From NCBI GenBank assembly GCA_963666285.1, contig OY762711.1: a stretch of DNA of 64,000 bases; one strand, written 5' to 3'. The translations under genes were made by a program, and so were the position numbers. Below the pieces are notes generated by a model that worked only from the letters and a program-made list of their open reading frames with translations, ran no database searches and was not told the DNA's origin. This DNA is from Sedimentisphaerales bacterium. GTDB taxonomy: Bacteria; Planctomycetota; Phycisphaerae; Sedimentisphaerales; SM23-30. The stretch's first letter is position 1. Each line of letters opens with the position of its first letter. Of this stretch, positions 1 to 64,000 are shown piece after piece.

Positions 1-279
1 CGGCAGCTCCATTGTAAATGATACGAATATCTCGCCTTTTTCATCTACGCTGATATCTGTCTCTGCTATCTGACCGACTTTATATCCGCCAAGCTGGATC
101 GGGCTGCCCTCGCTCAAACCATGAAGACCGGTTGTATACGGCACTCTCACAGTTATCATCTGATACTCTTCGGTTAGCTTCGTAACATCTGCCAATAGCA
201 CGACAACATAAACCGCCAGGGCCAAAACAGCAAAAACCGTTATGCCCACTAATATTTCATTATTTTTATTCTTTGCCAT
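1..279 (-). CDS. mlaD: MlaD/MCE family protein, N-terminal part (runs off the window start)
   Basis: ATG at 279 reads MAKNKNNEILVGITVFAVLALAVYVVLLLAD...GLHGLSEGSPIQLGGYKVG (TM anchor plus MCE motif); directly downstream of mlaF. Confidence 0.85.
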   Translation of the reverse strand, partial: MAKNKNNEILVGITVFAVLALAVYVVVLLADVTKLTEEYQMITVRVPYTTGLHGLSEGSPIQLGGYKVGQIAETDISVDEKGEIFVSFTMELP

Positions 280-302
280 CTTCCATCAACTATAAAAGGT
301 AA

Positions 303-1181
303 TTATCTTTCTTCATGATATCCTGCGCCCAGAAGATCATCCTGGTAACTGGCACTATTAGCTTTGCTGGTCAGCGGCCCCTCGGCTTCGCCCCTGAGAA
401 ACTGCCTCATCAGTAACTCGTCTTCTCCGGCCAGCTCATCCGGTTCACTATCTCGCAATTTTTCAAAATCACTTCGCGGACCAACCATCAAAATTCTGCC
501 CTTATCCAGCATACACATGCGGTCGGCTATCGCAAACGCGGAATCCATCTCATGAGTCACTACCACACTGGTAACACCCAGTTTACTCGACAGGTCTTTT
601 ATTAAGTTGTCAATCTGGGCACTCGTTACCGGGTCCAGACCGGCACTCGGTTCATCGTAAAATAATATATCAGGATCCAGCGCTATCGCCCGGGCCAGTC
701 CGGCACGCTTCTTCATGCCGCCGCTCAACATGGCAGGCATCTTATCTGCATGGTTACGAAGGTTCACCAGCTCCAGTTTTATTTTCACCATTATATCAAT
801 GGTTTCCGCATCCAGTCCGGTATGTTCCGACAACGGCAGCGATACATTCTCACTTACTGTCATCGAATTAAACAACGCACCCGACTGAAACAGTATTCCG
901 AATCGTTTGCGTATCTCGTCCAGCTCTCTCTCACTCATCTGCGTAATTTCTTTGCCAAAAAGTTCTATCGTACCTTCGTCCGGTCGATGAGATCCTATCA
1001 AATGACGCAGCAGAGTACTTTTACCACAGCCGCTGCCGCCCATAATAACCATAATCTCGCCCGGATATACCTCCAGGTTCAAACCGTCCAGCACTACCTG
1101 GCTGCCGAATGTTTTACACAAACCGCTAACCCTGATCACCGGCTCGTCCGGGCCATATTCTCTTTTACACTCTGTTACCAT
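303..1181 (-). CDS. mlaF: ABC transporter ATP-binding protein, MlaF/Mkl family
   Basis: Walker A GGSGCGKST, LSGGMKKR signature, YDEPSAGLDP. Confidence 0.92.
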   Translation of the reverse strand: MVTECKREYGPDEPVIRVSGLCKTFGSQVVLDGLNLEVYPGEIMVIMGGSGCGKSTLLRHLIGSHRPDEGTIELFGKEITQMSERELDEIRKRFGILFQSGALFNSMTVSENVSLPLSEHTGLDAETIDIMVKIKLELVNLRNHADKMPAMLSGGMKKRAGLARAIALDPDILFYDEPSAGLDPVTSAQIDNLIKDLSSKLGVTSVVVTHEMDSAFAIADRMCMLDKGRILMVGPRSDFEKLRDSEPDELAGEDELLMRQFLRGEAEGPLTSKANSASYQDDLLGAGYHEER

Positions 1182-2021
1182 TTAACTAAAAATACCATAA
1201 GCATAAAATATTACCGTAAACACCGCTGCTGCCATTATAACCGCCACGATACTGTAAACCACCGTCAGGGTTGTCGCCCGACCGACACCTTCACTTCCTT
1301 CCCAGGGCTTGACCGACAATCCCATATAGCAGGCCACCAGGCCTATGAGCAAACCATATACCCCGGCTTTCACCAGGCCGCTTACGAAACCTGATATATC
1401 CACCGCTTCTCGACTCAACTGCATATACAGTCCCGGATCGACCCCGAGGTTCCGGCCTGTAGCCATGCCTGCCGCTACCATCACAACATCAGCAATCACC
1501 GACAGCAACACGGTCATTATCATCGTTGCCGCCAATCGCGGCGCGACAAGAAACCGTACCGGGCTTAACGCTGTTGCACGCAAAGCTTCTATCTCTTCGG
1601 TCGTTACCATAGTACCCAGCTCGGCGGCTATACTGGCTCCGGCAAAACCGCTCAATATTATCGCGGTCATCAACGGCCCCAGCTCACGCAACGCTGCAAT
1701 AGCATTAATGGTGGCAATCTGCTCACCCTGACCAAACTCGTTTAACTTCGGATACATCTGCAGCGGCATAATCACACCGACCGCAACCTGTATCATAATT
1801 ACTATCGGGATAGCTCTCACTCCTACCCGAACCATCTGGAACGCCAGCGCAGAACGGCTTACCCGCTGCGAACGAAATACCATTCCCTTTAGGAGCACCA
1901 TGACAGTTTCAAATAATAGAAATGTCATCCCGCCCAACATAGAAAAAAAACCGGCAAGCTTATCTATAAGCAACCGGCCTGGTATCATTATGGAATTCCT
2001 GTTATCTGCCTTTTCCGGCAT
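1182..2021 (-). CDS. mlaE: ABC transporter permease, MlaE family
   Basis: RELGPLMTAIILSG, AAELGTM...EEIEAL and EGVGRATT motifs. Confidence 0.92.
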   Translation of the reverse strand: MPEKADNRNSIMIPGRLLIDKLAGFFSMLGGMTFLLFETVMVLLKGMVFRSQRVSRSALAFQMVRVGVRAIPIVIMIQVAVGVIMPLQMYPKLNEFGQGEQIATINAIAALRELGPLMTAIILSGFAGASIAAELGTMVTTEEIEALRATALSPVRFLVAPRLAATMIMTVLLSVIADVVMVAAGMATGRNLGVDPGLYMQLSREAVDISGFVSGLVKAGVYGLLIGLVACYMGLSVKPWEGSEGVGRATTLTVVYSIVAVIMAAAVFTVIFYAYGIFS

Positions 2022-2045
2022 TACCTGTCTCCTGACAAATAAAGG

Positions 2046-2411
2046 CTATTGCAATGCAAGTACTACTGAATCGTAGAAATCAAACATTGACTCCAGCCTG
2101 GCTATTTCAAATACTCCTCTTACACGCTCATTAACACCTGAAAGCCTTAAATTACACATCTTCTTCTTGGATAATTTCAAGCCTTCGATCAGGGTTGCCA
2201 GGCCGCTCGAATCCATACAGTCTACCCCGGCCATATCCACGATCAGCTTCTTGGGCGGGTCCTGCAGGATTGACAGCAGTTCCTGCCGCAAATCCATCGA
2301 ACAGCTCATATCAAATGAGCCGGACAATTCGAGGATGATACTATCATCTACTTTTCGGATATCTTTTATTATTTTGTTATTTTCATACTGCATAGCTATA
2401 TTATTCACCAT
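2046..2411 (-). CDS. STAS-domain anti-sigma factor antagonist (start uncertain, ORF open to 2471)
   Basis: VDMAGVDCMDSSGLATLI phospho-Ser motif of the SpoIIAA/RsbV family. Confidence 0.85.
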   Translation of the reverse strand: MVNNIAMQYENNKIIKDIRKVDDSIILELSGSFDMSCSMDLRQELLSILQDPPKKLIVDMAGVDCMDSSGLATLIEGLKLSKKKMCNLRLSGVNERVRGVFEIARLESMFDFYDSVVLALQ

Positions 2412-2481
2412 TGATCTTCTCAATTCTGTTAATAATACTACATTTACTTTCCCCTCATATTTGATCCCCAATCCTGCACAT

Positions 2482-2916
2482 TTACAGGTATTTAATCATC
2501 GTCAATATCATTCCTTTATCTTCAGCTTTCTTATATTCGACAAAATCCATTATCGTCTTTATTATATGAACACCCAAACCTCCCGGTCTTATATCCTCCA
2601 GGTCCCTGCTCTTGATCTGGGAGATATCCACCTGGCAGCCAAAGTCACGGGTTACTATTTTCAGTCCCTTTTTGCCTTCGGTTTGGTCAAATAAAACCTT
2701 AATCTTATTGTCATTCTTCTGACATCCATAACCATGCCTGATTATATTTGTAAACGCTTCGGTTACGGCAAGCGAGATCTTCGCGACGACCTTATCATCA
2801 AAGCCAACAGATTCTGCACACTTGCATGTCGCCGAACGGATATTTCTAATCTCATCGCAAACCGCTGAAAATTCCATTTCAACCGGCATATCAGTTATGT
2901 TATTAGATGTTGACAT
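2482..2916 (-). CDS. RsbW/SpoIIAB-like anti-sigma Ser kinase (HATPase_c_2)
   Basis: LAVTEAFTNIIRHGY, RDFG and RPGGLGVHII motifs. Confidence 0.88.
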   Translation of the reverse strand: MSTSNNITDMPVEMEFSAVCDEIRNIRSATCKCAESVGFDDKVVAKISLAVTEAFTNIIRHGYGCQKNDNKIKVLFDQTEGKKGLKIVTRDFGCQVDISQIKSRDLEDIRPGGLGVHIIKTIMDFVEYKKAEDKGMILTMIKYL

Positions 2917-2932
2917 TAAAATAATTTTGCCT

Positions 2933-3334
2933 TTACTCTTTCTCTGATGACGTTTCGACCGGGTAATTATCCGCCAGCCATTTACGCCAGGTCTTCACCG
3001 CTTCGTATCTACGGCCCGCATCATAGCGGTAATTATAGCCGTTATCAGTACCGGTAAGTTTCTTTAATGACATTATGGCATAAAATCTCACACCGGCATC
3101 TTCATCTTCCAACAGATCAATTTGCCTCGACAAATATTCATAATTTCCGGCTTCAGCAACTTTATGCATTGCTGATACCTGAAAAGCAGGCACACCGCTG
3201 TCAATATCTGACATTTCAGTTTTATCAAGGCCGCGATTGCAGCCGCCCGAAAAACAGAATATCAATATCGCCGAAAGGTATGTCCAAAATACGACTCTCC
3301 TGGTCGTACCAAATTTTGTCATATTATATTTCAT
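2933..3334 (-). CDS. Putative lipoprotein with HEAT-like repeat
   Basis: Signal-like segment ending SGGC; LLEDEDAGVRFYAIMSLKKLTG. Confidence 0.65.
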   Translation of the reverse strand: MKYNMTKFGTTRRVVFWTYLSAILIFCFSGGCNRGLDKTEMSDIDSGVPAFQVSAMHKVAEAGNYEYLSRQIDLLEDEDAGVRFYAIMSLKKLTGTDNGYNYRYDAGRRYEAVKTWRKWLADNYPVETSSEKE

Positions 3335-3504
3335 TTATTATTTCTGGTTTATCTAATGTCATTAAACGCAACTATCAGCTGACATTATATTTTCGGCAAT
3401 ATTTGATTATGTTTTCAGTTTAGCTCGATTTACTATTTGTTTTATTAAAACTTTGTTGAATTTACCACCACAGACAGGTCCCATAACAAGAAATGGTTTA
3501 AAGC

Positions 3505-3534
3505 AAAAAGCCCGGGTATCTATTTACCCGGGCT
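3505..3534 (-). terminator. Intrinsic terminator
   Basis: AGCCCGGGTA/TACCCGGGCT stem followed by a T-run on the minus strand. Confidence 0.7.
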
Positions 3535-3775
3535 GGTTGCAGCTTCCACTTGTGAATCCAAAAGGAGATTAGGGGAAAATGAAGTTCATAAAAGTTTTAT
3601 AATAAAACTTTGTTGTTCAGCTTTAGTCTTTATATATCCTGTAAATTATTACAATTTAACTAATTACATTTAAGATGATTCTTTTCGACAGTTATAACGC
3701 CTCTTTGCTTCTCTTGTCTTTTCCGCATCAACTAAACAAAAACTGGTGCTTTAAAGATTATATACTTGAGAAACA

Positions 3776-4819
3776 TCATGGGGCAATAAAAGTATCATCT
3801 TCTTCCGGAGTTTCAACTCCATAATATTCTACCGCTTTTTTGATCGTAAAAATATCATCCTGCTGCGGACCGTATAACCGATCACGCATAAAGACAACAT
3901 TTCCGTCGGAGAACAGTACCACCTGGCCTTTACTGCCGTGGTTCAGCGAGTTCACTTTTCGTAATTCAGAATCCATCGGAACTGATATTACATGCTGCAG
4001 ATTACTGTCAAAACCGGCAAAAATTGGATTTTTATCCGATGCTGCCGCCTCGCGTTTTATACCCCACTGGGTATTACTGTTAGGAATGATCAGCCTAAAA
4101 CTGTAATTCACATGATCTTTACTCATAAAGTCGTTCAGCTCACGTGCTTTTTTATCTGACATCTGCTCCAGCTGAACAAATATTTTGCCATTATTGCGGT
4201 CTGCCGGGCACAGGAAATTCTCCGGACGGGCATAACCGTCTTTGACCAGCCGGTAAACATGGCGGGTATTCGAACCGGCATCCGGTCTCTGCTCTCCTAT
4301 ATTCCACCATTTGCCGTTACTGCTGTCTGCCTGAGGCATAAGACCATTATTATCTGATGCATAATTCTGGAACGCGCCGCCAAGTTCGGCCATCTGTTTC
4401 TCACATTGCTTACGCTGTGCGATACTGCGGGAATAATCAAGGCCGGGCTTTCCTACCAGAAATACCAGCAGCAGACATGCCGCTACCGCAAAGATATCAC
4501 GCAAATTGCCCAATACCCAGCTCAAACGACCTTCGTTTGTATATTCACGCTTGTTATAGCGTACTCGGGCACTTTCCAGGTTAAGCGAATATTCCTTATC
4601 CTGATGGGTCTGTACATAACCGGCTGTTCGGTCGGCCAATCCAACCGGAACATGAACATCATTTATTAGATCAAGCCGGTCAAAAGTATGCTTCAGACCG
4701 TCATACACCGCTCGGGCCTGCTCATCTTGAGCAATCAGCTTTTCAACTTCTTCCTTTCGGTCATTCTGACCGGTCAGAAAGTCAAAAATCAGTTCAAATT
4801 GTTCCTGTCTTTTTTCCAT
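3776..4819 (-). CDS. Membrane-anchored putative anti-sigma factor with C-terminal DUF1559-like/H-X9-DG region
   Basis: Follows an ECF sigma gene; one TM (IFAVAACLLLVFLV); ...QRKQCEKQMAELG...FLCPAD...NHGSKGQVVLFSDG. Confidence 0.65.
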   Translation of the reverse strand: MEKRQEQFELIFDFLTGQNDRKEEVEKLIAQDEQARAVYDGLKHTFDRLDLINDVHVPVGLADRTAGYVQTHQDKEYSLNLESARVRYNKREYTNEGRLSWVLGNLRDIFAVAACLLLVFLVGKPGLDYSRSIAQRKQCEKQMAELGGAFQNYASDNNGLMPQADSSNGKWWNIGEQRPDAGSNTRHVYRLVKDGYARPENFLCPADRNNGKIFVQLEQMSDKKARELNDFMSKDHVNYSFRLIIPNSNTQWGIKREAAASDKNPIFAGFDSNLQHVISVPMDSELRKVNSLNHGSKGQVVLFSDGNVVFMRDRLYGPQQDDIFTIKKAVEYYGVETPEEDDTFIAP

Positions 4820-4985
4820 AATTCGTCTAACCCACAATATTTATCAGGGCCATAATATTCAATTATATCATACTATTCCGTTACTACCGCTTATAGTAAC
4901 TCACTGTAACGGCTGCAAGCTATGCCGATACTGCCGGCAATACAAAATATTGTTATATCTTCCAAATCCGGCTTCTTACTTATAT

Positions 4986-5567
4986 TTACTTGTTCATTAC
5001 CTTCCGGAACCGCTCGGAGAAGTTATTCACCGCGGTATGCAGCCGTGACTTCACCGTTCCCAGCGGAATATCAAGCATTTCGGCTATTTCCTTATATGGC
5101 ATATGCTTAAAATATGCCAATACCAGCATCTCTCGCAAATTCTCAGGCATACCTGCCACCACGTTTCTAACCAGGTCGCGGGTCTGCTCTCGTTCCAAAA
5201 TATCCAACGGAGTCTCTTCATCCCTCATCAGGTTATCCCAAATAGAGGACAATTCCTCATTATCTTCCGAATTACTGAAATTAACCGTGGGACGACGACT
5301 CTGCGATCGCAGGATATCACGTGCCTTATTTGTTGCTATTGTATAGAGCCATGGCTTGAACCTGCGAGATGGATCGAATGAATCTGCAGATAAATGAACC
5401 TGAAGAAACGCTTCCTGAAAAGCCTCCTCGGCCAAGTTCGGCTGATTCATAAATCGCGATAGATAACTATAAAGCTCTTTCTCATAACGCCTTATGAGAA
5501 ACCCTATCGCGCCCTCATCGCCGCTCTGCAGGTCAGCCATTAATTGTTCGTCTGTTTTATCAGTCAC
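4986..5567 (-). CDS. ECF RNA polymerase sigma-70 factor
   Basis: AEEAFQEAFLQV, FKPWLYTIATN, YKEIAEMLDIPLGTVKSRLH. Confidence 0.93.
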   Translation of the reverse strand: MTDKTDEQLMADLQSGDEGAIGFLIRRYEKELYSYLSRFMNQPNLAEEAFQEAFLQVHLSADSFDPSRRFKPWLYTIATNKARDILRSQSRRPTVNFSNSEDNEELSSIWDNLMRDEETPLDILEREQTRDLVRNVVAGMPENLREMLVLAYFKHMPYKEIAEMLDIPLGTVKSRLHTAVNNFSERFRKVMNK

Positions 5568-5853
5568 TTTTTATTACGCTTTTATATTAATGTGGGTTCT
5601 GAGATATAATTTTTTTTCATATATTTATCGTCAAATTACAGCATTTATGCTTAGATATTACTGATTTAACGATTATAACATCAAAAACAAACGAATTGGC
5701 TCTTTGCCTTTTAAACCCTTAATTATTCAGATAGTTACAAGAATTATTCTTTTTTATATTTTTTTATTTTTTTCAGGAAAAACCCTTGCATAAATTAAAA
5801 AAACAGGTATATTATCTAGTCTCTTGATTGCTTGAAAGAAATCAGGCAAATGA

Positions 5854-5927
5854 GGGGCGGTAGCTCAATTGGTTAGAGCATTGGACTGTCGATCCAAAGG
5901 TTGCGAGTTCGATTCTCGTCCGCCTCG
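5854..5927 (+). tRNA. tRNA-Asp(GTC), CCA not encoded
   Basis: GGGGCGG/CCGCCTC acceptor stem, TTGGA-CTGTCGA-TCCAA anticodon arm, GCGAG-TTCGATT-CTCGT T arm. Confidence 0.95.
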
Positions 5928-5934
5928 CTTAATA

Positions 5935-5972
5935 AACCGCGGTTGTCAATAGATGACTGCGGTTCTTTTTTT
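5935..5972 (+). terminator. Intrinsic terminator after tRNA-Asp
   Basis: AACCGCGGTTGTC/GATGACTGCGGTT stem (with G-U pairs) followed by CTTTTTTT. Confidence 0.75.
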
Positions 5973-5985
5973 GCGCTTAACTCTG
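5951..5985 (+). repeat. 35-bp direct repeat, left copy flanking the RM gene
   Basis: AGATGACTGCGGTTCTTTTTTTGCGCTTAACTCTG; 34/35 identical to 9027-9061. Confidence 0.9.
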
Positions 5986-6225
5986 GAATGCTCTGATAGC
6001 GTATTTCGATACAACTGGCCAATTAAATACACGACTAAACCACTCATTTTCTCTTTCTGGTATTTTAATAACTGAACATGCATTTCCTAACAACAAACTA
6101 ACCACCTGATAATAAACAAATTACAACACAGTTATGCGAGAAAAGAAATATTTCATCATGATGATTATAATTAAAATAGTATTCAAATCCATAAAGGAAA
6201 GCATATAATATAAGAGCGATAAAGC

Positions 6226-8775
6226 TTGTTAAATACTAGAAGGAATACCCCCGTGTTACAAATTACGTTAGAAGCTGATAATAGTATAGTTGATGAAGTT
6301 GATTTATTCCGTTTCCGAATAAATAATGAACTTGAATCTAAAAACAAATCAGCGCTTGGACAGTATTTTACACCTGCACCAATATGTCGATTTATGGCTT
6401 CTTTATTTGATAGTATCCCCTCAAAATCTTATCTTCTAGACCCTGGCTGTGGCACCGGTGGGTTAACTTCGGCTTTTATTGAAGAAGCAATAAACAGAAA
6501 TGAAATAGTAGACATAGAAGCTGATCTATACGACATTGAACCAAAAGTTAAACCATACATTACAGAAGTCAAAAATCTTTGTAGCAAATCTGCAAAAATC
6601 AACTTTATTGAAGACGATTTCATACTAAATTTTGATACAATACTAAATGAATCTTTTTTCAATTCAATTAGTGTTGAAAAATACAGCCATGCAATACTAA
6701 ATCCTCCTTATAAGAAAATTGCGACAAAAAGTAACCATAGAATCTGCTTAAGAAAAGCCGGAGTTGAAATAGTCAACATATATGCCGGTTTTGTTGCCCT
6801 CAGCATACTGCAACTTCGCAAAGGTGGTGAGCTAGTAGCCATTATACCTCGATCTTTTTGTAATGGTTTGTACTATGAGCCTTTTAGAAAATTTATTCTT
6901 AATAGAACTGCAATAAAACACATACACATATTTGAAAGCAGAACAGACGCCTTTTCTGATGAAGATGTTCTTCAGGAAAATATTATTGTTCACTTAGTCA
7001 AAGGCGAAAAACAAAAAGATGTAACAATCACTTCGAGTCCAACATCTGACTTCCATATTGATCCGATTACTAACACATATTCCGCAACAGATATGACTAT
7101 ACGTTCTGTTCCTATTAGCTCAATAGTAAACCAACATGACAGAAATTTATTCATCCATATTGCGGCTAACAACAGAGATCAGGCTATCATAGATAAACTT
7201 AGTATCTTTACTTCAACCTTAGACGACCTAAATATAGAAGTATCAACAGGTCCTGTTGTTGATTTTCGCCTTAAAAATGATCTAAGAGAAAACTATGAAG
7301 ATGGCTTAGCTCCTTTGCTTTACCCTATTCACTTTAAAAACGGATTTAAATGGCCGCAAAAAACAAAAAAACCTAACGCAATCAATATTTCAAAAAAGTC
7401 CAGAAAATGGCTCTGGGATAATACTGGATATTTTGTAATCACAAAACGTTTCAGTTCAAAAGAAGAAAATAGGAGAATAGTTGCGTCAATTTACGATGGT
7501 ACCTTACCAGGAAGGTTTATTGGTTTTGAAAATAAATTAAACGTCTTTCATCACAAAAAAAAAGCTATTGAAAAAGAGCTAGCTTTAGGATTAATGATTT
7601 TTCTTAATTGCACATTGGTAGATAAATACTATCGTCTTTTCGGTGGTCATACACAAGTTAATGCAACAGACCTCAGAGCAATTAAATATCCTGACTTTGA
7701 AACATTGATTAGGCTTGGAAAAAAGGTAGATAGTCCATCATTATCACAAAAAGAAATTGACGACTTAATTGAAAAGGAAATTATCAAAATGACCGGGAAT
7801 GATAATAATAACCCTATTGAGATGCAAAATAAAATAGACCAAGCCTTACAGATACTCATTGACGTTGGAATGCCTCGCGCTCAGCAAAATGAAAGGTCTG
7901 CACTCACTTTATTAGCATTACTAAACCTGACACCACAAAAGCAATGGAGTGATGCTGAATCTCCAATGATAGGCGTAACACCGATAATGGATTGGTGCCT
8001 TAATGAATATGGTAAAGAATACGCGCCAAATACAAGAGAGACATTTCGCAGACAAACTCTTCACCAATTTGTTGATGGTGGAGTTTGTCTTTATAATCCA
8101 GATAAACCAGATAGACCTGTTAACAGCCCAAAGGCTTGTTATCAAATTACTCCTGAATTGCTCAAAATAATCAAACATTACGGCACCACCAATTGGACCC
8201 CATATTTAAATCGCTGGCTTAAAAAACGGAAAACACTGGTTCAAAAATATGCCAAAAGCCGCGATATGGCAATGATCCCTTTAACTTTAGATACTGGAGA
8301 GGAAATATTATTAAGTCCAGGAGATCATAGTCAATTAATCTGCGATATCGTTAATGAATTTGGGCAGCGTTTTGTTCCTGGCGCAGAAGTTATATACTTA
8401 GGCGATACTGGAGCTAAAGAAGAATTTTTCAATAAGGAAAAATTAGAAGAACTTGGAGTAACCGTTAATCGAAAGGGTAAATTGCCAGATGTTGTATTGT
8501 ATTGGCAAAACAAAGACTGGCTGCTACTTATTGAATCTGTAACCAGTCATGGACCAGTAGATAGTAAAAGACATTCTGAACTATCAGAATTGTTCAAAAA
8601 TGCAAAACCAGGATTGGTTTATGTAACAGCATTCCCAAATCGCTCCATAATGGCAAAATACCTTACTGATATTTCATGGGAAACCGAAGTCTGGACAGCA
8701 GATACCCCAACCCATTTGATACATTTTAACGGTGACAGGTTTCTTGGACCACATAATAATAATTCACAAACTTGA
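6226..8775 (+). CDS. Fused N6-adenine methyltransferase and BsuBI/PstI-family restriction endonuclease (start possibly GTG 6253)
   Basis: GQYFTP, LDPGCGTG and NPPY in the N-terminal part; YAPNTRETFRRQTLHQF, GKLPDVV and IESVTSHGP in the C-terminal part; one continuous frame. Confidence 0.88.
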   Translation: MLNTRRNTPVLQITLEADNSIVDEVDLFRFRINNELESKNKSALGQYFTPAPICRFMASLFDSIPSKSYLLDPGCGTGGLTSAFIEEAINRNEIVDIEADLYDIEPKVKPYITEVKNLCSKSAKINFIEDDFILNFDTILNESFFNSISVEKYSHAILNPPYKKIATKSNHRICLRKAGVEIVNIYAGFVALSILQLRKGGELVAIIPRSFCNGLYYEPFRKFILNRTAIKHIHIFESRTDAFSDEDVLQENIIVHLVKGEKQKDVTITSSPTSDFHIDPITNTYSATDMTIRSVPISSIVNQHDRNLFIHIAANNRDQAIIDKLSIFTSTLDDLNIEVSTGPVVDFRLKNDLRENYEDGLAPLLYPIHFKNGFKWPQKTKKPNAINISKKSRKWLWDNTGYFVITKRFSSKEENRRIVASIYDGTLPGRFIGFENKLNVFHHKKKAIEKELALGLMIFLNCTLVDKYYRLFGGHTQVNATDLRAIKYPDFETLIRLGKKVDSPSLSQKEIDDLIEKEIIKMTGNDNNNPIEMQNKIDQALQILIDVGMPRAQQNERSALTLLALLNLTPQKQWSDAESPMIGVTPIMDWCLNEYGKEYAPNTRETFRRQTLHQFVDGGVCLYNPDKPDRPVNSPKACYQITPELLKIIKHYGTTNWTPYLNRWLKKRKTLVQKYAKSRDMAMIPLTLDTGEEILLSPGDHSQLICDIVNEFGQRFVPGAEVIYLGDTGAKEEFFNKEKLEELGVTVNRKGKLPDVVLYWQNKDWLLLIESVTSHGPVDSKRHSELSELFKNAKPGLVYVTAFPNRSIMAKYLTDISWETEVWTADTPTHLIHFNGDRFLGPHNNNSQT

Positions 8776-9026
8776 TAGTATAACTGCAGTTTTTTACAAA
8801 AAACTTTTATACATTTCAAGTCAAAACAATCTCCTAAAAGACCTTCCTGCTAAGTTTTAAATTTTGAACAAAGCGTGAGACAATATTGCCTACCCACCTA
8901 ATTGATCCCATTCTGTCCCACGAATAACGTCGAACTGTAAAAGTATCTCTCTTATAAGATACAAAGCGAAATGGTAAAAAACATTTCCTTTAAATTCGAA
9001 AATAGAATCCCTTAACTTACTAAAAC

Positions 9027-9061
9027 AGATGACTGCGGTTCTTTTTTTGCGCATAACTCTG
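9027..9061 (+). repeat. 35-bp direct repeat, right copy flanking the RM gene
   Basis: AGATGACTGCGGTTCTTTTTTTGCGCATAACTCTG. Confidence 0.9.
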
Positions 9062-9188
9062 ACATTTCCAAACATTTAGCGTTATCAGGTAAATACTCAA
9101 TTGCCAAACCAACTGCCGCAACTGGCAGGCTCTACCAAATAGCCCGCCAGGTATAACTCTCATATATCATCTACAAGATCTCTAACAC

Positions 9189-10481
9189 CTACTTTTTAAG
9201 ATTAAAGGCCTTGCATAAATCGTCAATAATTTCCTGACTCATCGCAATATGCCCGCCAATAGGCTGCGCATCGAGGACCGCCTCTGCCGAACAATCCAGC
9301 ACTTCCAGTTTATCGAATGCCGCCAGGATACTGTCGCCGACCACCATAACACCGTTATTGCACAACACCGCCGCCGGTGAATTTAATGTTAAGGTCGAGG
9401 TCAGCTTTTCAATATCATTGAATGATGTCTCAAACGGCAGCAAACTAACATCCCGGACAAAAACATAGCTTTCAGGGATCGTATAGGTATCTATAGTTTT
9501 ATGACAGACACTGAACGCCATTGCATTTATCGGCAGAGCATTAATTATGGCATTCACTTCCGGCTGGGCTTCATAAATAGCCTTATGAGAAAGCACCGCA
9601 CGACTTGGTGTCTTGCCGAATTCGGCCTTGCCCTTCCGAATCATTACGATTTCCTCTGGCCGAACATCATGACGGTCCAAAGGAAAAGGCGTTATCAAAA
9701 ATCTGTTCTCATCAATACGTGCCGAAAACGTACCTGTTGTCGTTGTCAATAGCCGCTGCCGATATCCACGCTCGATAAACTCACACATCTCATTTCGAAG
9801 CTGCTTCTCTAAAATACACATCATTGTCGGATCATACTCAAATGAGTCCAGCTGCACTCTCTTGCTCTGCAGTTGAAGCTGCTGATCGGTTAAAAGCTTA
9901 GGTTCTCCGATTGCAGCTGCCTTGATATATATCTTGCAGCACATTTCCAGGGTTTCAAATTTCTGAAATGAATCCTGCAGGGTTTTACCGCCGCAGCAGA
10001 CACCATGATTTTCCAAAATTACTGAATCAAAACCCTCTCGAAATTTATCAGCTATTTTTCGGCCCAGATCATCGCTGCCCGGCACACCATATGGTGCAAA
10101 ATCTACCGTACCGTTTGAACGCCAGGCCTGTTGAAACAACTTCGTGTCAGGCACCTTATGGGCAATCGAAAAGGCCACCAGTGCCATCGGATGAGCATGA
10201 ACAATGGCCTTTATATCTGGACGAATCTCGTAGATCGCTTTATGGAACGGCCATTCACTGGACGGACGATGCAAACCCTCGATTTCTCCGCCTGACCGAA
10301 TACATACTATATCACTCGGCGTCAGCGAACCCTTGTCAATCCCGGTCGGAGTTATCCAGATATCGCCATTTTCATCCTTAATAGACAAATTTCCGCCTGA
10401 TGTCGTTGTCATCTTATAATTATATATTCGCTTCATTGTCAGCACTAACTCATCACGAGGGTGCAAATATTCATATTTCAT
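9189..10481 (-). CDS. Class II aldolase/adducin family protein with two tandem domains
   Basis: SGGNLS, PSSEWPFH, VHAHP and LENHG in domain 1; second copy TTTTGTFS...PSRAVLSH. Confidence 0.88.
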   Translation of the reverse strand: MKYEYLHPRDELVLTMKRIYNYKMTTTSGGNLSIKDENGDIWITPTGIDKGSLTPSDIVCIRSGGEIEGLHRPSSEWPFHKAIYEIRPDIKAIVHAHPMALVAFSIAHKVPDTKLFQQAWRSNGTVDFAPYGVPGSDDLGRKIADKFREGFDSVILENHGVCCGGKTLQDSFQKFETLEMCCKIYIKAAAIGEPKLLTDQQLQLQSKRVQLDSFEYDPTMMCILEKQLRNEMCEFIERGYRQRLLTTTTGTFSARIDENRFLITPFPLDRHDVRPEEIVMIRKGKAEFGKTPSRAVLSHKAIYEAQPEVNAIINALPINAMAFSVCHKTIDTYTIPESYVFVRDVSLLPFETSFNDIEKLTSTLTLNSPAAVLCNNGVMVVGDSILAAFDKLEVLDCSAEAVLDAQPIGGHIAMSQEIIDDLCKAFNLKK

Positions 10482-10960
10482 TTTTGTATTCCTTCAAAAT
10501 TAAGGTGACCTCATGTATTTCCACAGGTTGCCTTAAGTACTATAAGTGACTGATTTTAACACCTTGTCTTGCTCAAACACTTTTAATACATCTTGTCATA
10601 TTGATAATTATAGCCTGCCGCCCAAAGTCTTTCCTTAAATAAGCATTTGTACCTTATGTCTTTTAAACTGACAACCGGTCAGTTTGAGTAAAAATGTAAA
10701 TTTCACTTTATAGCGGCATTTCGCATCATTTAATTTAGTGCATCGGTTTCAAATATGCAAGATTTTTCATCGAAAGATTAATACCATAAAAACACCCGTA
10801 CTATCAGCAATATCCCCGACACTAAACCTGGAAGTATGACCGCCAACCATAAACTAAATGACCTGATACCGAATCAGGTACAATCGACTTCCCAACCATA
10901 ACAAAACAAACCATTCTCCGGATATTTTTTGATCCGCTAATCAAAATCTGAATCCGCAAC

Positions 10961-11001
10961 AAAAAAACAGCTGTGAGAAACCGGCTAAAGCTCTCACAGC
11001 T
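10961..11001 (-). terminator. Intrinsic terminator after the Cys-rich peptide gene
   Basis: AGCTGTGAGA/TCTCACAGCT stem plus T-run on the minus strand. Confidence 0.75.
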
Positions 11002-11026
11002 CAATTATTACAAAAAGCAACAGGTA

Positions 11027-11221
11027 CTATTTACCGCAGCAACGACCGCCACATACTAAACTACAACCTTCAGTGTCTATCGGCTGATCAACAGATACAC
11101 ATACTGCAGATTGAATTTCGGCTTCCGGGGTCAATTCCAGCCCGACCTTACCCAGCTCAGATAATGCGTTCATTGCAGATACAATAGCCAGCGAATGAAT
11201 TACAACATCTTTTATATTCAT
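11027..11221 (-). CDS. 64-aa small protein with Cys-rich C-terminus (possible RiPP precursor or metal-binding peptide)
   Basis: GAAAGGA RBS before ATG 11221; MNIKDVVIHSLAIVSAMNALSELGK...EGCSLVCGGRCCGK; own terminator. Confidence 0.7.
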   Translation of the reverse strand: MNIKDVVIHSLAIVSAMNALSELGKVGLELTPEAEIQSAVCVSVDQPIDTEGCSLVCGGRCCGK

Positions 11222-11468
11222 AATTAATTTCCTTTCAAAAATAAATTTCAACTTCGATCCTGTTTACACTTACAGAATTAACAGACACATTTTCAACCAT
11301 GTCATTAACGGTTCTATCAAAATTCACTTTACACTTCGCATCAAAGCATGCCGCACTTTTCAATATTCGTTTTAACTTAATTTGATCGGACTTTGCGTAT
11401 AATACCGCACAAACAAAAGCACGCAAGCCTTCTCAAACTCAATAAAATCTCTCTTCACAAATATGGCC

Positions 11469-11480
11469 AACTGTTACAAA
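11469..11480 (-). promoter_or_regulatory. TTTGTAACAGTT motif facing the Cys-rich peptide gene
   Basis: Exact inverted partner of 11820-11831; TGTAAC resembles an ECF -35 element. Confidence 0.45.
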
Positions 11481-11819
11481 CAAAGAGCAAAAAAATGATT
11501 TTTTTGAATAAAATATCCGACTCGATACGTTTTAAATAATGGTGACCTCTGGAAATTGCTTTTGATGTTTGTGATTTCGCAAAAATGACGATATAATTTA
11601 ATAATGACAGCGTTTTCTTAATTAATGGCATAAAACCACCAATGGGCATACCATTTCTGGAGAACGCAATAAAATAAGTGCGGCTAAATTTTTATCGTAA
11701 CAATCACAGGACAAAAGCGTATAATATTATGATACAGCTTTAGTTATCTATTATAATTTAATAAATCAAACGTTGTTTTTTGACTTTTTTTCAATTTTTT
11801 AATAAAAAATCAGCCGTTT

Positions 11820-11831
11820 TTTGTAACAGTT
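11820..11831 (+). promoter_or_regulatory. TTTGTAACAGTT motif facing the propeptide/regulator genes
   Basis: Exact inverted partner of 11469-11480, about 70 nt upstream of ATG 11899. Confidence 0.45.
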
Positions 11832-11898
11832 CGGATTACTTATAAGAAACAATGTAATTAAAATTCATATTATTCACTAATTACAGGGAAACATTATT

Positions 11899-12054
11899 AT
11901 GAATAAAATTTGTAAAACATTAGGAATAAGGAAGTTAGCAAGCTTACTTGGATCATTCATATCAAAGCCGCTCATAATCACTTTGATTATTGCTGCCTTG
12001 ATTTTGTTTTCCAATGCAGCTTTGCTGGCTGGTGACGGTTCCGGTATGAACTAA
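11899..12054 (+). CDS. 51-aa putative secreted propeptide (signal peptide plus short polar tail GDGSGMN); not in the ORF track
   Basis: AGGGAA before ATG; MNKICKTLGIRKLASLLGSFISKPLIITLIIAALILFSNAALLAGDGSGMN. Confidence 0.65.
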   Translation: MNKICKTLGIRKLASLLGSFISKPLIITLIIAALILFSNAALLAGDGSGMN

Positions 12055-12145
12055 CATTTTCTCTAAATCTGGATTAGTTAATTCTGGGGTTCGATCGAAG
12101 TATTCGAAAAAATATAATTAACTAATACCATGGATGGAGGTCCAT

Positions 12146-13744
12146 ATGAATAATAATATTAAGCAAAATCGAATACAAAATGCTCTTGGCTATCTTAAAG
12201 ATCAGACCTTTGAGCAGCTGACAGATTTGCTTCAAATTCATATATCTGATAAATATATTTCCATGTTATCCAAAAATCTGGCTTCTGACAGTATCGATAA
12301 GTTTATCTCCAAAAATATGAGAAGCCTAAGTAATAACCTGCAGCCTGACACTGAATCTATCGAAGATGATTCTATATATCTATCTATCATGTTCGCGTAC
12401 CCGCATCTTATGCGTACCAGGACACCTGATGATATTACTTTCGGTACACAGGCCAATGAAGTTATTGATGAAACTATAGTCGTCAATTCCGACAACAAAA
12501 ATGAAAATAACAGCGTCAGCGAAAGACGCGCAAGCATTGTGGATATTGCCGATAAAATCTTTGATAAAAAATATCTCTCAAGCAAAATTACCCGGGCAAA
12601 ACATCAGGTTGAAGTTGCCTGCGGGTTATCATTGCTGGTTGGCAATGCCGGTAATAGAACAAATTTCATTGAGACATTAATTAATAACGGAGAGCTGAAA
12701 ATTGACTGCATAAGAAAAGCTTTGGCCCTGGAAGGTATTACTACAACTAATGTCACAATCAAGAGAACTTATGAAACACTGCGTAAACTATACCGCGAGG
12801 AGATGGCGATGGATATAAATCATGCAATAACTAACAACCTTGAATCTCTGAAGATGTTTTATAAAGAACTTCTGAAAGATGATCAGGATCCGGAATTGCG
12901 TGAACTTTGCGGGTATGCCCTTATCGGGCTTGTCAGGGAATTAGCCGGTGAAGCGTTTGAAACTATCCAAAATTGTAAATCTTATACCGCCGGACAGAGC
13001 GGCAGCCCTGACGCCGAAACTGCTAATGATATTATCCTGGATTTCTTAAGAATATATGTAGCTGACGACCAGGAAGGTACCTCGCCTGTTGAAGATATGG
13101 CTTTTGCAATTTCTGATAACATGGCCCCTTATACAAAAGCGATTGCCGGGGCACGGTCTATCTGCACGCTTCTCGGTAAAGACTCCTATGGCGGACTGTC
13201 CATTATGGCGTCAGTTGCGATCATGGCATACGAGATGATGGAACCTGACGAATATAATATGTTCTTTGCCCAGGTAAGAGAAAAAATGATGATGCTCGAC
13301 AAAAATGAAGTCGATGCAATTCGAGAAAAATACAGCGGCTTTAGCTTGAAAACACTGGATTACTTTTTTAACACAACATCATATAATCCGGCAACTAAAT
13401 ATCACGAAGCTGCTGTCATCCGGATGTCAGAATCAGAAAATGCTGACGATTTGATTGATAAAGCATGGAATTGTATCTCCTTGTTTAACGACGACATTGA
13501 CAGTATTCCTGCTCATGCGAGCATACTTGCAGAATTTGCCGGCGTTGCTTTCAAAGCCGGTATGATTGAACGGTCAAAAGACGCATGGCAGAAGGTTTTC
13601 AAACTTGGTTATGAAAATGCAATGGAAGTGGTTATTAACCATAAAAACGGTCAGAGCAACCAGGCTATAGTCCAGGCTGTTCAGGAATCTGCAATTGCAT
13701 TTAACCTGGTTCAGGAAAATGATATCATCGATGCCGGAAATTAA
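12146..13744 (+). CDS. Hypothetical helical protein with sigma4/HTH-like segment and C-terminal TPR-like helices
   Basis: GGAGG RBS; IRKALALEGITTTNVTIKRTYETLRKLYREEM resembles sigma region 4; ILAEFAGVAFKAGMIERSKDAWQKVFKL is TPR-like. Confidence 0.55.
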   Translation: MNNNIKQNRIQNALGYLKDQTFEQLTDLLQIHISDKYISMLSKNLASDSIDKFISKNMRSLSNNLQPDTESIEDDSIYLSIMFAYPHLMRTRTPDDITFGTQANEVIDETIVVNSDNKNENNSVSERRASIVDIADKIFDKKYLSSKITRAKHQVEVACGLSLLVGNAGNRTNFIETLINNGELKIDCIRKALALEGITTTNVTIKRTYETLRKLYREEMAMDINHAITNNLESLKMFYKELLKDDQDPELRELCGYALIGLVRELAGEAFETIQNCKSYTAGQSGSPDAETANDIILDFLRIYVADDQEGTSPVEDMAFAISDNMAPYTKAIAGARSICTLLGKDSYGGLSIMASVAIMAYEMMEPDEYNMFFAQVREKMMMLDKNEVDAIREKYSGFSLKTLDYFFNTTSYNPATKYHEAAVIRMSESENADDLIDKAWNCISLFNDDIDSIPAHASILAEFAGVAFKAGMIERSKDAWQKVFKLGYENAMEVVINHKNGQSNQAIVQAVQESAIAFNLVQENDIIDAGN

Positions 13745-14077
13745 AGTTTCTGCTCGATAACATAAACTTAAATCAATATAAATTACCTTTTCGCACTTTC
13801 CACCTTGGAATGTGCACGCCCAAAAGGCAGCGTGAAGCATTAAAAATAAAATATAACGTGTGACAGCTTATCCTGGAATCCCGTACTTAACCTGGCAAAG
13901 GATATCAGGGGACAGCCAAACACATAAATCTCTCACTTTTATACTTCGCATCTTTTCAAGGCAATAAAACCTTCCGTTTACCGGTGCGCCTTGAAATAGT
14001 GTGCCGCACAAAATTGCAAAAAAAATATGAGCTGATTCTGAAACAGCCTGTAGACAAAATTGAAAGGATATATAATT

Positions 14078-15967
14078 ATGAATGCTAAAATATATATACA
14101 GACGTTTATTTTGATAGTATCTCTGGCAGGAAGTCAATTATACGGCCAGTTAAATGATTCTGTCCCGCCGATTCCTGGCCAGGAAGAGCCTGAAATATTA
14201 AACCAGGGACCTATCCATGAAGCGTTCGCCCAACCGGTCGAACTGGTAACCGAGTCAGGCATTGTCTCACCGCAAGAGCCGCCCGACGATATCATAGAAG
14301 ATCCTGCCGAGGAAAAACCCGAAAGCTCCAGATATGTCTGGATACCCGGATACTGGGCCTGGGACTCCGAGCGAAGCGATTACGTCTGGATCAGCGGCTG
14401 CTGGAGAATTACCCCGGTAGGCATGTCATGGGTACCGGGCTACTGGGACGAAATTTCTACCGGCTGGCAATGGGTACCGGGATTCTGGATATCCACTACC
14501 CAGGCCGAACAGATCAAATACCTGCCCGAACCACCGGCAATTGCCGAAACTGAACCACCGGTAACTGTCGTTGAGACTGAGAAAATCTGGGTGCCGCCCT
14601 GCTATTACTGGCACCAAAATAATTATATCCTCCGAGCCGGATATTGGCTCGACCCGCGGGATAATTGGGTATGGGTTCCATCCCATTACTCCTGGACACC
14701 GCATGGATATGTTTTTGTCTCTGGATACTGGGATTACGCTTTGGAAACACGAGGCATCTTGTATGCACCTGTTTACTTCCCAAGACGCTTCCATAGACCT
14801 CATAGATACACTTACTCATTGGGTGTTGTCGTGAATATCAGAAATCTTGAATTCAGCCTGTTCAGCCACCCGCGTTACTGCCATTATTATTTCGGTGATT
14901 ACTACAGCGACTTTTATGTCAGTATCGGAATTTTCCCATGGTTTGAATTCAAGAAACGGCACGGTTGGTACGATCCGATCTACGAACATAAACGCTGTCG
15001 ACACCGTCGAAAAGATCCGCATTGGGGCGATCATATCCGACATGAATATGAACTCCGGCGAACAGATGCTAAACGACGTCCGCCACGAACCTATCGCGAA
15101 ATTAAATCTCGACACTTACAATCGCCTAAAGATCATCGTAACGATTTTCGATTCGTTGAACCGGTTAAGTCATATACCAAAAAGAAGGATACACCATTTA
15201 AGTCCTACAGAATGGACCACAAGGAACGTCTGAAAATCGTTGGCCATGCAGACAGGGTAAATAAATCCCGTCAGCAGCGAAGAACGCTGGAGTCACATCG
15301 GTCCGCTCCGACATTCGAAAGGTCATCTAATAAATCCCATCCATCGGAAAGAAAAATGTCTGAAAAGAGTTCACGCACTACAAGTCCTGCAAGGCGAGAC
15401 CGAACTACACCTCCGACCAGGATTCAACCGGCACCACAAAGAAAAACACAAACCGACTCACCTGCCAGAAATCGAACGACTCCGGCAACCAAAACCAGAA
15501 CTGACTCGCCAACCAGAACCCAACCAACGCCACAACGAAAAACGCAGCCTGACTCGCCAACCGAGGCCAGGCCTGCACCATCATCAAAATCTAAGCCTGA
15601 CAATTCGTCCAAGACACGGTCCAACTCTCCGACCAGATTCCGGCCGGCTCCTCCAACAAACTCCCGGTCAGTTGCACCTGCCAGAGTCCAGCCTAACTCA
15701 TCAACCAAGTCTCAACCTTCATCACCAGCCAAAGTTAAACAGCCGACCAAACAATCATCAGAAAAACAAAAAAGCAATAAGAATATTTCTCCGAGACAGC
15801 AATATTATTCAAAATCATCTAATAAAGAAAAAAGTTCCAGCAGCAGTTCCCAGAACAAAACTACTTCAAAGCCAGAAAGAAACTCGCAACCACAACAGCG
15901 TAAAGATTCTGACAAAAAGGATAAAAAACAAAAAAGCGGAAGAGGTGTAGGCCGCTGGCATAGATAA
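14078..15967 (+). CDS. Secreted WXXGXW/YXWGXW-repeat protein with basic Pro/Ser/Thr-rich tail
   Basis: Signal peptide; GPIHEAFA; WIPGYW, WISGCW, WVPGYW and WVPGFW repeats. Confidence 0.85.
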   Translation: MNAKIYIQTFILIVSLAGSQLYGQLNDSVPPIPGQEEPEILNQGPIHEAFAQPVELVTESGIVSPQEPPDDIIEDPAEEKPESSRYVWIPGYWAWDSERSDYVWISGCWRITPVGMSWVPGYWDEISTGWQWVPGFWISTTQAEQIKYLPEPPAIAETEPPVTVVETEKIWVPPCYYWHQNNYILRAGYWLDPRDNWVWVPSHYSWTPHGYVFVSGYWDYALETRGILYAPVYFPRRFHRPHRYTYSLGVVVNIRNLEFSLFSHPRYCHYYFGDYYSDFYVSIGIFPWFEFKKRHGWYDPIYEHKRCRHRRKDPHWGDHIRHEYELRRTDAKRRPPRTYREIKSRHLQSPKDHRNDFRFVEPVKSYTKKKDTPFKSYRMDHKERLKIVGHADRVNKSRQQRRTLESHRSAPTFERSSNKSHPSERKMSEKSSRTTSPARRDRTTPPTRIQPAPQRKTQTDSPARNRTTPATKTRTDSPTRTQPTPQRKTQPDSPTEARPAPSSKSKPDNSSKTRSNSPTRFRPAPPTNSRSVAPARVQPNSSTKSQPSSPAKVKQPTKQSSEKQKSNKNISPRQQYYSKSSNKEKSSSSSSQNKTTSKPERNSQPQQRKDSDKKDKKQKSGRGVGRWHR

Positions 15968-16215
15968 TCTACATAATAACCAATCAGTTTAACTTAATTT
16001 GTTTTAATATATTTTATGTTAAATTTCGCACTGCAAACCTTTAAACATTATTCATACTCCAACCGACTCAAACTGTCTACCGGGCAGTTTGAGTTATTAT
16101 TTTGTAGCATTATTTACATAAATAAGGTACGATATCGCCTAATGAATAATTTAATCGGGATATGCAGTTGGTCTATCCCATTCGACATCAATCTACTAAT
16201 TGAAAGGCAGGTAAC

Positions 16216-17469
16216 ATGAAACATAAATACTGCGGTTTACTCAAAATTGCTTCAGTCTTGTTGCTCTTCTTTACAATATGCCTGACCGGCTGCGAAAAGA
16301 AAACAGATGAAACTTCCAGTCCGCCGGATAATGAATCTTCTGCCAATAATACCGCTGCAGAAAATGACGTCAAACAGCTTGACCCTGAAAAAGCATTTGT
16401 TTCTGCCCCGGATGTCTCTATTGCTGCTCTAAAGGAAATCAAAGCTGACCAACTCGAAATGAAAGATCCTCCTTCTTTTGTCAGACGTATGAAACGTAAT
16501 AATAAAGAATCACTTAAAATGGGTACTATCAGTTTGGGTGAACATCAATATATGGTCCTGCTCGGCGATAACACCAGCTATGAATTCCATATTCAGGATG
16601 TTAATAAAGACCAGGCCCCTTACTGGTGGGGATCATGGAGCCTTCACTCCAGGCACCTGCTGAAAGGCAAGTATTATGAATTCAAACTGATTGAAAACGG
16701 CACCAAAATTGCCGGCAGACCATATACCGGCGAGTTTGGTATATTTAAGCTTGGCAAAGGCGAAAGAAACATCGAAAAAATGGAGATGAACGGTTCAATC
16801 GAACAAACCGGCGATGTTGGAGCACCTGTCGGCGATCTATCTAAACTCATGTGGCCTGACCCTGTTGCGGAATGCTCTGTACCGGTCGGCGACTATACCG
16901 CTAACCTTATGAGCGTCGTATATGACGATCTGAAAATCGATATTTCTCATAACTACTATACCAATGTCAAGGGACAATCTGCCACGAAAAACGTCGTTTA
17001 CGGCATGCAGGTACGAAAGGATAAACCCTACATACTTGATTTCTCAAATGAACCAGCAATTATCTTCGAATCGCCCAAAAATGACGGAGATACATATTCG
17101 CTTGGCAATGAAATAAAGTTTTCCGCGGTTTTGATTGATCCAAAACTCGATATCATGATTAGAGGTTTGGACGACACCTCCCAAAAAGTAGAAAAAGAAT
17201 ACAAGGATAATGACGGCAATGTAATCCACACCGCTAAAATATCCAAGTCACTTGACCCCAAGGTAGTCGTCACCCGTTCTAACGGCGAGGTTGTAGGAGA
17301 GGGCGTTATGCCCTTTGGCTGAGGCGGCACATGCGGGTATGCGTGGCGCATACCGGAAGACCTGAAACTTAACGGCGACAGCGAAGAATTTACAGTGACC
17401 GTTACCTACGAAACTAAGATACTGTACGGTAACGTTTCTGCTCAGCGAAAAATTAAAATTACCAAATAG
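16216..17469 (+). CDS. Lipoprotein, candidate selenoprotein (in-frame UGA at 17320-17322; 417 aa if read through)
   Basis: LTGC lipobox; frame continues MPFG-U-GGTCGYAWRIPEDLKL...KIKITK to TAG 17469, then a terminator. Confidence 0.75.
17323..17356 (+). promoter_or_regulatory. Candidate bacterial SECIS element
   Basis: GGTATGCG-TGG-CGCATACC perfect 8-bp stem beginning 13 nt after the UGA, with a G-containing apical loop. Confidence 0.65.
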
Positions 17470-17512
17470 TTAATTTCATCTCAATTTAACATAACAATTG
17501 ACTCAACCACAT

Positions 17513-17543
17513 GCCGCCTGAGATTATCTCAGGCGGTTTTTTT
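17513..17543 (+). terminator. Intrinsic terminator
   Basis: CCGCCTGAG/CTCAGGCGG stem followed by TTTTTTT. Confidence 0.85.
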
Positions 17544-17814
17544 ATTACTATTGCCAACTTTCGCTATTTTCAGAGGTTGCCTTAATTGTAAGCAACGCTC
17601 AAATGGAACCAGATGAAGGTACCATACAAATCCTGCGGCTAATATCACAAATGATGCTATATATAGAATTAAATTTACATAAAAATACAAAATATCACCG
17701 ACAAAACCGCCCCTTATACTGAAAAGCTCTTGTAACCTTATCAATATTAATTAAAATAAAACCAGGTATAATCTTTTATGAAAACAACCGACACACCCGG
17801 ATAAAAGGAATATA

Positions 17815-18624
17815 ATGAATATCAATAAAACAAAACTTATCTATTTCTCGCCAACTGAAACAACTAAAAAGGTCATGGAAGGTGTCGCCGCCGGAATAAA
17901 TGCCGACAGCACCGAACATCTTAACCTGACCTCACCACAAAATACCGAAAAAATCTTATCAACTTCTCCAGACGAACTCGTAATCATCGGCGCTCCTGTT
18001 TATGCCGGACGACTGCCGAACGATGCCGTCAAACGATTCAGACAGATCAAAGCTGACAACACACCCGCCGTACTGATCGTTGTTTACGGCAACAGAGAAT
18101 TCGAAGATGCTCTGCTGGAACTAAAAGACCTCGCAATTGAATTAGGATTCTGCCCCATAGCTGCCGGTGCGTTTATCGGCGAACATTCTTTTGCCACAAA
18201 CGACATCCCAATCGCCAATGGTCGACCCGATTCTACTGACCTCCAAAAGGCAAAAGAATTTGGAACGAAGATCAACGAAATTGTCACTTCCATAAATGAA
18301 ACTGACAAAAATATCGATTTGCCAATACCCGGCAATTATCCACATCGAAACGGGGCACAGCCGATGGGATTCGCACCGGCCGTCAATAAAGATACCTGTA
18401 CCAAATGCGGCCTGTGTGTCACGGTATGCCCGACTGCTGCGATATCGCTCAACGATTCCATCCAAACTGCAGTAGATTTGTGCATTCAATGCTGTGCCTG
18501 CATTAAAAAATGTCCGGTCGATGCATTGTCTTGGCAGGACGATAAAATCACAGGCATAGCCCATCGTTTGAATTCTAATTGCCAGACACGCAAAGAACCC
18601 CAATATTTCGGCATAAACAAATAA
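17815..18624 (+). CDS. Flavodoxin-like plus 2x[4Fe-4S] ferredoxin protein (EFR1-like)
   Basis: YFSPTETTKK, PVYAGR, VVYGNR; CTKCGLCVTVCP and CIQCCACIKKCP. Confidence 0.88.
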   Translation: MNINKTKLIYFSPTETTKKVMEGVAAGINADSTEHLNLTSPQNTEKILSTSPDELVIIGAPVYAGRLPNDAVKRFRQIKADNTPAVLIVVYGNREFEDALLELKDLAIELGFCPIAAGAFIGEHSFATNDIPIANGRPDSTDLQKAKEFGTKINEIVTSINETDKNIDLPIPGNYPHRNGAQPMGFAPAVNKDTCTKCGLCVTVCPTAAISLNDSIQTAVDLCIQCCACIKKCPVDALSWQDDKITGIAHRLNSNCQTRKEPQYFGINK

Positions 18625-18896
18625 TACAATAAGTACATCATCTAAAAATACACAAAATCTATGCAAAATAGGTCGTGGTCCTAGCATTAAACACTTGCCG
18701 GCATTCAAAACGATACTATGCATAGAATCATTTTTAGAAAACAGCAATACTATCATCTGTAAAATGCCTGATTTTTCCGAAAATTGAATAATACAATAAG
18801 TTTGCCTATGTTAACTGTAAGTATGACATTCTCCAGAAACTCTCCACCAATAATCAAATAAATCTATTGTCATACGATACTTGATTTATATAATAA

Positions 18897-19059
18897 AGGG
18901 TACTTCTAGAAATTGCTTTTGTTGCGAAAGTGAGGAGTTTTGTTTGCTGGCAAGAAAGGTAAAATCGTGCATATTGGGCTATATTCGCGGTTTTATCTGA
19001 CGCAGACCAGCAAGCAAAAGATCCATCTTTCGCTAAAAATGAATTTTTAGAGGTGCCCT
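18897..19059. mobile_element. MITE-like non-autonomous palindromic element (163 bp)
   Basis: 18-bp TIRs AGGGTACTTCTAGAAATT / AATTTTTAGAGGTGCCCT (15/18) with nested internal inverted segments. Confidence 0.7.
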
Positions 19060-19110
19060 AATATATTCTTAACAAATTAATCGGTATCATTCAAATAAAG
19101 GAAGGTCTAC

Positions 19111-20148
19111 ATGAAAAAGTTAGTTCTATTGCTTGTTTGTTTAACGTTTGTTTTTATGACTAATGGCTGCCGGAAAGATGACGGCAAAACATCTGAAAGT
19201 GAAACTATAAACATCACTTACAGCATTTTCTTCCCGCCGACACACATCCAATGTGAAACCGCTCAACTATGGGCCGACGAAATCAACAAGCGGTCAAATG
19301 GCAAAGTTACAATTAAATTATTCCCTGCCGGGTCACTCACCAAGGCACCGCAATGTTACACCGGAGTAGTTGACAATATCTCCGATATTGGAATGAGCTG
19401 CTTTGCTTATACTCGCGGACAGTTCCCGCTTATGGAAGCGCTCGACCTGCCGCTTGGCTACCCCGATGGCAAAACTGCCAGCACAATCGCCACCGAACTT
19501 TTTAACAAGTACAAACCTGAAGAACTCAAAGACGTTCACGTCTGCTACATACATGCCCATGGCCCGGGTATTCTTGCCGCCAAAAAAGATGTTAACACTT
19601 TAGAAGATATGGCCGGACTAAAAGTGCGGGCAACCGGGCTTTCAGCTTCTATCGTTGAAAATCTGGGCGGCATCCCTATCGCTATGAGCCAGGGTGAAAC
19701 TTATGAAGCGCTCCAAAAAGGTGTCGCCGAAGCAACCCTGTGCCCGATGGAAACTCTTAAAGGATGGAAACAGGCCGAGGTTATCGAATCTGTCACCGAC
19801 TCTTCTGCCATCGGCTATACCACTGCAATGTACGTCGTCATGAATAAAGGTAAATGGGACGCTCTGCCGGATGATATAAAAGAAATATTCAACCAGGTCA
19901 ATAGCGAATGGGCCAAAAAACACGGCGAAGCCTGGGACCTGGCAGATCTTGAAGGACGCGAATACACCCAGTCTCTTAATAAAAAGATAATTAAACTCAG
20001 CGACCAGGAACAGGAAAAGTGGGTTCAGGCTATGCAGCCGATTATTGATAAATATATCAAAAATACCGAAGACAACAACCTGCCCGGCAAAGAGTTTGTG
20101 AACGACATTAAGGAAATGATCAAAACTGCACGTTCGGCAACAAAATAG
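19111..20148 (+). CDS. dctP: TRAP transporter substrate-binding lipoprotein
   Basis: Signal ending [33 protein letters not shown]. Confidence 0.92.
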
Positions 20149-20231
20149 AAAGTCAAATATTTTTTCTGCCGAACCAATAACAAAACTGAAACCACTCAAA
20201 CTGACCTCATGGTCGGTTTGAGTTTATTACC

Positions 20232-20729
20232 ATGAACTATATTTTTAACCTCTATACCCGCTGCCTCAAAGCTGTCGTTATGTTTCTCGGCACTGTATCA
20301 GCCTGCTGCATACTGGCGATGGTAGCTATTGTCGTTATCGACGTCGTACTCAGAATTTTCCGTATGCCGGTTAAAGGAGCATACGACCTCGTCGGTATTG
20401 TCGGGGCTATTACTATTGCTTCCGCCCTGCCATATACAACCGCTATTAAAGGGCATATTGCTATCGAGTATTTCTTCCAGAAATTCAATCGCTTCGGCAG
20501 ACTTATGGTCGATTCGGTCATGCGGCTGATGTCGATTATTTTCTTTTTCGGCGCTGCCTGGCAATTCTTCTGCTACGGCAACTCGCTCAAAAGCTCCGGG
20601 CTCGGAACTCCTACCCTGCAGGTACCTTTGTTCTGGCTGCCCTGGCTGCTGGCGATTATTTTTATTGTCGTTGCACTGGTAATTGTCCAGCATCTGATTG
20701 ATCCCAACAAGGAGTTTATCAAACCGTGA
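20232..20729 (+). CDS. dctQ: TRAP transporter small permease
   Basis: Four TMs, DVVLR and GHIAIE motifs. Confidence 0.9.
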   Translation: MNYIFNLYTRCLKAVVMFLGTVSACCILAMVAIVVIDVVLRIFRMPVKGAYDLVGIVGAITIASALPYTTAIKGHIAIEYFFQKFNRFGRLMVDSVMRLMSIIFFFGAAWQFFCYGNSLKSSGLGTPTLQVPLFWLPWLLAIIFIVVALVIVQHLIDPNKEFIKP

Positions 20730-22027
20730 CACCACTGGAAATTGGATTAATTGGATGCCTGGCAATGATCGCTTTGCTCGCTTTGAGCATGCCGGTCGCC
20801 TTTGCCATGGCGATTGTCGGATTCGTCGGTTTCGCCGTACTGGTTACCCCCAAGGCAGCACTCAGCATGATAACCGTCGATCTTTATGATACCTTCTCTA
20901 GCAACTCGCTGACGGTCATACCCATGTTCATACTGATGGGACAGGTGTCTTTTCACGCCGGGATCAGCTCCCGGCTGTTCGATGCCGCCTACAAGTGGCT
21001 TGGACGGCTGCCCGGCGGTATGGCTATCGCGACTGTCGGCGCCTGCACCGCGTTCGGCGCTATCTGCGGGTCCGGTCCGGCAACTGCCGCTACCATGGCA
21101 TCGGTTGTATTGCCGGAAATGAAAAAATATAAATATGATATGGCCATCGCGACTGGAGCCGTTGCTTCCGGCGGCAGCCTGGGAATGCTTATCCCGCCTT
21201 CGGTGGTTTTCATTGTCTATGCCCTGCTCACTGAGCAGTCAATCGGTGAACTTTTCATCGCCGGCATCCTGCCCGGCATAATGATTGCCGCACTTTTTTC
21301 ACTCGCTATATACATAAACTGTGTTCGCCATCCTGAATACGGCCCGGTAGGCCAGATCTTCTCGCTAAAGGAAAAAATCCATTCGCTGCTGGGCGTATCT
21401 GAAACTCTTGTCCTTTTTCTCCTGGTTATCGGCGGCATGTTCAGCGGGTTTTTCACCCCTACCGAAGCTGCCGCTATCGGAGCCGCAGGCTCGATCACCA
21501 TTGCTGCTGCCCGCGGTAAATGCAGTATAAAAATGCTCAAACGATCGCTGTTTGAAACCCTGAGAACTTCCTGCATGGTCATGCTTATCGTCGCAGGTGC
21601 AACGGTTTTTGGCCATTTCCTCGCTATCTCTCAGCTGCCGAGCTGGCTTGCTGAATATCTGGCATCACTACCGCTGCCCGGCTGGTCCATCATCGGACTG
21701 ATTATACTTTTCTACCTGATCGCAGGATGCTTTATTGATGCCCTGGCACTAATAATCCTGACCACACCCATCTTCTACCCGGTTATACTCGAACTCGGCT
21801 ATAACCTTATATGGTTCGGCGTTATACTGGTTGTCGTTACCCAGATGGGTGTTATCTCGCCGCCGGTCGGCGTTAATGTCTATGTTGTCAGCGGCATAGA
21901 AAGAGACATTCCGCTTCAAACTATATTCAAAGGGGCAATGCCCTTCCTGTTCATGCTGATAATATCCGCAATACTATTAATAATGTTCCCGCAAATTGCC
22001 TTGTTCCTGCCCGGCATGATAAGATAA
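20726..22027 (+). CDS. dctM: TRAP transporter large permease
   Basis: GSLGMLIPPS, FTPTEAA, ISPPVGVN. Confidence 0.93.
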   Translation: MTPLEIGLIGCLAMIALLALSMPVAFAMAIVGFVGFAVLVTPKAALSMITVDLYDTFSSNSLTVIPMFILMGQVSFHAGISSRLFDAAYKWLGRLPGGMAIATVGACTAFGAICGSGPATAATMASVVLPEMKKYKYDMAIATGAVASGGSLGMLIPPSVVFIVYALLTEQSIGELFIAGILPGIMIAALFSLAIYINCVRHPEYGPVGQIFSLKEKIHSLLGVSETLVLFLLVIGGMFSGFFTPTEAAAIGAAGSITIAAARGKCSIKMLKRSLFETLRTSCMVMLIVAGATVFGHFLAISQLPSWLAEYLASLPLPGWSIIGLIILFYLIAGCFIDALALIILTTPIFYPVILELGYNLIWFGVILVVVTQMGVISPPVGVNVYVVSGIERDIPLQTIFKGAMPFLFMLIISAILLIMFPQIALFLPGMIR

Positions 22028-22147
22028 TCTTTACACTTAATTAAGCAGCAGATAACTGGCAATGCACGAAAAACCGAATAGAAACTTGATATATAATTTC
22101 TTGTATTTTGTTTTACATATTTCCGAACTTGGTATTTAGTGATAAGT

Positions 22148-22245
22148 TTCGCAATGCAAAACTTTTAAGCAAGTTTTGAGCCGTCAGGCAAACACTGCAA
22201 CTCATCACCCGCTTGCAACATGCGAAGCATACTTTGTTCTTCACT
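22148..22245 (+). repeat. Composite intergenic repeat copy
   Basis: TTCGCAATGCAAAACTTTTAAG...TGAGCCGTCAGGCAAACAC...CACCCGCTTGCAACATGCGAAGCATACTT; matches 40879-40950. Confidence 0.8.
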
Positions 22246-22287
22246 TGTCGCTTGGCGGCATAATCTTTTTTCGCTGGACCAAATATT

Positions 22288-22764
22288 ATGACAAAGCATT
22301 ATTTCAAAACTGTACTCATTTGCAGCGATTTCTCTAATAACTCAGATTTCGCCTTTGACTATGCCCTCGAAATATGCAGCCGTTCACCGGGTACCTCACT
22401 GCACCTGCTGCACGTCATACCCGAAGCTGACGCCCAGTTCTGGAAAACTTACATCTACGAATATGAAGGTGATGTCGATGCCAAGGCCAAAGCCGATATC
22501 GATCATCGCCTCGAAACCTATAAACAGATGGTACCCGCCGACCAGGATTTCCATATCGAGATCAGGATCGGTAAAGACCATCGCGAAATACTCGACTACG
22601 CTAAACATATCCAGGCCGACCTGATCGTTCTCGGTCGGCAGAGCAAAACATCTTTCCAAAAAGCTTTCATGGGCAATATCACCGAAAAAATATGCCGGTC
22701 AGCCGACTGCGCCGTACTTGTTATGCCCGCTTCCTACCAACAAAACCTGACAAAGAGAGACTAA
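22288..22764 (+). CDS. Universal stress protein (UspA family)
   Basis: DFSNNSDFAFDYA, ADLIVLG, MGNITEKICRSADCAVLV. Confidence 0.9.
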   Translation: MTKHYFKTVLICSDFSNNSDFAFDYALEICSRSPGTSLHLLHVIPEADAQFWKTYIYEYEGDVDAKAKADIDHRLETYKQMVPADQDFHIEIRIGKDHREILDYAKHIQADLIVLGRQSKTSFQKAFMGNITEKICRSADCAVLVMPASYQQNLTKRD

Positions 22765-24215
22765 TGAAAAAATATCATCTTTACCTGTTCGTTCTAAGTT
22801 TTATTTCACTCGCATCTGAAGCTTGGTGCAGCGAAACTTTTACCGATAAAACATCAGAACTTGGACTGCAGTTAGCCAACCAGGCCGCTGCCTGTTTTGA
22901 CTACAATCAGGACGGCTGGGTTGACATATTCTGTTCCGGTACCTTATGGAAAAATAACGGTGGCAAAAGCTTCAGCAAAGTATTCTCAACAAACGGCAAT
23001 GCCGTCTCGGCTGATTATGATAACGATGGCTTTCCCGATATCTTTTGCTACAGTTCAAATAAACTGTTCCATAATGACAAAGGTGAAAATTTTTCTCCTC
23101 AACCTTTCCCCGAAATTCCCGCCAAAGTATCCAGGGCCGCATGCTGGGCCGACTTCAACGGCGACGGTTTCAACGACCTCTATATCGGCGGCTTTGAAAT
23201 CTGGGAAAAACAGATTACCTATCCAGACGCTCTGGCAATAAACCAGCAGGGAAAATCATGGCTGATCATACCGCTCGAAACTCAATACAGGGCACGCGGG
23301 GTCTCAGCCTGCGATTTTGACCAGGACGGCGATATTGACATCTATGTTTCAAATTATCGGTTACAGCCGAATATCTTATGGCGTAACGACGGCACAAATA
23401 ATTTCACTAACGCCGCCGACTCTCACAATGCGGCGGCGGCCTGGGATGGTTTCAACGGCGGCCATTCGATTGGTGCCGCATGGGGCGATTTTGATAATGA
23501 CGGGCTGCTCGATATCTTCGCCGGTAATTTCGCGCACGATGACAATCGCGGCCACCAGCCGCATTCATGTTTCCTGAGAAACACCGGACCCGACTCGGAC
23601 TATGTCTTCAATAATATGGGACAGGGTGGCATCCATTATCAGGAATCTTATGCTTCACCGGCCGTTGCTGATTTCGATAACGATGGCGATATTGATTTAT
23701 ACTTTACCACCGTCTACGGCACTGCTTCTTTCGGCAAAAAGAACTTCCCGGTTCTATTAACCAACGAAGGCAGCTGGAACTTTAAAGATTGCACCGACCA
23801 ATACGGCATAGCGAATCTACCGCCAACCTATCAGGCAGCCTGGGCAGACTTCAATAATGACGGGGCTATCGACCTGGTTACCGCTGGCCGTGTTTTTATC
23901 AACCAGAACAACGATAATAAATGGCTAAAGATTAAACTTATCGGTGACGGCACAACTATAAATTCCGAAGCTGTCGGCTCCCAGGTCAGAATCAAAATCA
24001 ATGACAAAACTCTTACCCGCCAGGTAGAGGCCGGAACCGGTGAAGGCAACCAGAACGAATTAACACTGCACTTTGGCCTGGCCCAACATGACACACCAGT
24101 CTCCTTGGACATATTCTGGACAAAGCAGTTATATCAAAAAGTCGATAACGTGAATATCAACCAATTAATAACTATCAAATTCGATAAAAATAACTGCACC
24201 GAAAAAGCAAACTAA
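22764..24215 (+). CDS. Secreted FG-GAP repeat / ASPIC-UnbV (CRTAC1-like) protein
   Basis: Repeated D(F/Y)(D/N)NDGxxD motifs; LHFGLA C-terminal motif; ATG overlaps the USP stop. Confidence 0.88.
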   Translation: MKKYHLYLFVLSFISLASEAWCSETFTDKTSELGLQLANQAAACFDYNQDGWVDIFCSGTLWKNNGGKSFSKVFSTNGNAVSADYDNDGFPDIFCYSSNKLFHNDKGENFSPQPFPEIPAKVSRAACWADFNGDGFNDLYIGGFEIWEKQITYPDALAINQQGKSWLIIPLETQYRARGVSACDFDQDGDIDIYVSNYRLQPNILWRNDGTNNFTNAADSHNAAAAWDGFNGGHSIGAAWGDFDNDGLLDIFAGNFAHDDNRGHQPHSCFLRNTGPDSDYVFNNMGQGGIHYQESYASPAVADFDNDGDIDLYFTTVYGTASFGKKNFPVLLTNEGSWNFKDCTDQYGIANLPPTYQAAWADFNNDGAIDLVTAGRVFINQNNDNKWLKIKLIGDGTTINSEAVGSQVRIKINDKTLTRQVEAGTGEGNQNELTLHFGLAQHDTPVSLDIFWTKQLYQKVDNVNINQLITIKFDKNNCTEKAN

Positions 24216-24324
24216 ACAACTACACACAATCGGTATACCTGCTACTTACCTGCATAATAAAGCTATGAGTTATCAATGCAAAATAAATCACCAGCATGAT
24301 TAGGGACACAAATAACAGAATTAA

Positions 24325-25185
24325 CTAATGCCAGTATTTTACGGTAACATCATTACCTTCCGTTTCAAACGCAAGATGATAATGGGTATCTGTCCTAAAA
24401 TACTGCTTACCGGAATAATATCTCTCGTTTTCAAAAGCATCTATGACACATTTATGTGGATGCGGATGAGGCTTAATATGGCTACTTATTCCAAGTCTAA
24501 GCTCATCTGGCGAGAACCTGCTTGTATCAAGCCATGTTAAATTACCATTATGCAGTGAACCATTTCTAGAACCATGATGCGGCACTTTTATAAATTTGAC
24601 ATTTGAGGGAATGTCATCTGCGATCTTATCCCATACTTCCTCTTCGGCATCACCTGTAAGCAAAAATGAACTATCATCCAGCTCATACAATAAAACAACA
24701 GAATTGTTATTATCTTTATCTATGATATTGCCTGGCTCTGGCCAAAGAACTCTCACTATTGCATCGCCAAAATTTGGCATAGGTTTTGAATTATCAAGAG
24801 ACTCATGATGTATCCCAACTCTTTCAACATATTTAAGCAGATGCCCCAGAATGGAAGGGCTGTTTGTTTTAGGATACCAGAATTCTTTCGTGCCAAATTG
24901 TTTCATTAATTCTTTTAAACCATCACCATGATCAGAATGGTCATGACTTAATAAAACAAAATCAAATATTGGTTTACATTTTTTTATATCTAATCCGGCT
25001 TTTTCAAAATACCGCTGTAGAAATATCCTTGATGACCTGTTATATTTTGTATCGTTTGAATCAATTAAACCATATGAATTATTACCATGAGAATCCTCAG
25101 CTCTTAGCAATATTGAATCGCCCCATCCTACATCTATCATAATAACTTCTAGTCTTGACATTATATTACTCCAATGGTTTACCAT
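24325..25185 (-). CDS. ComEC/Rec2-like metallo-beta-lactamase fold hydrolase, soluble
   Basis: IDVGWGDS, SHDHSDH, NNNSVV, LLTGDAE, KVPHHGS, HPHPH. Confidence 0.85.
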   Translation of the reverse strand: MVNHWSNIMSRLEVIMIDVGWGDSILLRAEDSHGNNSYGLIDSNDTKYNRSSRIFLQRYFEKAGLDIKKCKPIFDFVLLSHDHSDHGDGLKELMKQFGTKEFWYPKTNSPSILGHLLKYVERVGIHHESLDNSKPMPNFGDAIVRVLWPEPGNIIDKDNNNSVVLLYELDDSSFLLTGDAEEEVWDKIADDIPSNVKFIKVPHHGSRNGSLHNGNLTWLDTSRFSPDELRLGISSHIKPHPHPHKCVIDAFENERYYSGKQYFRTDTHYHLAFETEGNDVTVKYWH

Positions 25186-25786
25186 TTCTTATACGTAATT
25201 GTTTATCTTCATTCGAATGGTAATACTTTCTTGCATTATTTATCTGCTGTTTATTCCATTCACTAAATATCTTTGTCTCTACTGAACAATACATAACTGG
25301 ATTTTCAATAATACCGCAATAGTATTCGAAATCATCTAAATCTGTTGTATTATTTTGATATGACAAAGCCTTATAAAATAGTTTCCAATGAACTCTGTAT
25401 ACACTTCCCCTCTTGTGATTCCTACAAAACAGGTTATTAGGAATCCATACATAATTTGTTTCAATAGATAAATTACTTTTCCCTTCAATAACTTCATATA
25501 AATTATCTATGTCTTTAGGATCAGTAAAACTCTGCTTGCCAAATGGAGAAACAATAATACCTGACAATAAATACATAATAAATGGAAGATCATTTTCTGC
25601 AATAGACAATTCCCAGCCTTCTTGAAAATCATCATTCTCAACCGAAAAGTATATACCTCTTGTCATATTAAAACCATCAGTAGTCTTTATACTATCAACA
25701 ACAATTGGAACTGTAGGATATTCATCGATTCGAGTGGTTGATCTTTTTATAATCCTTTTCTTCTTTTTTTCATTTTCTTCATCCAT
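25166..25786 (-). CDS. Hypothetical protein overlapping the start of the MBL gene
   Basis: 206-aa AT-rich ORF with no recognisable motif. Confidence 0.6.
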   Translation of the reverse strand: MDEENEKKKKRIIKRSTTRIDEYPTVPIVVDSIKTTDGFNMTRGIYFSVENDDFQEGWELSIAENDLPFIMYLLSGIIVSPFGKQSFTDPKDIDNLYEVIEGKSNLSIETNYVWIPNNLFCRNHKRGSVYRVHWKLFYKALSYQNNTTDLDDFEYYCGIIENPVMYCSVETKIFSEWNKQQINNARKYYHSNEDKQLRIRNGKPLE

Positions 25787-26470
25787 TATGTCACCCCTAC
25801 AAGATTATTATTGTATAAACCAAAACAGTTGCCGCATTATATCTTTGCTAATCTAAAATAAATTATTTCAATACAAATTAAAAACAAATCAACACATATA
25901 ATATCACTAATAGTAGTTTTAACTCCACTCGTAATAATAAGTCTTATTACTATCAACTTTTTCAAAGACCTGAATAACACATTAATACAATCTATAGTCT
26001 ATGCTAATAACTGCCGAGACCACTGTCAATCTATAATATTAAGATAATCAAATCCATAGTTATTAAATTAAAGAATTCTTAAATATATCATGTTAATTCT
26101 TTTTTGCTAAATATGGAAATTTATTATAAATACATAATTAATATACCGTATATAGCCATTGATAAAGTTAAATTAATTTATAACACTGCTATAAAATATT
26201 TTCAGCACCTAAACTGCTATTTCAAGCTGTTATGAGGAAAAGACTAACAAGAAATTTTACACTTGTATTGAAATATTGCGAGGAACTATGACGTATTTAA
26301 TAGAAACAGCAACAAGCGTAAATAACATTAAAACTTCAATTCAAACCAAAACTTCAATTCGTATCACCTTGCAGCACAAACACTTACAGCAGTTATGAAA
26401 CAACCACCCTCCTTCACTCCTGTATATTTCCTCCTTACCATTTATTTTCCCCTTGCATTTCCTTTCTCTT

Positions 26471-26493
26471 TTCTCTACTATATTGATAGAGTT
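26471..26493. promoter_or_regulatory. Candidate Rrf2 autoregulatory operator
   Basis: CTCTA-CTATATTGA-TAGAG inverted repeat just upstream of the Rrf2 RBS. Confidence 0.45.
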
Positions 26494-26511
26494 AATAAAG
26501 AAAGGATTGAA

Positions 26512-26913
26512 ATGAAACTTACAACCAAAAGCGAATACACGATACTGGCATTATTATACATCGCCCGCCAGCCGGAAGACTCATTTGTCAAGGTTGACGA
26601 TATCGTCTCCAAATGCGACATTCCAAAAAAATATCTCGAACTGCTGCTGATGACTCTACGCCAGAACAGGCTCATCAAAACCAAACGCGGCAAACAAGGC
26701 GGCTACCAGCTCGCCAAACCGGCCGACCAGATCTCGCTCGCATCTGTCATAAGACTTATGGACGGCGCCCTGGCCCCCACCGAATCTGTCAGCACATATT
26801 ACTACTCCGATACTCCTATATCAAAGGAACCTAAGCTGCTCGGAGTCTTCAAAGATATTCGCGACTATATATCTGACAAACTGGAAAAACTTACTTTAAA
26901 CGATCTTATCTAA
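26512..26913 (+). CDS. Rrf2 family regulator (CymR-like, no Fe-S Cys triad)
   Basis: MKLTTKSEY, IPKKYLE, RGKQGGYQLAKP, IRLMDG; AAAGGA RBS. Confidence 0.9.
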   Translation: MKLTTKSEYTILALLYIARQPEDSFVKVDDIVSKCDIPKKYLELLLMTLRQNRLIKTKRGKQGGYQLAKPADQISLASVIRLMDGALAPTESVSTYYYSDTPISKEPKLLGVFKDIRDYISDKLEKLTLNDLI

Positions 26914-26932
26914 AAGGAAGGATGTTATTGGC

Positions 26933-27772
26933 ATGGAACTATCAATTGGCATTATCGCGGTTATTATCACCCTGGCATTTCTATGTGAATACATGGACTC
27001 TACTTTAGGCATGGGCTACGGCACAACCCTGACGCCTGTATTCCTGCTTATGGGGTTCGGACCCCATGAAATTGTACCAGCCATTTTAATGAGTGAACTT
27101 ATTACCGGGATGCTCGCCGGACTATGCCACCATGCCGAGGGAAACGTTAACTTCAAACCACACAACAAAGATTTTCTGCATCTGCACGACCTGGTCCATC
27201 CAGTCAAATACTACAATAAACTGCGAAACTCACTGCCGATTCACCTCAAACTTGCACTGCTCTTTGGTATATGCAGCACAATAGGTGCAGTCGCCGCTGT
27301 GTTCGTCGCCGTAAGTATACCAAAATTCTGGCTCAAAATGTATATCGGCACACTCGTTCTTTCCATGGGCATACTCATACTCGTCTTCTTCAACAAACAG
27401 GTAAAATTCTCTTACGCCAAAGTCACAGGCATGGGACTGCTGGCATCATTTAACAAAGGTATCAGCGGCGGCGGGTACGGACCGGTCGTCACCGCCGGAC
27501 AGGTACTCTCCGGCGTAGAAGGCAAAAGCGCGGTTGGTATTACCTCGCTCGCCGAATCTCTCACCTGCCTTACCGGCGTTATAATGTATATGCTTATCGG
27601 CAATAATATCGACTGGAAACTGGCTCCATGGATCATTATCGGCGCTGTTGCTTCCGTTCCGCTTTCTGCCAAAAGCGTAAAGTTCGTCAAAGAACAAAAC
27701 CTCAAAATGGCGATCGCTATCGCTACTATATGCCTCGGATGCTTTACCATATACAAAACACTCGCGGCATAA
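26933..27772 (+). CDS. Sulfite exporter TauE/SafE family protein
   Basis: DSTLGMGYG and GISGGGYGP motifs, multiple TMs. Confidence 0.88.
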   Translation: MELSIGIIAVIITLAFLCEYMDSTLGMGYGTTLTPVFLLMGFGPHEIVPAILMSELITGMLAGLCHHAEGNVNFKPHNKDFLHLHDLVHPVKYYNKLRNSLPIHLKLALLFGICSTIGAVAAVFVAVSIPKFWLKMYIGTLVLSMGILILVFFNKQVKFSYAKVTGMGLLASFNKGISGGGYGPVVTAGQVLSGVEGKSAVGITSLAESLTCLTGVIMYMLIGNNIDWKLAPWIIIGAVASVPLSAKSVKFVKEQNLKMAIAIATICLGCFTIYKTLAA

Positions 27773-28022
27773 TCAGCTATATATACCACAACAGTTGAAA
27801 TTGCCCGTTCTCACGTGCATAAGTAATAACATTACACTTTCAGACACCAATTTCTAAAATAATATTTTCCCATAACATATTTTTGAGGTGATATTCAAAT
27901 ACAATTGAATACCGCCTCTTTTTTTTATTTTAATTTCTGTTATAATAGTTTACTTTCGTAGTTGTTAGTTGCAATAACGAAGTGCCTCTGGTAAATCGCC
28001 TAAAAGGGACTTTCTGCAACAC

Positions 28023-28086
28023 TTTAAATTTAACAAAACTTGAGACGATAGCGAATTATTCCTGATGTCAACGTACATCAGGACAC
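28023..28086 (+). repeat. Composite intergenic repeat copy with CCTGATGT/ACATCAGG hairpin
   Basis: TTTAAA...TGAGACGATAGCGAATTATTCCTGATGTCAACGTACATCAGGACAC. Confidence 0.85.
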
Positions 28087-28182
28087 CTTAACTTTTCACT
28101 ATTCGTTTTTCACTTAAGGCCCTGTTCCGGCCTTTGAGTATAACATTGAACAGTAAAAGTGCGATACCGTACTAATCTATAT

Positions 28183-29028
28183 ATGAATAATAACCAGATT
28201 AGAATTAGAACGCTTGTCAATAACGAACTGCCTGAACCGCTGCTGTCAGAGCATGGGCTCTCTTTTTGGATCGAATATGACGGTAAAAATATACTGTTCG
28301 ATACCGGCCAGAGCGACATTGTCATTAAAAACGCCGAAACTCTCGGCATCGAACTTTCCAAAACTGATATTATCATACTCAGCCACGGCCACTATGACCA
28401 CACCGGCGGATTAGCACACATATTAGATATCGCGACAAATGCTCACATCTATTTGCACCCGCTGGCAACCAAAACCAGATACAGCTGCCATACCGACAAG
28501 CCGGTACGCAATATTTCTATGCCAAAATCGACCGCCGAACACCTGGACGAAATCAAAAACAGGATATGCTTCACTGACAAACCTTTGGCCATCCATCGGC
28601 AAATGAACATCACCGGCCGGATTCCGCGAAACACATCATTCGAAGATACCGGTGGACCGTTCTACCTCGAATCGAATAAAACCGAAAAAGACCTGATCGA
28701 AGATGACCTCGCTATGTTTATCGATAGCCCCAAAGGTATCATTGTTATCGTCGGCTGCGCCCACTCCGGCATTATAAACACTCTCGACTATATTACTTCA
28801 ATCACCGGAAAAAACAAAATTCACGCTGTTATCGGCGGCATGCACCTGTCAAAAGCAAACAACAACAGGATCGACCAGACAATTACTGCCTTGAATAAAT
28901 TCAATATCGACAAACTCTTCCCCATGCACTGCACCGGCCTGGAATCTGCCGCTGTCATCAAACAAAACTTCAATAATAACTGCTATATCGAACCTTCCGA
29001 ATTTGCCGATATCTCATTAGATATCTAG
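28183..29028 (+). CDS. MBL-fold metallo-hydrolase (DHPS-like subgroup)
   Basis: EHGLS, LFDTG, LSHGHYDHTGG, GCAHSG, GGMHL, PMHCTG. Confidence 0.88.
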   Translation: MNNNQIRIRTLVNNELPEPLLSEHGLSFWIEYDGKNILFDTGQSDIVIKNAETLGIELSKTDIIILSHGHYDHTGGLAHILDIATNAHIYLHPLATKTRYSCHTDKPVRNISMPKSTAEHLDEIKNRICFTDKPLAIHRQMNITGRIPRNTSFEDTGGPFYLESNKTEKDLIEDDLAMFIDSPKGIIVIVGCAHSGIINTLDYITSITGKNKIHAVIGGMHLSKANNNRIDQTITALNKFNIDKLFPMHCTGLESAAVIKQNFNNNCYIEPSEFADISLDI

Positions 29029-29091
29029 AACTCATCCACAAATATGAGCTCTAGATAACTATATACTTAACCAACCTTCAGCCGACTTGCA

Positions 29092-30588
29092 TTATATCGG
29101 CCTGCTGTGGCCCTGTGTTTTATATTTCTCCAGCAAAGCCTTAAGCTCTGCTATTATTTCCTGATGCTCAGGACTCTCATATAAATTAGTTTTCTCTTTC
29201 GGGTCCGTTTCCATATCATACAGCTGACCAGGCAAACCATCTCCTTTACCGCTCCAGCCGCCGGAACCTACACAATCCAGGTATTTCCATTTGCCTTTGC
29301 GTATCGCAAACTTACCGCTTATGGAATGATGAACCGTAGCTTCTCGTATCGGACCGGCTGGTTTCTTACCCTCCAATACCGGCAGAATACTATAACTGTC
29401 TTCCGCAGCATTATCTGCCAGCTTATGACCGACAATCTCGGCACAGGTCGCGGTTAAGTCAACCAGGCAGACCGTCTCATCGGCACTGCTGCCGGCTGCA
29501 ACCTTCTCTGGCCACCTCACGATAAACGGTACCCGATGACCGCCGTCCCAGGCATCAGCTTTCTGACCGCGATATATATAGTTAGCATCATGTCCAAAAT
29601 ATCGCTGTGAACCATCTGAAACTCCGTTGTTATGATTGCCGATACAGGCTATATGCGAACCGTTATCGCTGGTAATTATCAATATAGTATTATCTTTTAT
29701 TCCGTGTTGCTCCACTGACTTCATAACTTCACCGATCGTCCAGTCTACCAGTGTCACAAAATCGCCATAAACGCCGGCCTTACTCTTCTGATTATTTCTT
29801 TCCAGCGGCACCCACGGGGTATGCGGTGCTGTCAGCGGAAAATACAAAAAGAACGGCTTCTCTGGCATATCCGCCATATGCTTATCGATAAAACCGCAGG
29901 CCTTTTTCGTTATCATCGGCATTACATCTTCGACCTTGAAACTAGGTGATGCTGCTCCTCCACGATAAAACCGCGGCATCTTCTCTCCCTTAACACTTCC
30001 AGTCAACGGCTCCAGCGGCAGCCCGTTCTCGATAAAACAATACGGATTCATATCCAGCGAGGCCGGGATACCAAACCAGTAATCAAATCCAACCTCGTTC
30101 GGACCGGGACGCAGCGGTTTGCTGAAATCAGCTGGCTGAGTATCTGTCAGGCCCAGATGCCATTTACCCACACAGCCGGTATGATATCCATGCTCCTTCA
30201 GCATAGAAGCTACCGTCATCCTGTCCGGCTCGATCAGCCTGCTGCTGTAACCGTTCAGCACGCCTCTCTTCAACCTAGACCGCCAGCAGTAGCGACCGGT
30301 AAGAACACTATAACGGGTCGGGGTGCATACCGAAGACGGTGTATGGGCATCGGTAAAGTACATTCCCTCAGAAGCCACCTTATCCATGTTAGGTGTCGGA
30401 ATCTTAGATTCAGGATTCAGATACTTGACATCGCCATAACCCATATCATCTGCCATGATAAATATAATATTCGGCAGCTTCTCAACTGTATCGGCAGACT
30501 GGTACGTACCAGCAGCTGTCACACTCCCCACCACTATCATCTGGCATAACAAAACAATATAACATCTCATCCTTAACCTGTTGTACAT
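29092..30588 (-). CDS. Secreted Cys-type arylsulfatase
   Basis: PNIIFIMADDMGYGD, CTPTR, GKWHLG, SDNG. Confidence 0.93.
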   Translation of the reverse strand: MYNRLRMRCYIVLLCQMIVVGSVTAAGTYQSADTVEKLPNIIFIMADDMGYGDVKYLNPESKIPTPNMDKVASEGMYFTDAHTPSSVCTPTRYSVLTGRYCWRSRLKRGVLNGYSSRLIEPDRMTVASMLKEHGYHTGCVGKWHLGLTDTQPADFSKPLRPGPNEVGFDYWFGIPASLDMNPYCFIENGLPLEPLTGSVKGEKMPRFYRGGAASPSFKVEDVMPMITKKACGFIDKHMADMPEKPFFLYFPLTAPHTPWVPLERNNQKSKAGVYGDFVTLVDWTIGEVMKSVEQHGIKDNTILIITSDNGSHIACIGNHNNGVSDGSQRYFGHDANYIYRGQKADAWDGGHRVPFIVRWPEKVAAGSSADETVCLVDLTATCAEIVGHKLADNAAEDSYSILPVLEGKKPAGPIREATVHHSISGKFAIRKGKWKYLDCVGSGGWSGKGDGLPGQLYDMETDPKEKTNLYESPEHQEIIAELKALLEKYKTQGHSRPI

Positions 30589-30740
30589 ACTTATCTCCGA
30601 TACATTCTTTCAAATCAATAATGAAATACCTGCACTTGCTGCCCGGCAAAAAATTTCATCCTACACTATATAAATTCCAAAAAACTCTATATTATTAAAC
30701 ATATTTTTCCAAAAAAAGCAATTTATCTTTAATTATTCGC

Positions 30741-30776
30741 AAAAAAAAGCCTTCGGCATATTACTGCACGAAGGCT
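30741..30776 (-). terminator. Intrinsic terminator after gspD
   Basis: AGCCTTCG/CGAAGGCT stem plus T-run on the minus strand. Confidence 0.7.
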
Positions 30777-30823
30777 GCTGAAAAGGTTTGCACTAAAACC
30801 AAAATTATTTTCTACATGTATCC

Positions 30824-32869
30824 TTACTGCTTAGGTGTCACCACCTGCTTCATGTTTTCGATATGATCGTTCAGAAGAGAATCTTCTTCACGCTCCTGCA
30901 GCAGTTTGCTCTTCAACTGTTCTTGGTCTGAGATATTACTCAGCACATCTGTTGTCTCGGCTACCTGCGGGGTAAGGAATATCAACAGCTCGGTCTTATC
31001 CTTGCTGGTTACTTTCCTCTGGAACAATAGACCCAGCAGAGGAATATCACCCAGCACTGGAACTTTATCAACTATCTCTGACTCGGTATCCTGCATCAAT
31101 CCGCCGATCACAATTGTCTGGCCATTGCGAACCGCTACTTTACAACTTGACGAACGCTTAGTGAATATTGTCGCGTTAACATTTTCCGTCAGCTGGATTG
31201 TATCATCTGATATCGTCGATATCTCAGGTGCGACATCCATGATCACCAGCCCTTCAGGGTTAATGTAAGGAGTAACATCCAGCATGATACCAATATCATC
31301 ATATTCGATAGTATTTACTGTCTGACCGGTCTCGGTATATGTCGAATCTGTAATAAACGGCACTGACTGGCCCACATTAATCGTTGCCTGCTGGTTATTA
31401 CTGGTCAAAATATACGGCCTGGACAACACATTCAACTTGCCGTCCTGCTGCAGGGCATACAGTTTTGCAGTCAGGTTGTCGTTCAGAATATCTGTTGTTA
31501 TGCCGTCTCCGGTTATCGATGGCAGGAAGTTGGTCGATGATGTCAGAGAGTTGCCGTTCGCCTCGGTATCAGAATATGAAAGCTCGACTCCAAGGTCAAA
31601 ATCATCTGTTACGGTCAGCTCGGCAATAAGTACCTTGATTAACACCTGAGGTATCGGCTTATCCAACTCTTCTATCACTGCTTTTATCTTGTCATAATTC
31701 TTGTTGGAGGTCAGAATTATCAAGGAGTTGGTATCACTATCAGACTCTATATAGGTCTCATCTGAAATATCATTTGAATCACTACTACTGCTGCTGTTAT
31801 TATTACCAAAATTACCGCCCCGCATTCCGCCGCCGCCGAAACCGGAGGTATTATCTTCGTTTATCGCTTCAAGCTCGCTGAACAGACTGTTAAGAAGCTC
31901 TTTGATATTTTCTGAATCGGCATTCTTCAGCGGATAAACATACAAACCTCGCTCTTCGTCCGGGTTACTGTCCAGTTCCTGTATCATATTACCGATAACT
32001 GTCAGGGTCTCACTCGGGCCGCTTACTACTACCGCGTTTGTCATCTCATCGTCTGCTGCTACCACACGCGAGGCGCTCGAACCACTGGAACTGCTGCTAT
32101 TATTGTCATCGTTGCCTCTTCCACCTCTGCCGCCAAATCCCGGAGGGCCGCCGCGGCCAAACATCCTGGATATCGGATTCTGCTCATCCGATGAATTATC
32201 CTCTTCGAACAGCTCGTTTATCAGGTTAGATACATTCTCGGCATCGGCATAAACAAGGTGAAATACACGGATCTCCGCAACCTTTGACATCTGGGTATCT
32301 AATGCATCTACTATCTTCGAGATACGTTTTACATTCGCACTGGTATCTGTAATTATAAGACTGTTACTTGCCTCGTTCGCGGTAAACTCGGCATATTCCG
32401 GCAGCAAACCGCTCAGATCATCTTTTAATTTCACCGCATCGGCAAACAATATCGGAATGATATGGGTTATCAACTCATCTGAATCCTCGATCACCTTGGG
32501 GTCACTGCCCGAACGCACCGGGATATTCATCATCTTCGCTTCGCTCAGCTGTACTATCTTCAGAATATTACCCGTCTTAACTACCGCATAACCATTCTCT
32601 TTCATTACTGAATTAATCAGCGATATTGCTTCTTCTATACCAACCGGCTTTTTGCTGATAATTGAAATACGACCGCTTAACTGGTAATTTGATATTATCA
32701 CCAGACCCGTTGACTCGGAAATATAATCCATTATCGTCGAGATCGGCGCATCTTTGAAATCAAGTGTCAGTTTAACATCTTCCTTGACACCTTCAACCTG
32801 GGCCAAACCAGGATTGGCCAGAACTGCCAAAAGCAAAAGCAATGTTGTTAGTACGCGTGTTTTGTTCAT
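30824..32869 (-). CDS. gspD: Type II secretion secretin
   Basis: LDFKDAPI, LDKPIPQVLI, NGQTIVIGGL, KVPVLGDIPLLGLLF. Confidence 0.93.
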   Translation of the reverse strand: MNKTRVLTTLLLLLAVLANPGLAQVEGVKEDVKLTLDFKDAPISTIMDYISESTGLVIISNYQLSGRISIISKKPVGIEEAISLINSVMKENGYAVVKTGNILKIVQLSEAKMMNIPVRSGSDPKVIEDSDELITHIIPILFADAVKLKDDLSGLLPEYAEFTANEASNSLIITDTSANVKRISKIVDALDTQMSKVAEIRVFHLVYADAENVSNLINELFEEDNSSDEQNPISRMFGRGGPPGFGGRGGRGNDDNNSSSSSGSSASRVVAADDEMTNAVVVSGPSETLTVIGNMIQELDSNPDEERGLYVYPLKNADSENIKELLNSLFSELEAINEDNTSGFGGGGMRGGNFGNNNSSSSSDSNDISDETYIESDSDTNSLIILTSNKNYDKIKAVIEELDKPIPQVLIKVLIAELTVTDDFDLGVELSYSDTEANGNSLTSSTNFLPSITGDGITTDILNDNLTAKLYALQQDGKLNVLSRPYILTSNNQQATINVGQSVPFITDSTYTETGQTVNTIEYDDIGIMLDVTPYINPEGLVIMDVAPEISTISDDTIQLTENVNATIFTKRSSSCKVAVRNGQTIVIGGLMQDTESEIVDKVPVLGDIPLLGLLFQRKVTSKDKTELLIFLTPQVAETTDVLSNISDQEQLKSKLLQEREEDSLLNDHIENMKQVVTPKQ

Positions 32870-32929
32870 AATCGGTATTCCTTAATATTTAATTTTTCAA
32901 TTAATTTTCTATACTTGGTTATTACTTTA

Positions 32930-33484
32930 CTACTTTATCTCTTTATTTCTTCGTTCCAGTAGTTTCTGGAGCACACTGCCGGAACCGGGACTGCTTGTCT
33001 CCGGCAATGCAGTGCCGCCGGACGACGATTCACTGCCAGGCATTGTTTCAGCGGTCTCATCATATGGTACTTCGGTCTGACCTTTCATGTCCGCACCTAT
33101 CACCAGCTCAATAGTCTCCTCACCCCGCTTGAAACTTACACCATCGGAGTCGATATTCTCAATTGTGCCGCCTTCAAACTCATCTGATATTTTCACTATC
33201 TGGCAATGCCCGGTAATGATATTCTCAAAAAAAGCATTCCACTGGTCGTTAATAGAAGATATACCTATCAGAATATAGCTCGAATATTTCTTCGGCTTGG
33301 GCCTGTCCTCGAAATCATCTCGCTCTTTCGGTACAAATTTCCTGGTCAGACGGTTAACCGAGAAAATATTCTTTTCGGTAAGAACCTTGAACTGCTCTTC
33401 ATATGCAGCATCGTCCTGTCCGAAAACCGGAATGGAACAGACATACACCAAAATCAAACTTAATATAACTACTGACTTTTTCAT
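32930..33484 (-). CDS. Hypothetical exported protein, possibly GspC-like
   Basis: KNIFS motif, beta-rich core, position next to gspD. Confidence 0.5.
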   Translation of the reverse strand: MKKSVVILSLILVYVCSIPVFGQDDAAYEEQFKVLTEKNIFSVNRLTRKFVPKERDDFEDRPKPKKYSSYILIGISSINDQWNAFFENIITGHCQIVKISDEFEGGTIENIDSDGVSFKRGEETIELVIGADMKGQTEVPYDETAETMPGSESSSGGTALPETSSPGSGSVLQKLLERRNKEIK

Positions 33485-33485
33485 T

Positions 33486-34049
33486 TTAGTTCGCCTCCTC
33501 CTCTGTCTCTGAATCTTTTGGAGGGATATAAGAATATAAAGATGATATATTCAACTGGATTGATGCCATGCCGGCCTCTGAGTCTTTACAACTCATATGA
33601 ACACTATTAAGCTTGATAGGCAGCTTGGAGGTCTCGATATACCAGATAAACTTGTATGCATCCAGGGCATAGCCGGAACCCGCGATAATAAATTCTATTT
33701 CTCCGGTTCCGTTACTTATCCCGGCATATTCAGGCTGGATCGATGACAGAATGATATTAAACCGTGATGACATCTGGTTCAGATACCTTACCATCTCGAT
33801 CTCGGTCTTCGCCGGACTGTCATTCAGCCCGTCTGCCATCATCTGCGTCCACTTACGCTGATAGGCAGGACCTTTGGTCTCTACTATATCCTGATACTCT
33901 TGCCGGGTTTCTACCGTACTATCCCGCAGCTCGCTGGTCTCCTCGCGGGCCGCCAGTACCGGGGTTATAACATACTTATCTGACAGCAGGATAAATATCG
34001 CTGCTATTGTCAGGATAAGCAGGTTTAACTCTCGTCGTGTCAATGCCAT
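33486..34049 (-). CDS. GspM/PilO-like membrane protein
   Basis: LTRRE plus a TM and coiled coil; T2SS context. Confidence 0.65.
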   Translation of the reverse strand: MALTRRELNLLILTIAAIFILLSDKYVITPVLAAREETSELRDSTVETRQEYQDIVETKGPAYQRKWTQMMADGLNDSPAKTEIEMVRYLNQMSSRFNIILSSIQPEYAGISNGTGEIEFIIAGSGYALDAYKFIWYIETSKLPIKLNSVHMSCKDSEAGMASIQLNISSLYSYIPPKDSETEEEAN

Positions 34050-34107
34050 TTAATTTTCCTCGTATATTTATGGTTTCTTTTTTTACTTTTCGTTCCAATT
34101 TTTCAGT

Positions 34108-34193
34108 TTTAAAACAAACCGTGAGCGACAGCGAATTATTCCTGATGTCAACGTACATCAGGACACATGAACTCTTCACTATTAGTTCTTCAC
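34108..34193 (+). repeat. Composite intergenic repeat copy with hairpin and CTTCACT tail
   Basis: TTTAAAACAAACCGTGAGCGACAGCGAATTATTCCTGATGTCAACGTACATCAGGACAC. Confidence 0.88.
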
Positions 34194-35533
34194 TTACTTA
34201 TATTATATTTAAACTGAATAGCAAAGGTCAGGTCCGTTGTGCTCTTGCCCGACTGCCTTATATGTAGAAGTTTTACATCACTGAAACTCGGGTTCGCTAT
34301 CAAACGATCGATTGTACTTTCGATCCGCTGTTTATTGGTTGAACTGCCGGTCATAACACCGACAAAATCCTTATCTAATGCCACACTGTTCGCCCAGATA
34401 TTACTCTGATCCGGAAACTCCTGGGTTATCTGCTTCAGACATTCACAGTAATATGCCTCGGTACTGCACCATTGCCGGGCCTTGGTAACTTTCTCTATTA
34501 TTACCTTTGAAGCCTTTACACTGTCTTCCAGGTTTTTAATTACCTCCTGGCTGCTGGATATCTCTAACTTATCCAGGTGCCAGTCGTACAAAAACCAGCC
34601 GATAAACAGCAGCAGCCCGGCACAGACTATCACTGCTTTACGTATATTATTCGTCAGCCGGGTATTAACCTTTTCCGTAAAATGATGAGCGGTAAAGTTC
34701 AGCACGAAACCCTTGTCAAGAAATGCCAGCTCGGCAATTGACTCGGCAATTGACCGGCATGCTATCGTACTGGCGGTAAATTGGATATTCGGGCTGATAC
34801 CGGTATTCAGCATATCGATAAAACCTGGCGCCTTTGCCGCTACCCGAAAACTGCACTTCTCGGCGGTATTAAACTCCGGATTACGCAATATCTCGCCTGA
34901 TATCTTCTGGGCCAGCTGCCTGGCGCTGCCGTCACCACTGCTGATAGTAGAAATATACTTTACACCCTGCTTGACAACTATTATCTTCGCTATCCGACCA
35001 TCCACATAAATTATATTCTCATCCGACGCCGGGTCGATCTGGTCTAAAAACAAACCTGCATCGCCGGGCACCACCGCCTCAAGCTCAAGGTTCGCGTTCT
35101 CTACCATACTTTGCAGGCCAAACAATCGTTTCTTCTGCAGACCGCCCAGGATTATATTATTCTGCGACTGACCGCTTACCGTACCGGTATAATCTATCGC
35201 CATATCTTCCGGGGAAAGCTTCAACTCACGCTGCAAACGAGAGTTCACTACTCCTCTTAGCATGGTCTTATCTGCCAGCGGCGGGATCTTTAGATTCTTT
35301 ATCAGAACCTCTGACGCCTGCGGAATCACAATTGCATCCCTGGTCTTCATACCATTAGCCGCTAAAAGTCTCGCAATTTCCTGCCCGGTCTTTACCGGAT
35401 CACTATACAGATTTTCAACTTTTACCGGCAATTCTGCCTGCTTACAGTCGTTATCAGGTTTACCCTTGATATATTCAAAAAGCGAGATCGACTCTTTGAA
35501 TATTTGTATAATTATTATACTTTTGTGTGCCAT
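34190..35533 (-). CDS. PilM/PilN-type (GspL-like) assembly protein
   Basis: Actin-like N-terminal part (LSPEDMAIDY), TM, PilN-like end (PSFSDVKL...FAI). Confidence 0.65.
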   Translation of the reverse strand: MAHKSIIIIQIFKESISLFEYIKGKPDNDCKQAELPVKVENLYSDPVKTGQEIARLLAANGMKTRDAIVIPQASEVLIKNLKIPPLADKTMLRGVVNSRLQRELKLSPEDMAIDYTGTVSGQSQNNIILGGLQKKRLFGLQSMVENANLELEAVVPGDAGLFLDQIDPASDENIIYVDGRIAKIIVVKQGVKYISTISSGDGSARQLAQKISGEILRNPEFNTAEKCSFRVAAKAPGFIDMLNTGISPNIQFTASTIACRSIAESIAELAFLDKGFVLNFTAHHFTEKVNTRLTNNIRKAVIVCAGLLLFIGWFLYDWHLDKLEISSSQEVIKNLEDSVKASKVIIEKVTKARQWCSTEAYYCECLKQITQEFPDQSNIWANSVALDKDFVGVMTGSSTNKQRIESTIDRLIANPSFSDVKLLHIRQSGKSTTDLTFAIQFKYNISK

Positions 35534-35635
35534 CTTGTACCTTTAATAACTTATTGTTTGCGCACTTAATTAAATACGGTAGCTTTTTTATTTATCATAT
35601 TCAGTTTTTACTGAATTTTGTATTTCATTATAAGC

Positions 35636-35720
35636 TTCGCCATGCGTACGCCTTTATACCAGGCAGTGAACCGTCAGGCGAACACCTTCTTTACATTTTT
35701 TATTTTACACTTTACTCTTT
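35636..35720 (+). repeat. Degenerate composite repeat with TTTACAC-type heptamers
   Basis: TTCGCCATGCG...GTGAACCGTCAGGCGAACAC...TTTACATTTTTATTTTACACTTTACTC. Confidence 0.7.
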
Positions 35721-35749
35721 TTTAGTCGCGCTGGCGACACATTAGTCCT

Positions 35750-37057
35750 TCACTTACCGTTCTGCGGCATTACTATCCGGTCCAGCACATCCTGCTCCAG
35801 CGGCCAGCCCAAATGTGACAGCGACTTCCTGTATACCACCTGGGCGCTATCAGCAGTATCTATTACGGCCCGGTATCGCCTGAACGCTTTTTTATTCCCG
35901 CACAGTCCCAAAGCATCAGCTGAAAACTGGTACGAATGTACTGTTATATAACTGCCGATTGCCACAGACTTATCCTTGTTGAGAACCTTGGTTACCCAGA
36001 GAATTGTGTCCTTCTCATCATCATCCAGCCGTTCACGCTCCCTGATAAGATCGTCGACATCGCTGCTCTCCAGTTCCGGCAGACAATTCAAAACTTCTTC
36101 CGGGGCAGTATTGACATTTATCAAACCTGTCAGCTCATCATCATCGGTCGTCGTAAACCGATCGGCTATCTCTTCGAAATCATCATATTTCATGTGGCTG
36201 GCATAATACACCTCGATAACATTCTGGTAATTCTGACGACTGCGGATATTGTTCATCGCGGTATATGAGGCATCCTGCTTCAATACCGTCTGCAAGACCT
36301 CCAAAACCTGGCTCTGGCTCCTCCGGTCGGAAACATTAACCCGCTCGCTGCCGTCTGAGTCAACATTCTTTTCATAACTGTAAACTGTTACATAATTATA
36401 AAATCCCATATCCAGTGAACCGTTATTGTTATCATCCGGCAAACTGTTATTGCCATCGTTTTCATTATCATCCAGCATACCGTTGGCATTATAGTCTTCA
36501 CCAAACAATATCTCTTTACTCGCTCCCTTTACCAGCAAAACTTCTTCAATTGTTTCAAAATTACTGTTCTTGCATTCATAACTGTCAGAGAGCAGTAAAT
36601 AATATTCGTTCTCCGCACCACCTTCTGTCACCTGGCTGTCCCGGTCACGCCAGTCGATAATTGAGGCCGCCAGCTCGCTTGTCATGCCCGGCAGCTTTAG
36701 CAGCATCTCCATCGAAGCCGAGTTCAGGTTCACCTTGCCGGCCTCGTCTACTACACCGTATGATACTGTTCTGTCAGATGACAAATCAGGCTTTATCAGC
36801 CAGTAATACCCATCACCAAGCTCAACCTGTTCGTAGCTGCTGCTCGATGATGAACTACTGCTGCTCTGGACATTCGCTTTCACATACTCTATCGCGCCCC
36901 TGGCAATATACTCAGCCTTTGCCGCCGCTATCTGGTTCTCTACCTGCAGAGCCTCTGTCCGAATCTGCCAGGCGAGTGTCAGCGTCAGACCTGCCAGGAT
37001 AGTAGTTATCCAGATCGTTATGATCAGGACCGTTCCTTTTGAGCTGCGCCTTCTCAT
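35750..37057 (-). CDS. gspK: Type II secretion minor pseudopilin K
   Basis: SKG-TVLI, DEAGKVNLN, IIDWRD, EEVLLVKG, INVNTA. Confidence 0.9.
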   Translation of the reverse strand: MRRRSSKGTVLIITIWITTILAGLTLTLAWQIRTEALQVENQIAAAKAEYIARGAIEYVKANVQSSSSSSSSSSYEQVELGDGYYWLIKPDLSSDRTVSYGVVDEAGKVNLNSASMEMLLKLPGMTSELAASIIDWRDRDSQVTEGGAENEYYLLLSDSYECKNSNFETIEEVLLVKGASKEILFGEDYNANGMLDDNENDGNNSLPDDNNNGSLDMGFYNYVTVYSYEKNVDSDGSERVNVSDRRSQSQVLEVLQTVLKQDASYTAMNNIRSRQNYQNVIEVYYASHMKYDDFEEIADRFTTTDDDELTGLINVNTAPEEVLNCLPELESSDVDDLIRERERLDDDEKDTILWVTKVLNKDKSVAIGSYITVHSYQFSADALGLCGNKKAFRRYRAVIDTADSAQVVYRKSLSHLGWPLEQDVLDRIVMPQNGK

Positions 37058-37776
37058 AATGACATCGCCTCCTCCTCTTCCGCCGGAGGCTGAGGTATCA
37101 AAAACTGACGTGACACTATTATCGATTTATAATCCTGGTGTCTATCCTGCTGGTATTTACTTTCTACGCTTTTGTTCTTCGGATACTCTTCTTTATCCAC
37201 CAGTTTCTCTATAGTGATTTTCACCAGCGGCGGCAGCAGGGTATATGTCATATTTTCCGAGTCCCAACTGGTCGTCCAGCTGGCACCGTCATAATATTCT
37301 ATTTCAAATGATAATATACCCCTGCATAATATCTCGGTCCTGGACTCTACCTCACTCTGTGACAGCAAATTGGTAGCACTGCGCTTCACCAGTGCATAGC
37401 CGTCCCATTGATCATATTTTTCCAGGCTGTATTCCGTCTGATATACATCACATGCTATCTCATCTTCACCCGGTATATAATTACTCGTATAGAAACTGAT
37501 AGATGAATTATCATTAATCGCTGACTCTTCTCCCACAAACGCTCCCGATAAGCTCATCTCCGGGTCTATGGCACAAGCCAGGTCAGACCTGATAACATCA
37601 AAGACCGCATTAATATCGGCAAACGGAGTTATCGCATTCTCCAGCGAATCCTTAGCCCGAAACGCTATATACAATGTACTGTACATCGCTGTGGTTATCA
37701 CTGCCATTATCGACATCGCCACCAGCAGCTCCAGTAGCGTAAAGGCGTTCTTGGATTGTCCGGGTCTTTTGTTCAT
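37054..37776 (-). CDS. gspJ: Type II secretion pseudopilin J-like
   Basis: AFTLLELLVAM prepilin motif; EYYDG...W. Confidence 0.8.
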   Translation of the reverse strand: MNKRPGQSKNAFTLLELLVAMSIMAVITTAMYSTLYIAFRAKDSLENAITPFADINAVFDVIRSDLACAIDPEMSLSGAFVGEESAINDNSSISFYTSNYIPGEDEIACDVYQTEYSLEKYDQWDGYALVKRSATNLLSQSEVESRTEILCRGILSFEIEYYDGASWTTSWDSENMTYTLLPPLVKITIEKLVDKEEYPKNKSVESKYQQDRHQDYKSIIVSRQFLIPQPPAEEEEAMSL

Positions 37777-37857
37777 TCTTTAATGTTTATTCTCGCGTCA
37801 ACTAAAACAAGCTGTAGGCCTTCAGGTCATTCACCTCTCACTTCTTACCTCTTCTTC

Positions 37858-38238
37858 TCACTCTTCCTCCGGCTCCACCATAGTCGTCAGCGTCAAGGTC
37901 TTCTCTACCTCGCGCGATGTCCATTTTACTGTCAGTTCCAGCTTCTTTACCGACGAAGTATCTGTCGAAATCAGATTCCAATGGTATCTCTCCAGGTATT
38001 CAAAATCTTCAAAATCGCCTTCGGCATAACCATTCCCCCAGTCTTCATCTACTATTATCTCGGCCAGTTTCGACTCTGCCAGCGAAAGCGCAATCGCCCG
38101 ATCTGACGAGGTACGCGCCAGGTTATTAATCAGCGTCAAACCTTTTACCGCTACCGGCAGAATTATCGCTACCATCAGAGTAGTAACCATCAGCTCCACC
38201 AGGGTAAAACCTTGATTATTTTTCTTCAATCGGATCAT
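37858..38238 (-). CDS. gspI: Type II secretion pseudopilin I-like
   Basis: GFTLVELM; LAESKLAE. Confidence 0.78.
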   Translation of the reverse strand: MIRLKKNNQGFTLVELMVTTLMVAIILPVAVKGLTLINNLARTSSDRAIALSLAESKLAEIIVDEDWGNGYAEGDFEDFEYLERYHWNLISTDTSSVKKLELTVKWTSREVEKTLTLTTMVEPEEE

Positions 38239-38758
38239 AAGTTATTTCTTCATCATCCTCATCATATTCCACAACCTGATAACGCTCTGTCGAACTCAGA
38301 CATAATATATCTATTACCCTCTCCTGAGGGTTGGTCAGCCTCATCCTGCCTGGCGAATTCTTACCCATCGGCGAAAATTCGACATAGTAAGATCCTTCAT
38401 CACGCTGCCAGTCTTCTATATCAACATCTATATCCAGCGGGATACTTATCTTCTTACTATAATCAGTCTCCAGGATCTCGTATCGGCCCTCATACAAATA
38501 GGTCAGCCAGAACTCATGCTTGTCGCTATTATAGTTAAAACGATAATAATTACTGTCTGATATCGCCATGGTAGATGCATATCGCATCATGGAATTGATC
38601 TTACTCGCGGTCTCGTTTATCTCTCTATTAGAAAAGAAACCGCGAAGTGACGGCGCCGCTATCGCCAGAACGGTACACAACAATACCATTACCAGGATAA
38701 GCTCCAGTAATGTCACTCCCCTATTCCTATTATCAAATTGTCTTTCAGGAGATGACAT
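38216..38758 (-). CDS. gspH: Type II secretion pseudopilin H-like
   Basis: GVTLLELILV...AAPSL; VEFSPMG. Confidence 0.78.
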   Translation of the reverse strand: MSSPERQFDNRNRGVTLLELILVMVLLCTVLAIAAPSLRGFFSNREINETASKINSMMRYASTMAISDSNYYRFNYNSDKHEFWLTYLYEGRYEILETDYSKKISIPLDIDVDIEDWQRDEGSYYVEFSPMGKNSPGRMRLTNPQERVIDILCLSSTERYQVVEYDEDDEEITYDPIEEK

Positions 38759-38837
38759 ATTCCACCGTTTCTATACTCACCAAATCCAACACGCCGAATA
38801 AATTCTGTTGCAGCAAAAAACAACCTTATCCGACAGC

Positions 38838-38900
38838 TTTAAAACTAACATGAGCGTCAGCGAATACAATATTACTTCTAACTTCTCGCTTCTAACTTTT
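38838..38900 (+). repeat. Short composite repeat with TTCTAAC heptamers
   Basis: TTTAAAACTAACATGAGCGTCAGCGAATAC...CTTCTAACTTCTCGCTTCTAACTT. Confidence 0.7.
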
Positions 38901-38904
38901 CCGC

Positions 38905-39354
38905 TTAATTTGATTCAGCTGCCCAGTTAGTAATATCATCTTCGGTATTGGCTTTTCCGTCCGGCCCTGCCGATGAAAGGTCAAAAGAATATTCATTACG
39001 CTGACCCGGCTGACGGTAGGTATATTCATTACCCCATGGATCCTTTGGTATCTCCTGCTTTTCCAGGTATGGCTTTTCCCACCCGGTAGCATTGGCAGGT
39101 TTCTCGATCAATGCTTTCAAACCTTCTGAAGTGGTCGGAAATCTGTCATTTTCAATCTCGAACGTATTCAACGCATTAGACAGATTCTTTATCTCCAGCT
39201 GGGTTGCAGTTACCTTAGCCTGCTTACCACGTCCGGCAAACTTCGGTACAATTACTGACGCCAGCGCCGCCAGGATCACCAATACCAGCAGCAGTTCGAT
39301 CAAACTGAAACCGTTATTTCTTCTTACTTTTTTCATCGCCTGTTTCTTTTCCAT
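38905..39354 (-). CDS. gspG: Type II secretion major pseudopilin
   Basis: GFSLIELLLV, PTTSEGLKAL, PKDPWGNEY, SAGPDG. Confidence 0.93.
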   Translation of the reverse strand: MEKKQAMKKVRRNNGFSLIELLLVLVILAALASVIVPKFAGRGKQAKVTATQLEIKNLSNALNTFEIENDRFPTTSEGLKALIEKPANATGWEKPYLEKQEIPKDPWGNEYTYRQPGQRNEYSFDLSSAGPDGKANTEDDITNWAAESN

Positions 39355-39444
39355 GACTTAATCCTCAAAAATATATATTACTACTCTATCATTTAGTTTT
39401 TCATATTCCATTCTAACTTCTAACTTCTCGCTCCTTGCTTCTCA

Positions 39445-40647
39445 CTATTTTATTAATTCCTGCAGACTAAAGATCGGCAGCAGCATACCTACAACTACTG
39501 TTCCAACTATTACCGCCATCAAAAACAGCATCAGCGGTTCGGCCATCGAAACTGCCAGCTTCAACTGGCGGTCCAGGTCTTTCTCATATGTCTCTGATAC
39601 CCGCACAAGTTCCTTATCCAGTCGGCCGGTCTCTTCGGCAACCGCAATCATCTCCACTACCGAACCCGGGAAAAAATCCTTACAGTCTGACAGAGAAGCC
39701 GCCAGCGACATACCGCCCTTTACCTGCTTGATTGTTGAATCTACTTTATTTGCTAATATCTGGTTGCCTATCGATTCCTTGGCAACTACCAGCGTCGCTA
39801 CCAGCGGCACACCCGAACCGGTCAATGTTCCCAGCATACGGGAAAACCTGACAAATGCAAACCTCGCTGTCAGCTTACCTACTATCGGAACCTTTAATAT
39901 CAGTTGCTCAAACATCAGCCTGCCCTCTGCCCGGGCAAGGTAGTTCTTCACCGCTAATATTGATATCACTATCAAACCTATTATCAACAGCCAGTAATCG
40001 ATAACAAACTGGCTCATCGTAATTATATATGTTGTCAAAGCAGGCAGCTTGCCGCCGAAACTCTCAAATATACTGGAAAACTTCGGCACAAAATAGATCA
40101 GCAGAAATACCAGGATCGAACTGCACAATACCGCCAGGGTCAGCGGGTAAAACATCGCGGCCTTGACCTTACCCTTCAGGTCCTGCTCACGCGAACGAAA
40201 CTCCGCGATCTGGGTCAATACCAGGTCCAGAAAACCGCCTGTCTCACCGGCCTGAACCATCGCGATATGAACTGATGAAAATGTCTTCGGCAGCTTACGC
40301 ATAGATTCCGCCAGTGACATACCGGCTGAAACATAATCGGCTATCATCGACCACTGCTTCTTACAGGCAGGCTTACTTGCCTCACGCACCAAAATATTCA
40401 GCGACCGGCTCAGCGGCACACCAGCTGTCAAAAGGTTCGCCAGTTCACGGGTAAAATTCTCGACATCGTTCTTATTCACTCGGCCCGTTCGGACACTACC
40501 GCTATCCGGCCTGGCCTCCTTAACCTCTACCGGGTCAAGATCCAGCTGGTAGATAAGCTCATATGCCTTATCTTTACTTACAGCACTTACCGAACTTTCT
40601 GTCACATTCCCCTGGCTGTCTATTGCTTTGTAGTCAAATTTAAGCAT
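39445..40647 (-). CDS. gspF: Type II secretion inner-membrane platform protein
   Basis: AGVPL, AGETGG, AMFYP, EETGRLD, EPLM. Confidence 0.93.
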   Translation of the reverse strand: MLKFDYKAIDSQGNVTESSVSAVSKDKAYELIYQLDLDPVEVKEARPDSGSVRTGRVNKNDVENFTRELANLLTAGVPLSRSLNILVREASKPACKKQWSMIADYVSAGMSLAESMRKLPKTFSSVHIAMVQAGETGGFLDLVLTQIAEFRSREQDLKGKVKAAMFYPLTLAVLCSSILVFLLIYFVPKFSSIFESFGGKLPALTTYIITMSQFVIDYWLLIIGLIVISILAVKNYLARAEGRLMFEQLILKVPIVGKLTARFAFVRFSRMLGTLTGSGVPLVATLVVAKESIGNQILANKVDSTIKQVKGGMSLAASLSDCKDFFPGSVVEMIAVAEETGRLDKELVRVSETYEKDLDRQLKLAVSMAEPLMLFLMAVIVGTVVVGMLLPIFSLQELIK

Positions 40648-40700
40648 CTAATATAATCTCAATCGATTTCATATTTTCTGTTTTTTATTTTATAATAAAT

Positions 40701-40810
40701 TTCGCAATTCAAAACTTTTAAAACAATCCGTGAGCGACAGCGAATTATTCCTGATGTCAAAGTACATCAGAACACATTAACTCTTCATTTAGTTCTTCAC
40801 TCTTCACTTT
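40701..40810 (+). repeat. Composite intergenic repeat copy with hairpin
   Basis: TTCGCAATTCAAAACTTTTAAAACAATCCGTGAGCGACAGCGAATTATTCCTGATGTCAAAGTACATCAG. Confidence 0.88.
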
Positions 40811-40854
40811 ACATCATATTCATTCTGACTCTAATATAATAGGCCAATCGTACA

Positions 40855-40957
40855 CATCGCGAAGCTTTAAAACAAAACGTGAGCCATCAGGCGAACACAT
40901 TAACTCTTCACCCGCTTGCGACATGCGAAGCATACTTAGTTCTTCACTCTTCACTTA
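40855..40957 (+). repeat. Composite intergenic repeat copy
   Basis: TTTAAAACAAAACGTGAGCCATCAGGCGAACAC...CACCCGCTTGCGACATGCGAAGCATACTTAGTTCTTCACTCTTCAC. Confidence 0.85.
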
Positions 40958-40962
40958 TTAAT

Positions 40963-42636
40963 TCAGTTCTCGTCCTTTGTTACTCGCATCAGTTCTTCCA
41001 GGGTACTAGTTCCATTCTGAATATACCTGAAAGCGTCATCCCTGAGCATCCTCATCCCTTCCTTGCGAGCCTGATTTGCAATATCACGCGGAGTTGCGTT
41101 CTGCAGCAGCAGGGTCCGAACATCTTCTGTTACCAGCATCGTCTCAAAGATACCGGCTCTACCGGAATACCCCGTACCCTGGCATGCCGTACATCCTGCT
41201 CCACGGTAAATAACATCAGGGATCCGATCGCCAAATTGTTTCTTCGCTCGCTCTACTTCAACCGCGTCAACCTGCTCTTTACACTCTTTACAGATCAAAC
41301 GAAGCAGTCTCTGTGCTATCACCGCCTCCAAAGACGACGCTACCAGATATGGCTCTATCCCCATATCCACCAGCCTCACCAGTGCGCCCGGAGCATCATT
41401 GGTATGAAGCGTCGAAAATACCAGGTGACCGGTCAAGGACGCCTGAACTGCGATCTCAGCCGTTTCCATATCGCGAATCTCACCTACCAGGATCACATCC
41501 GGGTCATGACGCAAGATCGAACGCAAACCTTTTGCAAAGGTCAGACCGGCCTTGTTTGATACCTGGATCTGGTTAATACCGCGCAGCTGATACTCGATCG
41601 GATCTTCGATCGTTACGATCTTACGGTTTATATCATTAATATGACTCAACGCGGCATACAGCGTAGTTGTCTTACCACTTCCGGTCGGACCTGTCACCAG
41701 GATAATACCATGTGGCTTCTTTAAAATTTCCTTAAATGTATCTACATCTCCTGAGCTCATCCCGATATTTTCCGGACCCAGCAATACCGCACCACGGTCA
41801 AGGATACGCAATACGACAGCTTCTCCGTAAAGCATCGGTATTATTGAAACACGAACGTCGATCTCTCGACCCGCCAGGATTAGCTTGATCCTGCCGTCCT
41901 GCGGCACACGCTTCTCCGCGATGTCAAGGTGACTCAATATCTTAATTCGAGATACTATCGCTGGCTGAAACTGCTTGATCTCCGGCGGTATAGAAGCCGC
42001 CTGCAAAACACCGTCGATACGATATCTTACCTGCAGCTCATGCTCAAACGGCTCGATATGAATATCTGTCGCACGCATCTCGATTGCTTCTGTCAGAATC
42101 TGATTCACAAAACGGATCATCGACGCCTCGCCGGCATCATTCGACAGATCGTTTTCCTCATCGTCACCCTGCTTGACATATTCGATTCCGGACTCGCGAG
42201 CCTCATCGAACATCGACTGGACGGTATCGGCTCCCAGGCCAAGTACTTCCTTGGTGTATCGAGCTATATCGACACTACCGGCCAACGCTATCTCAAAATC
42301 TATTCCCGTACTTACCCGAAGCTCTTCAACTCCGATTATATTAAACGGGTCTGAAACCACGGCATAAATATCTTCGCCCTGGCGGATCGGGATTACCTGC
42401 CGGTCGAGTATTATTGATGCCGGGAAAGATGAGATAAACTTGGCATCCTTCTCGATACTTCTTAGATCAAGAATCGGATAATTCAGCTTCGAGGAGATAT
42501 ACGATAATGCTTCAGCTTCAGATATCCCTTCACTAAACAAAAACGCATTTAGTGAATTATGGCTTTGTGCTCCCTGGGAAAGCCATGAAATACCTTTTTG
42601 CTCCAACAATGACAATGCGACCGTTTCGTTATTCAT
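40963..42636 (-). CDS. gspE: Type II secretion ATPase GspE/PulE
   Basis: GPTGSGKTTT, TIEDPIE, LRHDPD, TGHLVFSTLHTN, CxxC zinc motifs. Confidence 0.95.
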   Translation of the reverse strand: MNNETVALSLLEQKGISWLSQGAQSHNSLNAFLFSEGISEAEALSYISSKLNYPILDLRSIEKDAKFISSFPASIILDRQVIPIRQGEDIYAVVSDPFNIIGVEELRVSTGIDFEIALAGSVDIARYTKEVLGLGADTVQSMFDEARESGIEYVKQGDDEENDLSNDAGEASMIRFVNQILTEAIEMRATDIHIEPFEHELQVRYRIDGVLQAASIPPEIKQFQPAIVSRIKILSHLDIAEKRVPQDGRIKLILAGREIDVRVSIIPMLYGEAVVLRILDRGAVLLGPENIGMSSGDVDTFKEILKKPHGIILVTGPTGSGKTTTLYAALSHINDINRKIVTIEDPIEYQLRGINQIQVSNKAGLTFAKGLRSILRHDPDVILVGEIRDMETAEIAVQASLTGHLVFSTLHTNDAPGALVRLVDMGIEPYLVASSLEAVIAQRLLRLICKECKEQVDAVEVERAKKQFGDRIPDVIYRGAGCTACQGTGYSGRAGIFETMLVTEDVRTLLLQNATPRDIANQARKEGMRMLRDDAFRYIQNGTSTLEELMRVTKDEN

Positions 42637-42770
42637 AATATTCTGAAAGGATTACCTTAGGCTAGAAATTTGGTACAGCTTTATATCCTGCTTTACAGAT
42701 CAATGCTGCATTTTGAAGAAAAAAATGCTCGCCACCAGGTCTTACCGGTGACGAGCTTATCTTATGGATT

Positions 42771-43364
42771 TTAGTCCAGCATGCCAAACATTACCAGTTT
42801 AGCTTCCTGCTTCAATGTCAGAACTTCTTTCAGCTCTTCCTGGGCCTTGATCAATTCCTGTTTTGCCGCTTCTTTGGCTGCTCTCAGCTTGGTCAAAGCT
42901 TCTTTAACCTGCTCGGAGGTAGCTGTTTCGCTTTCCAGAACTGTAGCAAGGCTGTCTGATGCCTTTTCTACCGCCGACTGTTCTTCATTATCATCGTCTG
43001 GACGACCCGGCCTGTCACCTTCTGGACCTTCACCACCAGGACCGCCTGGACCACCCTGGCCGCCTGGGCCACCCATACCGCCGCGACGGCCACGCATCAT
43101 GCGACCCATGCCGCCCATTCTGCTTTCGCGTGATAAGGTCATAACCTTGTTCAGCCTTGGACCGACGATTGTCCATTCTTCATCTGTTATTTCCAGCTGC
43201 TCCTTCATCATGTTATTCATACGTTCCTGCATTGCGCTGCGATCGAAACCGCCGCCTGGACCGCCCTGGCCGCGACGACCGCCGCCCTGGGCCTGGGCAT
43301 AGCATGATACTGCTGTAGCTAGGCTTAATACCAGAATCGCCATAATAATTGTTGCCTTCTTCAT
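42771..43364 (-). CDS. Exported Gly/Arg/Pro-rich helical hypothetical protein
   Basis: Signal peptide; EVLTLKQEAKLV C-terminus. Confidence 0.7.
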   Translation of the reverse strand: MKKATIIMAILVLSLATAVSCYAQAQGGGRRGQGGPGGGFDRSAMQERMNNMMKEQLEITDEEWTIVGPRLNKVMTLSRESRMGGMGRMMRGRRGGMGGPGGQGGPGGPGGEGPEGDRPGRPDDDNEEQSAVEKASDSLATVLESETATSEQVKEALTKLRAAKEAAKQELIKAQEELKEVLTLKQEAKLVMFGMLD

Positions 43365-43571
43365 TTTTTGTCTCCTGATAAATCGTTAATATTAATGATC
43401 TTATAACTCAATTGTTAAAACGAAATCTTATATGCTTTTATTGCATATTTATTAATTATTTTTTCGCTTTTATTGTCTTTTTTATCACCTATTCTTCAAA
43501 CACCTCAACCAACGACAGCCGGGTATCCCCGGCATGCCGCCAGTTGATTCGACGAGACCTGTGTCTTCACT

Positions 43572-43617
43572 AAAAAACGGCCCTCTGGCATAGGGATAAT
43601 CCTTACCAGAAGGCTGC
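43572..43617 (-). terminator. Intrinsic terminator-like hairpin
   Basis: GCCTTCTGG...CCAGAGGGC stem followed by TTTTTT on the minus strand. Confidence 0.55.
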
Positions 43618-43770
43618 TGTATTTAATTGCCATTACCTGATTGCTATGCCGCCAAAATCCAAGAGCAACTACGCAATATCGGTAATGGCCGTCATGGGCA
43701 TCCGATATAAAACAATAAATTTCCAGGTTTTATAACAGCAATACGCATAATTTTATTGCTGCTTTTATTC

Positions 43771-44253
43771 CTAGATATACTGATCGATCATGTTACCTAC
43801 AGAACTTGTTAAGGCCTGTTTAAACTGGCCCAAAAAGCTCTCCAGGTCCGATTCATCTGCTTCGCCGCTTTGAATTTGACTGATTAGGTCCATCAAAGTT
43901 GATACGGTACTGGTTTCGCTGCTTTCTTCTACACCGCTTATTCCAGATACTCCGCCTTCTGAACCTTCTCCACCCGGAGGCATTCCGCCCGGAGGTGGTC
44001 CTTCTGGAGGCGCCATAGTACTGAAATCTAAGCCGGCTTCTGTCATCGCCTGCATGGTCTCTCGACTGCGAGGGATGCCTGCCTCTTCCATCTCGGCATG
44101 CAGCTGGTCAAGCTCTTCCTGGCTTATATTCTCTAAGTCATAATTGGATAAAATATCCTGGAGCGCGTTTTCCTGTTCCTCGCTCAAAGGCTGGGACGGC
44201 GGCTGCTGCATCTGCTGCATACTGCTCGTCGTGTTCATTCCTTGGATCTGCAT
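43771..44253 (-). CDS. Acidic Pro-rich hypothetical protein
   Basis: GAAAGGA RBS; ILSNYD, EAGI, PPPGGMPP. Confidence 0.65.
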   Translation of the reverse strand: MQIQGMNTTSSMQQMQQPPSQPLSEEQENALQDILSNYDLENISQEELDQLHAEMEEAGIPRSRETMQAMTEAGLDFSTMAPPEGPPPGGMPPGGEGSEGGVSGISGVEESSETSTVSTLMDLISQIQSGEADESDLESFLGQFKQALTSSVGNMIDQYI

Positions 44254-44619
44254 AGTATTTTTCCTTTCAACTAATGCTTCTGCACTTACCGACAAAACTC
44301 GCTTTTTATAATCTTCTGCTATATGCGGACAGACATCGGGCGTAGACGTATCATTACGCCTTAACTGTCTTCAAGAGCAATGGGAAATACTGACTATTCG
44401 TAAAGCAGGTTTTAGGTAAGCTTTAACTAAGGTTAATGTTTCATATCCGATTGCCATTTGACTAAAACTCATCACAATATATCTAATTGCGAAATTTAGC
44501 CGGTTTTTTTACGATCATCTTAGATCTTAGCCAACCAGCCAATCCCGACAAACAGGATTTGGATGGGTTATAGTTATAGAGTCCGTTCTACGCTTAGCTG
44601 TCAGAAACATCTGAAAATA

Positions 44620-45168
44620 CTAAAACTCCATTCGAGGCGGTCCAGGTGGGCCGTCCTTAAAACCGCGGTCCGGACCGCGATTCGGACCATGATCTGGGCC
44701 ATGATTGTGATCCGGCTTCTCTGCCATGATCTCTTTTAATTTTGCCAGCTGATCTGGTTTCAATATCTTTGCCAGCTGCTGGAAGTGCTCGATTTGAGTT
44801 AACTCAAATTCCGCTTTCTTATCTCCTATCATACGCGCGAATTTCTCGACCTTCTCCTTGTCCAGGTCGGGATTCAATGCTTCATTGATAAACTGGGTCC
44901 TTAGCTCGTCCATCTCTTCAAAATGCTTATCAATAGCCGCCATATGAGCAGTTCGCATCTTTTTCATCTGTGCGGCCTGCTCTTCGCTAAGGCCTAATTC
45001 TTCATCCATCATATCCATCTGGCTGTCGCCGCCCATACGGGGCGGAAAATTCGGTCCGCCATGATGGGGACGCATACCGCTAAACAAAAATATTACTACT
45101 GCAACATTTGTCAGGCATAAAACCAGGATCAAAATCGTTACTATTCTATTTTTCAATAAGTAATCCAT
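44620..45168 (-). CDS. Periplasmic heavy-metal sensor / Spy-CpxP-ZraP-like protein
   Basis: TM, ELGLSEEQ...ILKPDQ (LTXXQ-like), His/Met-rich. Confidence 0.8.
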   Translation of the reverse strand: MDYLLKNRIVTILILVLCLTNVAVVIFLFSGMRPHHGGPNFPPRMGGDSQMDMMDEELGLSEEQAAQMKKMRTAHMAAIDKHFEEMDELRTQFINEALNPDLDKEKVEKFARMIGDKKAEFELTQIEHFQQLAKILKPDQLAKLKEIMAEKPDHNHGPDHGPNRGPDRGFKDGPPGPPRMEF

Positions 45169-45231
45169 TTTCTTTCTTAAACAATACTGTAATTCAAAAT
45201 CTTATATTGACCGGCATATGATGCTCAGCCA

Positions 45232-45567
45232 TTAACTATCACTCTCTATATCATTCTCAACAAACCAGTAAACATCGCGGCTGTCCTGTGCGGCATTATA
45301 AATATAACTATAACTTCTGCTGCTGTTGTCAACCGAGTTCGCTCCTGCTATAGTCACTACACACACCATATTTAAGACAAATACCAGCAGTAACAGTGAC
45401 AGCGAAACATAGCCAAACCGCACTGAACGTTCACGCTGAACCTTGATGTTCGATATCTTATCTTTCAAACCAAGGTAAAATTCACTTCCACAGCTCAAAC
45501 TGTCGTCTCTTTCCATTCCATCCAGCATCAAGCTGACTGTCTCATTTCGTTGTTTTTTTGTATTCAT
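45232..45567 (-). CDS. Small single-TM putative anti-sigma factor
   Basis: Lies between an ECF sigma and a periplasmic sensor gene; one TM. Confidence 0.6.
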   Translation of the reverse strand: MNTKKQRNETVSLMLDGMERDDSLSCGSEFYLGLKDKISNIKVQRERSVRFGYVSLSLLLLVFVLNMVCVVTIAGANSVDNSSRSYSYIYNAAQDSRDVYWFVENDIESDS

Positions 45568-45618
45568 TTCACACGTCCATTTCAAGGCTTTCCAAAACTC
45601 CGTAACTTCTGCCGTTCG

Positions 45619-46161
45619 TCAGCTTCCACAAAACTGACTCAGTTGCTTCTCAAGGTTCGTCCGACCCCGAAACAGCAATGACTCAACCGACGAACTGCTC
45701 GTCTGCATTACTTCTGCAGCTTCCTTTACCGACATCTCCTCTATCTTACACAGGACAACTGCGACCTTTTGCCTGTCCGGCAATCGGTCGATTGCCTGGT
45801 ACAATACTTTCTTCCTTTCCTTTTCGTCCAGATTCTCCACCGGACTCAAAAAAGGCTTACTGTCCTTGGTATGCAAAAACAGGGCCTTCAAATCTGCCAC
45901 TCGCTTTTTGCGGTTCCGACGCCGAATCACATCTATAGACTTATTCACGGCAATGCGAAATATCCACGAACTCAGATGCGAACTCGTGTGAATCTTTCCT
46001 GAAGCAAGATATATCTCCACAAAAACTTCTTGAGCCGTGTCTTCGGCATCTTCTCTGTTATGCAAAAAAGAATAACAGACATTTAATACTCTATCACCAA
46101 AATCTCTAAGTATTTGTTCGAACTCTACTTCCGGACTTTTTTTTGTCTCGGTACTATCCAC
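45619..46161 (-). CDS. ECF RNA polymerase sigma-70 factor
   Basis: DAEDTAQEVF, SWIFRIAVN, LPDRQK, SVESLLFRGR. Confidence 0.92.
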   Translation of the reverse strand: MDSTETKKSPEVEFEQILRDFGDRVLNVCYSFLHNREDAEDTAQEVFVEIYLASGKIHTSSHLSSWIFRIAVNKSIDVIRRRNRKKRVADLKALFLHTKDSKPFLSPVENLDEKERKKVLYQAIDRLPDRQKVAVVLCKIEEMSVKEAAEVMQTSSSSVESLLFRGRTNLEKQLSQFCGS

Positions 46162-46430
46162 TAATCAAAGTATTCCACGCTTGTTTACTCCCCTGTTGCC
46201 GCCTTCAATATAATAAACGACGTAATTATTGGCAATCATGCGAAAATATTATTTTTTTTAACCCTGATTTACATTAAATCTAACATAAATCAAAACATTT
46301 ATTGCCAATCAAAACATAAATATCTATAAAAAAACACCTTACATGAAGTTACATAATTGTCACCCCCCACGCATCCTAAACCAATTCTTACTTCAAGTTA
46401 AATTTACCACACTTATTATAAGACCTCCCA

Positions 46431-47159
46431 TCATCCTTTATCTTCGGTCCTTTCCAGAAACACCAGCAGCAGATTATCGGCATACGCCAGCGACAGCCTC
46501 CTCAATATCAATTTCCGGCATCCATACAAAATCATATAAAAATATATTATCAGCAGAAAAAACGACATTATCCGCCAATTCTGCTCCAGCCCGTACACCA
46601 CCGCACTGCCCAGACTCCCGATCCCGCAAAAAATCACCCCACCAATCAGGTTACGAAAGAAACCGTATCGAATCTCATATCCCTTCACAATCGGGGCCTT
46701 ATCAACAAACCGCACTACCTTACAGATCGCTTCACGGGCCAGGTCCCGCGCATTCTCCGGATCCTGCTCTTCCTGGCTCGCATCATACAGCGTACAGCCA
46801 AACACCTTTTTTATCCGGTCATGCACCTTATCCTTCATTTCTCTTGATATTATCCCGCCGCTATACAGCAGCGAATCGGTCGTCGGAAAATACCGGCCGC
46901 CCTCACCAAAAACATCATACTCGATCAGCACCTTCGCCATCCCGCACTGAAACTCCACCAGCGCAACCATCAGCACCAGCGAAAAACTGAAATTCGATAT
47001 CAGCATCCACTTCATACTATCTGCTATATCAGACCAGAAACTAGGACCCACCAGTATTATCAAAAAATGAACAAAAGGCACAACCGCCAAAAAAGTTGGT
47101 ATATACCTCGCCTTGATACCATACTCATCCATATCTTTCAACATACCCGTCTTACTCAT
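46431..47159 (-). CDS. Hypothetical multi-TM membrane protein
   Basis: YGIKARYIP, GGRYFPTT and YGFFRNL motifs; about four TMs. Confidence 0.65.
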   Translation of the reverse strand: MSKTGMLKDMDEYGIKARYIPTFLAVVPFVHFLIILVGPSFWSDIADSMKWMLISNFSFSLVLMVALVEFQCGMAKVLIEYDVFGEGGRYFPTTDSLLYSGGIISREMKDKVHDRIKKVFGCTLYDASQEEQDPENARDLAREAICKVVRFVDKAPIVKGYEIRYGFFRNLIGGVIFCGIGSLGSAVVYGLEQNWRIMSFFLLIIYFYMILYGCRKLILRRLSLAYADNLLLVFLERTEDKG

Positions 47160-47430
47160 ACCGGCTCCCCAAGCTTACGCTTAATTGTGTGTTATTACCA
47201 CCATTTATACCGCCATTTTAACAAGACTATAAGTAAATCATTTAACCTGATTTTCTCAAATCAACCAATTTCACACTTTATTCAACTCTACCATATTGTA
47301 ATGCGATTCGTTCCGCCCCGCGGCTTTCCAAATAACAAATAACAACCTATACCTTCAAACTAAACATCGGTAACTTTGACTTATTATATGTCCTTTCTGC
47401 CCTGTATGTCCTGTATGTCTTACTAAATAT

Positions 47431-47628
47431 TTAATATTTCGAACCACGTGCTTTTATTCTTGCCTTATACATCTTCTCCTTTAAACCACTTTCACAGATG
47501 AATTGCTGTTCCAGCTTACAAATCTGCTGATCCAGCAGATAGTTCGTCTGGTTGACCAGGCATATAACTATATTCGCTGCCGTTTCAGCACTACGGTTCT
47601 CTATATACAGCCTGTACGTCTCAAACGA
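47431..47628 (-). pseudogene. 5'-truncated four-helix-bundle suffix-domain gene
   Basis: Reads SFETYRLYIENRSAETAANIVICLVNQTNYLLDQQICKLEQQFICESGLKEKMYKARIKARGSKY*, preceded in frame by TAG; no start codon. Confidence 0.75.
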
Positions 47629-47860
47629 CTAATCCGCCGCAAGCGAAGATCCGCCTAAGGCAGGGCGATTAATCAAGGTCGCTTGCTCCCACCTTCCCTG
47701 ACACCTGTAAACTGTAAACTGATCCCTGTTTTTTTTACACTTTTTATTTTACCCTTTACACTTTTTCCATATGTCCTATCCGTCCTATTCTTATTATTTC
47801 TCACTTCAAATTCAAACCCGCAATGCGAAGTATTTAAAATCAGCAAACACCTTAGCAACA

Positions 47861-50800
47861 CTATCTATTCTTAAAATACATCTTCCTCTTTATCTTTGCC
47901 CTCTGGTTATCAAAGTTGGTCGCACACATTGCCCGTTCCTTATCAGGTACATGATATCCTGCTTTATTATCGCTATCAAAATAATAAATACCCGTCTGCT
48001 TATCCGGTTCTTTATAATCCTCTGCAAAATCTATATTATTTATATTCGCCCACTCCTTGCCGTCATTATTAACCTCTGTACAATCCAAATACTTCTCATT
48101 TTCAATATCATATACAAATGCCAAATCCCCTGGCACAATAATCACATCTTTGCGATCCGGCGGAACATTTTCATTATTAGCGAGGTATTTATCAACCACA
48201 TTTTCCTTAAGCCCTTTAATCAGCTTACATCTAAATGCCTTCATTTCCTCCCCAAACTCAGACACTACCGCCAGCTTTGGCTGTATACTCGTTATTACTC
48301 TAGCCGTACCAATAATACCCAAATGATTGGGATACCGCACTTCCTGAATGTCGTCATCTGAAACAAGCTTTTTTTCTAACTCCTGCTTCTTTATTGACCC
48401 AATATGCACTACTAACAAATCAGGACGTACCTCATCAATTTGATATCCTTTCCATATCTCACTTATAAGATCTTTGGAAGCCTGCGGTTTACCTCTTTCG
48501 TGTACTATCGGCAGTAAACCGGTATCCCCGGAAAATACCAGCCGTTTTGTTTTATCATTAATCTTAATTTCAAATATCAAACCACAACTGTATTTTGTTG
48601 CTACCAGTTCATGATGATAAGCAGGCACCGCAGTTAAACTTACCTCACTTCCAAGATCAAAACTGTCACCATAGTTCATTACAAATATTTTCTTGATATC
48701 CTTAGAAAACAAATCCACCAAACCGGAAAACTTCATAAAACTGCCTACATTAAGATAAAGACTTATCTTCTTTTCCTTACAGTCATTGTATTCAGAACTT
48801 TCATCTTTTAACTCTTTTAGATTATCATTATATTCATGTATCAGGGTCAATATTGTTTCAAGCTCAATTGTATGATCATTATGCGCATGAGTTATTACAA
48901 CTGCATCAATATCATGTATCCGGCAACCGGCATTGTCAAAATTCTGCAGAAAATTATATCCGGGATCCACCACTATCCCTTTCCCGTTATTCCTGATATA
49001 ATAACCGCCGCCGATGCTTTTCTCTTGATCTCCTGACGGTATTGATGGCGTATATGAATTCCATCTGCGTAATACCATAAATAGAGAATACTTATCATCT
49101 AGTTTAGACTCGGGCAGCAAAAATTCTTTCTGCTTCTTCTCTTCCGCCTCCTGGTCTTCTACAAAACCTCCTGCCTCTTTACTATATTCATTTCGTAAAT
49201 GCTGGATAAAACCAAACAGCTCAGACATTTCTGTTCTGTCTGTTATTTCAGCTTCAATATCTGGAAATATCTTTTTCCATTCTTCCTTCCATTTTTTATC
49301 CAGCAACGAACACAACTGGATAAAATCATTCTTATGTTCCTCTGGTGCTATTTTTAACGCTCTTACCATTAAGTCATAAGCTTCCTCATTATCACCACCT
49401 GACGTACAATATATCGATACACTTTTATTCCTCAAAGCACGAGAATCATCTGGCTTTATCGCCAACGCCCTATCAAAATATTCTATCGCAGCATCGTCAT
49501 CACCTTTCTTACTCAAAGCCACTCCCTTATTTCTCATAGCATCATAATCATCTGGCTTTATCGCCAACGCCCTATCATAATATTCTATTGCAGCATCTTC
49601 ATCACCTTTCTTACTCAAAGACACTCCCTTTTGCCTCAAAGCATCATAATCATCTGGCTTTATCGCCAACGCCCTATCATAATATTCTATCGCAGCATCG
49701 TCATCACCTTTCTTACTCAAAGCCACTCCCTTTTGCCTCAAAGCATCATAATCATCTGGCTTTATCGCCAACGCCCTATCATAATATTCTATCGCAGCAT
49801 CGTCATCACCTTTCTTACTCAAAGACACTCCCTTATTACTCAAGGCATGCGAATCATCTGGCTTTATCGCCAACGCCCTATCAAAATACTCTATTGCAGC
49901 ATCTTCATCACCTTTCTTACTCAAAGCCACTCCCTTTTGCCTCAAAGCATCATAATCATCTGGCTTTATCGCCAACGCCCTATCAAAATACTCTATCGCA
50001 GCATCTTCATCACCTTTCTTACTCAAAGACACTCCCTTTTGCCTCAAAGCATCATAATCATCTGGCTTTATCGCCAACGCCCTATCATAATATTCTATCG
50101 CAGCATCGTCATCACCTTTCTTACTCAAAGTCACTCCCTTATTTATCAAAGCATCATAATCATCTGGCTTTATCGCCAACGCCCTATCATAATATTCTAT
50201 CGCAGCATCTTCATCACCTTTCTTACTCAAAGACACTCCCTTATTACTCAAGGCATGCGAATCATCTGGCTTTATCGCCAACGCCCTATCATAATATTCT
50301 ATCGCAGCATCTTGATCAGCTTTCTTACTCAAAGACACTCCCTTTTGCCTCAAAGCATCATAATCATCTGACTTTATCGCCAACGCCCTATCATAATATT
50401 CTATCGCAGCATCTTCATCACCTTTCTTACTCAAAGACACTCCCTTTTGCCTCAAGGCATGCGAATCATCTGGCTTTATCGCCAACGCCCTATCAAAATA
50501 CTCTATTGCAGCATCTTCATCACCTTTCTTACTCAAAGCCACTCCCTTTTGCCTCAAAGCATCATAATCATCTGGCTTTATCGCCAACGCCCTATCAAAA
50601 TACTCTATCGCAGCATCTTCATCACCTTTCTTACTCAAAGACACTCCCTTTTGCCTCAAAGCATCATAATCATCTGGCTTTATCGCCAACGCCCTATCAT
50701 AATATTCTATCGCAGCATCGTCATCACCTTTCTGACTCAAAGTCACTCCCTTATTTATCAAAGCATCATAATCATCTGGCTTTATCGCCAACGCCCTATC

Positions 50801-51124
50801 AAAATATTCTACCGCAGCATCTTGATTATCGACAATACTATAATAAGTCCCCAACTGCCTGAATAGGAACGAATCATCATTTGATTCCAACTGCCCCAGC
50901 TTTTTTATCGCTGCATTATAATCATCCGTTTCATATCCAATAGTCTCAGCTTCAAAAAACAACACATAATCGCTGTCATTATTTTTCTCCGCTAAAGCTT
51001 TGCCTTCAACCAGAAGCTTTATAGCCTCCTGCTTTTTTTCGCCGGGACCTTTTGCAAATTCATCAGCCCGTCTGCTTATCGCTTGATATTCTTCTTTCCG
51101 CTTTTGATATGCTTTATCACTCAT
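47861..51124 (-). CDS. TPR-repeat protein fused to a C-terminal MBL-fold hydrolase
   Basis: About 15 TPRs; VDPG, THAHNDH, AYHH, FSGDTG, NHLG. Confidence 0.88.
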   Translation of the reverse strand: MSDKAYQKRKEEYQAISRRADEFAKGPGEKKQEAIKLLVEGKALAEKNNDSDYVLFFEAETIGYETDDYNAAIKKLGQLESNDDSFLFRQLGTYYSIVDNQDAAVEYFDRALAIKPDDYDALINKGVTLSQKGDDDAAIEYYDRALAIKPDDYDALRQKGVSLSKKGDEDAAIEYFDRALAIKPDDYDALRQKGVALSKKGDEDAAIEYFDRALAIKPDDSHALRQKGVSLSKKGDEDAAIEYYDRALAIKSDDYDALRQKGVSLSKKADQDAAIEYYDRALAIKPDDSHALSNKGVSLSKKGDEDAAIEYYDRALAIKPDDYDALINKGVTLSKKGDDDAAIEYYDRALAIKPDDYDALRQKGVSLSKKGDEDAAIEYFDRALAIKPDDYDALRQKGVALSKKGDEDAAIEYFDRALAIKPDDSHALSNKGVSLSKKGDDDAAIEYYDRALAIKPDDYDALRQKGVALSKKGDDDAAIEYYDRALAIKPDDYDALRQKGVSLSKKGDEDAAIEYYDRALAIKPDDYDAMRNKGVALSKKGDDDAAIEYFDRALAIKPDDSRALRNKSVSIYCTSGGDNEEAYDLMVRALKIAPEEHKNDFIQLCSLLDKKWKEEWKKIFPDIEAEITDRTEMSELFGFIQHLRNEYSKEAGGFVEDQEAEEKKQKEFLLPESKLDDKYSLFMVLRRWNSYTPSIPSGDQEKSIGGGYYIRNNGKGIVVDPGYNFLQNFDNAGCRIHDIDAVVITHAHNDHTIELETILTLIHEYNDNLKELKDESSEYNDCKEKKISLYLNVGSFMKFSGLVDLFSKDIKKIFVMNYGDSFDLGSEVSLTAVPAYHHELVATKYSCGLIFEIKINDKTKRLVFSGDTGLLPIVHERGKPQASKDLISEIWKGYQIDEVRPDLLVVHIGSIKKQELEKKLVSDDDIQEVRYPNHLGIIGTARVITSIQPKLAVVSEFGEEMKAFRCKLIKGLKENVVDKYLANNENVPPDRKDVIIVPGDLAFVYDIENEKYLDCTEVNNDGKEWANINNIDFAEDYKEPDKQTGIYYFDSDNKAGYHVPDKERAMCATNFDNQRAKIKRKMYFKNR
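49448..50773 (-). repeat. 13 tandem near-identical 102-bp TPR-coding units
   Basis: DYDALRQKGVSLSKKGDEDAAIEYYDRALAIKPD variants, near-identical at DNA level. Confidence 0.95.
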
Positions 51125-51338
51125 TAGATATTTCCTTTTTATATATCCCTATCAGACAATTCTTAATTTCCTCACACTATTACAATCAACCAAAACATAT
51201 TTTTCGTGTCCTTTCGACCTTTTCGTGGTTGTCAAATTATTAGCCGAAGTTTTCTTCACTACCTTCATGAACTTCATGGTCAACCATTTTCCGCCGCAAC
51301 CGATTTAAATCAAACGTGAACCAACAGACAATTTATTT

Positions 51339-53267
51339 GTCGAGTAGGCATAATATGGTTCCTATCATATAGTTATATGTGAGGAACTTCAATACCCCTC
51401 ACAGAACCGGACTTGTGGCTTTCCCACATCCGGCTCTTCGGTTTAACTCACCTTACATGTGACATCCGTAAAAACTATGTACTATCCGCGGTTTCGGCAA
51501 CGGATAATGATTCAGGTACTCTGTAAACTTAGCCCAGTTCATCTTACGCTTCTGACTACGCCTGTTCAGCCATTTCTTTACCATCCTAAGTGTTAGTTTG
51601 TAAAACTTTATTATTCCTATAGAGTTCTCACTGACACCATAGTATTGATAATGGCCTCGCAGTTTGGCTTCCAGAACCTTCCACCATTCCTTTGTCTTGA
51701 ACTGGTTTCTTATATCTTTCAGCCAATCATTCATTTCCCGGCATTTGGTCTTAAACTTCTTGCTGCTGGTCTTACGACCCAGCTTAAAATTTCCTCTGCG
51801 GGATTTGTCACAATAATGCGTAAAACCCAAAAAATCGAACGTATTGGCCTTACGGCCTTGTTTTATAGCGTTTTCTCTCTCATACCGGCCAAAAGTCATA
51901 TTTCGGCTCTTAGTCGGATGAATTTCCAGCCCATATTTATTGAACCGGTTCTTCAACGTCTTTTCGATCTTTCGGGCATCTTCTTCGTAACGAACCACAC
52001 AAACAAAGTTGTCTGCATACCTCACCAATTCACAGTATCCTTTGACATGGCTCTTAACTGTCGTCTCAAACCATTCATCTAATACATAATGCAGGAATAT
52101 ATTGGCTAACATCGGGCTAAGAATACTGCCTTGCGGCGTACCTTTGTCTGACCTTACCAGTAAACCCTCATCAACATATCCGGCTTCAAGGAACTTCTCT
52201 ATTATGTTTAATAATGCCGTATCTGATATTCTTATGCGTATAAATTCCATAAGTTTATCATGCTCAACATTATCAAAGAAGCCCTTTATATCCGCTTCGA
52301 CTATATGGTTTACTGGTTGAAACATTATCAGGTCGTTGAGACTTTTCAATGCCTGATGACAGCTTCTTTTAGGTCGAAAGCCATACGAACAGTCTGAAAA
52401 ATCCTGTTCATATATACTTTCCAGTATCCACGTGATACCACGCTCTACTATCTTGTTTTCCAGAGCTGATATACCCAAAGGACGGGTTTCCCTGTCATTT
52501 TTGGGTATATAGACCCGTCTGGCTGGTTTGGGCTTAAACTTATTACGTTTGAGCTTTGTTACCAGTCGTTCCAGATTGGCTTCTAAGTCAACTCCATATT
52601 CCTGCCAGCTTACATCGTCTATTCCTACTGCCTTATTCCTGTTCAGGCTATTGTAGCAATACCGGAGATATTCAACATCAAGTAAATGAGCAAGGCTCGT
52701 AAACCTGAAGCTTCGGTCTCTTCGGGCATGACCGGCTATAAGAGACAACTTTGTCAATGTTTTGCCAATTTCAGTGTATTGCATTTCTAATTCTGTCTCT
52801 TTACATTAAACCGTCGGCTCCTTCGAGTGGGTTCTATTGCCCTCAGCAGGCATTACCCTGCTTACTCCTCTACTATGGGCCGATCCGACTGCCAATATGC
52901 CATACCGTCTCGTAACTTCTTCAGCTTCCTCGACAGCTTCCTTTTGGAACATATTGGCTCTCCCAAGTTCCAATGCAGTCAGTTCGTTTACCCGCTACGG
53001 ACTCAGACCCCGGCTCGCCGATATATACTCGCCTTATCTCGCATATACCAGTATTAGCTTCAGTGTTAAGAATCACCTGGCCCGGATGCGTTAATTTCTA
53101 ATTTCGGGGCTCAATACCTTCACTTACGTTGTAGCTGACAAACTCCTTTCCCGGGGCTTCGCACAGCTTGTTACCTCACTGCACGCCCGGTTCTGTAATG
53201 GGCCGGTGGCTAACCCTTACCCATGCCGGATTGGCCGGCTTGACTGCACCAGCTTACCTTGGCGCTC
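51339..53267 (-). mobile_element. Group II intron (AGC triad, no endonuclease domain), about 1.93 kb
   Basis: Domain V GAGCCGGATGTGGGAAAGCCACAAGTCCGGTTC, domain VI ending CCTACTCGAC at 51339; 5' end GAGCGCCAAGG at 53267. Confidence 0.88.
51453..52784 (-). CDS. ltrA: Group II intron reverse transcriptase/maturase with YADN at the catalytic motif
   Basis: RPLGI, SYGFRP, ADIKGFFD, GTPQGSILSP, RYADNF, FDFLGF, domain X LRGHYQYY. Confidence 0.92.
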   Translation of the reverse strand: MQYTEIGKTLTKLSLIAGHARRDRSFRFTSLAHLLDVEYLRYCYNSLNRNKAVGIDDVSWQEYGVDLEANLERLVTKLKRNKFKPKPARRVYIPKNDRETRPLGISALENKIVERGITWILESIYEQDFSDCSYGFRPKRSCHQALKSLNDLIMFQPVNHIVEADIKGFFDNVEHDKLMEFIRIRISDTALLNIIEKFLEAGYVDEGLLVRSDKGTPQGSILSPMLANIFLHYVLDEWFETTVKSHVKGYCELVRYADNFVCVVRYEEDARKIEKTLKNRFNKYGLEIHPTKSRNMTFGRYERENAIKQGRKANTFDFLGFTHYCDKSRRGNFKLGRKTSSKKFKTKCREMNDWLKDIRNQFKTKEWWKVLEAKLRGHYQYYGVSENSIGIIKFYKLTLRMVKKWLNRRSQKRKMNWAKFTEYLNHYPLPKPRIVHSFYGCHM

Positions 53268-53433
53268 TCATAATTCAGCATTCATAATTCATAATTTAAA
53301 CTTCTTCCTCCTCGCTACTCTCTTCTAACTCTTCTTATTAGTGTCTATTGGTGTTTATTCGTGAAAATATGAAGAAAAGGCATCCTAAGGTATAATATAT
53401 ACCAAAACAAACTTTTATACGAAAGGATGCCTC

Positions 53434-54465
53434 ATGAACAACATACATTATATTGGAACAGATTTGCATAGCAACAATATTGAGCTGGCAATTCGTTACA
53501 GGCAGAAGGTAATCCAGAGATATTCTCTGCCGACATCGTTGCCTCCTGTTTTGGAGGTTATAAGCTCCATCAAAGGCAAAAAACAGATGGCAGTAGAGGA
53601 AGGCCCCATGGCAGGCTGGCTTTATCGCGGCGTATTTGGCAAAGTTGACAGGTTTGTAATCGCAGAACCTCGCCGTAACAAGCTGATAAGCTCAGAAGGC
53701 GATCATGATGATGAAATTGATTCTGCAAAACTTGCAATGCTGCTGGAAGGAGGCCTTTTGAAGGAAGTTTATCATCCTCTAAATAGAGAGCAAGCGGTAT
53801 TTAAAAAGTGGGTAACTCTTTACCATGACAATGTTAAGGATGCAGTAAGAAGTATTAACAAAATCAGAGCCTGTTGTCGTATGGAAGCCATAAGAATACC
53901 CAGATATGTAATAAAAAACCCTGACAAACGTGACAAATGGCTTTCGGAGCTTGAATATACAGACATTGCCGAGCAATTAATGTTGCTGCTTATCGGCTAC
54001 GATGCAGCTTCCTGCCAGTGTAGACTTGCCAGGCAAAAAATCATGACTCTAAGTAAATCTTATCCGGTAATTAAGCAATTTCAGGAGCTGCCCGGAGTTG
54101 GCATAATACGAGCAGTAACCTTCCTGGCATATATCGATACGCCATGGAGGTTTAAGAAAAAAAGTCAATTATGGAAATATTGCGGCATTGGACTTGAACG
54201 TACAACCAGCGGCAAAGACAAATATGGCAACTCAAAACCGGCAAAACTTAAATTGCCTTACAACTGTAATCGCACTCTTAAAAATGTAATAATTGGTGCC
54301 GCTTTAAGTGCTATCAGGCAAAAGAATAGTACATATGCCCAGGATTATGAAAGGATGATCTCAAATGGTGTAAATAGATCAAATGCTCGCCATACCGTTG
54401 CCAGGAAAATACTGACAACTATGTGGGGGATTTGGAAAAGCAGCTTTCAGTATAATACGGATTAA
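53434..54465 (+). CDS. IS110 family DEDD recombinase/transposase
   Basis: YIGTDLH, VEEG, HDDEIDS, LPGVG, RF...LWKYCG...TSG, ARHTVARK. Confidence 0.92.
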   Translation: MNNIHYIGTDLHSNNIELAIRYRQKVIQRYSLPTSLPPVLEVISSIKGKKQMAVEEGPMAGWLYRGVFGKVDRFVIAEPRRNKLISSEGDHDDEIDSAKLAMLLEGGLLKEVYHPLNREQAVFKKWVTLYHDNVKDAVRSINKIRACCRMEAIRIPRYVIKNPDKRDKWLSELEYTDIAEQLMLLLIGYDAASCQCRLARQKIMTLSKSYPVIKQFQELPGVGIIRAVTFLAYIDTPWRFKKKSQLWKYCGIGLERTTSGKDKYGNSKPAKLKLPYNCNRTLKNVIIGAALSAIRQKNSTYAQDYERMISNGVNRSNARHTVARKILTTMWGIWKSSFQYNTD

Positions 54466-54519
54466 GATATCGTAATTTATACTCTTTCAAAATATTATGA
54501 TTTTCTAATAGTCTTTTTG

Positions 54520-54665
54520 CATAACAGCAAAGAGTTCCGTTTCAACCACTGGACAGGCAAGAACTTGAACCCGATTCGTGAATGAACCTTTGCTTTTAGA
54601 CGTGCCTCTTTTCTTTTTATGAACTGCCCAAAGGGCATGTTCCCAATAGATGGTTGGCAGCATAA
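54520..54665 (+). ncRNA. Candidate bridge/seek RNA with target- and donor-binding loops
   Basis: Two stem / internal-loop / stem modules whose loops match the reconstructed target (AACCAC, ATTCGTG) and donor junction (TTTTTAT, ATAGATG). Confidence 0.7.
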
Positions 54666-54882
54666 TTTAATTTACGGCTATACACAATTTTATAAAAGAA
54701 TTGACCGAACAGAAAATTGTAGTTATTGAAAAAATCGCAAAATTACAAAAAAGATATCTATGACATGTACCTGCTGATGCAATAACTTACAACAAACGTA
54801 TGGATGCCCTCAAAGTAATTCATTCGAATTAGAAATTTTTTAACTTGACTTTGAGTTCTTCATAGATGGTTTAGCTCTTAGC

Positions 54883-54950
54883 CCGCCGCAGCCGATTTAA
54901 AACAGGTCGCGTCAGCGAATTATTCCTGATGTCAACGTACATCATGGCAC
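54883..54950 (+). repeat. Composite intergenic repeat copy with hairpin
   Basis: CCGCCGCAGCCGATTTAAAAC...GCGTCAGCGAATTATTCCTGATGTCAACGTACATCA; head also present at 51291-51309. Confidence 0.85.
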
Positions 54951-55904
54951 CACCTTTACACATTTCTTAAAATCCACAGTTCAAAATCATCGAGAGCAAC
55001 AAAAAATAATTAACAGAAATTCCATCCAGAACCTTGATAATAATCCATCCACTCCCAAACTTCAACCCCTATTTCCAACCTCCCCTCTCACCTCTACATT
55101 TTACTTCTCCTGTCCAACTGATCTGCCCTAACCTCTAGCAACTACTCCCTCCCTCTTTGCCAACAATTTTGTTGGCAACAGATTTGTTGGCATTTAAACT
55201 TCTCTCTTCTCGCTTCTTTCTTCTAACTCTTCTCATCCTTCAGGTACCGCAATTCTGAAATAAACTTCCCTCACACATCACCTTTAAATTAAGGTCCCGA
55301 TGCACATCGGGACAACCTTCTTTACTCTTTTTATTTTACACTTTACTCTTTGATGCCGCTCCGCGGCATCTGGACTGCCCAATAATTCCCGATCCTTATT
55401 TCCAGCTAAACAAACGCATTTTAATCTTTATTTCATACCCCCTTCCGCGCCCCCTCCGCGCTCGTTCTCAGCCCGCCGTAAGCTTCCGCGCGGCCTCCGT
55501 TGCCCGCAATTGCCCGGCGTTTAACGCCGTAAAATCGACTTTGGTACCACCTGCCGCCAATCCACCCCAAATCTTACAATCTATTGCACACATATTTTCC
55601 CATACTTCTGCCTCCAATTTCTTCACCGCCGGCCAATTAATAGTATCGGCGAAGCCGTTTAAAATTAAGTTGCCTGGCACACCTTTCCTTATGCCATATC
55701 CCATATGCCTTATGCCTGTTTTTCACTTTTCAAGTAAAAATACAAAAAAACAGTTGAGTTTTGTATTTTGCTTCCGCTAATATATTTATGGAAGCTAACC
55801 GATTCTTACTTTTTCCATAAAATCGCAAATAGCTGACAAACAACGCTTTATAGAAATAACTAAACAGACCGAAAACCAGGTAATACTAGCTAAGGGGACC
55901 CATT

Positions 55905-56855
55905 ATGGGCAAAATATACGACAATAACGGATTTACTATTGGCAATACTCCTCTGGTGCGAATCAACAAACTAGGCACCGGCAACGCCACGATTCTCGCT
56001 AAAATCGAAGCTCGCAACCCGGCCTTCTCCGTTAAATGTCGTATCGGCGTCGCTATGATCGATTACGGCCTGGAACAGGGCCTGCTAAAACCAGGCATAG
56101 AGATCATCGAACCCACCAGCGGCAACACCGGCATCGCGCTCGCATTTGCTGGCGCAGCAAGGGGTTACAAAGTTAACCTCACCATGCCCGAGACCATGAG
56201 CATCGAACGTCGCAAGGTTCTCGCCGCTCTCGGCGCCAACCTCATACTCACCGACGGCACGCTAGGCATGTCCGGAGCTATCAACAAAGCCGAGGAAATC
56301 GCCAACGCCGAACCCGGTAAGTACTATATTCCACAACAGTTTAAGAACCCGGCCAACCCGGCCATACATCGCAAAACCACCGGACCCGAAATCTTCAACG
56401 ATACCGACGGCAAAGTTGACGCCGTCATCGCAGGCGTCGGAACCGGCGGCACAATATCTGGCATCGGCAACTTCCTAAAAAACGATAAGTCGCTGCCAGT
56501 TAAGATGATAGCGGTCGAACCGGCCACATCGCCGGTCATCACCCAAAAGCTCGCCGAACAGGAACTAGCACCCGGCCCGCACAAAATCCAGGGCATCGGC
56601 GCCGGCTTTATCCCCGAAAACCTCGACCTCGATATACTTGACCAGGTCGAACTCGTCTCCGACGACGACGCTATAGCTACCGCCCGCAGACTCGCAAACG
56701 AAGAAGGTATACTCGCCGGCATCTCATGCGGAGCTGCTATGACCGCCGCTCTCAGACTCGAAGCCAGTCCGGAATACGCCGGCAAAACGATCGTCGTTAT
56801 ACTGCCCGACAGCGGAGAAAGGTATCTGTCAACAGCACTCTATCAAACGATATAA
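55905..56855 (+). CDS. cysK: Cysteine synthase A
   Basis: [40 protein letters not shown]. Confidence 0.96.
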
Positions 56856-56960
56856 CAATAACTTATAACAATTTATAGCAAAATAACTTTAGGTATCCTC
56901 TGCAAATTACCTTAAACGTTATTTTCATTTCAAGACTCCTTATAACTAACAACTATAGAA

Positions 56961-56992
56961 AACGGCAAGAGCTCAAACGGGCTTTTGCCGTT
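56961..56992. terminator. Hairpin / probable terminator after cysK
   Basis: AACGGCAAGAGCTC/GGGCTTTTGCCGTT stem. Confidence 0.55.
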
Positions 56993-57171
56993 ATCTGTTT
57001 TAAATTTCATTAAATATTTAACCTCTCATATTCCGATAACTAATAAGTCTGAAAGTATATGACTATACTCAGGCATATTTAAGTTACTATATCAAAAGTA
57101 TTTAAAATTAACACGAGCGTAAGCGAGTACCTCAACTATTAGTTATAAGCTATTAGTTTTTGACTGTTAAA

Positions 57172-59010
57172 ATGAGCCAGGCACAGATAATATATGATTT
57201 TCTAGCCCAGAGCGGCAACCCAGCCGCTGACGAGCTGCTGAATCTGGCATTGAAGATGTCTGATGAGCCCTACAAAAGCGCCATTTTCGAAACTATCATT
57301 GATCGTGGCCGCTCACGCTCTTCAGCCGATATCATCAGCCATTTCCACCATATGGACAAAGCCCGTCAGGCACTAATCGTCCAGCGTGCGGCTGACCTCT
57401 ATGCTCCTATCGGACAGGCACTTACAGCAAACGACGATCAGGCCCGCAAAAACGCGATTGAGATCATCAGCCGCAGCCGCGACTGCCGATTGGGCGAAGC
57501 GCTCGTACTCATGCTCAAAAGCGGCATCTTCCAGCTGGCCGCGAAGGCCGCGAAAATTCTCGCCGAAATGGTAGATGATTTCGTTGCCGAAAACCCATTC
57601 TGGTACCTCGACAACCGAAATAACATCAATTATCAATATGATACCGAACTCGGCAGTCGCAGGTCCGCCCATACCCTAAAACCAAAGGACAAACGCCAGT
57701 ATCTGCTTACCGCTCTGAAAGAAGCCATGGATGTATATAACCTGCACCAGCGATCGGAGCTTATCCCGGCCGCTATGATGATAACCGGCGCCGGTGACGA
57801 AGTATTCTGGAAATTCAGCAATACGGTAACCACCCCGCTTACAGAAAGCGTTATCAACATTGTCGGACATGACCGCCGGGCGAAAATGGCTTATTTTATC
57901 TGTAGCTCCTTGAAAATAACAAGGTTACGTACAATGGCCATCAGCAACATAGGCGGCAAGCATGACATCGATTTCATTTCGGCACTGGCAACTTCATATA
58001 GTATCCTCAAGAAAGACAGTGAAATTGTCAAACGCATGAAAGGCGTAAAAACGCCGCAATGGCTCAATATCGAGACTGTTTCTTTAAGCGAAGTCAGCAA
58101 AGAACAGCAGAAATTATTGATCGACCTTATCGACGCAACTGGTGCTGATCCAACGGTTAAAGCCACCTGGGCCTATAATTCTATGCCCTATGTGCATCTG
58201 CACTATATCTTCCCGCTGATAGGCATAATTGCCAATCCTAAAAACAAAATCGCGGTCGATATGCTCAAAAATATCAATATGTCATCTAATGAAGACATTG
58301 CCTTTGAATCGCTAAAGCATCTGATATTCCTCAAACCACCGGAACTACTAACCGTAGTAGGCCGAAATCTGAAGAGTCCGCATGTAAAGGTCAGGGAACT
58401 GGCGACCAGGGTATACCAAAAAGGCGCTTTTGACCTGTTCTGGAAGAAATTCGAGCGGCTTGAACCTGGATCTAAGCAAAAAGCGGCAAGAGCGATTTTT
58501 AAGCTTACCGAGGAAAATCATCAGCGATGGGAACAGCAGGCATCAAATCATGATCCTGCCATCAGACTTAAAGCGCTTAAAGTCTTGCAATCAGCGGGTT
58601 TGCAAGAAGATCACATCGAATCGCTGCTGAACATGATAAGTGATCGTGATCCATTTGTCCGGTCACTGGCGATATCGCTGATCGGTCAGACCGGTGAGCT
58701 GCACGAACATGCCGAGGAAGTTCTACTGGCAGCAACCAACGACCGGGACCCTCGGGTGCTGGCAAATGCTATCGAAGGGCTGGACTTCATCCACTCTAAA
58801 CGTGCTGTTGACATAGCTTTACAACACACTGAAAGCAATATTCCCAGGGTTCGGGCCAATGCCATTCGTGTCTTGATACATAACCAGGTAGAAAACGCGT
58901 GGATATTCTTTAAGAATATGCTGGGTGATAAGCGACCCGGGCATAAAAAGAGTGCCAGGTGGCTGCTGGAGAAATCCGGGCTTACTAAGACATCAAGCAA
59001 GAAGAAATAG
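57172..59010 (+). CDS. HEAT-repeat protein
   Basis: DPAIRLKA, DRDPFVRSLA, DRDPRVLANA, PRVRANA. Confidence 0.8.
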   Translation: MSQAQIIYDFLAQSGNPAADELLNLALKMSDEPYKSAIFETIIDRGRSRSSADIISHFHHMDKARQALIVQRAADLYAPIGQALTANDDQARKNAIEIISRSRDCRLGEALVLMLKSGIFQLAAKAAKILAEMVDDFVAENPFWYLDNRNNINYQYDTELGSRRSAHTLKPKDKRQYLLTALKEAMDVYNLHQRSELIPAAMMITGAGDEVFWKFSNTVTTPLTESVINIVGHDRRAKMAYFICSSLKITRLRTMAISNIGGKHDIDFISALATSYSILKKDSEIVKRMKGVKTPQWLNIETVSLSEVSKEQQKLLIDLIDATGADPTVKATWAYNSMPYVHLHYIFPLIGIIANPKNKIAVDMLKNINMSSNEDIAFESLKHLIFLKPPELLTVVGRNLKSPHVKVRELATRVYQKGAFDLFWKKFERLEPGSKQKAARAIFKLTEENHQRWEQQASNHDPAIRLKALKVLQSAGLQEDHIESLLNMISDRDPFVRSLAISLIGQTGELHEHAEEVLLAATNDRDPRVLANAIEGLDFIHSKRAVDIALQHTESNIPRVRANAIRVLIHNQVENAWIFFKNMLGDKRPGHKKSARWLLEKSGLTKTSSKKK

Positions 59011-59070
59011 CAATTTCTCTTAAATCTATATAAAACAGTAGATTAGAGCTATAATAACCATTCTTTTGTT

Positions 59071-59649
59071 TTGGAATCCTTATTCAAACCTGTATTGATG
59101 AAACTTATTAATAAGATACAATTTATAAGTGTAAGTGATTGCATTACAGATCATTACAGCTATTGCACGGTACCAGGTAAACAGTTATCAGTCGGGATTG
59201 TTTTTTATGATGATATCGTAATGCGGGTATTAGTTGGCAATACCATTACCGAGGTAAATCGACAGGTCAAACAGGAATACAAAAGAGTGGCAAAGAGCAG
59301 TAAAGTACCGTATAAATTAGATTTACAGATAGTAAAATACCTGTCAGGTGAACCGATCGCATTTGAATGCAAGGCAGCATTGTGGACAAATGGTTTCACA
59401 GCCAGAGTAATCAACAAATGCAGCAAGGTGCCCTACGGCGAGGTATTGACCTATAGCGGACTGGCAGCGAAGGCCGGAAACGGTCAAGCGGCACGTGCCG
59501 CCGGAACGGCGATGCGAAACAACCGCTGCCCGCTTCTAGTGCCTTGCCACCGGGTGATAAAGGCCAACGGCGAGCCGGGGAGATACTCCGCCGGGTCAGG
59601 GACGGCAACAAAGGTTATGCTGTTAGATATGGAAAAAAGTAATACCTGA
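59071..59649 (+). CDS. ogt: Methylated-DNA--protein-cysteine S-methyltransferase (start uncertain)
   Basis: VPYGEVLTY, AARAAGTA, VPCHRV. Confidence 0.9.
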   Translation: MESLFKPVLMKLINKIQFISVSDCITDHYSYCTVPGKQLSVGIVFYDDIVMRVLVGNTITEVNRQVKQEYKRVAKSSKVPYKLDLQIVKYLSGEPIAFECKAALWTNGFTARVINKCSKVPYGEVLTYSGLAAKAGNGQAARAAGTAMRNNRCPLLVPCHRVIKANGEPGRYSAGSGTATKVMLLDMEKSNT

Positions 59650-59945
59650 TAGTCCTAAACGATAACGAAACCTGTACCGCAGCAGAGACAATTGCAGAAA
59701 TATACTGCCGGGCAGTAAACGGGCAATGAATACCATGCTGCTAACGGTGCAAAAGTGTTATCCCGCGAGGAGCTGAAAAGACCAACGGAGGTGGCGCGGA
59801 CGCCAACGGAGAGGCAGCAAATGAGCGTCATATAGGCCAAATTTCACAAAAACCAGTCGTGGTGCTACCAGATACGCACAGTTCTATATTTAACCAATAC
59901 TCATTTATACATAAAAAAACACATATGCCTACTGAATTACAAAGA

Positions 59946-59981
59946 AAAACTCCATCAGGTCGGGCAGACCAAATGGAGTTT
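59946..59981 (-). terminator. Terminator after the GLUG protein gene
   Basis: AAACTCCAT/ATGGAGTTT stem plus T-run on the minus strand. Confidence 0.6.
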
Positions 59982-60039
59982 AGATAGATAGTAAGACACT
60001 CGTTTTAATATTTCAAATATTCAACATCCTTACTAGATA

Positions 60040-63000
60040 CTATTGAATTTTAACATTATCGATCCAGACATATTTATATATCCTTTGACCATTTTCGTCA
60101 TAACTCCAGCTACCTTCATAATCCTGAGAGAATTCCCATTTAAAGGAATGCAGACCATCGGTAACAGGGAACGATACCAATTGCCAGTCAAGATTGCCGG
60201 ACCATTGTCCCTGCAGGCAATCATCGATATAGAAATTCAGAGAGTCCCAGGTTTCTTCAGTAGATGTCTTAACTGCAAAGCTGATGTTGTCGCAGAAGGT
60301 AGTATCCAAATCAATATATATAATACTGCGTTGCGGTTCCTGCCAGGCAGAACTTCTTGACTTAAGGCAATAACTTCCTTCATAGGGCAAATAAGCAATT
60401 ACTTCCCACCTGGAATTAATGAATTGGAAATCTGAAGATTGAAGATTTATATTTTCGAAATCTTCGCTAAAGGAATTATCAATATTATTAAAGAGAAGCC
60501 ATTGATTAGTAAACTCAGTCAGATCGAGGATATCGACAATAGTGTCATCATTCAGATCTGCAGCACTGCACGGCATAGCCTGGCTACATCCTGAGGCCAG
60601 CCAGTATTGAGACAATAGAGCAAACTCATCCATATTTACGGTTTCGACAATATTGATTTTTACCGGAATAGTAATATCGGCACCATGATCCAGGGAAACA
60701 ACAATTTCACTTTCATTAATACCAACAGGCAGTGAACCTGAGTCAATATTGACATTGACCTGCTGAGATTGGCCCAGAGCAGTAATAGTACCAGCCTGAG
60801 GAGTAAACGATGTCTGCCATGGGCAATTTGAACCAGTATCAACAGTCCAGTTAACAGCATGAGAAGAAACGGATAACAGGTTCAAATCAACCGCTGCAGA
60901 GCCACCTTCGGGCAATGTAATTTCGAGCGTGTTCGGAAGGACTACGCAACCCTGCCAGGTAAGTACCGGATAAAAACCGTCAGGCAGATACCAGCCAGCC
61001 GGTAAGGAACCACTAAGATCCCATCCAGCATCAGTAAAGGTAGCCATATCCTGCATTTGTATTGAAGTGCAGCCTGTCCCGCCAAAGCTTGAAGCCTGGC
61101 CAGAAGTCTGGGTGTCCCAGAAGCAGCTCTCGGTTATACTTTCAATACTATCACCACAGAAACCGCCAATAAGGTTGGTAGCGGCTTCGCTGGAAACAAT
61201 CCCCGTAGAATAACAGGCATAAATACCGGAGAAATCATTGAATCCGCAGAAACCGCCGATCGAAGATGAATCGCCCATCCCATTTGCTTTACCGGTCGCA
61301 AAGCAGTTTTCGATAATACCTTCACTGTTTGAACCGCAGAAACCACCAATGTTATTTTCACCCGAGACATTTCCCACAGCAAAAGAGTAAGTAATATTAC
61401 CGCCGTAATTTTCACCACACAGCCCACCAATAAACTGCGAATAATCACCGCCAATAATAGTGACAGCGGCACATGAACTATCAATGATCCCATTGGCAGC
61501 ATTATAACCACAAATACCGCCAATATAATCGGAACCTTCTGGACAATTTATTGTGCCGGCAGTATAACAGTTTTGAATTGAACCACCGCAGTTCTTTCCA
61601 CAAATTATACCAATATTATATGATCTAATACCTGCATGAATAGTAAAGTTTTCCAGGCCAAGATTCTGCACTAATGCAGTTGGGCCCAACTCACCAAACA
61701 AACCCAGGTAGTCACAATCAAGCTGATCTGGATCAATGGTAAGATTTTTGATAACATGACCGTCACCATCAAACACAGCGTTGAATTGAGCCCCCTGGAA
61801 AAATGATTTTACCCTATCATTATCAGGTGAAACCGGGGCAGAAATGAAAGTGTGTCCTTCAAGGTCGAGATCGCAAGTAAGCTTAACATATACACCTTCG
61901 GACCAGTATAATGAATCATTATCAGGATTTCTAAACATATAGAAATCAGAAATATCGTTAATCAGGTAGGGCGAGCTTTCCGTACCGGAACCTGCCAGTA
62001 CCTGAGTTGTACCAAAAGATAATGTGAGATTTACTGAGACACCAACAGCAACAGCACTGCCAGCCGAATATGATTGAGCTATAACAAGATTTTCCGGAAT
62101 CGTATCAGAATAGTCATAACTGATATTGCCTACAACAAAACCATTGTCAGATAAAAGGTCGACGGCATCAGAAAAGCTTAGATTAGTAAGATCAGGCATT
62201 AATACAAAATCAGCCTGCCAGGACAATACCGGATAATCTTCCATAGCCCAGATATCTTCTATACCATTATCAGTTTCGATTATCAGATCCCAACCGGCAT
62301 CAAGGTAGGTGTTGATGTCCTGCATCTCAGTTGTAGTTTTGCCAATAGCACCAAAGTTATCGGTATCAGATGTACTCAAACTTTCTTTGTCAATATCCCA
62401 AAAACAATTACTCACAGCCTCATCGCCTACCATGCCAGCACCGATCATACCTCCAGTATTTTTCCAGCCAGATACAGAACCAGCCGCATAACAATTATGA
62501 ATTTCACCTGTAAGCGTACCAATCCCCCCCCCGGTATTTTCATGTCCAATTACTGAGCCCATCGAGTAACAATTACTTATAACCCCACTATTTGAACCAA
62601 CAAGTCCACCAGTATTTTCATCCCTACCTGCCACATCACCAGAACTACAACTAGTATTAACAAGTCCACTATTAGTACCACAAAGACCTCCGATGCTGTT
62701 TATACCTTTAATATCAACATCTGAACTGCAATTTGATATATCCCCACCGTTATTCACTCCTACAATCCCACCTATGACGGCGTAACCCAAAATATCTCCT
62801 GACGCAGAACAACCTGTTATTTTGCCAAAATTTTCCCCGGCAATTGCACCGACATATGTTTTCCCAGTAATGCAACCCTCAAAAGAAGAATCAATAATAC
62901 TGCCATAATTTCTTTGTGCCAAACCACCAACATTAATCCCATCTGGAGCATAAATGAAACCAGAAACATGACAGTTTATGATGCTGCCATTATTTCTTTG

Positions 63001-64000
63001 TGCCAAACCACTAACATTAATCCCATCTGGTGAATAAATAAAACCAGAAACATGACAGTTTATGATGCTGCCATTATTTTCATTAGCTATTACACCGGAA
63101 GCACCTGTTGCCATAACATCCTTTACGATCAGATTTTTGATCGTGCCTGAAAAATTAAAAAACAGTGAAGGTGAATACGAACTTATTGAATGGCCATTTC
63201 CATCAAATTCGCCTATGAAAGAATCTTTTGAAAAATAACACTTCGAAGAATCAACATCAATCATCAATTCATAGTATCCTGATCGAAGATGTGGATTACT
63301 GCAAAACTCATTTACATCATCAATACTATCAATAATGAACGGGGCATCCTTATACCCGGTACCAGTTAGTGTAGTTGAAATTGAATCCAGAAAATATGGC
63401 GGCTCAAACCCTGGAGAATCCTGCCAGTATAATCTAGGCATATAGCCAGGTTCGATCACCCAAAAGTCATCTATTCCATCAGAAGAATCGCCGGTAAAAT
63501 CAAAGCCGACAAAACTGGCTTTATCCTGCAGCTGCTGATCATCAAGAGCTACACCATATCCATTATCGCAGCAGGTGAATTTATAAAAATAACAATTATC
63601 GATCGCACTGCTTGATCCAACATCACCAACAAACCCTCCATTAATAACTCTACCGGTACAATAACAGCAAGACACTGTACCATAATTTTTATAGACCAAA
63701 CTCCCAATTTCCCTGGAATAACAGTTTGAAATAATACCACCATCATAATTAGAATGTACCATTCCATCCGGAGTAAAGCAGCAGGAAATATTTCCATAAT
63801 TTCTATAGACCAGATCACAACCATCTGTTTTGTCACCATTGAAATAGCAATTAGCCACACTGCCATAGTTTGTACCGATAAGCCCACAGCCACCATAGAC
63901 ATTTGCACTTGAAAAGCAACCTGTCACATCACCATAGTTTGTGTAAATAAGCCCATCACCACCAGAAACAGTTCCCTTAGAAGAACAATTAGTAATAGTG
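60040..64000 (-). CDS. Large surface protein with GLUG repeats, PASTA domain and dockerin-like segment (5' end beyond the window)
   Basis: GGLxGxN/NCYxxG repeats, FDGNGH, MPDLTNLS...VIAQS, ADLNDDTIVDILDL. Confidence 0.85.
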   Translation of the reverse strand, partial: TITNCSSKGTVSGGDGLIYTNYGDVTGCFSSANVYGGCGLIGTNYGSVANCYFNGDKTDGCDLVYRNYGNISCCFTPDGMVHSNYDGGIISNCYSREIGSLVYKNYGTVSCCYCTGRVINGGFVGDVGSSSAIDNCYFYKFTCCDNGYGVALDDQQLQDKASFVGFDFTGDSSDGIDDFWVIEPGYMPRLYWQDSPGFEPPYFLDSISTTLTGTGYKDAPFIIDSIDDVNEFCSNPHLRSGYYELMIDVDSSKCYFSKDSFIGEFDGNGHSISSYSPSLFFNFSGTIKNLIVKDVMATGASGVIANENNGSIINCHVSGFIYSPDGINVSGLAQRNNGSIINCHVSGFIYAPDGINVGGLAQRNYGSIIDSSFEGCITGKTYVGAIAGENFGKITGCSASGDILGYAVIGGIVGVNNGGDISNCSSDVDIKGINSIGGLCGTNSGLVNTSCSSGDVAGRDENTGGLVGSNSGVISNCYSMGSVIGHENTGGGIGTLTGEIHNCYAAGSVSGWKNTGGMIGAGMVGDEAVSNCFWDIDKESLSTSDTDNFGAIGKTTTEMQDINTYLDAGWDLIIETDNGIEDIWAMEDYPVLSWQADFVLMPDLTNLSFSDAVDLLSDNGFVVGNISYDYSDTIPENLVIAQSYSAGSAVAVGVSVNLTLSFGTTQVLAGSGTESSPYLINDISDFYMFRNPDNDSLYWSEGVYVKLTCDLDLEGHTFISAPVSPDNDRVKSFFQGAQFNAVFDGDGHVIKNLTIDPDQLDCDYLGLFGELGPTALVQNLGLENFTIHAGIRSYNIGIICGKNCGGSIQNCYTAGTINCPEGSDYIGGICGYNAANGIIDSSCAAVTIIGGDYSQFIGGLCGENYGGNITYSFAVGNVSGENNIGGFCGSNSEGIIENCFATGKANGMGDSSSIGGFCGFNDFSGIYACYSTGIVSSEAATNLIGGFCGDSIESITESCFWDTQTSGQASSFGGTGCTSIQMQDMATFTDAGWDLSGSLPAGWYLPDGFYPVLTWQGCVVLPNTLEITLPEGGSAAVDLNLLSVSSHAVNWTVDTGSNCPWQTSFTPQAGTITALGQSQQVNVNIDSGSLPVGINESEIVVSLDHGADITIPVKINIVETVNMDEFALLSQYWLASGCSQAMPCSAADLNDDTIVDILDLTEFTNQWLLFNNIDNSFSEDFENINLQSSDFQFINSRWEVIAYLPYEGSYCLKSRSSAWQEPQRSIIYIDLDTTFCDNISFAVKTSTEETWDSLNFYIDDCLQGQWSGNLDWQLVSFPVTDGLHSFKWEFSQDYEGSWSYDENGQRIYKYVWIDNVKIQ

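Follow-up and report, generated by a model that had tools for sequence, protein, structure and literature searches.

RRNPP(A) systems, which include Rap-Phr, NprR-NprX, PlcR-PapR and AimR-AimP, are placed in Bacillota, their phages and their mobile elements by the accounts on which we draw (PMC10075063, PMC9765709). A survey of such systems combines, as its criteria, a propeptide of 10-100 aa, a receptor of 250-500 aa, a match to a TPR HMM, secretion through Sec and adjacency of the two genes (PMC10075063). Validated pairs in these accounts are spaced from -50 to 191 bp, and the propeptide may lie either upstream or downstream of its receptor (PMC9765709). A second system, PatX/PatS-HetR of filamentous cyanobacteria, as summarised in PMC12756182, works through an exported precursor that gives rise to the hexapeptide HRGTGR, which directly inhibits a cytoplasmic regulator. 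In the literature that we searched, with most subscription journals outside its scope, no paper joined RRNPP with Planctomycetota, and none described the family reported here or peptide signalling in Planctomycetota; the word 'quorum' did not turn up in a word search of a 2025 review of the phylum (PMC12673574).

The window, by which we mean the whole stretch of 64,000 nucleotides analysed here, contains a short ORF followed on the same strand by the gene for a large helical protein. A sequence-only reading had proposed the two as a quorum-sensing-like module in a likely planctomycete, and the host is indeed a planctomycete, of the class Phycisphaerae, as the Phycisphaerae records carried by genomes of its class show.

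The gene pair in the window

The features of the locus are collected in Table 1. The 51-aa ORF had been described as absent from the gene track, composed mostly of a signal peptide ahead of the tail GDGSGMN, and separated by 91 nt from a 532-aa protein; all of this holds. The ORF is indeed present and uncalled, and it encodes a basic n-region (residues 1-23), a hydrophobic core of 13 residues (25-37), an Ala-rich c-region and the short polar tail. Signal peptidase sites are well known to follow the -3/-1 rule, on which the predicted heptapeptide is based; an alternative cut after Ala40 would give an 11-mer. The first in-frame ATG of the large ORF, at 12134, would give 536 aa, and the start at 12146 is the one used by the database protein and by three close homologs (79-81% identity), so that the gap between the two genes is 91 nt.

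Table 1. Positions of the features of the locus within the window
Feature	Position	Strand	Basis
Divergent 64-aa gene with strong RBS and Cys-rich tail	11030..11221	-	called gene; no Pfam match
SD-like AGGGA	11885..11889	+	9 nt 5' of the ATG of the small ORF; sequence reading
Candidate 51-aa pre-peptide	11899..12054	+	ORF; strict filter; positional counterpart in 36/36 readable family loci
Predicted mature heptapeptide GDGSGMN	12031..12051	+	cut after Ala44 assumed; -3/-1 rule
GGAGG SD of the large gene	12136..12140	+	sequence; homologs begin at the same Met (12146)
532-aa predicted cytoplasmic all-helical protein P0001	12146..13744	+	homologs; hhalign; model of a relative
N-half segment with HTH-like helix pair, ~residues 149-216	12590..12793	+	alignment; model of a relative
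C-terminal ~310-aa TPR-like alpha-solenoid, residues 222-532	12809..13741	+	split forms P0005/P0006; fold searches

Could the family be genuine and the window ORF nevertheless a chance or decayed frame in an AT-rich spacer, leaving the window protein an orphan receptor? A loose, motif-blind filter was passed upstream of 334 of the 2396 large ORFs in this genome (14%), which favours such an accident, as do the missing gene call, a codon usage indistinguishable from that of intergenic ORFs (26.5% of 863 score high) and the lack of a significant promoter motif (below). A strict filter for a signal peptide plus a short tail, on the other hand, was passed in just 7 of 2569 cases, the window pair included (both filters were written once the target was already known). 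Moreover, the length of 51 aa compares with 41-61 aa in the main clade of relatives, and strand, spacing and SD agree with the family layout. We regard an accidental ORF as very improbable.

Other searches for the small ORF gave the following. Its exact sequence is absent from a collection of 15 billion proteins. Reads mapped across it show no variants, with coverage from the probable source sample only, and no RNA data set was listed as containing it. The paralogous pairs that had been anticipated did not turn up: neither the small ORF nor the large gene has a detected paralog in this genome. The DNA encoding the three ~80% homologs (P0002-P0004), sought in metagenome, genome and viral contigs, was not found, and the case for the window peptide is therefore one of analogy. 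By itself the small ORF is no more than suggestive; the weight of the case is carried by its relatives.

The pair lies within an AT-rich stretch (28-40% GC over 11000-13000 versus 41% for the genome), a few kb from a tRNA-Asp (5854-5928) and from a restriction-modification gene. The divergent 64-aa gene has a codon score reached by 2.3% of the 863 intergenic ORFs, and it is, by position alone, a candidate regulated target. A downstream WXXGXW gene has no homolog among the loci of the family and was therefore not counted in the module. The large gene was sought in 40 relatives and in 400 further genomes of the same order and was not found there; this scattered distribution would fit transfer or repeated loss.

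A sparse family of large proteins

Beyond the three close homologs, a profile search of 1.84 billion representatives recovered six further proteins. In two genomes the N-half (211-218 aa) and the C-half (~300 aa) are separate genes lying side by side, and one genome (G954) encodes two full-length paralogs. With a broader profile, matches turned up in 7 of 400 other genomes of the same class. The order that includes G414 yielded matches in 20 of 401 genomes and that of G258 in 2 of 279, one of which is spurious; across the phylum the count was 1 of 400. From a scan of species genomes came 33 loci, whose records name Phycisphaeraceae, Phycisphaerae or Planctomycetota; one of them is in the complete genome CP087563.1. 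A match in G790 (E 5.7e-4) proved to be an unrelated TPR protein and was dropped. In viral contigs, searched by close-homolog alignment only, the family was not found.

The window protein, which sits on a very long branch and has a deviant composition, belongs to a subfamily whose profile aligns with that of the main clade over 350 columns (hhalign probability 98.9%, E 1.2e-17, colinear; 73% and E 3e-5 when the four close homologs alone were used). Profile comparison thus points to a link that is remote but colinear. Complete members of the main clade measure ~450-610 aa. Four residues, an Arg, a Gly, a Leu and an Asn, are invariant in all 39 aligned members, the Asn within an N-x-A-T stretch; Asn residues are known to grip peptide backbones in TPR grooves.

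No family in Pfam or NCBIfam rose above noise for the 39 members, the window protein has no Pfam match at E<=1, and sequence searches of solved structures gave no match for the family. ESM Atlas returned weak leads below 0.9 for the window protein and none for a relative. The family is sparse in Planctomycetota, and its large protein has no Pfam or NCBIfam family. P0001 is best described as a candidate peptide-responsive regulator of this unnamed family.

A predicted HTH-like head and TPR-like solenoid

The model of the window protein itself is poor (pLDDT 41.7), and we turned to a relative from the main clade, modelled from 39 aligned sequences as an all-helical protein (pLDDT 82.6, pTM 0.66). 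Its layout comprises a disordered N-tail, a small helical head, a linker and ~14 helices. Residues 199-491 align to TPR-type solenoids with Z scores of 7.5-9.5, none standing out. Among these are RapH (Z 7.8, rmsd 3.9, 175 residues aligned) and phi105 Rap (Z 7.5); SusD proteins score equally high (Z 9.5), so the Rap matches do not rise above unrelated solenoids. The low-confidence window model likewise lists pLS20 Rap (Z 9.2, rmsd 10.8) among designed repeats, as well as PlcR (Z 7.8, rmsd 3.0, 97 residues aligned). The TPR-like C-terminus that the sequence-only reading had seen is thereby broadly backed at the level of modelled fold, with two limits: none of the 39 members matches a TPR family in Pfam or NCBIfam at E<=0.1, and Foldseek, the check proposed with that reading, found nothing at E<=0.001 in PDB and viral structures.

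The head fared less well. In the model of the relative it contains a helix-turn-helix-like pair (helices 125-136 and 142-164), and sub-threshold matches to HTH_33, HTH_41, HTH_36, Tc3-type and PHROG HTH families (E 0.015-0.2) each occur in only one or two members. No HTH was found among the solved-structure matches. The segment had been called sigma4/HTH-like; sigma4 families are missing from the matches, whether whole proteins or cut-out HTH regions were searched, and what survives of the call is a set of sub-threshold HTH and winged-HTH hints. An SD sequence precedes Met222 of the window protein, at the domain junction. As a family trait, an internal translation start at this junction was rejected, with an SD in 3 of 34 linkers versus 34 of 610 background windows.

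Taken at the level of fold class, the models suggest a receptor with an HTH-like head and a TPR-like solenoid, the latter a candidate peptide-binding domain. When a main-clade receptor (residues 68-488) was modelled together with the 30 C-terminal residues of its pre-peptide, a fragment that kept four signal-peptide residues before the predicted N-terminus, the median score was 0.19 against a mark of 0.32, which speaks neither for nor against binding.

A conserved, probably exported peptide upstream of the putative receptor gene

A small hydrophobic ORF lies just 5' of the receptor gene in 36 of 36 readable loci of the family. In the main clade, mostly Phycisphaeraceae, all 31 readable loci encode a signal peptide followed by E[ST]G[CA]H; these loci are kin, several of them near-duplicates, and do not amount to 31 independent events. 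Of the 33 scanned loci, 26 offer at least 524 nt of upstream sequence (the remaining 7, whose sequence stops at most 267 nt from the match, do not enter the upstream count), and all 26 encode an ORF of 41-61 aa with the order signal peptide, ESG[CA]H[RKDG], variable tail. Five further main-clade loci agree, one of them as ETGCHK. Across the 26 peptides Ala(-1), Glu1, Ser2, Gly3 and His5 never vary, although each is written with all of its synonymous codons, which shows selection at the protein level. Position -3 holds a small residue (A/T/S/V), and beyond +6 the tail, 12-20 residues long, is free. The variants ESGCHR, ESGCHK, ESGCHD, ESGAHR and ESGAHG track receptor clades; since kin share labels, this match is no proof of co-evolution.

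Outside the main clade a small hydrophobic ORF again occupies this position at 5 of 5 readable loci from four lineages (the window, G258, G954 twice and G1658), with unrelated tails. The G258 peptide (50 aa) is a called gene and has no clear AxA site, the two G954 peptides (32 and 40 aa) differ from each other and lack a basic n-region, and the one from G1658, a genome of another class, has 48 aa, a clear signal peptide and a tandem LNPL repeat. The window peptide carries no ESG.H motif, and its tail has neither His nor Cys. A motif-blind filter was passed at all five of these loci and at 21 of 25 main-clade loci. Among the neighbouring large ORFs of these loci it was passed by 8 of 125, or by 13 of 130 if five rows that were family members are kept. 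We conclude that this conserved, apparently undescribed peptide-plus-regulator family is real. The window locus is a divergent member, whose own peptide is probably real by analogy with its relatives.

Where the conservation falls bears on what the peptide does. If the small protein were retained in the inner membrane to tether or inhibit the large one, as a small anti-regulator, the absent basic n-region in G954, the unclear cleavage site in G258 and an unusually long n-region in the window (23 residues) would all be easy to accommodate. In the main clade, however, the n- and h-regions vary freely, and the conserved residues begin just after the invariant Ala(-1), on the exported side. We therefore find membrane retention highly unlikely. 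A type I toxin or a RiPP was also considered and rejected, there being no adjacent modifying enzymes and the conservation sitting after the cleavage site.

A putative promoter and a divergent secreted protein

Upstream of main-clade peptide genes, mostly at a distance of 40-140 nt, lies the motif caA.AAACCGG..TTcG.GCGTT.tA. Gibbs searching had returned mostly A/T and C tracts; the motif was chosen by eye and then submitted to leave-one-out testing. The real site outscored every one of 60 shuffles in 20 of 23 cases, and two held-out loci did so against 100 shuffles. ECF promoters are described as having AAC and CGT boxes (PMC8103513). By its letters the main-clade motif resembles such a promoter, and it could alternatively be an operator. 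It is not significant at the window (13 of 100 shuffles as good) or at the two G954 loci (12 and 26 of 100), and borderline at best at G258 (4 of 100).

In about 22 of 26 main-clade loci, judged by eye, a secreted Arg/His/Gly-rich protein is also encoded divergently; most of these proteins share a W-x-x-P-V-Y...D-x-C-G stretch, and three that were tested have no Pfam family. No such gene was detected at the window locus, where the Cys-tailed 64-aa gene stands instead. Four of the secreted proteins (L027, L029, L039, L049) carry an ESG[HQY]H stretch.

This shared stretch raises the question of whether the small peptide is a secreted product that is co-regulated with the regulator and is not its ligand, for instance a metal-binding or surface peptide. 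N-terminal Gly-Xaa-His ends resemble ATCUN sites, and loss of two residues from the main-clade peptide, with its invariant His5 and its Cys or Ala at position 4, would expose just such an end. Against a product of this kind, the peptides of the window, G954 and G1658 have no such motif in common although their genes keep the position, and conservation is limited to 5-6 residues, which would suit a pocket ligand. A mere co-regulated product seems to us decidedly unlikely.

A further question is how far the peptide travels. Planctomycetes are diderm, and Sec export therefore ends in the periplasm. The peptide might thus be re-imported by the very cell that made it, in a loop serving as a timer or as a monitor of Sec or peptidase activity or of envelope integrity, and not as a signal between cells. 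An ECF-type motif (AAC...CGT) ahead of the main-clade peptide genes is compatible with this, as is a core peptide that barely diversifies across the whole family, unlike kin-specific pheromones. A peptide of 5-7 residues, however, is near the size known to cross porins, and the tails are wholly different between lineages and between the G954 paralogs, which fits distinct channels. We consider a loop closed within one cell unlikely. Oligopeptide-type binding proteins (SBP_bac_5) occur in 5 of 5 genomes tested, with two copies in this one; they are common, being present in 11 of 14 control genomes too.

A proposed mechanism

We lean towards an RRNPP-like arrangement of exported peptide and cytoplasmic regulator in a diderm phylum, outside formal RRNPP membership. 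The small and large genes, whose layout is conserved, would be co-transcribed as a two-gene unit. The pre-peptide would pass through Sec and be cleaved by signal peptidase I, a step proposed because of the canonical AxA site and the conservation of the motif, releasing a short peptide: GDGSGMN in the window and, in the main clade, E[ST]G[CA]H-x followed by a tail that can be dispensed with. After possible trimming to 5-7 residues, this peptide would leave the cell or accumulate in the periplasm, and an oligopeptide ABC transporter could return it to the cytoplasm. There it may bind the TPR-like C-terminal solenoid and so switch the N-terminal HTH-like domain on or off DNA. Going by synteny, the likely output is the adjoining divergent gene, which in the main clade is the one for the secreted Arg/His/Gly-rich protein, and the unit would also feed back on its own expression.

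A bolder reading, put forward tentatively and with somewhat less than an even chance in our estimate, is that Planctomycetota possess their own lineage of peptide cell-cell signalling, independent of RRNPP or remotely related to it. In it, the cut by signal peptidase would itself generate either the N-terminus that is active (E[ST]G[CA]H-x) or, as GDGSGMN, the complete pheromone. This signal would cross the diderm envelope and be read by an HTH-solenoid regulator made of one protein or two, which would control an ECF-driven unit and the divergent secreted Arg/His-rich protein.

If signalling of this sort is borne out, planctomycetes gain a defined candidate signal that is cheap to synthesise, along with a receptor and candidates for the promoter motif and the target gene, and whether and how they communicate becomes directly testable. 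It would be the first peptide communication code for the phylum, open to testing with synthetic hexapeptides, and would reveal how signalling by peptides can work in spite of an outer membrane. Receptors that are split in nature would furthermore make the sensing and DNA-binding halves separable for study.

Comparison with known systems

The family resembles RRNPP(A) systems in several respects. Its small proteins, in the window and in the main clade alike, fall within the propeptide range of 10-100 aa. An ORF with a predicted signal peptide adjoins the gene for a helical protein predicted to be cytoplasmic, at a spacing that in the window lies inside the validated range. The large protein combines, in the models, an N-terminal HTH-like part with a C-terminal TPR-like solenoid, and weakly resembles, among other structures, RapH, phi105 Rap, pLS20 Rap and PlcR. 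RRNPP peptides re-enter the cell through an oligopeptide permease and alter the activity of their receptor on binding, and both steps are proposed here. The predicted mature peptide is short, and in the window it is the C-terminal tail of 7 residues, where RRNPP peptides are usually the last 4-10.

The differences are equally clear. The window receptor exceeds the 250-500 aa of the survey, and the family has no TPR HMM match and no detectable sequence relation to RRNPP or to any solved protein; for its receptor length and the missing TPR HMM match we do not file it as an RRNPP(A) member. The conserved peptide of the main clade is the N-terminus left by signal peptidase and not the C-terminus of the precursor. 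Furthermore, the family occurs in a diderm phylum, two genomes divide the receptor between neighbouring genes, and an ECF-type motif lies upstream in the main clade. The quorum-sensing-like module first proposed gains independent support from the layout (36 of 36 loci) and from selection on the motif after the signal peptide (31 loci); formal membership of RRNPP is not supported.

With PatX/PatS-HetR the family shares a diderm host, a predicted exported and processed peptide and a putative cytoplasmic regulator. A G-S-G core in the window tail adds a likeness of three residues that may be chance. None of the peptides listed contains an RG[ST]GR motif, however, and the large protein, with its modelled TPR-like solenoid, has neither a HetR family match nor a sequence relation to HetR, which is likewise missing from the fold matches listed. 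Placed beside both systems, the family looks most like a new form of peptide signalling through an intracellular receptor.

A possible internal start in the large gene

The gene for the 532-aa regulator-like protein carries an internal Shine-Dalgarno (SD) sequence at Met222, where the C-terminal TPR-like half begins, and may thus also yield a separate C-terminal product. As a trait of the whole receptor family this signal was rejected, as it is not found family-wide. At the G258 locus, which lies outside the main clade, the final part of the 50-aa peptide gene is overlapped by a second frame that reads ALT-DSGSKR, similar to the pattern of a cleavage site plus ESG.H; this likeness reflects either a frameshift or coincidence.

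Features at the peptide-regulator loci and elsewhere in the genome
Feature	Location	Strand	Remark
tRNA-Asp, then low-GC fused methylase-endonuclease gene	window 5854-8775
Apparent minimal end-to-end remnant of ~170-bp element	window 10505-10535		judged by eye
Degenerate copy of second dispersed repeat	window 10545-10700
64-aa gene	window 11030-11221	-	divergent from the pair; called gene, strong RBS
One end of ~170-bp dispersed element bounded by terminal inverted repeats	window 11539-11567
GAGGAG SD ahead of Met222	window 12797-12811		exact split point of the gene in two relatives
Secreted WXXGXW-repeat protein gene	window 14081-15967	+	directly 3' of the pair
Secreted Arg/His/Gly-rich protein gene	L018:3690-4199	-	equivalents in further main-clade loci
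Secreted Arg/His/Gly-rich protein gene	L036:3941-4420	-
Secreted Arg/His/Gly-rich protein gene	L049:3929-4333	-
Second frame, G258	L011:8890-9100		overlaps end of 50-aa peptide gene
Cluster of 9 tRNA genes	G000:C1:5226832-5229866	-

Neighboring genes

In most main-clade loci an unnamed family of secreted Arg/His/Gly-rich proteins is encoded divergently from the peptide gene. Four of them (L027, L029, L039 and L049) contain ESG[HQY]H, an echo of the peptide core, which possibly marks a second source of ligand or an origin shared with the peptide. The divergent gene in the window encodes a 64-aa product with a Cys-rich C-terminus (5 Cys within the final 24 residues). This product had no Pfam match and no cluster mates, and neither a paralog of the gene nor a counterpart in 5 relatives turned up; the gene could be the regulated target, or its product might bind metal or be a RiPP-like peptide. 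On the downstream side, the WXXGXW-repeat protein bears a long tail rich in Ser/Pro/Arg/Lys; it was not found in 3 congeners, and another genome, G010, holds 2 copies of its gene.

Repeats and genome setting

Two dispersed repeats lie close to the pair. The ~170-bp element, which the genome carries in about 60 near-full copies, is MITE-like, and the second (about 150-170 bp, 40-60 copies) has as its terminus a palindromic stem, AAACTGAC..GTCAGTTT. Further upstream, the gene following tRNA-Asp fuses an Eco57I-type methylase with a BsuBI/PstI-type endonuclease, and this tRNA and restriction-modification stretch is likely an insertion hotspot. Alongside the 6.15-Mb chromosome, the assembly includes three small contigs of nearly equal size (C2-C4, 65.6-66.6 kb), possibly related plasmids or phages. 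Finally, several anticodons of the chromosomal 9-tRNA cluster duplicate those found elsewhere in the genome, and the cluster resembles a mobile tRNA array.

Follow-up and report, generated by a model that had tools for sequence, protein, structure and literature searches.

The gene at 16216..17469 of the window (the whole stretch of 64,000 nucleotides that was analysed) almost certainly encodes a selenoprotein: selenocysteine (Sec) would be inserted at an in-frame UGA, codon 369, giving a predicted lipid-anchored, extracytoplasmic protein of 417 amino acids. The gene does not stand alone, being one of seven paralogous copies of an Ig-like Sec module in its genome. This Sec region is an Ig-like module joined to many exported Planctomycetota proteins of differing architecture, and it travels with the sel genes. 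The case for a selenoprotein rests on homologue conservation and covariation, not on the single sequence at 16216. A preliminary description of this DNA had proposed an exported selenoprotein, a reading now supported by the conserved TGA, the covarying hairpin and the presence of Sec machinery.

When read with translation table 11, the open reading frame yields 368 amino acids and stops at the TGA, which is the sole in-frame one; as had been described, 48 further open codons lead from it to a TAG, and a terminator-like hairpin follows only then (Table 1). Contigs from sequencing runs X1 and X3, which belong to one study (the assembly may derive from X1), and a 151-nt piece of run X5, from another study, all carry the TGA unchanged; none of the runs listed was an RNA run. 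Since 34 of the 448 long TGA-ended frames in the genome are likewise open for at least 48 codons, the 48 open codons alone are weak evidence. The signal peptide was called by the established lipobox rule, and its presence suggests that the 417-aa protein would be exported and anchored to lipid. A WXXGXW-repeat gene lies on one side of the gene and a flavodoxin/ferredoxin gene on the other; the hairpin that separates it from the upstream WXXGXW-repeat gene is probably the terminator of that neighbour, and a promoter scan found 5 sites against 5.8 expected.

Table 1. Features of the Sec-module gene and its flanks (positions within the window)
Feature	Position	Strand	Details and basis
Hairpin between upstream gene and 16216 gene	16065..16095	+	14 pairs, T-rich tail
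Purine-rich ribosome-binding site	16202..16211	+	sequence
Full gene	16216..17469	+	ATG at 16216; 417 aa with UGA as selenocysteine
Lipoprotein signal peptide ending in lipobox L-T-G-C26	16216..16293	+	sequence, lipobox rule
Polar low-complexity linker, residues 27-55	16294..16380	+	sequence; left out of structure models
N-terminal mostly-beta domain, residues 56-172	16381..16731	+	model; no clear structural match, best Z 4.7
Middle beta-sandwich domain, residues 173-277	16732..17046	+	model; weak structural matches, Z about 4
C-terminal Ig-like beta-sandwich (Sec module), residues about 277-417	17044..17466	+	model, fold matches
In-frame TGA, predicted Sec369	17320..17322	+	sequence, homologue conservation
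Cys373 of U-G-G-T-C motif	17332..17334	+	sequence alignment
SECIS hairpin, 8-bp stem and UGG loop	17336..17354	+	folding, covariation, consensus model (PMC13188914)
True stop codon TAG	17467..17469	+	sequence
Intrinsic-terminator-like hairpin (17513-17537) and T run	17513..17547	+	folding, -20.1 kcal/mol

In bacteria, selenocysteine is inserted by SelB with Sec-tRNA, recruited by a stem-loop just 3' of the UGA, and the classic selenoproteins with such an intragenic SECIS are the formate dehydrogenases of E. coli. In the present gene the ribosome would reach UGA369, the hairpin 13 nt downstream would recruit SelB with its Sec-tRNA, selenocysteine would be inserted at 369, and translation would continue to the TAG. 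The perfect stem that had been noticed at this distance from the UGA holds up, with GGTATGCG at 17336-17343, a TGG loop at 17344-17346 and CGCATACC at 17347-17354. The bacterial SECIS model, as given in section 5 of PMC13188914, asks for a loop of 3-9 nt with a G within its first two positions, a stem of 4-16 bp, a UGA-to-loop distance of 16-37 nt and a minimum free energy (MFE) of -7.5 kcal/mol or lower, and the hairpin lies within these limits (a 3-nt UGG loop, 8 bp, 21 nt from UGA to loop, MFE of -10.4 to -13.1 kcal/mol). Set against shuffled sequences, the 51-nt segment that starts at the UGA shows no stronger folding (z -0.40, 60/200), and only the local 31-nt hairpin does (z -2.69, 4/200). 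When a filter was applied genome-wide, 12 of 1738 candidate TGAs passed, and 5 of these 12 are copies of the module motif.

In an alignment of 39 sequences taken from genomes, 92% of the stem is paired and 4 of its pairs show double-sided changes, 19 in all. None of 500 shuffles equalled this result, and slid controls reached 21-55% pairing, in a test that the relatedness of the 39 sequences inflates. The closing pair of the stem is often an A-C mismatch (paired in 26 of 39). Codon choice in 173 TGA copies is a sharper indication: Ser is encoded by TCG or TCA without exception, and the last base of the Arg codon pairs in every case with the first base of the Ser, Thr or Ala codon two codons before it, so that the combinations across the loop are TC with CGA or CGG, AC with CGT, and GC with CGC or CGT. 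Judged from these alignments, the hairpin 3' of the UGA appears to be under selection, synonymous sites included.

A protein search returned 319 matches, and residue counts were taken from the 120 listed. The expectation that standard annotation would truncate the protein is borne out, as 118 of the 120 listed homologues end at the Gly directly before the UGA (117 in M-P-F-G, one of which is the truncated call of the 16216 gene itself, and 1 in M-S-F-G); of the remaining two, one reads through with Ser and one is deleted over the site. Those named in the list are hypothetical proteins of Anaerohalosphaera, Sedimentisphaerales, Phycisphaerae or Planctomycetota. The possibility raised earlier, that homologues simply end at this position, is answered by the homologous DNA, which continues in frame past the conserved TGA. 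Searched with the C-terminal 159 aa, the DNA of 201 class genomes gave 65 matches, spread over 34 genomes and each containing one TGA, and the fetched class loci stay in frame beyond it with G-G-T-C-x-Y-S-W-R-V-P. Nor is Trp or another non-Cys residue the rule at the site: a codon-free DNA pattern, with NNN at the Sec position, matched at least 122 metagenome stretches, and TGA stands in 81 of the 81 matches within the 80 loci listed; the pattern samples the conserved family core alone because its flanks, Cys included, are fixed. Homologues with Cys also exist. A related-locus search of genome contigs gave one locus only. A large selenoprotein family, systematically truncated in public databases, is thereby added to those known, and the motif together with the hairpin can be used to correct hundreds of gene calls.

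A wider profile search of 1.84 billion representatives gave 652 matches, from which 38 giant repeat proteins (37 of at least 1000 aa, plus P0222) that matched short parts only, mostly the Y-x-W-x-x-P strand, were dropped before residues were counted. Among the best 150 of the 652, 27 end at the Gly before the Sec site and 13 carry C-x-x-x-C. A further 2 show Cys at the Sec position but not at the second, while in many the Sec position is taken by other residues, with or without the second Cys. Gly or Trp at the Sec site of database proteins could reflect the code chosen by the gene caller. The equivalent of Cys373 is invariant in 34 aligned rows, which were picked by a motif that includes this Cys, and it is present in 201 of 208 TGA copies; the 7 copies without it are a low estimate, because most loci were gathered with Cys in the pattern and the count is biased towards it. 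Four of the C-x-x-x-C homologues, one of them from a Chloroflexota record, are fused to a redoxin domain with C-x-C-x-x-C, and such fusions were seen in Cys forms only. In a tree of 138 module rows (64 TGA copies included), Cys and other forms are scattered among Sec forms. This scatter fits repeated loss of Sec, in a tree too weak to give direction (a quick method on 99 columns, with 73 of 135 branches open).

The genome contains the machinery for which the preliminary description had called: selA, selB, selC (tRNA-Sec) and two selD genes are all present above their family cut-offs, and the second selD has an in-frame TGA of its own in the context C-A-G-U. TGA is the stop of 448 of 2571 long frames, which speaks against a genetic code with a reassigned UGA: no such code is in use in this organism. 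The in-frame UGA, the 3' stem-loop within model limits and the set of selA, selB, selC and selD are features that the 16216 gene shares with bacterial SECIS selenoproteins.

The module motif, [FY]-G-U-G-G-T-C-x-Y-S-W-R-x-P, recurs widely when module copies are counted with a 104-position profile of the Sec region. The host genome has 7 copies, all with TGA and hairpin. Within the class, 45 of 201 genomes contain the module, with 140 matches and up to 11 per genome; 134 of the 140 hold one TGA, 5 have no stop, and 1 has a TAA that is the end of its protein, the position of the TGA at the Sec site being confirmed in fetched loci only. At the level of the phylum, the module occurs in 32 of 251 genomes, with TGA in 66 of 80 matches and the rest without a stop. 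The proteins that carry it are varied (e.g., in this genome, a 189-aa protein whose gene shares the strand of selA and stops 25 bp short of it, lipoproteins of 484-528 aa, and a 377-aa multi-pass membrane protein). The frame runs for more than 200 codons beyond the UGA in 25 of the 143 copies with a closed frame, and a 964-aa host protein has 576 residues, including a LamG-like domain, after Sec.

The distribution of the module follows that of the selenium genes, with selA found in 41 of the 45 module genomes versus 35 of the 156 other class genomes, a comparison in which related genomes are not independent. A module copy lies within 15 kb of selA in 24 of the 41 genomes. Of the 43 genomes that carry a TGA copy, 42 possess Sec machinery, in many cases next to the copy. 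The four module genomes without selA differ among themselves: one (G053) has a non-Sec form only, one (G063) has selB, selC and selD beside the module gene, one (G161) has selD beside two copies plus selC, and in the last (G064), where the TGA copy is on a 1.5-kb contig, selA, selB, selC and selD were not found in the genome. In the order as sampled, 8 genomes have both selA and the module, and 19, the two closest relatives included, have neither. The formate dehydrogenase model TIGR01553, the one other Sec family surveyed, scored above its cut-off in 3 of the 201 class genomes and in none with the module. From the co-occurrence of selA and the module, and from the lack of any TIGR01553-positive module genome, the module family may explain why these bacteria use selenium.

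Several genes recur near the module in the regions that were fetched: selB, a gene for a SelD extended N-terminally by a Cys-rich part and C-terminally by a CMD domain (9 genomes), one for a NapH-like ferredoxin (6 genomes), a NitT/TauT-type ABC transporter (4-5 genomes) and a methyltransferase with HGD-D genes (3-4 genomes), counts that come from a non-random sample because the regions were picked for holding selA and the module. Next to Sec copies of the sel island there are thioredoxin-like domains, and these are without CxxC. The 16216 gene itself is about 0.9 Mb from the sel island and has unrelated genes on either side.

The module family is absent from the catalogues compared; the recoding mechanism is already known, and what is new is the domain and its modularity. 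The earlier remark that the protein could not be assigned to a classical family stands, since neither the protein nor 34 module sequences gave more than sub-threshold matches to NCBIfam 20.0 and Pfam, and none of the 119 families in Table 1 of PMC13188914 matches, so far as their motifs and model names show. The motif is also absent from the four deep-Sep supplements (PMC12013277) searched for it, and literature searches by motif and by taxon gave nothing relevant. The uncatalogued status applies to the families of Haft and Tolstoy 2025 as represented in Table 1 of PMC13188914 and in NCBIfam only, with the sequences of BSepDB (PMC13326102) lying outside the comparison, which also took in parts of PMC1976440 and PMC13745706.

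Several known groups resemble the module in part. The DUF1573 (PF07610) and OS_HP2 (NF041425) selenoproteins likewise have Sec in an exported Ig-like domain with Gly before it; however, their motif is U-G-C, whereas that of the module is U-G-G-T-C (U-x-x-x-C). Membership was rejected, as PF07610 matches 0 of 34 modules, and NF041425 matches 1 of 34 (E 0.012) and no module loci in 5 genomes. DUF1573 and OS_HP2 are probably one fold family, because the best NF041425 match in the host genome is a DUF1573 domain. Hypothetical protein DG (NF049953, GUxG) and the HesB-like selenoproteins (G-U-G-G) share the local G-U-G-G but differ in the residues beyond it and have no Ig-like domain match; NF049953 matches 0 of 7 module loci and gives four weak matches elsewhere, none above cut-off, so that membership in DG was also rejected. 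A place among the thioredoxin-fold UxxC/CxxU proteins was rejected on the all-beta model, the lack of a thioredoxin Pfam match and the different spacing. Selenocysteine in this family has an Ig-like domain as its setting, where a thioredoxin fold would be usual, is predicted to lie outside the cytoplasm, forms part of an uncommon U-x-x-x-C and belongs to a portable module, and these proteins provide targets for testing the role of a selenol on the bacterial surface.

An AlphaFold2 model of residues 56-417, with Cys in place of Sec, has a pLDDT of 95.6 and a pTM of 0.90, and in it the residues after the UGA form the last three strands of the C-terminal Ig-like sandwich. This domain matches 8u01_A (Z 10.7, rmsd 3.4, 97 aligned) and 4u48_A (Z 10.1, rmsd 2.5, 99 aligned); such Ig-fold matches of a predicted structure are generic and tell nothing of function. 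The closest named fold is the MG2 macroglobulin domain (PF01835), through the alpha-2-macroglobulin of Salmonella (Z 10.1, within 1 of unrelated Ig folds), and PF01835 matches 9 of 34 modules weakly (E 0.001-0.1). Unlike alpha-2-macroglobulins, the module proteins have no thioester and no other macroglobulin domains. Nothing clear came from a fold search with the N-terminal 222 residues (best Z 4.7), Foldseek gave no hit for them at E 0.001, and the best hit in a sequence search of the PDB with the module profile was at E 0.23. In the secondary structure of the model, U369 occupies a two-residue gap between short strands, with C373 four residues on. The gap reads as a glycine-rich hairpin turn, and in a regular hairpin U369 and C373 may be too far apart for an Se-S bond.

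By analogy, the function of the module is on balance likely to be that of an extracytoplasmic selenol/thiol redox site working like nDsbD, the N-terminal domain of DsbD, which PMC2631958 describes as the sole Ig-fold thiol:disulfide oxidoreductase known as of 2009. Both are Ig-like domains outside the cytoplasm with a pair of thiol-type residues, and nDsbD shares with some Cys homologues of the module family the presence of a thioredoxin-fold domain in the same chain. However, Cys103 and Cys109 of nDsbD are six apart (PMC2631958), compared with four in the module, and the membrane and thioredoxin domains of DsbD are absent from the 417-aa protein. Because spacing and domain context differ, the module is not a member of the DsbD family and the likeness is one of analogy only; nDsbD gave no sequence match in the PDB search and is not among the fold matches listed. 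In such a redox site, Sec369, in a glycine-rich turn between two strands, would act as a reactive selenol that attacks a disulfide or an oxidant, and the Cys at +4 (Cys373) would usually resolve the product, so that thiol/selenol-disulfide exchange would take place outside the cytoplasm. The Sec site would be re-reduced by a partner with a thioredoxin fold or by a membrane ferredoxin, candidate electron donors being a redoxin domain and the NapH-like membrane ferredoxin encoded in the sel island, and the variable N-terminal domains would choose the partner or substrate. This redox reading is supported by the 13 C-x-x-x-C homologues, the four redoxin fusions, the precedent of nDsbD as an Ig-fold oxidoreductase and the recurrent NapH-like gene. 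It is weakened by the geometry of the turn, by the 7 of 208 copies without the Cys and by the homologues that keep the domain without both residues, as well as by the restriction of redoxin fusions to Cys forms and the lack of CxxC in the thioredoxin-like domains of the sel island. Since many homologues have lost both residues and kept the domain, the Ig-like fold would seem to have a role without Sec and Cys.

A broader proposal, that the Ig-fold Sec module is a general extracytoplasmic redox hub, the selenium counterpart of nDsbD, shuffled onto many surface and membrane proteins in 7-11 copies per genome, is conceivable but rather doubtful. The module would then be the main reason these Phycisphaerae keep their Sec machinery, and the two would move together in a single island that brings along a fused SelD and an importer.

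The main rival to the redox site accepts the selenoprotein and takes U-x-x-x-C as a soft-metal site (for Cu(I), Hg, Ag, Fe-S or similar) that captures or delivers metal at the surface. Here the Gly-rich loop would offer two chalcogen ligands at a spacing that fits chelation as well as it fits an Se-S bond; C-x-x-x-C is, moreover, the copper-binding spacing of Sco proteins, and the copper-binding CopC is among the generic fold matches (Z 8.4). That match is no better than many to unrelated Ig folds, however, no third ligand (His, Met) is conserved near the motif, and the clustered neighbours include no recurring metal-transport or resistance gene apart from the NitT/TauT-type ABC transporter. 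A metal site is unlikely, if worth keeping in view.

Rather less probable is a role for Sec in selenium handling, as a surface store or carrier, or in lasting covalent Se-S links to partners. The number of paralogues in a genome, 7 in this one and as many as 11 in others, would suit such a role, as would the copies that keep TGA without the Cys, the lack of a module genome with a formate dehydrogenase above the TIGR01553 cut-off, an ExtI-like porin near one paralogue, and the clustering with selA, selB, selD, selC and an ABC transporter related below cut-off to SaoX/SaoP/SaoA. Yet one Sec in a protein of 190-1000 residues makes a poor store, the clustering would be expected just as well if a client gene and its machinery are inherited together, and the redoxin-fused Cys homologues point to catalysis.

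It is improbable that the UGA serves mainly as a selenium-dependent switch, such that a supply of Sec-tRNA decides whether the whole protein is made and Sec chemistry is incidental. Termination would cost the domain three strands and, in some paralogues, a membrane part of ~280 residues, and the paralogue whose end is 25 bp from the start of selA, in the same orientation, invites the idea; but at least 13 homologues with the second Cys intact have Cys in place of Sec, and the place before selA is not conserved, the module gene lying on the strand opposite selA in two genomes (G159 and G018).

Finally, it is hardly credible that the TGA really ends the protein, as a stop or through a nonsense mutation, or that a different code makes it Trp or Gly: database proteins do end here, Ser occupies the site in one homologue and a deletion spans it in another, a few database proteins have Gly, Trp, Arg, Leu or Ser and one locus has TGG, but TGA is an ordinary stop elsewhere in this genome, the downstream frame is conserved across the phylum, TGA copies are tied to sel genes, and the fold would be incomplete if terminated. 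Both nonsense mutation and an alternative genetic code were rejected on the conserved read-through frame, the covarying hairpin and the ordinary use of TGA.

The selA/selB/selC/selD island of the source genome (G000) contains a module-only paralogue of the selenoprotein under study, and this 189-aa gene ends 25 bp upstream of selA on the same strand. Translation of selA could possibly be coupled to Sec supply through this upstream paralogue; the layout is not kept in genomes G159 or G018. Between selA and selD lies a NitT/TauT-type ABC transporter that is closest to SaoX/SaoP/SaoA (scoring under their cut-offs) and is a candidate selenium importer. The SelD of the island is extended N-terminally (C-V-C-D-P-x-x-P-C-P-C) and has a CMD/AhpD domain at its C-terminus; this fused form adjoins module genes repeatedly, in G000 and eight other genomes. 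The insert that interrupts the island looks like a mobile element, with ORFs that by inspection are integrase-like (after selC), resolvase-like and RHS-like; a homologue of its first ORF is found close to the sel genes of G110.

Three proteins adjoining Sec-module genes have carboxypeptidase-regulatory-like repeats and a C-terminal thioredoxin-like domain without CxxC, x-x-Q-R-P-S standing in its place, and genes for a methyltransferase, HGD-D (2-hydroxyacyl-CoA dehydratase-like) and a BcrAD/BadFG activator are repeated in the sel islands of 3-4 genomes. In G000, a porin about 2 kb from a module paralogue is related to ExtI, which belongs to an operon for selenite/tellurite reduction (the match, at E 2e-10, is under the cut-off). 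Sec-module genes also occur in tandem, six in L174 (G154:C17:5001-25000) and four in L173 (G001:C22), with the Cys four residues after Sec missing from some copies.

A 413-aa exported protein of G000 with the motif Y-M-U-N-C-L represents a second candidate selenoprotein family, with a hairpin 15 nt 3' of the TGA. G159 encodes a homologue (40% identity, one TGA) and another copy with Y-T-U-Q-C-L and a hairpin; the family was found in two of the 201 class genomes.

Within the window, no connection to the selenoprotein was found for the flanking WXXGXW-repeat and flavodoxin/4Fe-4S genes. The 849-aa ORF looks like a DNA methyltransferase fused to a restriction endonuclease; an NPPY motif was seen in it by inspection.

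Coordinates of features in the window, the source genome and other loci
Feature	Location	Strand	Remark
849-aa ORF	window 6226-8775	+	by inspection
WXXGXW-repeat protein, long low-complexity tail	window 14060-15967	+	flanking gene
Flavodoxin plus 4Fe-4S protein	window 17815-18624	+	flanking gene
ExtI-related porin	G000:C1:495204-496580	-	
Sec module alone, 189 aa	G000:C1:4441249-4441818	-	paralogue
NitT/TauT-type ABC transporter	G000:C1:4442183-4445149	+	selA-selD interval
SelD, fused form	G000:C1:4445146-4446777 (L160:15146-16774)		sel island
Insert of mobile appearance	G000:C1:4447015-4455639		by inspection
Exported protein, Y-M-U-N-C-L	G000:C1:4495780-4497018	+	TGA at C1:4496149; locus L187/L189
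Proteins with thioredoxin-like C-terminus	L161:7862-9184, L169:10328-12763, L172:6365-8872		adjoin Sec-module genes
Methyltransferase, HGD-D, BcrAD/BadFG activator	L170:334-4678, L171:12547-16756, L176:9570-14648, L179		within sel islands
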